A stretch of 35,908 bases of DNA from a virus (taxonomy: Duplodnaviria; Caudoviricetes), in the IMG/VR virus record IMGVR_UViG_3300021966_000007, positions 1 through 35,908 of that record; one strand, 5' to 3'. The translations under genes and the position numbers were made by a program. Every line of letters begins with the position of its first letter. Within the stretch, counting starts at the first letter, position 1. This document shows positions 1 to 35,908 of this stretch, piece by piece. The notes below the pieces were generated by a model. It did not search any database. It was not told the origin of the DNA and saw only the letters and a program-made list of their open reading frames with translations.

Positions 1-260
1 ATATTCGTGGTGGAGAAATTAGTGGTGTCACCATTAGTGGTGATACAGACATATCAATGGGTACTGGATCGTATAGAACATCTATTACAAACTATGGTAT
101 TTCGACAAATAGCATGACGGTTCATCAAGTTGATGGACTGAGAGCTGTGAATATAGAATCGGGATATTTAATGATTAATGGAGCAAAACTTACTGGTGAT
201 GGTTCTGGAAAACTGTACATGGGTGGACTAAGAATTTTAAATGAAAGCGACTTGAAATAA
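1..260 (+). CDS. C-terminal fragment of tail spike/minor structural protein (5' partial)
   Basis: Frame is open from the window start (IRGGEISGVTISGDTDISMGTGSY...). Gly-rich beta-type repeats; lies upstream of the baseplate genes. Confidence 0.7.
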   Translation, partial: IRGGEISGVTISGDTDISMGTGSYRTSITNYGISTNSMTVHQVDGLRAVNIESGYLMINGAKLTGDGSGKLYMGGLRILNESDLK

Positions 261-262
261 TT

Positions 263-430
263 ATGGAAGATAAAGGAAATGCGAACGAAGTAATTAAAGA
301 TTTAGCTGGTAAATTGGCTAATGTACAGGTTGAAAATTCTATTTTGTTTATCGAAAACAATCATCTTAAAGAAGAAAATGAAAAATTGAAGGTGAAATTG
401 AATGGCAATGATTTACATAAAAACAAATGA
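263..430 (+). CDS. Small coiled-coil tail-region protein, 55 aa
   Basis: Read manually: MEDKGNANEVIKDLAGKLANVQVENSIL...NK*. Fills the gap between neighbouring genes; not in the ORF track. Confidence 0.65.
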   Translation: MEDKGNANEVIKDLAGKLANVQVENSILFIENNHLKEENEKLKVKLNGNDLHKNK

Positions 431-677
431 TGTTGGAGCCGTCACAGATTATTTAAAATCTAGTGATGGTTCAGAACATAGTTTCAAACTGTTTAATGAT
501 TTTAAGCCAGACGAAACCATTATCGAACAAGGATATATATATGTTCATTTGATCGATTTGGAATATCCATTATTCGAAAAGTTGCATGATTACTATACAT
601 ATTTTGATGGTCAACTTCATAGACCTTACAACTTTGATAGAAAGATAATTGAAAATATTTTGAATGGAGGTAATTAA
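402..677 (+). CDS. Hypothetical tail-region protein
   Basis: 91-aa ORF abutting the next gene, whose GGAGG RBS lies in its 3' end. Confidence 0.7.
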   Translation: MAMIYIKTNDVGAVTDYLKSSDGSEHSFKLFNDFKPDETIIEQGYIYVHLIDLEYPLFEKLHDYYTYFDGQLHRPYNFDRKIIENILNGGN

Positions 678-2417
678 ATGAGTTTACAACCAATTATTCT
701 AGATACAGACAAAACAGCACCTTTTTATGAGTTGCCTTTAAAGATTAGACAAGGCGACACAGGCGACGAGCTACATGTAACACTCGGAAAGTCATTCGAG
801 AAATATAACGATTTATCTAAAGTTGACGTTGAACTTATCGCCAAGACACCCGACCAACGATTGATTAAGCAACCTGTGACCGATAAGTTGGGAAACACGT
901 TCAATGTTAAGTTTCCAGATGAAATGTACACAAATGTCGGCGTATTTAGAAACATGTATTTCAAAATCGGAGATGATTCCACATCAAGTGTGAAGTTAGT
1001 TGTGCTACAAGGGATCGGATCAATAAAAGAAGCTGGCAGTTATATTGATGACTTTGAAACCTTAATCAAGGAAGCCGAATCTTATGTTTCAGCATTAAAA
1101 GACTTTGCAGATACTGGAAATGCAAAGATTGATAATAAGGTCGCAGAATTAACTGGTAAGATGACTGACTTCGTGGATAAGTCAAAGGAAGATTTAGATG
1201 CTGCTAAAGCGGCGTGGAGTACATTCCAAAGTAGTTCACAGACAGCATTTACAGATGCTCAAAACAAACGAGCAAGTGATTTTAACAGCCAAAAAGCAGG
1301 CTTTGAAACTGATTTTAATGAACAAAAAACAGACTTTGAAAATAGATTTAAAGCACTGTTAGCAACGTTGCAAGGCGACTATGACGACTTCAAAGCATTA
1401 ATCAATAAAGACGTTGCAGATTTCAATACATCTTTAGATAGCTTAGGTGCTCAAGCAACAGACGTTAAAAATAAATTTGATGCTTTGAAAGCTCAATTAG
1501 ATTTAGCCGCTCAAAACATTAGTGGTGTCAGGACTAACTTGCTACTCAACACTAGCGATAATAATGATGTAGACTATCCAGTCAAACCGCTTAATGGCAA
1601 CATGTCCGTATCTGGCCACTTATCCAGAACGGAAGAGTATAGCCAGTTAACTGCTCCACCATCTTCAATATCTGAGATGTACTACCGATTTGGTAGGCCA
1701 GCAACAAATGAAATGTATGGTTTGGAGGCTGGCCAAACGTATACTATTCAGGGTGATGTATCAGTATCCAAAGGCGATGTGAAGTTTAGGTCACAGTATC
1801 AGTCCCCTAATCGTGTATGGGCAGATTATGATGGTTGCACATCTGAAAATCTAGTGTCTGACAGTGATAATCTTGTCCATGTCAGTTATACTTTTACAAT
1901 CCCCAGTAATACTAATTCTATTTATATTGGTTGGCAGGTTTATGGATATGACTCTACTACGATTTTGAGATTCAGAAGAATGAAGCTTGAAAAAGGGCCC
2001 ACAGCAACTGATTACTCGCTCAACCCGCTAGATGTTGCGACTGATGGAAGTGTTCAAACTGCTGTCAAAAACGCCTTAGACAAAGCTGACTACTCCACGA
2101 CTGCCGAGGTCGACAGCAAGGTTGCTACAGGTGTTGGACAGGCTAAGACGTACGCTGAACAAACCATTAAACAAATTATCGGTGCTGCTCCCGATACGCT
2201 AGACACTATTTCAGAACTAGCAGATGCCGTGACTAAAAATAAAGATGGTGTTCAAGCTATCAATGAGGGAATAACCAAAAAAGCCGACAAGACGGAGCTG
2301 GCTAACTATGAATCAAAAGCAGAAATGATTAGTAAAACTGACTATGAAGCCAAGAAAACAGCCGGAACCTTGGAAAATAAGTTCTATATAGTAACTGATG
2401 ATACGGAGGCAAGCTAA
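678..2417 (+). CDS. BppU-family baseplate upper/tail fibre protein with carbohydrate-binding-like module
   Basis: N-terminal IRQGDTG BppU-like motif, long coiled coil, module bounded by RTNLL...KLEKGPTATDY, and C-terminal GAAPDTLDTISELA motif. Confidence 0.8.
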   Translation: MSLQPIILDTDKTAPFYELPLKIRQGDTGDELHVTLGKSFEKYNDLSKVDVELIAKTPDQRLIKQPVTDKLGNTFNVKFPDEMYTNVGVFRNMYFKIGDDSTSSVKLVVLQGIGSIKEAGSYIDDFETLIKEAESYVSALKDFADTGNAKIDNKVAELTGKMTDFVDKSKEDLDAAKAAWSTFQSSSQTAFTDAQNKRASDFNSQKAGFETDFNEQKTDFENRFKALLATLQGDYDDFKALINKDVADFNTSLDSLGAQATDVKNKFDALKAQLDLAAQNISGVRTNLLLNTSDNNDVDYPVKPLNGNMSVSGHLSRTEEYSQLTAPPSSISEMYYRFGRPATNEMYGLEAGQTYTIQGDVSVSKGDVKFRSQYQSPNRVWADYDGCTSENLVSDSDNLVHVSYTFTIPSNTNSIYIGWQVYGYDSTTILRFRRMKLEKGPTATDYSLNPLDVATDGSVQTAVKNALDKADYSTTAEVDSKVATGVGQAKTYAEQTIKQIIGAAPDTLDTISELADAVTKNKDGVQAINEGITKKADKTELANYESKAEMISKTDYEAKKTAGTLENKFYIVTDDTEAS

Positions 2418-2815
2418 TGGCGGAATTAAAAATTGGAGGTAATAACGTGAAGAGTTTGATGTATAAAGATAAAGATGTATCTGGTAGTCAAATGTTGGAG
2501 AGCGGAACCATTTTGTATCTTGGTTCAGCGCAAGGGACGAAAGGAAATGTGAATGTAAAGCTTCCTAGTGTTAAGAATGATTGGTCTAACATTAAATCAA
2601 TTTTAATAAAAGTTATTAATAGCTATGATTATAAGGTTGCTGGAGGTTTTACGTACTTTATTCAAAAGACAATAGATATCTCGACACTGAAAGAATTACA
2701 GACGATAACATACTCAAGCATTACTGTTACAGTAATTCGAACGGATTCTGATGAAGGCGCGTATATTTTGCTTTCAAATACAACACCTTATTTTATTGAA
2801 ATCTCAGTAGCATAA
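2417..2815 (+). CDS. Small tail-fibre-associated / candidate receptor-binding protein
   Basis: Coupled to the BppU gene by a TAATG overlap; beta-rich; last gene before the lysis cassette. Confidence 0.55.
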   Translation: MAELKIGGNNVKSLMYKDKDVSGSQMLESGTILYLGSAQGTKGNVNVKLPSVKNDWSNIKSILIKVINSYDYKVAGGFTYFIQKTIDISTLKELQTITYSSITVTVIRTDSDEGAYILLSNTTPYFIEISVA

Positions 2816-2888
2816 ACTTGGTATATGAGATATAAAATCACAGCCTTATAGGCTTATTTTTTTACACAAAATTAAGGGAGGGATGTGA

Positions 2889-3182
2889 ATGCCATCAGTC
2901 CCAGTATTTATTAATAACTGGGTGGCGTGGATTGCTGCCATTACAGCTATTTCGGTAGCATTGTGGCAAATTGTTAAATTAGTTATTACGATTACAAAAT
3001 TCACTCAAACTGTGGATAAATTAACAATTTCAGTTCAGGAATTGACTAAAAGCAGTTCACGTGACCACGATAAAATGTTTAGAAAACTTAAAACACATGA
3101 CAACATGCTACACGATCATGGATTACGGCTTCGTGACATTGAGCATGATGTAGAAAGCATTAAAAACAAAGGAGATAACTAA
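2889..3182 (+). CDS. Membrane-anchored lysis-cassette protein (holin accessory-like)
   Basis: N-terminal TM segment followed by a coiled coil; GGGAGG RBS; directly upstream of the holin. Confidence 0.65.
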   Translation: MPSVPVFINNWVAWIAAITAISVALWQIVKLVITITKFTQTVDKLTISVQELTKSSSRDHDKMFRKLKTHDNMLHDHGLRLRDIEHDVESIKNKGDN

Positions 3183-3476
3183 ATGGATATTTTACAAGGT
3201 TTACAGTTAATTGATATTACAGAATTGGTGGTAATCGTTTTAGTTTGCTATCTATTAACCACAGCAACTAAGCAATCTAAAATCAATAATAAATACATGC
3301 CATTTATTAGCATGGTAATTGGTTTAGTAGTCGGTTTAGCAATTGCTGGCGTATTTCATGATGGAGCTTTAGGTAAGGCCGGCTTAATCGGTTTCCTAGC
3401 AGGTGGCTATACATCAGGCTTATTCACTGGTGTTAAAGGAATTCTAGGTGGATATGAGAAAGGTGGAAACAAATAA
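3183..3476 (+). CDS. Holin
   Basis: 97 aa with about 3 hydrophobic segments and an NKYMP motif; coupled to the endolysin. Confidence 0.85.
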   Translation: MDILQGLQLIDITELVVIVLVCYLLTTATKQSKINNKYMPFISMVIGLVVGLAIAGVFHDGALGKAGLIGFLAGGYTSGLFTGVKGILGGYEKGGNK

Positions 3477-4465
3477 TGTTTAATCCAAAAATTATTAAAA
3501 CTGATTATGTTTTAGGAGCTGATCAAGGAGATTCACGCATCGCACAAAGGAAGTATATTATCGCTCATGAATCTGGCTATGATCCAGATACTAAGAAACC
3601 CAATATGCTACTAAATGAAGTACAAAATATGAGCCGAAATCTTAATGTAAACAAAGCATATGTAACTCACTTCGTTGGTTATATGGATAATGCTAACGAA
3701 GCACAAATCTATCAAATTGGTGAGCCTGGATATGTTTCATGGGGAGCCTTGTCAGCTAATCCATATGCACCAGTTCAAATTGAGTTTGCTCGTATTTATC
3801 AGAACAATAAGGATAAATTTAAAAAGGCTTATCATCTATATGTTGATGCACTTCGCTATTTCGCCAATTTATATGGTATTCCTTGTAAACTTGATGAATC
3901 GGGAAATGGTATTAAAACTCATCAATGGGTAACTAATAATTATGGTGGAGACCACGTTGATCCATATGGTTATTTTGAAAGTATGGGAATTAGCAGAAGC
4001 CAATTTAAACATGATGTTGAAAATGGTATTACTGAAACTGTTGTTAATAAGCCAGTCACTAAATCACATATTAATAATATCGTTCAAGTTTTAGGTAAAA
4101 AGGTTGGAGGATATACTACTTACGAGTTAAATGGTAAGGCTAATGAAACGACTGACATTATTCCAAACTCCAGATGGGTATCTAATGCTATTGAGATTAT
4201 CAATAATGAGCCAATGTATTGCATTGGTGGAGATATTTACATTCCACAGTCAGTAACAACATTAGCTAATAAGGCCGTTGTTAATTCTAATATGTCTATT
4301 GATAGCCTGGATAAGAATGGTAAAGCTAATGGTAAACTAAACGCCGGTAGTGACTGGAAGTATTCAGCGCTAACTAATATCCCTAATGTTGGATATTGCT
4401 ACCAAATTGCCACAGATATGTTTCTACCTATTAAATTTACGGTTGGTTCCGTATATAAAGGATAA
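3476..4465 (+). CDS. Endolysin, N-acetylmuramoyl-L-alanine amidase (Amidase_2) with SLAP-like C-terminal repeats
   Basis: Zn-amidase motifs IIAHE, HFV, QIE, KTH and DHVDP. Two C-terminal repeats ending YCIGGDIYIP and YQIATDMFLP. Confidence 0.9.
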   Translation: MFNPKIIKTDYVLGADQGDSRIAQRKYIIAHESGYDPDTKKPNMLLNEVQNMSRNLNVNKAYVTHFVGYMDNANEAQIYQIGEPGYVSWGALSANPYAPVQIEFARIYQNNKDKFKKAYHLYVDALRYFANLYGIPCKLDESGNGIKTHQWVTNNYGGDHVDPYGYFESMGISRSQFKHDVENGITETVVNKPVTKSHINNIVQVLGKKVGGYTTYELNGKANETTDIIPNSRWVSNAIEIINNEPMYCIGGDIYIPQSVTTLANKAVVNSNMSIDSLDKNGKANGKLNAGSDWKYSALTNIPNVGYCYQIATDMFLPIKFTVGSVYKG

Positions 4466-4582
4466 TTAAAGAATCTATATTGAGATATATTAAATTGACC
4501 GTATCTAAGTAGTTGACCATTTGATATATTTAATGAGCGCAAGGAAAAGGCGCGTGGTAACCAGTTCATCATATTTTTTTTG

Positions 4583-4621
4583 CTCTCACTTCTATTAATT
4601 TAGGAGTGAGAGTTTTTATTT
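4583..4621 (+). terminator. Rho-independent terminator after lysin
   Basis: CTCTCACTTCTA-loop-TAGGAGTGAGAG stem with T-runs on both sides. Confidence 0.75.
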
Positions 4622-4818
4622 TGTCTATTTTAATATTTTGGTGTTTTATTGAAATAGAAGGCAATATTTTACTTCCTATTTGCGCTTTTAGCAGTTTTAT
4701 TAAAATAGGATTGTTTTATTTGTCGATTCAAATTATTATTAACATGAATCTAGTAATAGCAATCACTCTCTTTCTTCTCAATTAAATATAAAATAAACGA
4801 AAATGAGGAAGATTAAAT

Positions 4819-5090
4819 ATGAGTACAGCTCAATATAGTGCATTATTAAATTTTTAAATAATATGACTATTGAAAAAAATGGATCAATTAAGGTTAATGA
4901 TGAAATTGATTTAAAGAAAATTGATACGCTTGTTTTTGATGAAGTTCCAGATGAAATGAACGTTGAATATTTTTTCAATGGTTCTAAAGACAAGTCAAAG
5001 CACAGATTTGTTTTTGAATCAGCAGATAATGAAATAGATAAATCCATTGAAGAATACTTGAAAAATGTAACGTCTAATGTCATGATTTAA
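4819..5090 (+). pseudogene. Moron-position hypothetical protein split by a -1 frameshift (about 90 aa if joined)
   Basis: GAGGA RBS and ATG at 4819 give MSTAQYSALLNF*. The -1 frame continues into the 4863..5090 ORF, which has no RBS of its own. Confidence 0.55.
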
Positions 5091-5205
5091 GTAGTCAATG
5101 GGTTTTAGTAAATTATCATACGTTTATATAAAACGTTATAGAATATCATCATTTTGCGCGTATTTTGCGCAAAATAGCTTTAAAGGTTGATGTACAGGTA
5201 CTTGT

Positions 5206-5222
5206 AAATCCTGTACTCTCCT
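5206..5222 (+). other. att core, tRNA 3'-end homology (likely tRNA-Ser)
   Basis: AAATCCTGTACTCTCCT resembles the T-loop/T-stem/acceptor 3' strand of a lactobacillus tRNA-Ser (from memory). The inverted repeat GTACAGG/CCTGTAC brackets the crossover region. Confidence 0.7.
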
Positions 5223-5238
5223 TTTTTAGAATAAAAGA

Positions 5239-5250
5239 GAACAAATGTTC
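5239..5250. promoter_or_regulatory. LexA (SOS/Cheo) box-like palindrome
   Basis: GAAC-AAAT-GTTC inside GAGAACAAATGTTCTC; matches the Firmicute GAAC-N4-GTTC consensus. Confidence 0.55.
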
Positions 5251-5261
5251 TCAAATGAGTT

Positions 5262-5298
5262 AAGAGGAACACCATTAAAATGGTGTTCCTCTTTTTTT
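5262..5298 (+). terminator. Rho-independent terminator downstream of att core
   Basis: AAGAGGAACACCATT/AATGGTGTTCCTCTT perfect stem plus T-run; would terminate the reconstituted tRNA after integration. Confidence 0.85.
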
Positions 5299-5426
5299 GT
5301 ATTTATGAAAATGTAAGAGAAATTAAAAGTCCTTTGCGCAGAATTTTGCGCAGATAGATTTCTATTGTTCTATTTTGCGCAAGAAAAAACTAGTGAAATA
5401 TGTTTGCGCAAAATAATTGGTTAAAA

Positions 5427-6575
5427 TTAATCGTTATCATTAGTTTCTTCGATACCATCAAATAGTTTTCTTAGATCTTCGCTCTGTTTTAAGGAGGTTG
5501 AATCAAACATGTGAGTATAATATTTCAACGTTGTTGCAGTAGTTTTATGGCCCACGCGTCGTGAAACATATTTAAGATTAAAACCTCTATCTAACAAGTA
5601 GGAAATATGTGTGTGTCTGATTCCATGAAAATTTATAATTTTGCTTGCACCGATTTCTTCTAATAACTTTTTCAGTTTCTGATTAACTGATTGTGATGTA
5701 GGATTTTCTTTACGTTTGCTTCTAAATATGTAATTTTGATTATCCTTGTATTTAATGCGTTGAAAGTAATCCTCTTGGTCAATTTTTAGTTTTTTAAGTA
5801 CATTGATACAGTCACGACTAACATCAACATATCTAACACCGGCAGGGGTCTTAGTTGTCTTTTGATTACGTGTATCATTTTCGACAGCTTTGTTAACACG
5901 AATTATTTTTTTATCAAGGTTGACGTCTTCCCATGTTAATCCAGCACATTCTTCGTATCTCATACCAGTCTGGGTTACTAAATATACTTCAGCAGATGAT
6001 ATGTCACTAATTGACGCATGTTTCTTAGAGGCCTCAATGAGTTTTATATAGTCATCCGGTTCAAGAAATTTTTCATCAGGACTTTTGGATTCTTTGCCAG
6101 CAACAATAGTGGTATTTCTGGTGAAATCTGAATAGATTAATTGTTCAGCAATGGCATCTTCGCACATTGACCTAAAGAAACTGTTGTATTTGCTGATTGT
6201 TACCTTTGTCCTAGTCTTGCCAAAGTTGTTTAAAAAGTTCTGGTAGTCAGCTTTAGTGACATCAATGAGCCTTATGTTGGGAAAATACTTTTTTATCACA
6301 TCTACAGCAAAGTAGTATCTATTAATTGTAGAGTGAGATTTACCTTTAATTCGATATAACTCTACCCATTCTTTAAAGTAATCGGAGAAGAGCATATCTT
6401 GCTTTGCTAGGTTAGCATGATTTGATTTTTGAAGTTCGACTTTTCTGGCAGCTTCTGCACACTCTGTTTTGCGTACAAAGCCGCCTTTTGTTTTATTCCT
6501 ATATTTTCCAGTGGTAGGGTCCTTATAGGAAACACGATATTCCCATTTCCCGTTTCTTTTATGTATAGTTGCCAT
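5427..6575 (-). CDS. int: Tyrosine integrase
   Basis: N-terminal arm-binding domain (KWEYRVSY...KGGF) and catalytic motifs TGMR, HGIRHTH, VGH, Y. Start at ATG 6575 follows AAAGGA. Confidence 0.97.
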   Translation of the reverse strand: MATIHKRNGKWEYRVSYKDPTTGKYRNKTKGGFVRKTECAEAARKVELQKSNHANLAKQDMLFSDYFKEWVELYRIKGKSHSTINRYYFAVDVIKKYFPNIRLIDVTKADYQNFLNNFGKTRTKVTISKYNSFFRSMCEDAIAEQLIYSDFTRNTTIVAGKESKSPDEKFLEPDDYIKLIEASKKHASISDISSAEVYLVTQTGMRYEECAGLTWEDVNLDKKIIRVNKAVENDTRNQKTTKTPAGVRYVDVSRDCINVLKKLKIDQEDYFQRIKYKDNQNYIFRSKRKENPTSQSVNQKLKKLLEEIGASKIINFHGIRHTHISYLLDRGFNLKYVSRRVGHKTTATTLKYYTHMFDSTSLKQSEDLRKLFDGIEETNDND

Positions 6576-6692
6576 TCCTGTCAATTCCTTTCAAAAAGTG
6601 CCAATAAAGCTGTTTCTTTATATTAAATTGTCAGCCTTATGGGCACATATGTTCTTTTAATGTTAAAAATAAAAAGCCAATTAAGGCTATTT

Positions 6693-7250
6693 TTATTGAT
6701 TTAATTTAAATGTCATTGATCCAAGTGTTTTGTCTGTAACCATATCTTTAGCTGTTAGTTTAACAGGAGTTGTAGTGTCATCCAACTCATATGAAACGGC
6801 CATGTCTACTGTTCCACCAATTTTAATCTTGTCAGACTGACTATCAAGGAACTTTTCATCAGGTAACGATCCAATGTCTAATTCATTTACTGAATCTTTA
6901 TTGTTATCCTGAATGGCGCTCATAACATCAATCCAGGCGCCATTTGGATCTAAATCTTTAGCCTTTTTATTGTGGATTTGGAACCAGAATGCAAGAACTG
7001 GTTTTTCACCGTATTCGTTACCAGTATCACCAACTTGAATAACTTTAGTTTGAGTAATCGTTAAATCATAATCCTTTGTAACTAATTTATTATCTTTAAA
7101 ATAAGCAGTTTTCTTCTTAGCTACTTTCACTGTTTTTGTATCATTACTACTAGACTTTTTGCTTGAATCACTACTATTGTTTGAGCAACCTACGAGTGTT
7201 GAAGCCAAAATAATAGTTAACCCTGATAAAATTAGCCCCTTAATTTTCAT
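6693..7250 (-). CDS. Lipoprotein (DUF5067-like), candidate superinfection exclusion
   Basis: Signal peptide with LVGC lipobox, Ser/Lys linker and Ig-like domain. Position between int and the repressor is typical of Sie/Ltp genes. GGGAG RBS. Confidence 0.75.
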   Translation of the reverse strand: MKIKGLILSGLTIILASTLVGCSNNSSDSSKKSSSNDTKTVKVAKKKTAYFKDNKLVTKDYDLTITQTKVIQVGDTGNEYGEKPVLAFWFQIHNKKAKDLDPNGAWIDVMSAIQDNNKDSVNELDIGSLPDEKFLDSQSDKIKIGGTVDMAVSYELDDTTTPVKLTAKDMVTDKTLGSMTFKLNQ

Positions 7251-7332
7251 ATGTATTCTCCCCAGAAAGTCAGCTTTTAAAGTCATCAGTATTTGGACAA
7301 TATATTAAATAATATGAATTGTTAATTCGCTT

Positions 7333-7752
7333 TCAATCAATGGCAGGCATTCCATAACAATGAGTTAAATCGGAATGTGTTTCTGGTAATTGTCCATGTT
7401 CTTCTATATATAAATTAGTTACAACGGAAATGGCAAAAGCGTCAGCCTCACGCTCTGTTTTACGTTTATGGACTTTATTAGATACATAATATGCCGCTAA
7501 ACCTTTGTGTTCCAAAATATGTCCAATTTCATGAGCAATAACAAAGTATCTCTGATTAGAATATTTAATAGAGTTTGAAATTATAATTACGGGATCATTA
7601 AAAAAATAAATAGTTTTAGCTAATGGTTTAGAATCCAGTTCTTTCCAATCAATTTCTAAATTAAGCTTGTCAGCCCAAACAAATGGATCAAATGTTCCAT
7701 AGCGTTTACCAATGGCGAAGACAAGCTTATTTAATTCACTTGTTTTTGCCAT
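7333..7752 (-). CDS. ImmA/IrrE-family metallopeptidase (anti-repressor protease)
   Basis: HEIGH (HExxH) and EREAD motifs; overlaps the 3' end of the repressor gene. Confidence 0.9.
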   Translation of the reverse strand: MAKTSELNKLVFAIGKRYGTFDPFVWADKLNLEIDWKELDSKPLAKTIYFFNDPVIIISNSIKYSNQRYFVIAHEIGHILEHKGLAAYYVSNKVHKRKTEREADAFAISVVTNLYIEEHGQLPETHSDLTHCYGMPAID

Positions 7753-8143
7753 CTTGATTCCTTTCACGTTCTTTAATTTGTTTGAGCTTATCCCAAAATA
7801 TTTGAGTCATTGCAATCTTAACTTTCTCATTTTCCTCTTCGGTAAGATTCTCACCGTCAAAAGTCATGCCACCAGCCATATTATCATCAAGGAAGTTACG
7901 AAAATCAACTGTATCCTTTTGTGTTGCCCAGTCTGGTGTTTGATTAATGCCAAATAAATAATCAATAGAGATATTGAAAAACATAGCTAACTTAATAAGA
8001 TCCTTGTTACTTATGTTTCGTTTACCAGATTCCCACATTGCTACACTACTTTGGCTGACACCGAGCTTATCAGCAAGTTCTGGCTGCGATAATCCTTTTC
8101 GTTCACGTAAACGAGCAATTTTTTGACCTATTGTCATAGTCAT
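7736..8143 (-). CDS. CI/ImmR-like XRE repressor
   Basis: HTH LSQPELADKLGVSQSSVAMWESG; no S24 autopeptidase domain; divergent from cro. Confidence 0.92.
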   Translation of the reverse strand: MTMTIGQKIARLRERKGLSQPELADKLGVSQSSVAMWESGKRNISNKDLIKLAMFFNISIDYLFGINQTPDWATQKDTVDFRNFLDDNMAGGMTFDGENLTEEENEKVKIAMTQIFWDKLKQIKERERNQDGKNK

Positions 8144-8168
8144 AATATCAACCCTTTCAAGTAATAAG

Positions 8169-8271
8169 GTATCACAAATAGTGATACTTGGAATAAAAAA
8201 ATATACTAATATTACAAATAGTGTTGACTATTACAAATAGTGATAGTATTATTTATTACATAAAGTAATAA
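8169..8271. promoter_or_regulatory. Genetic switch: four operators and the lytic promoter
   Basis: TATYAC-N5-GTRATA-like sites at 8169-8187, 8210-8226, 8228-8246 and 8253-8271. TTGACT(8224)-17 bp-TATTAT(8247) promoter overlaps them. Confidence 0.85.
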
Positions 8272-8281
8272 GGAGGCAAAG

Positions 8282-8512
8282 ATGTTGAATAAATTGAAGC
8301 AATTCAGAACCGTATCAGGAGAAACACAACAGGAATCAGCACAAAGACTTAATATCTCTATATCTAAGTACCAGAAGGCAGAACAAGGGGTTCAGGGCGT
8401 TTCAGATGACCTGAAAATAAGAATGGCTATTCATTTTAATACAACGGTTGAGGCTATTTTTTTTAGCAACACTATTACAAATAGTAATATCAAAGTAAAA
8501 GTGAAACAGTAA
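8282..8512 (+). CDS. Cro-like HTH regulator
   Basis: 76-aa XRE HTH divergent from CI; AAGGAGG RBS. Confidence 0.88.
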   Translation: MLNKLKQFRTVSGETQQESAQRLNISISKYQKAEQGVQGVSDDLKIRMAIHFNTTVEAIFFSNTITNSNIKVKVKQ

Positions 8513-8628
8513 TTTGATTAATTTTATTATATAAAATTTCGTCCTGTCTTATATAGACAATCTGGACAGCTAAAACAGGTCAATAAATTAAATCACAAAA
8601 AATAATCTGATTTTTAGGAGGTGAACAA

Positions 8629-8796
8629 ATGAATAGAAATAACAAAACCCCAATTACTAGTGTAAGTAGTAATCAGGGTGAATTAAAAAAGCGTATTAAG
8701 AAACTAACAAAATGGTCCCATAAATCTAATAGCATTAATGAAAGATATCTTATTCTGCAATTAGTTATTTTTTATCAGGATCAAGTAGAGCATTAA
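8629..8796 (+). CDS. Hypothetical protein, 55 aa
   Basis: AGGAGGTG RBS then MNRNNKTPITSV...QVEH*; read manually. Confidence 0.5.
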   Translation: MNRNNKTPITSVSSNQGELKKRIKKLTKWSHKSNSINERYLILQLVIFYQDQVEH

Positions 8797-8950
8797 CAAC
8801 GGTGTTTTCCATGTACTGTTCAAAAGTATTCAGCATTTGACCGTTTTTAGATTTTTCGGTTATATGATTTTCTTTCATATATTTAACCGCACTTTGCAAC
8901 ATAATCAATCGAAGTTTGGTTTCTTCTTTTGAAGCTATTTTATCAGACAT
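8765..8950 (-). CDS. Counter-oriented hypothetical protein
   Basis: AAAGGTGGTG RBS, ATG at 8950 (MSDKIASKEE), and TATAAT upstream on the minus strand. Confidence 0.7.
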   Translation of the reverse strand: MSDKIASKEETKLRLIMLQSAVKYMKENHITEKSKNGQMLNTFEQYMENTVVNALLDPDKK

Positions 8951-9009
8951 ATAGATCACCACCTTTCAAATTAATTATAAATGAAAGGCTAATAAGGAGG
9001 CGATTCAAA

Positions 9010-9492
9010 TTGAACAATATAAATATTTTCCAAGAATTAGAAGACCTTCGATACAGAAAAGGTATTTCAATCAGTGAAATCGGTCGTATCTGTGATGTTA
9101 AGAAACAAACGGCCGGCGACTGGTTTAACAAGGCTCACAGAGTAGATGACAAGTATCTTTGGTTGATTTCCGATGCAGTTGGCGATGATAGATTTTTAAT
9201 GGCATTGCTTTGCTACGAATTGAGACTTCCTAATAACTATCTAAATTCTTTACTCAAAAACAAAAATGATAGCTTATCGAGTTTGTTAGGAGTACAGAAA
9301 GAAGATCGTTAAAGTGATATAGCAATACCTGAACTGATGGAACAACTAAGCAGCTTAAAACCTGATGATAAGTCAGTTGGTAAATCATCACTAGAAATAC
9401 TCGATACAGGATTAACGATGTTAGTAGCTTTTAGAAACATTTTAAATAATGAAGGCATTTCGATTAATCAAGCAGTCTTAGAAAGGAGATAG
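9010..9492 (+). pseudogene. HTH protein interrupted by an in-frame TAA at 9310-9312
   Basis: AAGGAGG RBS with TTG start at 9010; HTH ISISEIGRICDVKKQTAGDW; frame stays open for 59 codons after the stop, to 9492. Confidence 0.65.
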
Positions 9493-9496
9493 AGAC

Positions 9497-9820
9497 ATGC
9501 AAGAAGCGGAAACGTTACCTTTCGATGGTATTCCAGAGCGTGACGGTTATGTTTTAACTTGGATTCGTAAAGACAAACTCAATGAATTGAACGATGTATC
9601 TGTTAATGAAGGCTTGGAATTAATGCCCTGGGCTTGCAAAATCTCAGGGTGTTCCGCACCAACCTTAGTTAAGAAACTAGATAAGTATCGGAACGTATTA
9701 GATATGAGCAATGGGGGCTGTGTTAGATATTCAACGGGTCATGGTAACCCTTGGAAGTTTCAAGCAAAAGAATTTAGAGAATTTGTTTTACAACATAAAC
9801 AAGACTTTGCAAAAGCGTAG
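9497..9820 (+). CDS. DUF771-like protein, candidate excisionase
   Basis: Winged-helix-like C-terminal pattern GCVRYS...PWKFQAKEFREF; early-region position. Confidence 0.55.
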   Translation: MQEAETLPFDGIPERDGYVLTWIRKDKLNELNDVSVNEGLELMPWACKISGCSAPTLVKKLDKYRNVLDMSNGGCVRYSTGHGNPWKFQAKEFREFVLQHKQDFAKA

Positions 9821-9829
9821 GTGTGAAAA

Positions 9830-9982
9830 ATGGTCGAGACAATCGTACTTATATTTTTCAGTGTCACAGCATTTCTATTAGGCAATGAGGTTGGCAAAAT
9901 GGGTGGATTCTTAGAAATATTAGATATTTCAGATAAAACTAAAAGTCGGCTTAAAAATGAGCAAAAAAATAACGCACAGTGA
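9830..9982 (+). CDS. Small membrane protein, 50 aa
   Basis: MVETIVLIFFSVTAFLLG...; AGGTG RBS; read manually. Confidence 0.6.
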   Translation: MVETIVLIFFSVTAFLLGNEVGKMGGFLEILDISDKTKSRLKNEQKNNAQ

Positions 9983-10058
9983 GCAGACTATGCGTTATGG
10001 ATCCAGTGCTTATTAAAATATTCAACCTAATTTTAACACATAAATTGGAGGTATAAAA

Positions 10059-10415
10059 ATGGCAACTATTCAAGGATATGACAATAGTTTCTTATTCGAC
10101 GAATCAGCATATAAGGATATTACTGACGAGCCAGAATATTTTGAAGTTGATGGTGAAGAAATCAAAGACTATTTAGATAGTTATGTTGGTGCTGATGAAA
10201 CAGTATATACATTTGATAACTACTATTTTAGAAGTCAAGACGTTGACGATTTCATAAGCTGGCTAATTGAAACACATCGTTTCAGAGTTCATCAATTACT
10301 AGATTACATGACACCTACTAGAAAACGTGAATTCTTAGTGAATGGATTCAAGCAAAATGCGAATGATTTCATTGACCTATTCAACATGCAACAAGTAGAA
10401 CGTGATTCATTCTAA
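10059..10415 (+). CDS. Acidic hypothetical protein
   Basis: GGAGG RBS; D/E/Y/F-rich. Confidence 0.75.
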   Translation: MATIQGYDNSFLFDESAYKDITDEPEYFEVDGEEIKDYLDSYVGADETVYTFDNYYFRSQDVDDFISWLIETHRFRVHQLLDYMTPTRKREFLVNGFKQNANDFIDLFNMQQVERDSF

Positions 10416-10482
10416 GATTCAAATTTTAATTGTTCTTTGACAACTGGATAGGAAACATAAAAACAAACAAGGAGAAATAGCG

Positions 10483-11031
10483 ATGCTTAATACATATTGG
10501 AAGAATGAAATAGCTGGTATTGATGATGATAAGCAAACAGATATTAGCTACAACATGACTAAAGAAGAGGCTTTGGAACTATCAAAGCAAATCATGGCTT
10601 TAAACGAAGATAAGAAAGAAGTTGGAAATGAAACAAATCCAGAAATAGAACGACTTACAAAATGGAGAGATAGCCAAACAGAAGTTATTGATAACCGTAT
10701 TGAACGGCTAACTGAACGATTACTTGAATATTATCAAATCAATAAAAGTCAGAACAAAGATTTCAAATTGAAAAATCCATATGTCCATATTTCAGATAGT
10801 AAGAAAACTACATGGAATTGGACCGATGAAAAAGAAACTATTTCTTCACTAAAGGATAATGACCAGAATAAATTTATTACAACTAAAGAAACCATTGATA
10901 AAAACAATTTGAAAAAGAATACAAAAGTTATTAATGGAAAGGTCGTTACTGAAGATGGAACGATTCTTGAAGGAGTAACGGTCACTATTGGCAGAAATAT
11001 TTCTTTGAAAGTTGAGAAAAATCAATTATGA
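10483..11031 (+). CDS. Mu Gam-like host-nuclease inhibitor
   Basis: Coiled coil (EIERLTKW...LLEYY) and C-terminal INGKVVTEDGTILEGV; adjacent to the recombinase. Confidence 0.75.
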   Translation: MLNTYWKNEIAGIDDDKQTDISYNMTKEEALELSKQIMALNEDKKEVGNETNPEIERLTKWRDSQTEVIDNRIERLTERLLEYYQINKSQNKDFKLKNPYVHISDSKKTTWNWTDEKETISSLKDNDQNKFITTKETIDKNNLKKNTKVINGKVVTEDGTILEGVTVTIGRNISLKVEKNQL

Positions 11032-11750
11032 AAATGTCAGAGGCTATTGATCAATGGACTGCTGGAATGATTGCTTTTAGAAAAGAGCTCAAACAACCAT
11101 CTAAGGATAAGCAAAATCCTTTCTTTAAGAGCGATTACGTGACACTTGAAGGAACTATGAAGTCAGCAGACGAGGCATTAGAAACAATCGGAGATAAAAA
11201 CGGAATGACATTCACACAGGAAGTAACTAGTGACACAGCGACTAATACTGTTTCAGTTACGACGTTGGTTTCTCATGTAAGCGGTCAGTGGGTAATGTTT
11301 GGGCCTTTATGTATGCCAGCTGGCAAGAAGAATGACGCTCAATCTTACGGGTCGTCAGTAACATACGCAAAACGTTATGCACTTTCTGCAGCGTTAGGGA
11401 TTTCAAGCGACATTGATGATGACGGCAACAAGGCATCCGGAAACAATTCACACAATTCTAGCACTAACTATCAATCACACAAACAGCAAAGCCCGAAATT
11501 TATTAGTTCTAGTGAAACTAGTGTACTTGAAGATATGGTTACACAGCTATCCGATGAAACTAATACAGATAGGGTAAAACTGCTAAAGAATATATTTGAA
11601 ACTTGCCACATCAATGATTTTAAGAATATTACAGCCGCTCAAAGAGACAACATTAAGAAACGTATTGACTTTTTATCAGAAAGATACAAACAAAAACAAA
11701 TTGACAAGCAAGAAAAAACCATAAATAAGAAACAGCCGATAACAGCATAA
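11028..11750 (+). CDS. ERF-family single-strand annealing protein
   Basis: NPFFKSDY and AQSYGSSVTYAKRYALSAALGI..DIDDDG signature. Confidence 0.92.
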   Translation: MKMSEAIDQWTAGMIAFRKELKQPSKDKQNPFFKSDYVTLEGTMKSADEALETIGDKNGMTFTQEVTSDTATNTVSVTTLVSHVSGQWVMFGPLCMPAGKKNDAQSYGSSVTYAKRYALSAALGISSDIDDDGNKASGNNSHNSSTNYQSHKQQSPKFISSSETSVLEDMVTQLSDETNTDRVKLLKNIFETCHINDFKNITAAQRDNIKKRIDFLSERYKQKQIDKQEKTINKKQPITA

Positions 11751-11770
11751 CTGGGGTAGGAGGTGAAGAC

Positions 11771-12658
11771 ATGAATAACTACTTCTCTCATGATTCGAAC
11801 GCAAGAAATGATACTAAAATTCTTGATTTAAGAATGGAGTATGGCATGAAGGGTTATGGAATATATTTCGCAGTTCTTGAACGTTTAAGAGATGATTCAA
11901 CTTATTCCAGTTCAACAAATTACAATGCTATTTCTTACGATTTACACGAAGACAAAGACACGGTTAAAAGTGTTATTGAAGACTTTGATTTATTTGAATT
12001 TAGCGAAGATGGTTCACGTTTCTGGTCAAAATCATTTAATGACCGAATGGCAATGAAAGATGCTACTAGTAAAAAAAGAGCGGAAGCTGGAAAAAAAGGT
12101 GCCACAAAAAGATGGAATGGCAAGAATAATAGCAAAAATAAAAGTGCCATTTTAAGTGTTATAGCTTTGCCATACCAAAAAGATAGCAATGTTATAGCCC
12201 GGCTATCGAATGTTAATAGCCCGGCTATGGCCAGGCTACGAAAAAAAATGGCAAATCATAGCAAGGAAAGTAAAGGAAAGAGAAGTAAAGGAAAGAAAAG
12301 AGAAGTAAAAGAAAAAGACAATAACAAACAGTCGTCGTTGTCGTCATTTCAAAAACTCTCAAATCTATATCAAGAGAATATTGGAGCATTGAATGGTATC
12401 ACTAGTCAATCTATTGAATATGCTATCAAAGACTTTGAAGACAAAGGTAATACATACGATCAAGCATGCAATATTGTAGCCGAAGCAATTAACGTAGCAG
12501 CGTTAAAGAATGTACATAATTGGAAATTTATTCAAGGTGTGTTGAACAACTGGCAAAACGATAGCTTATTCACACTAGAAAATATCAAGGCTCATGAGAA
12601 AGCACGAAAAAAAGAGCCAGAAGAAAAAGACGATTCTGGTTACACATTTGCATTTTAG
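11771..12658 (+). CDS. Replication initiator (DUF4373-like N-terminus, DnaD-like C-terminus)
   Basis: YFSHDSNARND N-terminus, FIQGVLNNW C-terminus, internal iterons, upstream of the helicase loader. Confidence 0.85.
   Translation: MNNYFSHDSNARNDTKILDLRMEYGMKGYGIYFAVLERLRDDSTYSSSTNYNAISYDLHEDKDTVKSVIEDFDLFEFSEDGSRFWSKSFNDRMAMKDATSKKRAEAGKKGATKRWNGKNNSKNKSAILSVIALPYQKDSNVIARLSNVNSPAMARLRKKMANHSKESKGKRSKGKKREVKEKDNNKQSSLSSFQKLSNLYQENIGALNGITSQSIEYAIKDFEDKGNTYDQACNIVAEAINVAALKNVHNWKFIQGVLNNWQNDSLFTLENIKAHEKARKKEPEEKDDSGYTFAF
12129..12318. repeat. Probable replication origin iterons within the rep gene
   Basis: ATAGC/ATGGC units at about 11-bp period (12161, 12183, 12194, 12216, 12227); ATAGCCCGGCTAT palindrome twice; purine-rich AAGTAAAGGAAAG repeats follow. 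Confidence 0.75.
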
Positions 12659-12673
12659 AAAGGTGGTCAAAAT

Positions 12674-13435
12674 ATGGAATCACTTCACGGCTTAGATGCC
12701 GTTAGTAAACAGATTGCAACTAAGCACGGTGTTGATTTCAAGAATATTGACTTCAAGCAAGTTCTAGCTAACAGAGATAAACGTGAGCAAGAACGAGCTA
12801 TTGAATTTACTAAAAGGAATCAACAGCAGAAAAGGAAATCAATTTATAAAAGTTCATTGGTCAGCGACTGGGACGACATGAGATTTAACTTTGAAGATTT
12901 CGATACAGATACACCCGAACAAGCTAATGAGCTTGCACAGGCTAAAAATATCGCTAATAGGATATATCAAGGTGAAACAGGCGACTTCTTATTTAGCGGT
13001 AAGCCTGGACTTGGAAAATCAATGTTAGCAGTCAGTATTTTAAACGGATTGAACAAGCTAGATACATCAATTTCTTGTTATTTCGTTAGCTTTGCAATGC
13101 TAGTTAACAACAGTAAAGCAGCATTTCACGATGAGGGACTGCAAGCCGACAATTTCAAGGTTGAGCAATGTATTAAAAACTGTGACGTTCTTGTGTTAGA
13201 TGATTTGGGTTCAGAATCCTCACTAACAGCACAGACTGGCGAAGCTACTAACTATGCTCAAAAGATTCTATTTAGAATAGCAGACTACCGAAAAAACAAA
13301 GTGAACATCATAACCACAAACAACACAGGTAAAGAAATAGCAAAAATGTATGACCGTAGAATCATAAGCCGACTAATTACACGTAAATCAGAAAACACAA
13401 TTGTATTTAGTGGCGAAGACCAACGAGATAACTAG
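12674..13435 (+). CDS. DnaC/IstB-like helicase loader ATPase
   Basis: Walker A GKPGLGKS, Walker B VLVLDDLG, and ITTN motif. Confidence 0.92.
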   Translation: MESLHGLDAVSKQIATKHGVDFKNIDFKQVLANRDKREQERAIEFTKRNQQQKRKSIYKSSLVSDWDDMRFNFEDFDTDTPEQANELAQAKNIANRIYQGETGDFLFSGKPGLGKSMLAVSILNGLNKLDTSISCYFVSFAMLVNNSKAAFHDEGLQADNFKVEQCIKNCDVLVLDDLGSESSLTAQTGEATNYAQKILFRIADYRKNKVNIITTNNTGKEIAKMYDRRIISRLITRKSENTIVFSGEDQRDN

Positions 13436-13447
13436 GAGGATTCAACT

Positions 13448-13573
13448 ATGGACGATTTAGCAGCATGGGCAATTCAAGCCGCAGCAGAAACATTAGGATA
13501 TAGCGATATGAGCGAGGTTCCATTAGATAGAATGGACGAACTATTTGAATTAGCAGAAGAATTAGACAATTAG
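13448..13573 (+). CDS. Small acidic protein, 41 aa
   Basis: AGGAGG RBS; MDDLAAWAIQAAAETLGYSDMSEVPLDRMDELFELAEELDN*; read manually. Confidence 0.7.
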   Translation: MDDLAAWAIQAAAETLGYSDMSEVPLDRMDELFELAEELDN

Positions 13574-13585
13574 GAGGAATCAATT

Positions 13586-13888
13586 ATGGCTTTGAAATTG
13601 GCACAGAAAAAGTTGCTACTAACAGGCGACGAGTTTGAACGTGGGAGCATTGGCCACGTTAACAATGTACTAGTTAACGCTAGTGACGTTACTAATGACA
13701 TTTCTTATTTAGCAAACAAAACGTTACAAAGACTAATGGAAATACAAATGGATTGCGACAACTGCGACATTGATCCAGCAATTTTGAATGATATGGCGGT
13801 AGCGGCTACCAAATTACAAAGTGCTAACCGTGGACTTGATGCCGAATTAATCAAATTGAATCCGCATATTGATGAAGTGAGAGTTTAA
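13586..13888 (+). CDS. Hypothetical protein
   Basis: AGGAGG RBS; 100-aa ORF. Confidence 0.7.
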   Translation: MALKLAQKKLLLTGDEFERGSIGHVNNVLVNASDVTNDISYLANKTLQRLMEIQMDCDNCDIDPAILNDMAVAATKLQSANRGLDAELIKLNPHIDEVRV

Positions 13889-13916
13889 CACCTACCACGA
13901 GAGGGAGTACACCACA

Positions 13917-14330
13917 TTGGAGCTTAAATTAATAGTTGATGGTGAGCCGGTAGCAGCGGCTAGACCACGAGTTACACGGTGGGGAACATATACGCCACCG
14001 AAATATAAAGCATACAAGGCAAGAGTAGAGCTACTTTACAAAATGAACTACCACAATGAACAACTATTTGATAGAGGTGTGCCACTAGTTGCCGAATACC
14101 ATTTTTACAGAGGGATTCAAAAATCATTATCGAAGAAAGAACACAACAGACGTGCAAATCATGAGGTTAGACCGATTGTTAAACCCGACTTGGATAATTA
14201 CATCAAAGCAATACAGGACGGCTTAAAACACGCTTGGTTTGATGATGGACAAGTTACAGATTATTCATGCAGTAAAGACTACGACGAAAAGCCACGAGTA
14301 GAAATATTAATTAAGGAGTGGAAAAAATGA
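13917..14330 (+). CDS. rusA: RusA-family Holliday junction resolvase
   Basis: RPRV, KPDLDNYIKAIQDGL and DDGQV motifs. Confidence 0.92.
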   Translation: MELKLIVDGEPVAAARPRVTRWGTYTPPKYKAYKARVELLYKMNYHNEQLFDRGVPLVAEYHFYRGIQKSLSKKEHNRRANHEVRPIVKPDLDNYIKAIQDGLKHAWFDDGQVTDYSCSKDYDEKPRVEILIKEWKK

Positions 14331-14788
14331 CAATCGAAGATGAAATCATTACTAATGCCCAAGTAAAAGCGTGTATTAACTTGATGAATAACAGATCACT
14401 TAAAAATTGTGAGGAGTATTCCGAAAGCATTCCGCTAGATGATTGGGAAATTGCTTATAAAAATGAACAGAGATTTGCACAGGCACTTGTAACAATCAAC
14501 GTTGTGCAAGATAGATTCGTATTTGAAATTGGTGGCGACGCTTTTAGACCGGATTTAGTAATTACTAGTAAGCGTCTTAAAAAAGAGTATGACTTAATTC
14601 CAAAAACTAAAACATTTGCCGACTTATTTCAAGTAGTTAATGACGTTTATGGAATCAAAACAAGTACAGAATTTCATGTTGACTTAGATACAAAGATGAC
14701 AGACCAAGAATTTGATGAACATATGAAATTCTACGAGAAAATGAGTAACTCAAATATTTTTGGGAGTGATGAAGATGAAACAGATTAA
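14327..14788 (+). CDS. Hypothetical protein
   Basis: AAGGAG RBS; coupled to rusA. Confidence 0.7.
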   Translation: MTIEDEIITNAQVKACINLMNNRSLKNCEEYSESIPLDDWEIAYKNEQRFAQALVTINVVQDRFVFEIGGDAFRPDLVITSKRLKKEYDLIPKTKTFADLFQVVNDVYGIKTSTEFHVDLDTKMTDQEFDEHMKFYEKMSNSNIFGSDEDETD

Positions 14789-14984
14789 AACATTTTCACG
14801 TTTGGTAACAAAAAACTACTACGACGATGATCGTATAAACAGATTTCTAAAGCATCACAACATTATTGATATTAAAACAAATGTTAGTACTGAGTATTCC
14901 GACGACCTTTCCAGAAAAATCATATATCCACAATTGATTACAACAATCATTTATGAGACTAAGGAGGACCAGCCAAATGAATAA
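14775..14984 (+). CDS. Hypothetical protein
   Basis: Overlapping operon-style ORF with GGGAG RBS. Confidence 0.65.
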   Translation: MKQIKTFSRLVTKNYYDDDRINRFLKHHNIIDIKTNVSTEYSDDLSRKIIYPQLITTIIYETKEDQPNE

Positions 14985-15732
14985 TTTACAGAGTTTTAAT
15001 TTTAAAGGTAACGATGTTCGGACGGTTCAAATTGATGGACAACCATTTTTTGTAGCAATGGACGTTACTAAAATTTTGGAAATCAAGAATACCACCGACA
15101 CATTGAAACGATTGGATAGTGACGAGGTGACTAGATTCAATCTAGGGGGCTTATCCGGTGTAATTAATGTCGTTAATGAGTATGGACTTTATAGCTTGAT
15201 TCTTTCAAGTCGTAAACCAGAGGCAAAAGAGTTCAAACGCTGGATCACTCATGAAGTTATTCCATCAATTCGCAAGAATGGCGCCTATATGACTAATCAG
15301 AAAGCATACGACATCACACATAATCCCGATTCATTAGCAGATTTGTTACTTCAAGCTGGCGAACAGTTAAAACGTAAAGATGAACAAATCACTGAAATGA
15401 CACCGAAAGCAGAATTTGCCGACCAGATTAGCAAAAGTCATGACACTATCTTAGTTCGTGACCTTGCCAAATTGCTTTATAAAAATGGCATCGCTATTGG
15501 ACAAAATGAATTATTCCGCTGGTTACAAGAAAAAGGCTATTTAATCAAGCAGCACAACGGATATGCACCAACTCAAAAAGCTACAAACTTAGGTGTATTC
15601 GAGATTAGAGAAACACCAATATCACATAGATACACGCAACCGACTATCAGTATCACAACACTGGTAACTACTAAGGGTCAGCAATATTTCATTAACAAAT
15701 TCTTAAAGGTAAATCAAAAGGTGGAAGCGTAA
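14977..15732 (+). CDS. Phage antirepressor (BRO-N + ANT/KilAC)
   Basis: VNEYGLYSLILSSRKPEAKEFKRWITHEVIPSIRK (BRO-N); IGQNELFRWL...KGQQYFINKF (ANT). Confidence 0.95.
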   Translation: MNNLQSFNFKGNDVRTVQIDGQPFFVAMDVTKILEIKNTTDTLKRLDSDEVTRFNLGGLSGVINVVNEYGLYSLILSSRKPEAKEFKRWITHEVIPSIRKNGAYMTNQKAYDITHNPDSLADLLLQAGEQLKRKDEQITEMTPKAEFADQISKSHDTILVRDLAKLLYKNGIAIGQNELFRWLQEKGYLIKQHNGYAPTQKATNLGVFEIRETPISHRYTQPTISITTLVTTKGQQYFINKFLKVNQKVEA

Positions 15733-16139
15733 TGAATGATGAAGAATTAGTTTTTAAATTAGAAGATCCAACTGAACAAGAAAAGAAAGAGCTTGAAGAA
15801 ATGAAACACCGCTTAGATTGGCATTACCACACAGACGACAAAGAATTAAATGGCAAAGAGAAAGAAAAAGCAAAAAAGAGAACGATTGAAGAAATTACTA
15901 AGGCTATAAATGATGAAGTGACGGCAGAATTTGTCATTTTAGATGAGCGGCGAATTGGCGATTCTGGCATGTATTACAGCGGCGATGTTAATCAAATAAT
16001 TGATATGGCGTTTACTTTAATAGTTAATGCCGCTTATGACGGTTTGAACAGGCCAAGAGGATTTGAATTCGATTTAATAGCTGACAATATGCGTAAAGAA
16101 CTTGATAGAACTTTGGAGGGAATGGGATTTGATAAATAG
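15732..16139 (+). CDS. Hypothetical protein
   Basis: Coupled by a TAATG overlap; acidic 135-aa ORF. Confidence 0.7.
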
Positions 16140-16596
16140 AGTTGTTTTAGTTGGTAGATTAACCAGGGACGCAGAACTAAAATACACGGCCAATGGTGTA
16201 GCAGTTGCACAATTTACAGTTGCCGTTAATCGAAGCTTTACCAATGCTAAGGGTGAACGTGAGGCTGATTTTATTAATTGTGTGATTTGGCGTAAGGCAG
16301 CGGAGAATTTTTCTAGCTTCACTCATAAAGGTTCACTCATTGGTGTTGATGGACGTATTCAAACACGTTCATACGAAAATCAGCAAGGCGATCGTGTCTA
16401 TGTAACCGAAGTTGTTATTGAGAATTTCTCATTACTTGAAAGTAAAAAAGATGCAGATAATTTTCAAAACAACGCCAGTCATGGCAACGATTCAAACAGT
16501 AAACGTGCAGATAATGTGCAGAAAAAAAAGCCTACCGATCCATTTGAGGACAACAGTAAACCTATTGATATTAGTGATGACGACCTTCCATTTTAA
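16129..16596 (+). CDS. ssb: Single-stranded DNA-binding protein
   Basis: [15 protein letters not shown]-fold start and DISDDDLPF tail; TTG start after GGAGG. Confidence 0.97.
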
Positions 16597-16614
16597 TTAA
16601 AAGGAGACTATGAA

Positions 16615-16818
16615 ATGAAGTCAGCATTGAACTTTTTACATGATGATTTTGACAAGCTACCAAAGAACATACAAATGGATATAGGTAATCGAGTAATTAA
16701 TCATTTGGCAACCGGTGGAAATGAAAATGACGACTATATCAAGAATCAAGCTAAGTATGCTCACGATTATATTAAAAAATATGGGGTGGCAAAGCATGAA
16801 TTACAAGAAAATCTATAA
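16615..16818 (+). CDS. Hypothetical protein
   Basis: AAGGAG RBS; 67 aa. Confidence 0.7.
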   Translation: MKSALNFLHDDFDKLPKNIQMDIGNRVINHLATGGNENDDYIKNQAKYAHDYIKKYGVAKHELQENL

Positions 16819-16996
16819 AGACACTTACGAGAAGATTTACGAGGATCAGCACGAAGATATCGAGGCAACAATATTCTACATTCAACGTCACGGTGCACAT
16901 CTAAATGATACTAACAAGCCTTTCATGGACGCTAGAAACAAACTAACTACGGACGAAAAACGTGAGATTATCTTTGATTTAATCACACCATTTTAA
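16796..16996 (+). CDS. Hypothetical protein
   Basis: GGGGTGG RBS then MNYKKIYK. Confidence 0.65.
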   Translation: MNYKKIYKDTYEKIYEDQHEDIEATIFYIQRHGAHLNDTNKPFMDARNKLTTDEKREIIFDLITPF

Positions 16997-17014
16997 GGAT
17001 TTGGGGGAATCAAT

Positions 17015-17641
17015 ATGATTAGTAATGAAACCAAATTGAAGGCCTTACAACTCAAATATAGAGGCTCTAGTATGATAGGAATTTCGGACACATTAGGGAT
17101 TTCTGATGAGGAATTAGATAAGCTATTTGACCACATTCAAATACACGAAATCAAATCAGAAGTGATGAAGTGCATTAGCAAATTAGCTTATCAAGATTTG
17201 ATTAATATCCGAGTTGATAAGTTGACATGGTTGCCACTCCTAAAACGAGTGGAAGACAAGTATGGAGCTATCAATGACGACGCCGAAGAAGACCCACTAT
17301 TTAAATCAATTCAGAGATACACAAAACAACAGACTAGATACGACGCTGAGGAAGCTCAAAACTATTTGGATAATGGATTACCACCATATTTAGTTGCTAA
17401 GCGCGTTAGAACACATAGAAATATCATTATTTCAGCTTGCAAAAACGGCACTCTGAACATGGATAAATGGGTACAGTCCCGGGCCAAAAAGAAAAATTAT
17501 GATGAGATGTTTAGCTTGAAACTTCTGCAAAGAATGATTAACCAAAATCAAAATATTAGCGCTATTCACAAAGCCACAGGAATCACAGAAAAAGAGTATT
17601 TGGACGCTGTTAAACGTGGCTTTTTAGTTACACAAAATTAG
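17015..17641 (+). CDS. Hypothetical protein with HTH-like segments
   Basis: GGGGGA RBS; patterns ISDTLGISDEEL and IHKATGITEKE. Confidence 0.65.
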   Translation: MISNETKLKALQLKYRGSSMIGISDTLGISDEELDKLFDHIQIHEIKSEVMKCISKLAYQDLINIRVDKLTWLPLLKRVEDKYGAINDDAEEDPLFKSIQRYTKQQTRYDAEEAQNYLDNGLPPYLVAKRVRTHRNIIISACKNGTLNMDKWVQSRAKKKNYDEMFSLKLLQRMINQNQNISAIHKATGITEKEYLDAVKRGFLVTQN

Positions 17642-17653
17642 GAGGATATTCAA

Positions 17654-17989
17654 ATGACAGTTACAAATGCAAGTATCAAATCAGCAGAAACCAATGGATC
17701 AGGAATGACAATTATTTCAGATATTAATCAAGATTTCAGAGATAGCAAAATTAAGGTTATCCGCCAATTACAAGGCTGGACCGAAGAAGAAAAATTTCAA
17801 CTGGAGTCGATTAAAAGAAATGGCACATTTAATGACGCCATCAAGGATTTAATGTTAAGTGGTAATCCGATTGGATCAAAATATTACTACAGCGATAGAG
17901 ATAGTGAAATTCAGATACTTCAAGATATTATTGATTATTTTGAAGGCAGAGCAATTTTTAATACTGACGATATGAAAGAGGGTAAATAA
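17654..17989 (+). CDS. Hypothetical protein, paralogous to the next gene
   Basis: AGGAGG RBS; GWTEEEK...DIIDYFEG. Confidence 0.7.
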   Translation: MTVTNASIKSAETNGSGMTIISDINQDFRDSKIKVIRQLQGWTEEEKFQLESIKRNGTFNDAIKDLMLSGNPIGSKYYYSDRDSEIQILQDIIDYFEGRAIFNTDDMKEGK

Positions 17990-17990
17990 C

Positions 17991-18410
17991 ATGACTGAAA
18001 TTAGAGTTTTGACAGGGTGGAGCAATGAAGAACGTAAAGAACTAGAAGATTTCAAAAACGCACGCTTTAATGCTGCAGATTGTATCAATACGATTTTTAG
18101 AAATTATGTAAATAGAGATGATACGGCGTTATCAGGAAAATATCATTTGACTGTAGGATTTAATGTTAACCAGTTAATTAAAGATATTGCGGATTACTTC
18201 ACTGGTGACGCTAAATTTCCTGACAAAAAATACTACGTGAAATTATTTAAGCAGACAGAAGGATATTTAAATTTTGATTCTTCTAACGAAGAATATATTT
18301 TATCCGGAAAACTGCAATGTGACGGCTATCAGACACAATTTACCGAGGAAGAAATTAATAGAGTTGATCCAAGATACATGAAGTTTGCTGTTGAAGTGGA
18401 GGCTGACTGA
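17991..18410 (+). CDS. DUF1642-like phage protein
   Basis: C-terminal KKYYVKL...YLN...QFTEEEI..DPRYMKFAVEV pattern. Confidence 0.65.
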   Translation: MTEIRVLTGWSNEERKELEDFKNARFNAADCINTIFRNYVNRDDTALSGKYHLTVGFNVNQLIKDIADYFTGDAKFPDKKYYVKLFKQTEGYLNFDSSNEEYILSGKLQCDGYQTQFTEEEINRVDPRYMKFAVEVEAD

Positions 18411-18607
18411 TGAAAATCTATCTAGCAACATTCGACGATGGCAGAGGCTGGCAACCAATGGAAAGAGCTATGTCAGCATCAAAGCAGCGATTATGTGCTT
18501 ATGACACCTACGACAGTGCAGCAAGAGCAATTAGAAATATTAAATATCGCTATAAAGATGGCACAGTGTTCAAAATAGTTACGTTTGGAGAGATTGAAAA
18601 TGGATAA
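18410..18607 (+). CDS. Hypothetical protein
   Basis: Coupled ORF with GGAGG RBS. Confidence 0.65.
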   Translation: MKIYLATFDDGRGWQPMERAMSASKQRLCAYDTYDSAARAIRNIKYRYKDGTVFKIVTFGEIENG

Positions 18608-18956
18608 AGAAAAACTATTAAATCTAATTGATGATTATTCAGATATTTCTTTTAATGCTGGATATGGAACCGATTCTCAATCGTTACACAAATTAGACGA
18701 TAAGTGGCAGGAGATTAAAGCAGAGATCAATTCAAAACCTATAATGCCAAAGCTATTTCTTAAATGGGATAACGAAATAAATAGTAATATTATCAACCGC
18801 CAATTATACGAGTTAGGTCGTGTCATGGGTGGGGAGACTAGGACACCAACAGAAAGAGAACTATTTAAATATCTAATTAACGATCCAAACAATTTTGCTA
18901 GATACATAAATTGTGTTCATGCAATTTGTAATGGAGATTATGAGGTAATCAAATGA
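18600..18956 (+). CDS. Hypothetical protein
   Basis: Overlapping ORF with GGAG RBS. Confidence 0.65.
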   Translation: MDKEKLLNLIDDYSDISFNAGYGTDSQSLHKLDDKWQEIKAEINSKPIMPKLFLKWDNEINSNIINRQLYELGRVMGGETRTPTERELFKYLINDPNNFARYINCVHAICNGDYEVIK

Positions 18957-19192
18957 TGAAACTAAAAAGACTTACTCCAATTCCGATGGAATCCATTTTA
19001 AATAATTATTGCAATATCAGAGACCAAATGAGAATAGATATTAGTGAAGAAGATAGAGATTATTTACTAAAACAGTTTGATATAGCAGATTGGGAAATTG
19101 ATGAAGTGTTAAGTGTGGCTGTTATCACAACACCAGTGGACGCTTTTAATAAGACAATTACACCAGCTATTTGGGAGGAAGACGATGAATAA
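18953..19192 (+). CDS. Hypothetical protein
   Basis: ATGA overlap and GAGG RBS. Confidence 0.65.
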   Translation: MMKLKRLTPIPMESILNNYCNIRDQMRIDISEEDRDYLLKQFDIADWEIDEVLSVAVITTPVDAFNKTITPAIWEEDDE

Positions 19193-19496
19193 ACGGCAAT
19201 TATGGAAACAAGTTAAAAGACGCGGAAAATTACATGATGTGTGTCAAAACAGAACAGTAATTTTAATTCCTATTGGAAACAAGAAGGCTCCAAAGATATT
19301 TGTCCAAAAAGATAAATTTGGAGATGTTAAAAATTACATTGGCAACAAATTGGCATCTAAACATGTTCTTCCTACAACAGTCGAATGGATTGATAGACCG
19401 TTAGAGCTTGAAACCGATATAGAACATACCACTGGAGGATTTAGAGACGTATTCAAAGCTTTATCTCATGCGTGGGGAATTGGTGAGGCTAGATAA
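19185..19496 (+). CDS. Hypothetical protein
   Basis: GGGAGG RBS then MNKRQLWK. Confidence 0.65.
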   Translation: MNKRQLWKQVKRRGKLHDVCQNRTVILIPIGNKKAPKIFVQKDKFGDVKNYIGNKLASKHVLPTTVEWIDRPLELETDIEHTTGGFRDVFKALSHAWGIGEAR

Positions 19497-19675
19497 TGAT
19501 GATATTGATAGTTATTGGTGTGATAATTGGAGCTCTTTTGTTCCTATTTGTTAATAGTGTACTTAATCAAAACGACATGTTAAAAGCTCAATCTAAATTA
19601 TTGATTGAACAAAACAACAAACTAAAAACTCAGAATACAGAATTCAAGAATTTCTTCACGGAGGTATTAAAATGA
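19496..19675 (+). CDS. Small membrane-anchored coiled-coil protein, 59 aa
   Basis: MMILIVIGVIIGALLFLFV...; coupled at both ends; read manually. Confidence 0.65.
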   Translation: MMILIVIGVIIGALLFLFVNSVLNQNDMLKAQSKLLIEQNNKLKTQNTEFKNFFTEVLK

Positions 19676-20043
19676 CACTAGATAATTTGGATCAGACAGC
19701 AAATATAGTTGCATCTATCCCAGGTAATATTGCTAACGTTACAGGTTCAAGTAGGACACAAGCTACGAGCAATGCCTATGATGAACGCTTTAAGCAAAAA
19801 TCCCCGGTAATCTACCGAAAGAGAAATACGGTAACAGCAGAGCAATTTGATGATTCTCGAAAGATGATTGCTAAGTATAATTTACTAAGTCGAAGATGGT
19901 CGGCAATCAAGATGTTAAAAACTCCACATGGCAGAGTTCCAGTTATTAATGGTGATTGGATAGTAACTGATCACAACGGAGATTATCACTTATATACAGA
20001 GGATAGCTTTCATAAGGAATATGAAGCGGTAGGGTGGCAATGA
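19672..20043 (+). CDS. Widespread phage protein family (YRK...AEQF...GDWIV...F.K.YE)
   Basis: Recognisable motif pattern in the C-terminal 80 aa; GGAGG RBS. Confidence 0.7.
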   Translation: MTLDNLDQTANIVASIPGNIANVTGSSRTQATSNAYDERFKQKSPVIYRKRNTVTAEQFDDSRKMIAKYNLLSRRWSAIKMLKTPHGRVPVINGDWIVTDHNGDYHLYTEDSFHKEYEAVGWQ

Positions 20044-20132
20044 TGGATAGAGTTATAAAGATTGTTACATCAGGTTGTCTATTGGCGATTATGACATCAT
20101 TAACGATTAAATTAATTATTTGGATATTTTAG
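20040..20132 (+). CDS. Hydrophobic peptide, 30 aa
   Basis: MMDRVIKIVTSGCLLAIMTSLTIKLIIWIF*; ATGA overlap; read manually. Confidence 0.5.
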   Translation: MMDRVIKIVTSGCLLAIMTSLTIKLIIWIF

Positions 20133-20190
20133 TAATCTAAATTAATAACAAAGAGGATTAATCAAATTAGATAAAAGGCAGGAGAAAATC

Positions 20191-20670
20191 ATGGGGGTTA
20201 TATTAATGGAATTAAAACTACCACAATTACCAGAAATCAATGAGAAGAAGACGATTGAGAATGTTAGAAAGTATTTTGAGAAGGAATATCCTGGCTACGT
20301 CGATCGCTCATCGTTAAGTTCAACATTAATTAAATCCCCAAGTTTTGACCCCGCCGGCGTTAGTTCAGCTGGTTCAAGGAATAGTCAGGATGATAAGGTT
20401 AACAGCTATCTATATGCTAATGAGATTGTAGCGGCAACTGTTCAATGTGTAAGAGAGATTCAAGAGCCATACAAGATTATATTGAACGTTGTTTATATCC
20501 GTAATGAGAGTAATAAGATGGCACAACAAGCTATTGGTTACCAATCAAGCCGGTACAGTGACTTGAAGAACACAGCATTCTTGAAGTTTGCTGCTAAGTT
20601 TCAACGTTTTCATGACTTAAATATCTATAATTCTCAAAAATCGGACACTTATCGGACACTTATCGGTTAG
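20191..20670 (+). CDS. ArpU-family late transcriptional regulator
   Basis: KTIENVRKYF, IKSPSFD and IGYQSSRYSDLKNTAFLKFA; last early gene before the packaging module. Confidence 0.88.
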   Translation: MGVILMELKLPQLPEINEKKTIENVRKYFEKEYPGYVDRSSLSSTLIKSPSFDPAGVSSAGSRNSQDDKVNSYLYANEIVAATVQCVREIQEPYKIILNVVYIRNESNKMAQQAIGYQSSRYSDLKNTAFLKFAAKFQRFHDLNIYNSQKSDTYRTLIG

Positions 20671-20718
20671 TTATCGGTCAATGTTCGGACACTTGTCGGA
20701 TATGTTAAGAGTTATATT
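20641..20718 (+). promoter_or_regulatory. Late promoter with six 11-bp-period activator repeats
   Basis: TCGG at 20641, 20652, 20663, 20674, 20685 and 20696 (unit TCGGACACTTA), then a TATATT -10 at 20713 with no canonical -35. Confidence 0.75.
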
Positions 20719-20896
20719 GGTATTGTCAGATGATATGGATAAGTAATTACTATTCAGTGATACTCTCACACTTCAACGAGAGCACAAATTTAGAAGGACA
20801 CTAATTAAACCGAACATATTTAGATAACCGTTTGGCAAACGTTAAATTGCCATGTAAAAACAACATTAGATAGGTGATGATAAAGCCTATTTATTC

Positions 20897-21008
20897 TGCG
20901 GGTGATGGGTCAAATAAGTAATCATATAAAATATTCCTTCATAAATTTTTTATACTCCCCATATTACAAGTTAAGCCAATTAACTGGGTTCGATTCCCAG
21001 TTCCCGCA
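20897..21008 (+). ncRNA. tRNA-like small RNA (acceptor stem and T-arm, atypical central region)
   Basis: 5' TGCGGG pairs with 3' CCCGCA; AACTGGG-TTCGATT-CCCAGTT T-arm; no recognisable D-arm or anticodon arm. Confidence 0.65.
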
Positions 21009-21157
21009 TAGGTTAGAGATATAAGCAAGAACTAGATGGCAATTAAGCCAATATGTACGTAGAAGGAACACTCAAATTTGAATATCGAATAACTTTGGAG
21101 GAATTTGATGATACGGGGGTATAATCCTAGTTATACGTTAAAGGGGGATTTAATAAA

Positions 21158-21547
21158 ATGAGTGAACAAGATGCATTCGATTTCGTTTATAACCTTCCAA
21201 GTGAAGAAGATATTCTTGAAAGAGTTAAGGGTAATTTTGTTTCGGCTGTTGAAGCTAGTGAAGAATTTGAAATCAATGAGCATTCACAAGTAGCATATAA
21301 CAATATCCAACAGGTAAAGAAGATTATTAATGGCGATAAAAAGAAATGCGAACTAATCAGGGCTAGAGAAAATATAGGTAAAAATGATGCCTATAAGAAT
21401 TATTATGAATATGTAAAAGAGTTGACTAATCATTTATCAGCAAACAAATTAAAGTATTCGATGATAACAATCGAGATAAGTGAAATTGAATCAACAACGT
21501 TAGACCTTTATCCAGACATTTATCATAAATATATAGATTTAAAATAA
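21158..21547 (+). CDS. Moron-like hypothetical protein
   Basis: TATAAT at 21120, AAGGGGG RBS, AT-rich, followed by its own terminator. Confidence 0.75.
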   Translation: MSEQDAFDFVYNLPSEEDILERVKGNFVSAVEASEEFEINEHSQVAYNNIQQVKKIINGDKKKCELIRARENIGKNDAYKNYYEYVKELTNHLSANKLKYSMITIEISEIESTTLDLYPDIYHKYIDLK

Positions 21548-21553
21548 ATTTGG

Positions 21554-21581
21554 AGATCAGTCAGATGACTGGTCTTTTTTT
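21554..21581 (+). terminator. Rho-independent terminator
   Basis: AGATCAGTC-AGAT-GACTGGTCT plus T-run. Confidence 0.8.
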
Positions 21582-21612
21582 ATGCTCAATTAAAGGGAGG
21601 CGGTGGTATGAC

Positions 21613-22110
21613 ATGAAAAAGTTGACAAGCAACCAAAGAAAGTTCGCTGATGAATATATTAAAACTGGTAATGCGACACGCTCATATTTAGCTGCTGGTT
21701 ATAAAGTTAGTGATACTGTTGCTGGCTCAAATGCTAATAGGCTGCTTAAAAATGCTAAGGTCAAGGAATATATTGACATTAAGCTTAAAGAAATCAGCAG
21801 TTCTAAGATAATGGACAGTGTGGAAGTTATGGAACGTTTAACAGCAATGGCAAGAGGAGAAACACCAGATTTCACGGTTGTTACTGTTAAAAAGGCTGAC
21901 ACAATTACGGTTGAGGGCGAGAAAAAGACTTATGACAAGGTTGTTTATAATGAGGAACCTAAGACAGTCATTACACCGACACACAATAGTGATAAAAACA
22001 AAGCACTTGAATTACTTGGAAGACGTTACTCACTCTTCACAGATAAGGTTGATCTAACACAAGGCGATATTAATATCACAATTGGGGAGTATGAAGAAGA
22101 TGGAGATTAA
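21613..22110 (+). CDS. terS: Terminase small subunit
   Basis: LTSNQRKFADEYIKTGNAT..AAGY and KALELLGRRY motifs; GGGAGG RBS. Confidence 0.93.
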   Translation: MKKLTSNQRKFADEYIKTGNATRSYLAAGYKVSDTVAGSNANRLLKNAKVKEYIDIKLKEISSSKIMDSVEVMERLTAMARGETPDFTVVTVKKADTITVEGEKKTYDKVVYNEEPKTVITPTHNSDKNKALELLGRRYSLFTDKVDLTQGDINITIGEYEEDGD

Positions 22111-23356
22111 TTTAAATTTCCCTAAACCTCAAAATGAATTTAATAAGCCGGTGTTTAACGTACTATACGATTACAACAGCTTTACTGAAATTTGGTACGG
22201 TGGCGCTTCTAGTGGTAAGTCTCATGGAGTTGTTCAAAAAGTGTTATTAAAGGCTTTAAAGAAGTGGAAACACCCGCGTAAGGTATTGTTTTTGCGTAAA
22301 ACTGGTACTTCCGTTAAGGATTCTATACTTGAAGATGTAAAAATACGTTTGAAAGAGTGGAAACTTTGGGACTATTGCCAATTTAACAAGACTAATTTCG
22401 AGATAACACTACCAAACGGAGCAATATTCCTATTTAAAGGGTTTGATGATCCAGAAAAGATTAAATCAATTAAGGCCGTTTCTGATGTTGTCATGGAAGA
22501 GGCAACCGAGTTCAATCAAGAAGATTACGAACAATTAAAATTACGTGTTCGTGATAAAAAATACCGTGACAAACAAATATTCTTGATGTTTAACCCAGTG
22601 TCTAAAGCCAATTGGATATACAAATATTTCTTTATTAGCAAACAACCGGACACAACGATACATCAGTCAGTTTATAAAGATAATCGTTTCCTAGATGAAA
22701 AGGTTAAAGCTAATATTGAACAGCTTAAAATTAACAATCCTGTCTGGTATCGAATATATGCGCTTGGTGAGTTCGCAACATTAGATAAGCTAATCTATCC
22801 TAACTATGATATACGCCGCTTAGATAAGGACAGTGAGGCGCTCAAAGGACTTCCTAGCATGTTCGGCCTCGACTTCGGTTATATTAACGATCCGTCGGCA
22901 TTCATATTCATTAAAGTTGACGAGGAAAACAGAAATATCTATTTCTTAGAGGAATATACAAAAAAAGGACTTCTTAATAATCAAATAGCTGATGTCATTA
23001 CTGATATGGGTTTCTCTAAAGAAGTGATAACGGCTGATGCTGCTGAAAAGAAATCTATTGATGAAATTAAACGTAACGGCATTCAAAGAATTAGAGCAGC
23101 AAAAAAAGGACCAGATTCAATTATCCAGGGGATCAACTTTCTTGAACAATTTCATTTCATAGTTGACGACCGTTGCAAGACACTAATTGAGGAATTGGAC
23201 AATTATACATGGGTCAAGGACAAGAAAACCAACGAATATACTAACAAGCCAGTAGACGCTTTTAACCACGTGTTGGATGCAACTAGATATGCTGTTGAAG
23301 CCATTAATGGTAAAGGTAAGATTCATGTTAAAACAAGCAGACAAAGTATTTTTTAG
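22100..23356 (+). CDS. terL: Terminase large subunit, PBSX family
   Basis: Walker A YGGASSGKS, Walker B VMEEA, FNP, GLDFG and NHVLDATRYA. Confidence 0.96.
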   Translation: MEINLNFPKPQNEFNKPVFNVLYDYNSFTEIWYGGASSGKSHGVVQKVLLKALKKWKHPRKVLFLRKTGTSVKDSILEDVKIRLKEWKLWDYCQFNKTNFEITLPNGAIFLFKGFDDPEKIKSIKAVSDVVMEEATEFNQEDYEQLKLRVRDKKYRDKQIFLMFNPVSKANWIYKYFFISKQPDTTIHQSVYKDNRFLDEKVKANIEQLKINNPVWYRIYALGEFATLDKLIYPNYDIRRLDKDSEALKGLPSMFGLDFGYINDPSAFIFIKVDEENRNIYFLEEYTKKGLLNNQIADVITDMGFSKEVITADAAEKKSIDEIKRNGIQRIRAAKKGPDSIIQGINFLEQFHFIVDDRCKTLIEELDNYTWVKDKKTNEYTNKPVDAFNHVLDATRYAVEAINGKGKIHVKTSRQSIF

Positions 23357-23369
23357 AGGAGGTTGTTGA

Positions 23370-24764
23370 ATGTCATTTTTTACAAATGGAAGTGTACTAG
23401 AAGAAAATGATTCTTTTATATTTCCTAAAGAATTAGAGATTGGGACTGATGATATTTCAGAATTCATTAACTATCACAAGCAATTTCTGGTTAATAAGTA
23501 TCAGAAAAAATTGAATGACTACAAGGGAATTGTTCCAAAGTATCATGATGACCCTAAAGCACTACTAAATAAAAACCATTTAATAATCGACATGCCAAAA
23601 TACCTGGTCGATACGTTAAATGGCTTTTTTGTTGGGATAGCACCAACTATCAAATTAGATGATAAGAATGCTAATAAGTCATTACAAGACTGGTTAAACG
23701 ATAATTCATTTGTGGATGATTTGAATGAGTTAGCAAAGCAGTCAAGTATCTATGGACGTTCTTATGTTCTTTGCTATCAAGATGAGGACAGTAATACAAA
23801 CATTGCTGTTGTCAGACCAACAAACGGATTTATGATTTACGATGATTCTATTAAACATAAGCCACTAGCTTTTATTAGATATGGTCATGATAAAGAAAAA
23901 AATATTGTCGGTACGATTTATTTTGGTAACAAATATCAAGAATTCAAAGATGATGGCAACGTTAGTATCATTGACGAACAGCAGCTAGTTTATCAGGGTC
24001 ACGTTCCAGCTGTTGAATTCTTTGATAATTCTGAAAGAACTGCAGTAACTGATGGTGTATCAACATTGATTGATGAACTGAATAAGCTATTGTCACAAAA
24101 AGCTGATGATATTGATTACTTCGCTGATGCCTATCTTGCTATTTTGGGCGCTGAATTACCCACCGATGAAATTGGCAACATTAAGCAAAGCCGTGTAATC
24201 AATCTATATGGTGGCGATTCAGACAAGATTGATATTAAATTCCTAGAGAAACCTAATGCAGATGAGACACAAGAACATGCTATTGATCGTGTCACTAATC
24301 TTATCTTTCAAATTTCAATGGTTGCTAACATCAATGATGAGGTGTTTGGCAATGCTACATCAGGACGTTCACTAGAGTACAAACTATTATCTATGCGCAA
24401 TCTTACATCAAACAAGGAACGCAAGTTTACAAAGCAATTGAGAGCCTTATTTAGCATAATTGGCAGTATTAATAACTTCGGAAATGTTGATTTGAGTAAG
24501 GATATTCAATTCCAATTTGTTCGTAATTTGCCTAATAACAACGCAGAAGAGGCTCAAACTGCTTCAACAATTAATGGCCTTGTTAGTGATGAAACAATGT
24601 TAAGCACACTATCTATTGTTAAAGATCCTGATGAAGAAATTAAGAAAATTGCCAGTGAGAATAAAGACAAGGCCAATCAAGCAAAGGATAACGCTGGTTT
24701 GAAGTATGATTATCAAATTGACGAGAATATTCCGAATAATAAAACTGATAACCAAGGTAAATAA
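23370..24764 (+). CDS. Portal protein, SPP1 gp6-like
   Basis: Follows terL; FGNATSGRSLEYKL and FVRNLP motifs. Confidence 0.93.
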   Translation: MSFFTNGSVLEENDSFIFPKELEIGTDDISEFINYHKQFLVNKYQKKLNDYKGIVPKYHDDPKALLNKNHLIIDMPKYLVDTLNGFFVGIAPTIKLDDKNANKSLQDWLNDNSFVDDLNELAKQSSIYGRSYVLCYQDEDSNTNIAVVRPTNGFMIYDDSIKHKPLAFIRYGHDKEKNIVGTIYFGNKYQEFKDDGNVSIIDEQQLVYQGHVPAVEFFDNSERTAVTDGVSTLIDELNKLLSQKADDIDYFADAYLAILGAELPTDEIGNIKQSRVINLYGGDSDKIDIKFLEKPNADETQEHAIDRVTNLIFQISMVANINDEVFGNATSGRSLEYKLLSMRNLTSNKERKFTKQLRALFSIIGSINNFGNVDLSKDIQFQFVRNLPNNNAEEAQTASTINGLVSDETMLSTLSIVKDPDEEIKKIASENKDKANQAKDNAGLKYDYQIDENIPNNKTDNQGK

Positions 24765-24766
24765 CC

Positions 24767-26254
24767 ATGATTAAAAAGCAAAATTATTGGGACAAGCGGG
24801 AAAAAGAATGGATTAATAGCCAGATTCGTAAAGATATGAACTTTGATAAGATAGTCGCTGCTAAGTATGACGAGTTAGAACTTCAATGTTATAAAGATAT
24901 TTCAAGTTTCTATACCAAGTATGCCAAAACTTCAAATATTACTTTTGAAGAGGCAAGAAAGCGTGTTGATTCAGCAGATATTGATGAGTTGAGTAAAGAA
25001 GCTGCAAGAATGGTTAAAGAGAAAGACTTCTCACAGTATGCTAACGACAGAATGAAACTCTATAATGCAACAATGAGAATCAATAGACAGTCTATGTTGG
25101 CTTCACAGCTCGGAATGGAATCCGCAAAGGTAACTAATGGTGTTGAAGGTGAACTACGTTCTAAGCTTGAAAATGATATATATGACGAGGCTAAGCGACA
25201 GGCTGGAATTTTAGCTAAGTCAGTTCCACCTAAAATAGATTTAAGAGTGAAGTCATTAGTTGATTCATCTTATCAAGGCGCTACATTCTCACAGCGATTA
25301 TGGACAAGCAATGATCAGTTAGTTAATAGACTTGGTGAAATTGTCAATCGTGGCTTAATTCAAGGAATGAACCCGACACAGTTATCAACTATGTTGAGAC
25401 CGTTGATTAAGGACAACGTTAAAAACGCTAAATATGTTGCTCAAAGGATTGCTAGAACAGAATCAACGAGGGTATCAACGCAGTATCGTAAGAGGCTATA
25501 CAAAGATGAGGGTTTTGATAAGGCTAAATGGATAGCAGAACCAACAGCATGTAAATTTTGTTTACCTGAGGATAGAAAGATATACGATCTTGACGATATT
25601 AATATCCCCATGCATCCAAACTGTCGTTGTTCATTTATTCCAGTTGTTAACATTGATAGTGGAAATGATTATTTAACAGCAAATCAACCCAAGAGAAAGT
25701 TATCTACAAATTCGCTTAGTGTTAACAATAAAATTGTAAATACTAAGAAATATCATGATAAGTTTTATTCCATAGGAATGTCGAAACTAGTTACCGAATC
25801 AGTTTATGTAAATTCAATTAAAATATTGAATCATAGAGGTGGTACGAATTATGAAGATCTATATGCCATTGATTCCAGAACCGGTGAGCCTATAGTAAAA
25901 CAAGATAAGCTATCTATTGATGGTAAGGTTGGCTTAACTCAAGAACAGTATGCCAACATTATTGATAATAGTAATGACGTTATTCTTATACATAATCATC
26001 CAAATAGTTCAAGACCATCCTATGAGGATATAAAAACGCTTTATACTGAAGACAAAGTTGATAAAAGTATCATAATATCTCATAATGGGTCAGTCCAAGC
26101 CATTGAACTGACAAAACGAAACTATGATATAGAAAGAATATACGATTATTGGTATAATAAGTTTAGAAAAGAAGGGCTTACAAGACAGGAATCTAACTTG
26201 AAAGCAACTGATAAAGTTTATGAATCGGGGGCGATTAACTATGTCAAAAAATAA
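24767..26254 (+). CDS. MuF (SPP1 gp7-like) minor capsid protein with C-terminal JAB/MPN domain
   Basis: RIARTE and PMHPNCRC MuF motifs; about 200-aa extension containing E...HNHP....PS..D. Confidence 0.88.
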   Translation: MIKKQNYWDKREKEWINSQIRKDMNFDKIVAAKYDELELQCYKDISSFYTKYAKTSNITFEEARKRVDSADIDELSKEAARMVKEKDFSQYANDRMKLYNATMRINRQSMLASQLGMESAKVTNGVEGELRSKLENDIYDEAKRQAGILAKSVPPKIDLRVKSLVDSSYQGATFSQRLWTSNDQLVNRLGEIVNRGLIQGMNPTQLSTMLRPLIKDNVKNAKYVAQRIARTESTRVSTQYRKRLYKDEGFDKAKWIAEPTACKFCLPEDRKIYDLDDINIPMHPNCRCSFIPVVNIDSGNDYLTANQPKRKLSTNSLSVNNKIVNTKKYHDKFYSIGMSKLVTESVYVNSIKILNHRGGTNYEDLYAIDSRTGEPIVKQDKLSIDGKVGLTQEQYANIIDNSNDVILIHNHPNSSRPSYEDIKTLYTEDKVDKSIIISHNGSVQAIELTKRNYDIERIYDYWYNKFRKEGLTRQESNLKATDKVYESGAINYVKK

Positions 26255-26405
26255 ATATAAATATATGGTTCAAGACGATACTAATAATCGTCCGTTAACC
26301 GAAAAAGAGAAACAACACATTAAAGAAATTGAATCACAACCTGGCTACTCGGAAAGAATGAAAGCTGCCGAAAAGGAAGCTAAGGAATTATTTAATTTAG
26401 AATAA
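26241..26405 (+). CDS. Small protein overlapping the MuF 3' end (candidate immunity/partner)
   Basis: GGGGG RBS, MSKNKYKYMVQDD..., 54 aa, followed by a terminator. Confidence 0.7.
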   Translation: MSKNKYKYMVQDDTNNRPLTEKEKQHIKEIESQPGYSERMKAAEKEAKELFNLE

Positions 26406-26416
26406 ATTTTAACTGT

Positions 26417-26448
26417 AAGCATTCAACAAAAGTTGAGTGCTTTTTTTG
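26417..26448 (+). terminator. Rho-independent terminator
   Basis: AAGCATTCAAC-AAAA-GTTGAGTGCTT plus T-run. Confidence 0.8.
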
Positions 26449-26542
26449 TACCAAAAATAATATAGTCCAAGCATTTATGACTTAAAAAGGTATGGAAACG
26501 TGCAAGCATTGATTCACGTTAAAAGCTATTGGAGGTTTACCA

Positions 26543-27163
26543 ATGAAATTTAGTTCAAAATCACATATCAAATTGAATTTGCAGTTTTTTGCCGACCCAG
26601 CTGGTGAATCGGATTCCGATAACGGTGAAGAACAAAGCAATTCAACTGATACAGAAACAAACAAGGAATCAGAAAAGAAGTATTCTGATGCTGATGTTGA
26701 TCGTATTGTTAACGATAAATATGCAAAGTTTGAGAAACAAAAACAAAAAGAAGTCGATGAAGCCAAGAAATTGGCCAAGATGAATAAAGATGATAAGACC
26801 AAGTATGAAATTGATAAGTTGAAATCAGACGCACAATCTGCACGTGATGAATTAGCTAAGTATCAAATGAGAGATACTGCTAAACAAATGATTGTTGATG
26901 GTGGAGTTACTCCAACTGATGAAATGATTGACTTAGTTACATCTGGTGACGCTGAGACGACAAAATCTAACGTTTCAAAGGCTTTAAGCTTTGCTACATC
27001 TATTCGTGAACAAGTTACAAAAGAACTCTCACAAGGCAATACACCACGTACTAATGGTGGAAATAATACTATGTCGAAAACAGATATTTTAAAGATTCAG
27101 GACCAAGATGAACGACAAAAACAAATTGCAGCTCACTTGGATTTATTTAAAAATAACTTTTAG
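26543..27163 (+). CDS. Capsid scaffolding protein (DUF4355-like)
   Basis: LNLQFFAD N-terminal motif, acidic linker, EAKKLAKMN coiled coil; upstream of the capsid gene. Confidence 0.9.
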   Translation: MKFSSKSHIKLNLQFFADPAGESDSDNGEEQSNSTDTETNKESEKKYSDADVDRIVNDKYAKFEKQKQKEVDEAKKLAKMNKDDKTKYEIDKLKSDAQSARDELAKYQMRDTAKQMIVDGGVTPTDEMIDLVTSGDAETTKSNVSKALSFATSIREQVTKELSQGNTPRTNGGNNTMSKTDILKIQDQDERQKQIAAHLDLFKNNF

Positions 27164-27175
27164 GAGGCCATTTAA

Positions 27176-28060
27176 ATGGCAGCAGAAGAAAATACAACAC
27201 TATCAACAGATTTAATTGCACAATCAGTTGACTATACTAATCAATTTAGCGAAGGAATCGGAACCTTACTAAAGGTTTTGGGTGTATCACGTTTAACAAA
27301 ATTAAGTGTTGGTTCAACTATCAAAATTTACAAGTCAGTCGTTACTAAAGCTGGTGGTAAAGTTGGTGAAGGTGAGACAATTCCGCTTTCTAAGGTGGAA
27401 ACAAAACTTGCAGATACAAAGGAATTGGAATTCTCTAAGTGGCGTAAATTAGTTCCAGCTGAAGCTATTCAAAGTGCAGGGTTTAAATCTGCAGTTAGTG
27501 ACACGGATAAAAAATTGCTTCATGAGATTCATCGAGACATTAAGACAGATTTATTTACTGAAATTGCAAAAGGTACTGGTAAAGCTAACGGAACAGGATT
27601 TCAATCAGCACTTGCTAATGTGTTGGCACAATTATCACTAGCATTTGAAGATACAGATATTCAATCTGTTGCCTTTGTAAATCCAATTGATTTATATGCA
27701 TATCTTGGAAATACTCCAATTACCGTTCAATCAGTATTCGGACTACAATATATTCAAAATTTCCTAGGATTCAATGTAATTTTTCTAACTGGATCAGTAA
27801 AGCAAGGAACAATTAATGCAACCGCTTCCGATAACTTGAATGTTTACAGTGCTAATATTTCTGGTGGCTCATTAGGACAAGCATTTGATTTGGTTACTGA
27901 CCAAACCGGATTAATTGGTATGACACATACATCAGTTCCTGATAAGCTTTCATATCAAACTGTTATTGCAACTGCATTGGCAATTTTCCCAGAACGTTTA
28001 GATGGTGTATTCATTTCAACTATTGATGCTCCAGTTCCCGCAACAGGAGATGGCAAATAG
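27176..28060 (+). CDS. Major capsid protein
   Basis: VGEGETIPLSK and KWRK..AEAIQ motifs; synteny. Confidence 0.9.
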   Translation: MAAEENTTLSTDLIAQSVDYTNQFSEGIGTLLKVLGVSRLTKLSVGSTIKIYKSVVTKAGGKVGEGETIPLSKVETKLADTKELEFSKWRKLVPAEAIQSAGFKSAVSDTDKKLLHEIHRDIKTDLFTEIAKGTGKANGTGFQSALANVLAQLSLAFEDTDIQSVAFVNPIDLYAYLGNTPITVQSVFGLQYIQNFLGFNVIFLTGSVKQGTINATASDNLNVYSANISGGSLGQAFDLVTDQTGLIGMTHTSVPDKLSYQTVIATALAIFPERLDGVFISTIDAPVPATGDGK

Positions 28061-28071
28061 GAGTTGATTAA

Positions 28072-28425
28072 ATGGCTTCAATTGATGATTTAAAAACGTT
28101 TCTTAATTTAAAAGGTAGTGGCAAAGATGATTTACTAACCTTGATTGAGAAACAAACTGAAATCCGTCTTAAAAGTAAACTACATCTTAAATCAAGTGAG
28201 TTAGTGCCGAATGAGCTTGATTATATTATTCTTGAAGTTTGTGTAAGACGATTTAACAGAATTAAAAACGAGGGTATGACATCTTATAGTCAAGATGGAG
28301 AATCTGCAACTTTTAATGATGACGATTTTGCTGGATTTGAAAAAGAGATTGCCGACTATTTGGATAACCAACAAGATAGTTCTAAATCTAAAGTGAGATT
28401 TATAAATCCTTATGCGATTCGATGA
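28072..28425 (+). CDS. Head-tail connector protein
   Basis: VPNELDYII.EV.VRRFNRIKNEGMTSYSQDGES motif. Confidence 0.88.
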   Translation: MASIDDLKTFLNLKGSGKDDLLTLIEKQTEIRLKSKLHLKSSELVPNELDYIILEVCVRRFNRIKNEGMTSYSQDGESATFNDDDFAGFEKEIADYLDNQQDSSKSKVRFINPYAIR

Positions 28426-28717
28426 AGAAATAAGATTTTATTCAAAGGGTGCCGACAAATATAATCCAAAAACTGGAAAACATGAGGCTGACACGCAACT
28501 TGTAGCGACACTTTGGGCTAATGTGACGGATAACTCTACTCAAAGAAATATGGAGACATTTGGAAAATATGACATTAATACTAAAACTATAAGACTAACC
28601 GAAGATATTAACTTCGATTGGTCTTATTTAGTTATTGGCGATAGTGATAAACATTATTCAATGCTTCATAGTCTGAAGCCGTTAAAGATTAATAGTATTT
28701 TGGTCGGTCAAGTCTAA
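28412..28717 (+). CDS. Head closure/adaptor protein
   Basis: MRFD...YNPKTG motif; synteny. Confidence 0.7.
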   Translation: MRFDEEIRFYSKGADKYNPKTGKHEADTQLVATLWANVTDNSTQRNMETFGKYDINTKTIRLTEDINFDWSYLVIGDSDKHYSMLHSLKPLKINSILVGQV

Positions 28718-29079
28718 TGGCAATTCATATTAAATTTCAAGGTATAAACGAGACTAAGATTAAATTTAAGAAAATGGCCGATATGTCACTTGTTAAGCAA
28801 GCTATTAAATCTAATACGGTAGCACTACAAGAAAATGCTATTGGTAGAATGCCTAATACGTATGTAAAAGGATATTCAAAGAGATATACGGCACAACATA
28901 CTAATCCATATTTCTTAAATAATGGATTCACAGGGAAAGTAACCATGGAAACTGAATATTCTCAATACCTTGAATATGGAACTCGATACATGTCAGCCGA
29001 GCCAGTTATGAAACCAGCTCTAAACGAGATTTACCCTCGATTTGTTTCAGATATTGTTAAAGCAGCGAAAGGTGGCTAA
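28717..29079 (+). CDS. HK97 gp10-family tail component
   Basis: YLEYGTRYMSAEPVMKPA motif. Confidence 0.85.
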   Translation: MAIHIKFQGINETKIKFKKMADMSLVKQAIKSNTVALQENAIGRMPNTYVKGYSKRYTAQHTNPYFLNNGFTGKVTMETEYSQYLEYGTRYMSAEPVMKPALNEIYPRFVSDIVKAAKGG

Positions 29080-29081
29080 AT

Positions 29082-29477
29082 ATGATATACTCACCAGCTT
29101 TTGAACTATTTAATTACTTTTATTCTTATTGCGATGAAAAATATAATACTTATGATTATTTGCCACAGAAAAGCGAGAATGTACCATATCCATTCGTTAT
29201 CGTTGGAAACAGTCAACTAGTCACGAGTAGTAATAAATATGCTTTAAACGGCGATATTGTTCAAACAATTAATGTTTGGAATATGGCAGATGATAGAGCA
29301 ATTACAACAGATATGGTTGAAGATATTTTTCATCGTTGTTTACGTTTCAATGGTACTGAACATTTTAATATGACGTTTAACACGCAACGTTCTGACACTC
29401 AAATCATTACAGATGAGAGTGTTCAGAGCGTTGTTTTATTACATGGAATTTTAGATTTACATTTTGAAATTTTATAA
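29082..29477 (+). CDS. Tail terminator/completion protein
   Basis: YDYLP...YPFV and LLHGIL motifs; directly before the major tail gene. Confidence 0.75.
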   Translation: MIYSPAFELFNYFYSYCDEKYNTYDYLPQKSENVPYPFVIVGNSQLVTSSNKYALNGDIVQTINVWNMADDRAITTDMVEDIFHRCLRFNGTEHFNMTFNTQRSDTQIITDESVQSVVLLHGILDLHFEIL

Positions 29478-29489
29478 AAGGGGCAGATT

Positions 29490-30122
29490 ATGGCAGAAAC
29501 ACAAACAGTTTCACTTGAAACTTTAAAAACACTACAAGGAAAGAATGCCGTTTTAATGGCACGACCATTGGAAATGGATCATCAGATAGAAGCACAATTA
29601 ATTCCATTTCAAACATCATTAAGTTTTGACCCGTCAGCGGATTCAGATTCAACAGCAACTAAGGATGGTCCAGTTAACACTAGATCAGCAGTTGAAACTG
29701 ATGCCGAAGTTGAATTTGTTAATAATAATTCATGGATTGCCGACAAGATTCGACACATGTTATTTGATGGTAAACCAATTGAATTATGGATTATTAACCA
29801 AGATAGATTACGTCTTAACGCTGATGGAACAACAAACGAAGCATATATGTGGTACACACAAGGTTCCGTTAAAGAAGATTCTAATGATAATGACGCAGAT
29901 GATAATTCAACACGTGATGTCAGTTTTGCTATTGATAAGACACCTGTTGACGGTTGGAGCAAATTCAGTAAAGAACAACAACATGATTTTGATTTTGTGT
30001 TCCGTGGAATTGGAGTTATTACAGATGACGACCAAACTGGTGGCGGTTCTTCTTTCGATGAAAATAAAGATGGAGCTAATAAGCCAGCAATCAAAGATAC
30101 AAAGCCAGTAACAGAACCATAG
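29490..30122 (+). CDS. Major tail protein, TP901-1 family
   Basis: LQGK, FQT and DSTATKDG motifs; synteny. Confidence 0.88.
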   Translation: MAETQTVSLETLKTLQGKNAVLMARPLEMDHQIEAQLIPFQTSLSFDPSADSDSTATKDGPVNTRSAVETDAEVEFVNNNSWIADKIRHMLFDGKPIELWIINQDRLRLNADGTTNEAYMWYTQGSVKEDSNDNDADDNSTRDVSFAIDKTPVDGWSKFSKEQQHDFDFVFRGIGVITDDDQTGGGSSFDENKDGANKPAIKDTKPVTEP

Positions 30123-30199
30123 AAATAATTAAGAGCATACTCACTCAAAATTGAGCGGTGGTGGACGGAATTATTAATAAAATATAGGGAGTTTTTATT

Positions 30200-30538
30200 A
30201 TGAAGATTACTATTGATAAAAATGATTATGAATTGAATTTTGGTATTGGTTTTTTGCGTGAATTAGATAAGGTAGCCGGCATGGAATCAAATGGAGTATC
30301 TATGGGAATGGGATTAATTAAGACAATTCCAGCATTTGAGGCATTCGATCCATTGGCATTATTTAACATTATCTATTGCGGTACAGCTGGTTCAACACCA
30401 CGTCCGAGCCTTGAATTGGTCGAAGACTATTTTGATACTTTGAAGGATTCTGATATTGAAAAACTATTTACAGAAGCCGGTACAGAATTAAAAAAATCAC
30501 CAATGGTCCGCTTTACCATCAACCGTCTGAACAAGTAG
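30200..30538 (+). CDS. Tail assembly chaperone (gpG-like)
   Basis: YELNFGIGFLRELDK motif; lies between the major tail and tape measure genes. Confidence 0.88.
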   Translation: MKITIDKNDYELNFGIGFLRELDKVAGMESNGVSMGMGLIKTIPAFEAFDPLALFNIIYCGTAGSTPRPSLELVEDYFDTLKDSDIEKLFTEAGTELKKSPMVRFTINRLNK

Positions 30539-30588
30539 AAGATAGCAAAGAACATAAATTCATTGGTTTTGAACAGACTTATCACGAT

Positions 30589-30975
30589 ATGCTCATCAAT
30601 TCTCTATCAAAGTTCGAAATTAACGATATTAGTCAATTTTGGAAGATGAGTATTGATGAGTTTTTTTTGCGTTCCGAGGGGTATCAAATAAAAATGGTTG
30701 ACACTAGAGAACAGTTAGCAATGCAGGCTTGGTACAATCAAATGGTTCAGGTTACTAATGGTTCAGATAAGCATCCGAGACCAAAATATAGTAAATTCAG
30801 TCAATTTTACGACGTTCAGGAATTAGAAAATAAGGTTCATAAAAGTTTTAATTCTGATTATGTGCCAGCCAGTGAATCAGAGGAAGAGACACAAAGAAAC
30901 AAGCAAGATGAAATTATGAAGAGATTTGAACAATTAGAGAAACATAAAGCTAAGAAGAAAAAAGACAGCCATTAA
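30589..30975 (+). CDS. Tail assembly chaperone extension (gpT-like), probably via -1 frameshift
   Basis: In the -1 frame relative to the upstream gene and open back past the A AAA AAA heptamer at 30490-30496. Confidence 0.8.
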   Translation: MLINSLSKFEINDISQFWKMSIDEFFLRSEGYQIKMVDTREQLAMQAWYNQMVQVTNGSDKHPRPKYSKFSQFYDVQELENKVHKSFNSDYVPASESEEETQRNKQDEIMKRFEQLEKHKAKKKKDSH

Positions 30976-31021
30976 TTTGACTGTCTTTTATTTTGCAAAT
31001 TTTTAGGAAAGGAGGAAATAT

Positions 31022-33979
31022 ATGGCGCAAGAATTTAATATTTCAGGAACACTTTCACTTGATGATCAGATGTCTAAAGTTTTAGATAATGCTTCAAACT
31101 CTGTTTCTAGTTTCGGCTCTAAAACTGGTAGCTCATTAGATAGAATCTCTGGTGTTACTAAGAAGATTGGTAATGTCACAATGGCTACTGGTGCTGCTGT
31201 CACGGCTGTTGGTGTTAAGTCGCTTAAATCATATGGTACATTCCAATCTAGTCTTAATAAGGCTGCCGTTGTTGCCGGTGGTACTAAGAAAGATATTGGT
31301 GGACTAGCCGATATGGCTAACAGAATGGGTGCTGAATTACCTTTGAGTGCTCAAGATTCAGCTGATGCTATGATTCAAATGGCAAGTGCTGGTGCCAGTG
31401 TTGGAAAGATTAAGAAAAACTTTCCGGCAATTGCCGAAGCTGCTACTGCTACTGGAGAAGACTTACAAGATACTGCTAGTGTTGTTCAAAACTCAATGAA
31501 TATTTGGGGCGACAGTCTTAAATCACCGGCTAGAGCGGCGGCTATTTTAACTAAAACGGCCAACTTATCAAATGCTGGTATCTCCGATATGAATCAAGCC
31601 ATTGCCACTATTGGTGGTACTGCTTCAAATGCCGGGTTTGGCATGGGAGATATGACCGAAGCTATTGGATTGATGACTAACAGAGGATTTAGTGCTGCAC
31701 AAGCCTCACAAGATTTGAATCATGCTATTTTGCAAATGCAGGCACCGTCAAAAGGTGCTGCTAAGCAAATGAAGGAATTAGGTTTAACGTTTACTGATAA
31801 GAGCGGGAATATGAAGAAGTTTCCAACAATTTTGCGTGAAATTAGTAAATCTATGGACGGTATGACTGGTTCAGAAAAGACTGCAGCGCTTAAAAAGATG
31901 TTTGGAACTTCTGGTATGGCGGCAATTCTACCATTGTTAGATAGTATCAAGAATAAGTCTGGTGATACTTCTAAATCGTGGGACGCCTTTCATAAGTCAA
32001 TGAATGCGGCATCTAAAGATAGTGCCACCGCTACCAAATATCTAAAAGACCAAGCCAACGAAATGCAACAAAATGTTGGTTCTAAGATTGAGCAAGTCGG
32101 TGGTAACTGGGAAGCACTTTCTAACAAGTCAATGGCAAGTAAGTCGAAGATTACCGGTGGCATGTTAGATATGATTAATAGCGGATTAGAATGGGCCTCT
32201 AAGTCAGATAGTTCAATAGCTCAAGTTGCTCGTGGATTTATCGGTTTAAGTCCTATTGTTGGGCCAGCAATGACCGCTGTTGGTGCTGGTATTAGAAATG
32301 TTGTTCCAATGTTCAAAATGTTTGGCTCAGTTGGTTCAAGTGTAGTAAAAGCTGGAAGTAGTTTAGTTGGATTTGGTGCTAAAATGCTTGGCCTGGGTAA
32401 ATCAAGTAAGGTTGCGTCAACTGCAACTAAAGAAGTTGCTAATGGAGCTACTAAATCTGGTTCTGCTGCTGGATCTAGTGCTGGCCAAATTTTAGCAATG
32501 GGTACCGCATTTCTTGAAGCGGCTGCTGGCGTTGCATTAGTTATTGGTTCGTTCACATTATTGATTGGAGCTATAACACAATTAGCTACTACCGGAACCG
32601 CCGGAGTTGTTGCAATTGCGGCTATTACAGTTGCTATTGCCGCATTAGCTGGAGTATTTGCACTACTGGGACCACGCTTAACATCTAGTGTTGCTGGTAT
32701 TGTTGGTTTTGGTGCATCAATTGCAATGATTGGTGTTGGTATTGGTGCAGCAACTGCTGGAATCGGATTGTTAGTCATGGGGTTCGCTCAATTAAATATG
32801 TCATTTGTTGCGTTAACTTCGGTATCTGGTCAATTAATTCCAATGTTTGCAAATTTAGGCATGGGAATGTCAATTATGATGACCAGTTTTCTAACGTCAG
32901 TTATTTCAAACATTCCGTTAATTATTCAAGCATTTGTTACTTTGGGCTCGGGTGTTTTAAGTGCTATCAACACTTTAATGCCTCAATTGGTTTCAACCGG
33001 TATGAACATGATCATGTCAATTTTAAACGGAATTAATAGTAATATTTCTAAGATTATTTCGGTTTCAGTTGATATTATGACTAAATTTATTGGTGGATTG
33101 GCTAAAGGGTTGCCACAGATACTAGCAAAGGGTACTGAATTTATTGTCAATTTATTTAACGGTATTGCTCAAAGCTTGCCTAAAATCATTGCCGCCGCAA
33201 CAAATGTTATCACGGCATTTATCACTGGTATTGGTAATAATTTGGGAAAAATTGCTGACGCCGGAATTAAATTGATTAGTAAATTTGCAGATACGATTAT
33301 TGCTAAACAATCAAAAATGGCAGCAGCTGCTACTAAATTAATTCAAGCATTTGTTACATCTGTTGGTACAGCCATGGGTGTTTTGCTTAGTTCTGGTAAC
33401 AAATTGGTTGGCTGGTTCATTCAAGGCGTTTTAAAAGGGTTAGGAAAATCGAGAAGTGCCGGTAAAAGTAATGCAGATGCCGTTAAAAATGGTGCAAAAG
33501 CTGATTTGGGTGCAAATGGTCGTGCAATTATGAATAGTTTTTTAAGCGGATTAAAATCAACTTGGGGAGCGGTTCAAGGATTTGTTTCAGGTATCGGAAC
33601 ATGGATTAAAGACCACAAAGGACCAATTAGTTACGATAAGAAGCTATTAATTCCAGCTGGTAAAGCTATCATGAATGGATTTAATGGCGGATTAGTTAAT
33701 GGCTTTGGAAATGTTCAAAGTAATATTTCTGGTATGACGGATTCAATTGCCAAGCAATTTGATTTCAATATTAATCCTAATGCGATTGCCGACAACATGA
33801 ACATGGTTAACAGACAACTACAAACAGGCTTAAATGCAAGTTTGGATAGCAATATTTCGTTATCACAGCCAGCACAGATTAACTTAAATCTAGGTGGCAA
33901 GAATTACCATGCTTTTGTTGGTGATATTACTAACCAGCAAAATGTTGATTTAACAATAGATAAACAATATAGCTTATAA
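31022..33979 (+). CDS. Tail tape measure protein
   Basis: 985 aa, Ala/Gly/Ser-rich, TP901-type core, hydrophobic repeats, and HKGPISYDKKLLIPAG. Confidence 0.96.
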   Translation: MAQEFNISGTLSLDDQMSKVLDNASNSVSSFGSKTGSSLDRISGVTKKIGNVTMATGAAVTAVGVKSLKSYGTFQSSLNKAAVVAGGTKKDIGGLADMANRMGAELPLSAQDSADAMIQMASAGASVGKIKKNFPAIAEAATATGEDLQDTASVVQNSMNIWGDSLKSPARAAAILTKTANLSNAGISDMNQAIATIGGTASNAGFGMGDMTEAIGLMTNRGFSAAQASQDLNHAILQMQAPSKGAAKQMKELGLTFTDKSGNMKKFPTILREISKSMDGMTGSEKTAALKKMFGTSGMAAILPLLDSIKNKSGDTSKSWDAFHKSMNAASKDSATATKYLKDQANEMQQNVGSKIEQVGGNWEALSNKSMASKSKITGGMLDMINSGLEWASKSDSSIAQVARGFIGLSPIVGPAMTAVGAGIRNVVPMFKMFGSVGSSVVKAGSSLVGFGAKMLGLGKSSKVASTATKEVANGATKSGSAAGSSAGQILAMGTAFLEAAAGVALVIGSFTLLIGAITQLATTGTAGVVAIAAITVAIAALAGVFALLGPRLTSSVAGIVGFGASIAMIGVGIGAATAGIGLLVMGFAQLNMSFVALTSVSGQLIPMFANLGMGMSIMMTSFLTSVISNIPLIIQAFVTLGSGVLSAINTLMPQLVSTGMNMIMSILNGINSNISKIISVSVDIMTKFIGGLAKGLPQILAKGTEFIVNLFNGIAQSLPKIIAAATNVITAFITGIGNNLGKIADAGIKLISKFADTIIAKQSKMAAAATKLIQAFVTSVGTAMGVLLSSGNKLVGWFIQGVLKGLGKSRSAGKSNADAVKNGAKADLGANGRAIMNSFLSGLKSTWGAVQGFVSGIGTWIKDHKGPISYDKKLLIPAGKAIMNGFNGGLVNGFGNVQSNISGMTDSIAKQFDFNINPNAIADNMNMVNRQLQTGLNASLDSNISLSQPAQINLNLGGKNYHAFVGDITNQQNVDLTIDKQYSL

Positions 33980-33992
33980 GGAGGATAACTAT

Positions 33993-34805
33993 TTGAGTTC
34001 ATATAAATTTAGAGATTTGGGTAAATATACTGGTTCAGATGAGTTTATTCCATCCGAAGCTATGTATGTTTTTTGGAAAGGGAGCTATAAATTAATTGAG
34101 AACCTAATTACTGGTTATCAAACATTAAATGTTACTGGAAGAGAGTTATTTAGCAGAAATGTTTCTGTTGAAAATCTTAATGGATCGGACGGAGGAATGT
34201 ATACTAATTCAAATTATCCGCAACGTGTAATTAAGGTGAAGTTTAAATTGAAGGCTGAATCTAATGAAGATTTTAGAAGAATGTTTGAATATCTTAATTT
34301 AATGCTTTCACAGGAACAATTTAAATTTAAGTTTGAGGACGACCCACAATTTTATTGGATTGGAACAATTTCAGCTGTTGATGACTTTCCAGAAGGAACT
34401 AATGAAGGAGTAGGAACATTTGAAATAACATGTTCTAGCCCCTTTAAACGAATGGAAAAAGCTATTAATAATAAAGGAGTGGGCTCAGTTAAAATACTGG
34501 AGCCTATTTATTTTCTTACTGTTCCAGATGTAATTGAAATTGAATTATCTAAGGACGTATCACAACTGACAGTATCTAATGAACTGTTGCAGATTGAGTT
34601 AAATGGTCCTTTAAAGGCTAATGACGTCGTTGATATTTTGCCAGATATGGCGGACAGTCCGATTTTGGTTAACGGAGTTGATAAGACTGGATATCTTAAT
34701 TATTTAAGTGATTTAGAAAACTTTGAAGTTGGACAAGATGACGTAATCGCTTGTTCTGATTCTAAAGCTAATATCAATGTCAAAATTAGGAGTAGACGCC
34801 TATGA
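33993..34805 (+). CDS. Distal tail protein (Dit)
   Basis: YQTLNVTGRE, F.DDP and CSSPFK motifs; follows the tape measure gene. Confidence 0.85.
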   Translation: MSSYKFRDLGKYTGSDEFIPSEAMYVFWKGSYKLIENLITGYQTLNVTGRELFSRNVSVENLNGSDGGMYTNSNYPQRVIKVKFKLKAESNEDFRRMFEYLNLMLSQEQFKFKFEDDPQFYWIGTISAVDDFPEGTNEGVGTFEITCSSPFKRMEKAINNKGVGSVKILEPIYFLTVPDVIEIELSKDVSQLTVSNELLQIELNGPLKANDVVDILPDMADSPILVNGVDKTGYLNYLSDLENFEVGQDDVIACSDSKANINVKIRSRRL

Positions 34806-35908
34806 GAATACTGTTATTAGATAAGAATCAACATGTTTTTAAAAGTTTATATCGAAACACAATAAAAGAAGCTACTGAACAATTGGAAGTTAACAAAGCC
34901 AATCAGTTCAATGCTTCTTTTTTGTTATCCAAACAAATGATTATTGATTTAGATAAAACAAGATATTTTGGTGTTCAAGTTCACAACGGTACAGAAAGAC
35001 AGTTTCACATTTATTCACTGTCAACCGATAAGACTAGTGGCAATTTTATTGAAGTAACTGGATTGGAAGAGGCTTATGACGATTTAAATGCTGGTTTCAT
35101 TCAAGAATTTAGATACAAGAATCATTCGTTGATTGATAACTTGAAGATCGTAACTGACGGCACTCGCTGGACGATTGGAAATGTTGCTGAGGTCAAGAAC
35201 TCTGATGTTTATTATTATTTCATCAACAAACGTGAGGGATTATCCAAGATAGTTAAAGCATTTGGTATCGAAGTTCAATTCGTTTATGAAGTTGTTGGAA
35301 ACAAAATTACCAAAAGAACTATTAACACGTATAAGCAGATAGGTAAGGTTACTCACAAACGTTTTGTTTATGGTTCTAATGTGATGAGTATTGAGCGAGA
35401 AAGCGACCGTACCAGCCTTGCAACAGCTATTGTTGGGCTTGGTAAAGGTGTTGAAGCGGTTGATTCAAATGGTAATTCTACTGGTGGATATGGTCGAAAG
35501 TTAAACTTCAAAGATATTAGTTGGAGCGTTGCTAATGGCGACCCACTAGATAAACCATCCGGGCAATTATATTTGGAGTTACCAAAGGCTACTGAGAATT
35601 ATGGATTACCTAACGGTAAGCCTAGAATTACAACGATTACGTGGGACAACATCGAAGATGTTAATGAATTGATTAATACCACGTATCAAGAATTAATCAA
35701 TCTAGCACGACCAGCCTTAAAGTATAGCGTTGATATTAAAGACACTGGTGGGCTTTGGTTAGGTGACACTGTAACCACTGTTAGACATGATCTAGGTTTC
35801 GTATATCAAGATAGAGTTCTTTCAATCAATCGAGATTTATTAAACGAGGAATTAACTACTGTTGAAATTGGAGCAGTGACTTTCAAAAGTGAAAAAGAGC
35901 GAGATGAA
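34802..35908 (+). CDS. Tail endopeptidase/spike (Tal-like), 3' partial
   Basis: ATG at 34802 overlaps the Dit stop. The frame (MRILLLDKNQ...TAIVGLGKG...GGYGRKLNF...LGDTV) appears open to the window end. Confidence 0.85.
   Translation, partial: MRILLLDKNQHVFKSLYRNTIKEATEQLEVNKANQFNASFLLSKQMIIDLDKTRYFGVQVHNGTERQFHIYSLSTDKTSGNFIEVTGLEEAYDDLNAGFIQEFRYKNHSLIDNLKIVTDGTRWTIGNVAEVKNSDVYYYFINKREGLSKIVKAFGIEVQFVYEVVGNKITKRTINTYKQIGKVTHKRFVYGSNVMSIERESDRTSLATAIVGLGKGVEAVDSNGNSTGGYGRKLNFKDISWSVANGDPLDKPSGQLYLELPKATENYGLPNGKPRITTITWDNIEDVNELINTTYQELINLARPALKYSVDIKDTGGLWLGDTVTTVRHDLGFVYQDRVLSINRDLLNEELTTVEIGAVTFKSEKERDE

Follow-up and report, generated by a model that had tools for sequence, protein, structure and literature searches.

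A tRNA-shaped element with unrelated inserts in a temperate phage and in Companilactobacillus prophages, a possible antisense silencer of host defence mRNAs

Introduction

The C4 antisense RNA of phages P1 and P7 is cut by RNase P out of a longer transcript, and its loops occlude ribosome-binding sites (PMC5320573). The phage RNA element described here resembles C4: both combine a constant frame with variable loops, and its loops are predicted to pair with ribosome-binding sites. C4 is a three-stem RNA that belongs to the phage's own immunity system (PMC5320573), whereas the predicted targets of the present element are host defence mRNAs. Unlike C4, the element has a true T-loop, an acceptor stem and the remnant of a D arm, and the Rfam C4 model gave no match to it. 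Its structure is compatible with a C4-like release from a precursor by RNase P.

Another likeness is to the Racr RNA anti-CRISPRs, which are phage small RNAs directed against CRISPR-Cas (PMC10651486). A Racr is a solitary mimic of a CRISPR repeat and binds to Cas proteins (PMC10651486), whereas the present RNA would act on mRNA and on restriction-modification. Comparison of the element with the repeats of the two CRISPR arrays of G407, a Companilactobacillus genome, gave no match of at least 11 bases. The Y RNA YrlA also carries a tRNA-like domain that is handled by tRNA enzymes, and such RNAs occur in phages as well (PMC4201824). Y RNAs lie near Ro60 and are not known to have an antisense role. 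We found no TROVE (Ro60) gene in any of five phage records, and no Rfam Y RNA match.

In engineered tRNA-scaffold expression, a cargo replaces the anticodon arm; the chassis described here differs from it in being natural and in being reloaded between phages. The small RNAs RsaE and RoxS expose C-rich loops complementary to the Shine-Dalgarno sequence (SD) and, unlike our element, have no tRNA frame. Phages T4 and T5 carry tRNA-like stable RNAs within their tRNA clusters, and we know of no guide function for these. As far as we know, phages counter restriction and CRISPR with proteins or with RNAs that mimic repeats. The element is neither a C4 RNA nor a tRNA, a tmRNA, a Y RNA or a Racr, and by analogy it would work like C4.

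Results

The phage and the neighbourhood of the element

The DNA that we analysed (the window) is the whole record of a temperate phage, 35,908 bases long, with integrase, repressor, replication, packaging, head, tail and lysis genes. To judge from sequence, the host is probably a lactic acid bacterium of the genus Companilactobacillus. In its integrase region the phage shares 80-82% identity with each of six Companilactobacillus prophages, and a spacer in the second type II array of G407 agrees at 27 of 29 bases with positions 3854-3882 of the window, which fall in the endolysin gene. We used G407 for target ranking as a genome of the genus and not as a proven host of the phage. Another locus, L001, holds a 5.5-kb copy of the element's region; being identical, it is not independent evidence.

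The element lies between an activator gene and the terminase genes, among the following features:

20191..20670, + strand: ArpU/RinA-like transcriptional activator gene (phrog_248, E 5e-27), the upstream neighbour
20629..20713, + strand: six direct repeats with 11-bp spacing, at the activator gene's end (repeat family D1)
20870..20890, + strand: upstream hairpin with ATGATAA in an 11-nt loop, common to many family members
21158..21547, + strand: 129-aa ORF of no known family, between the element and the terminator-like hairpin
21552..21577, + strand: terminator-like hairpin before terS, the only terminator-like site in 20500-21700
22083..22102, + strand: terL ribosome-binding region, a possible self-target of guide segment B (below) by pairing

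From what is known of RinA-type activators, we take the six repeats to be the likely activator-binding sites of a promoter. No terminator-like site was found between the activator gene and the element. The conserved upstream hairpin is a possible protein-binding or antitermination site; in other family members a GGAAA-loop hairpin stands in place of the one with the ATGATAA loop. The 129-aa ORF had no match in PHROG, PADLOC or Atlas, and it is only through its position, in one unit with the element, that it becomes a candidate anti-defence protein. On the 3' side of the element, a small hairpin (21033-21052) repeats 10 bases of the element's 3' core (20971-20980).

An acceptor stem and a T-arm without an anticodon arm

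Positions 20898-21008 hold a tRNA-shaped element that has an acceptor stem and a T-arm and lacks an anticodon arm:

20898..20904, + strand: 5' acceptor strand, pairs 1-5 perfect
20903..20912, + strand: mini D-hairpin of 3 pairs with GG in its loop, read from the sequence and from homologues
20982..21008, + strand: T-arm, 3' acceptor strand and discriminator A, with no encoded CCA

The original prediction, made from the letters of the window, had TGCGGG (20897-20902) pairing with CCCGCA and stacking on a perfect T-arm. This stack is present: the 3' acceptor strand CCCGC (21003-21007) makes five acceptor pairs, A21008 is the discriminator, and CCA is absent after it. The T-arm (20982-21002) has 7 pairs and the loop TTCGATT at 20989-20995, and the five acceptor and seven T-side pairs add up to the 12 stacked pairs that form the top half of a tRNA. 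The same prediction let about 62 nt replace the D and anticodon arms. The anticodon arm is indeed absent, but the core between acceptor and T stem measures 79 nt and the D arm is reduced. The mini D-hairpin is predicted to keep the D/T elbow contact. Homologues have GG-loop mini-hairpins with different stems; in RNAfold, the 3-pair mini D stem of the window stays unfolded on its own. The seven bases 20898..20904 are also the 5' end of tRNA-Gly(TCC) and tRNA-Leu(TAG) at a locus of the genus, L237.

As had been expected, no canonical tRNA was called: ARAGORN found no tRNA or tmRNA gene in the window, and Rfam found nothing at gathering level (one chance match, E 1.3). A canonical tRNA, which has an anticodon arm with a 7-nt loop and a length of 70-95 nt, was rejected on the 79-nt core and on the blank results with ARAGORN and RF00005. 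A tmRNA was rejected on its third pair, which is G-C and not the alanine identity pair G3-U70, on the missing CCA and on the ARAGORN result. Folding of the whole RNA is unremarkable (z -1.67; 13 of 200 shuffles were equally good), and the reality of the element therefore rests on its homologues.

A family of elements in related prophages

The closest terL relative of the phage (71% identity), a Companilactobacillus prophage at locus L029, carries the chassis in the same gap. This first homologue was found through its terL neighbourhood alone. Its chassis has one G-C to A-U pair change and splits the 12-pair stack as 6+6, not 5+7, and its insert is unrelated to that of the window, with a 55-nt core holding CCTCC. 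Three more near-identical copies were found beyond it.

Among 41 genomes of the genus, the DNA search matched 19 and the motif search 22. The pattern of upstream-hairpin motif plus T-arm gave 34 matches in those 22 genomes, against 8 for the reversed pattern. The 58 loci collected hold 75 distinct T-arm+acceptor elements, many in arrays with true tRNAs, and 20 of the 75, the window's included, are of the long-insert, mini-D type. When 14 elements spanning the types were compared, eight of ten core pair positions were found to take two to four pair types and two were invariant. Because the detector required the stem pairs, the evidence lies in this variety of pairs and in the shared position, not in the pairing itself. 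An ArpU profile search returned 105 proteins, without their genomic context. Of 17 related loci identified through an ArpU alignment, 15 have a T-arm+acceptor element downstream, canonical tRNAs counted.

The inserts are 12-133 nt long and unrelated between families, with little shared sequence; a long insert of the L196 type is conserved across species at seven loci. Short or insert-less versions have cores of 12, 16, 22-25 and about 35 nt. Beyond the genus, matches came from 28 of 351 genomes of the bacterial family; they are mostly short versions, and some of them are host tRNA arrays. Minimal versions with cores of 22-23 nt and the same upstream hairpin (L376-L381, in G281, G144, G249, G055 and G326) occur in prophages outside Companilactobacillus, with up to three per genome. 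A second prophage tRNA-like class has a full D arm, structured inserts of 35-130 nt and no anticodon loop (T-loops at L183:1830, L195:1508, L185:1530, L431:2569 and L380:1813); with this class, hsdR and cas1 starts are not favoured.

A BLAST search of 50,697 phage records with the leader as query gave short chance matches only, and the version from L040 gave none. The long-gap acceptor/T-arm pattern had 21 matches in viral records, of which only the window's twin is relevant, and 119 in genomes, with no family member among the low-GC ones inspected. The exact 3'-end motif occurred in none of 401 Lactobacillaceae genomes. A search of literature listings and of the openings of abstracts found no description of the family. 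In the ArpU-terS region of relatives, the chassis is kept with changed stem pairs and the inserts vary while keeping anti-SD motifs, as the original prediction had anticipated. We conclude that the element family is real and apparently unnamed.

The inserts share an exposed anti-SD motif

TTCCT is present in six of eight insert families (1.2 expected, p~0.006) and TTCCTT in five of the eight (p~0.002); the inserts of L186 and L199 lack the motif. In the RNA, UUCCU is mostly unpaired, with an unpaired probability of 0.76 in the window insert versus 0.48 for the rest. Exposed C-rich motifs complementary to the SD, which define trans-acting anti-RBS small RNAs with C-rich loops, are present in the element. 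All 20 inserts pair better with the SD consensus than do their reverse complements; a generic SD-energy score was not significant per insert.

The reverse complement of the window insert had been read as two SD+ATG initiation regions (20920-20940 and 20937-20960), which open minus-strand ORFs of 12 and 6 codons. Both readings and both ORFs are as described. Scored as complete initiation regions, both segments are weak when taken one by one (7.4 each; p 0.18 against shuffles and 0.08 against intergenic DNA). Such scores are not significant per insert, and the complete combination of anti-SD and anti-AUG is not typical of the family. An enrichment of inserts for both anti-SD and CAT patterns thus holds for its anti-SD half, while the anti-AUG part is absent in most related inserts. 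Three guide segments can be delimited in the window insert:

20923..20940, + strand: guide segment A (UUCCUUC within a hairpin loop), able to pair with the plasmid-type hsdR start
20937..20960, + strand: guide segment B, complementary to the G407/G141 hsdM start and to the phage's own terL start
20952..20974, + strand: guide segment C, able to pair with the G407 hsdR leader and its SD

Segment A is also complementary to some cas1 starts, with a 2-nt bulge, and segment B makes 21 pairs in 25 nt with the hsdM start of G407/G141. A module similar to segment C is present in L222 and L182.

Predicted targets of the window RNA

We read G407 whole and, after gene calling by a simple script, applied four scoring methods to 2302 start regions; its hsdM and hsdR were identified by PADLOC. 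The target evidence is all computed, on one host genome and after these four scoring methods, and ranks shift with the method. By accessibility-corrected cofolding, type I hsdM ranked 1 of the 2302 starts and hsdR ranked 14 or 15. By raw duplex energy, hsdM ranked only 83. When both SD motifs were kept fixed and the rest was shuffled, 1-2 of 262 shuffles matched the joint hsdM+hsdR score and 12-19 of 262 reached that of hsdR alone; the shuffle test of hsdM is biased because hsdM was chosen as the top match. Among starts with the same SD, hsdM is 1st of 47 and hsdR 6th of 169.

The plasmid hsdR start (plasmid-type hsdR, NZ_CP104716), which was fetched only as a homologue, pairs with segment A, the first of the two initiation-region complements of the original prediction, at a score equivalent to rank 28 of 2302. 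It is 3rd of 461 like-SD starts, and its score is reached by 23 of 235 motif-fixed shuffles. Its 5' region is found in 147 plasmid records. The segment A motif has three matches in the 41 genomes, all at hsdR starts. Since the motif was written with plasmid hsdR in view and 2.4 chance matches are expected, this result speaks for specificity and not for an excess. A natural hsdR variant pairs worse with the window RNA (rank 145).

On G407 cas1, the window RNA ranked 397 by duplex energy and 215-239 by cofolding, and the cas1 starts of G295 and L416 fell within the top 0.5%. By alignment z, the phage's own terL (3.6) stands above cas1 (3.0) and hsdR (2.5). We dropped cas2 as a target (rank 10 by duplex energy but 252-271 by cofolding), and Sp-type cas1, cas9, csn2, hsdS, mrr and plasmid hsdM found no support. 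The proposal that the insert displays guides against the initiation regions of host defence genes is supported in part: the top computed targets include hsdM, hsdR and cas1. In G407, no perfect antisense match extends beyond 14 bases.

Target ranking across insert families

The ranking at the level of the family is the strongest target test. Type II cas1 of G407 was first seen in the top six for two inserts. For five related inserts, cas1 ranks 1, 1, 2, 6 and 6 by duplex energy, and it comes first when the five are combined (mean z -3.65; next -2.79). The pairing consists of a 17-pair helix over SD and AUG and of further helices. When 11 insert families were pooled, cas1 took the top rank among the 2302 starts, and the score of the plasmid hsdR start exceeded those of all 2302. 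Both results hold with or without the window RNA, and none of 698 shuffled sets reaches either of them. The choice of the plasmid hsdR start did not draw on the other ten families; the cas1 and plasmid hsdR starts share the core read by UUCCU, so the two results are not independent. With six inserts of other classes, cas1 and plasmid hsdR rank only 59 and 998.

When the discovery families were left out, G407 cas1 ranked 83-205, and 6 of 14 cas1 starts of other species came within rank 62 over a wider scoring interval. In cofolding, the L204 RNA placed cas1 at rank 79, and the RNAs of L196, L183 and L207 had no defence gene in their top 8; L193, L194, L182, L222 and L192 do not enter the cofolding ranks. 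A looser shared motif had 51 matches in the genus, 7 of them at hsdR or cas1 starts and one at a dehydrogenase-like gene. G165 has a cas1-type guide, but its own cas1 start differs.

Three observations concern the cas loci themselves. The best site of the L183-type insert lies about 110 nt inside cas1, with 19 of 22 pairs, in all three St1-like cas loci (near 4605 in L416 and L417). At St1-like loci (L337 near 17790-17900), the tracrRNA terminator and the cas1 SD share a strand and lie 10-25 bases apart, the terminator coming first; cas1 would therefore depend on read-through or on a start of its own. The 3' arm of L204, L230 and L231 equals, at 16 of 17 bases, a repeat-spacer junction of the second G407 array (188983-188999), which may be chance.

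Alternative explanations

Anti-defence silencing is the most likely function of the element family, although we would rate it as nearly, and not quite, as probable as its contrary. The insert-less and short versions, often in arrays with true tRNAs, and the L186 and L199 inserts without the motif could instead mean that function resides in the tRNA top half, either as a cleavage signal that punctuates the late transcript or as a decoy for host factors that sense or cut tRNAs, with the insert as tolerated cargo. We consider this unlikely: long inserts are conserved across species (the seven loci of the L196 type), and inserts are enriched for one motif and converge on two defence starts.

C-rich-loop small RNAs of Firmicutes pair broadly through SD seeds, and the element might likewise be an antisense RNA that pairs with many host mRNAs or with non-defence genes. 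Many starts do score close to the top matches, 44 of the 51 shared-motif matches in the genus lie away from known hsdR and cas1 starts, and segment A can pair, in addition, with a surface-protein-like gene at G407 477757. The places of hsdM (1st of 47), hsdR (6th of 169) and plasmid hsdR (3rd of 461) among starts with the same or a like SD argue against such breadth and make it rather improbable.

The target might also lie in the phage itself. No exact match to a gene start had been noticed in the window, but a partial one exists, with 10 exact bases at the terL ribosome-binding site and about 16 pairs, G-U included, at the terL SD (22083-22098). terL is the best of the phage's 36 own starts, equivalent to rank 9 of 2302, and the RNA could delay or limit terminase in the manner of C4 RNA on P1 mRNA. 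A best-of-36 at rank 9 has, however, a p of about 0.14. In relatives, no pairing with own terL is seen (ranks 126-720), nor is own terL favoured family-wide (ranks 789-1815). We rate self-regulation as a live though improbable alternative. A decayed tRNA gene or attachment-site relic, or expression of the minus-strand mini-ORFs, would agree with a folding z of only -1.67 and with long-gap scans that mostly return true tRNAs or tRNA 3' relics with chance upstream matches, but is very improbable for an element that lies 15 kb from the integrase, whose stems change in pairs and stay intact, and whose anti-AUG part is absent in most relatives, so that no minus-strand ORF is conserved.

Discussion

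We propose, with a confidence that falls just short of even, that the element is a tRNA-derived gene, with pyrimidine-rich guide segments in place of the anticodon arm, for an antisense RNA that is excised by RNase P and RNase Z and silences host defence mRNAs. Its foremost targets would be the type I restriction-modification genes hsdR and hsdM, with cas1 next in order. Transcription would start from the activator-dependent leader or come by read-through, and the RNA would be cut by RNase P before G20898 and by RNase Z after A21008. Excision by RNase Z is proposed because no CCA is encoded; tRNA processing by RNase P and RNase Z is established in Firmicutes. The GG of the mini D-loop would, with the T-loop, keep the elbow read by both enzymes. 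The tRNA fold would also stabilise the RNA: since Hfq was not found in any of five Companilactobacillus genomes, stability would be supplied by the fold. The exposed C-rich loops would seed on the SD and then zip over the start codon. HsdR/HsdM and Cas1 would be lowered as a result, and this would lead to less restriction of replicating phage DNA and to fewer new spacers.

Timing is the weak step of this mechanism. A late promoter fits poorly with restriction because restriction acts at DNA entry; it better suits a block of spacer gain, or of the restriction of replicating DNA, than a block of restriction at entry. Read-through from an earlier operon, lysogenic expression or packaging would resolve the timing.

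A broader claim, which we put forward with more doubt, is that temperate phages of lactic acid bacteria have converted tRNA genes into an antisense platform that can be reloaded, in which arrays cut from one transcript by host RNase P/Z carry swappable guides and several defence systems (type I restriction-modification, Cas1) are silenced together at the ribosome-binding site without Hfq or a phage protein. If true, the element would offer a compact, Hfq-free knockdown format for fermentation bacteria. The family could then be mined, since the chassis is easily found and the guide points to the target, and inserts for which no target is assigned might lead to more defence genes. The 'broken tRNAs' of phage late leaders would, moreover, gain a function. 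A natural tRNA-scaffold RNA that silences defence mRNAs would, if true, be a third route of counter-defence, and the family a protein-free, multi-target anti-defence class.
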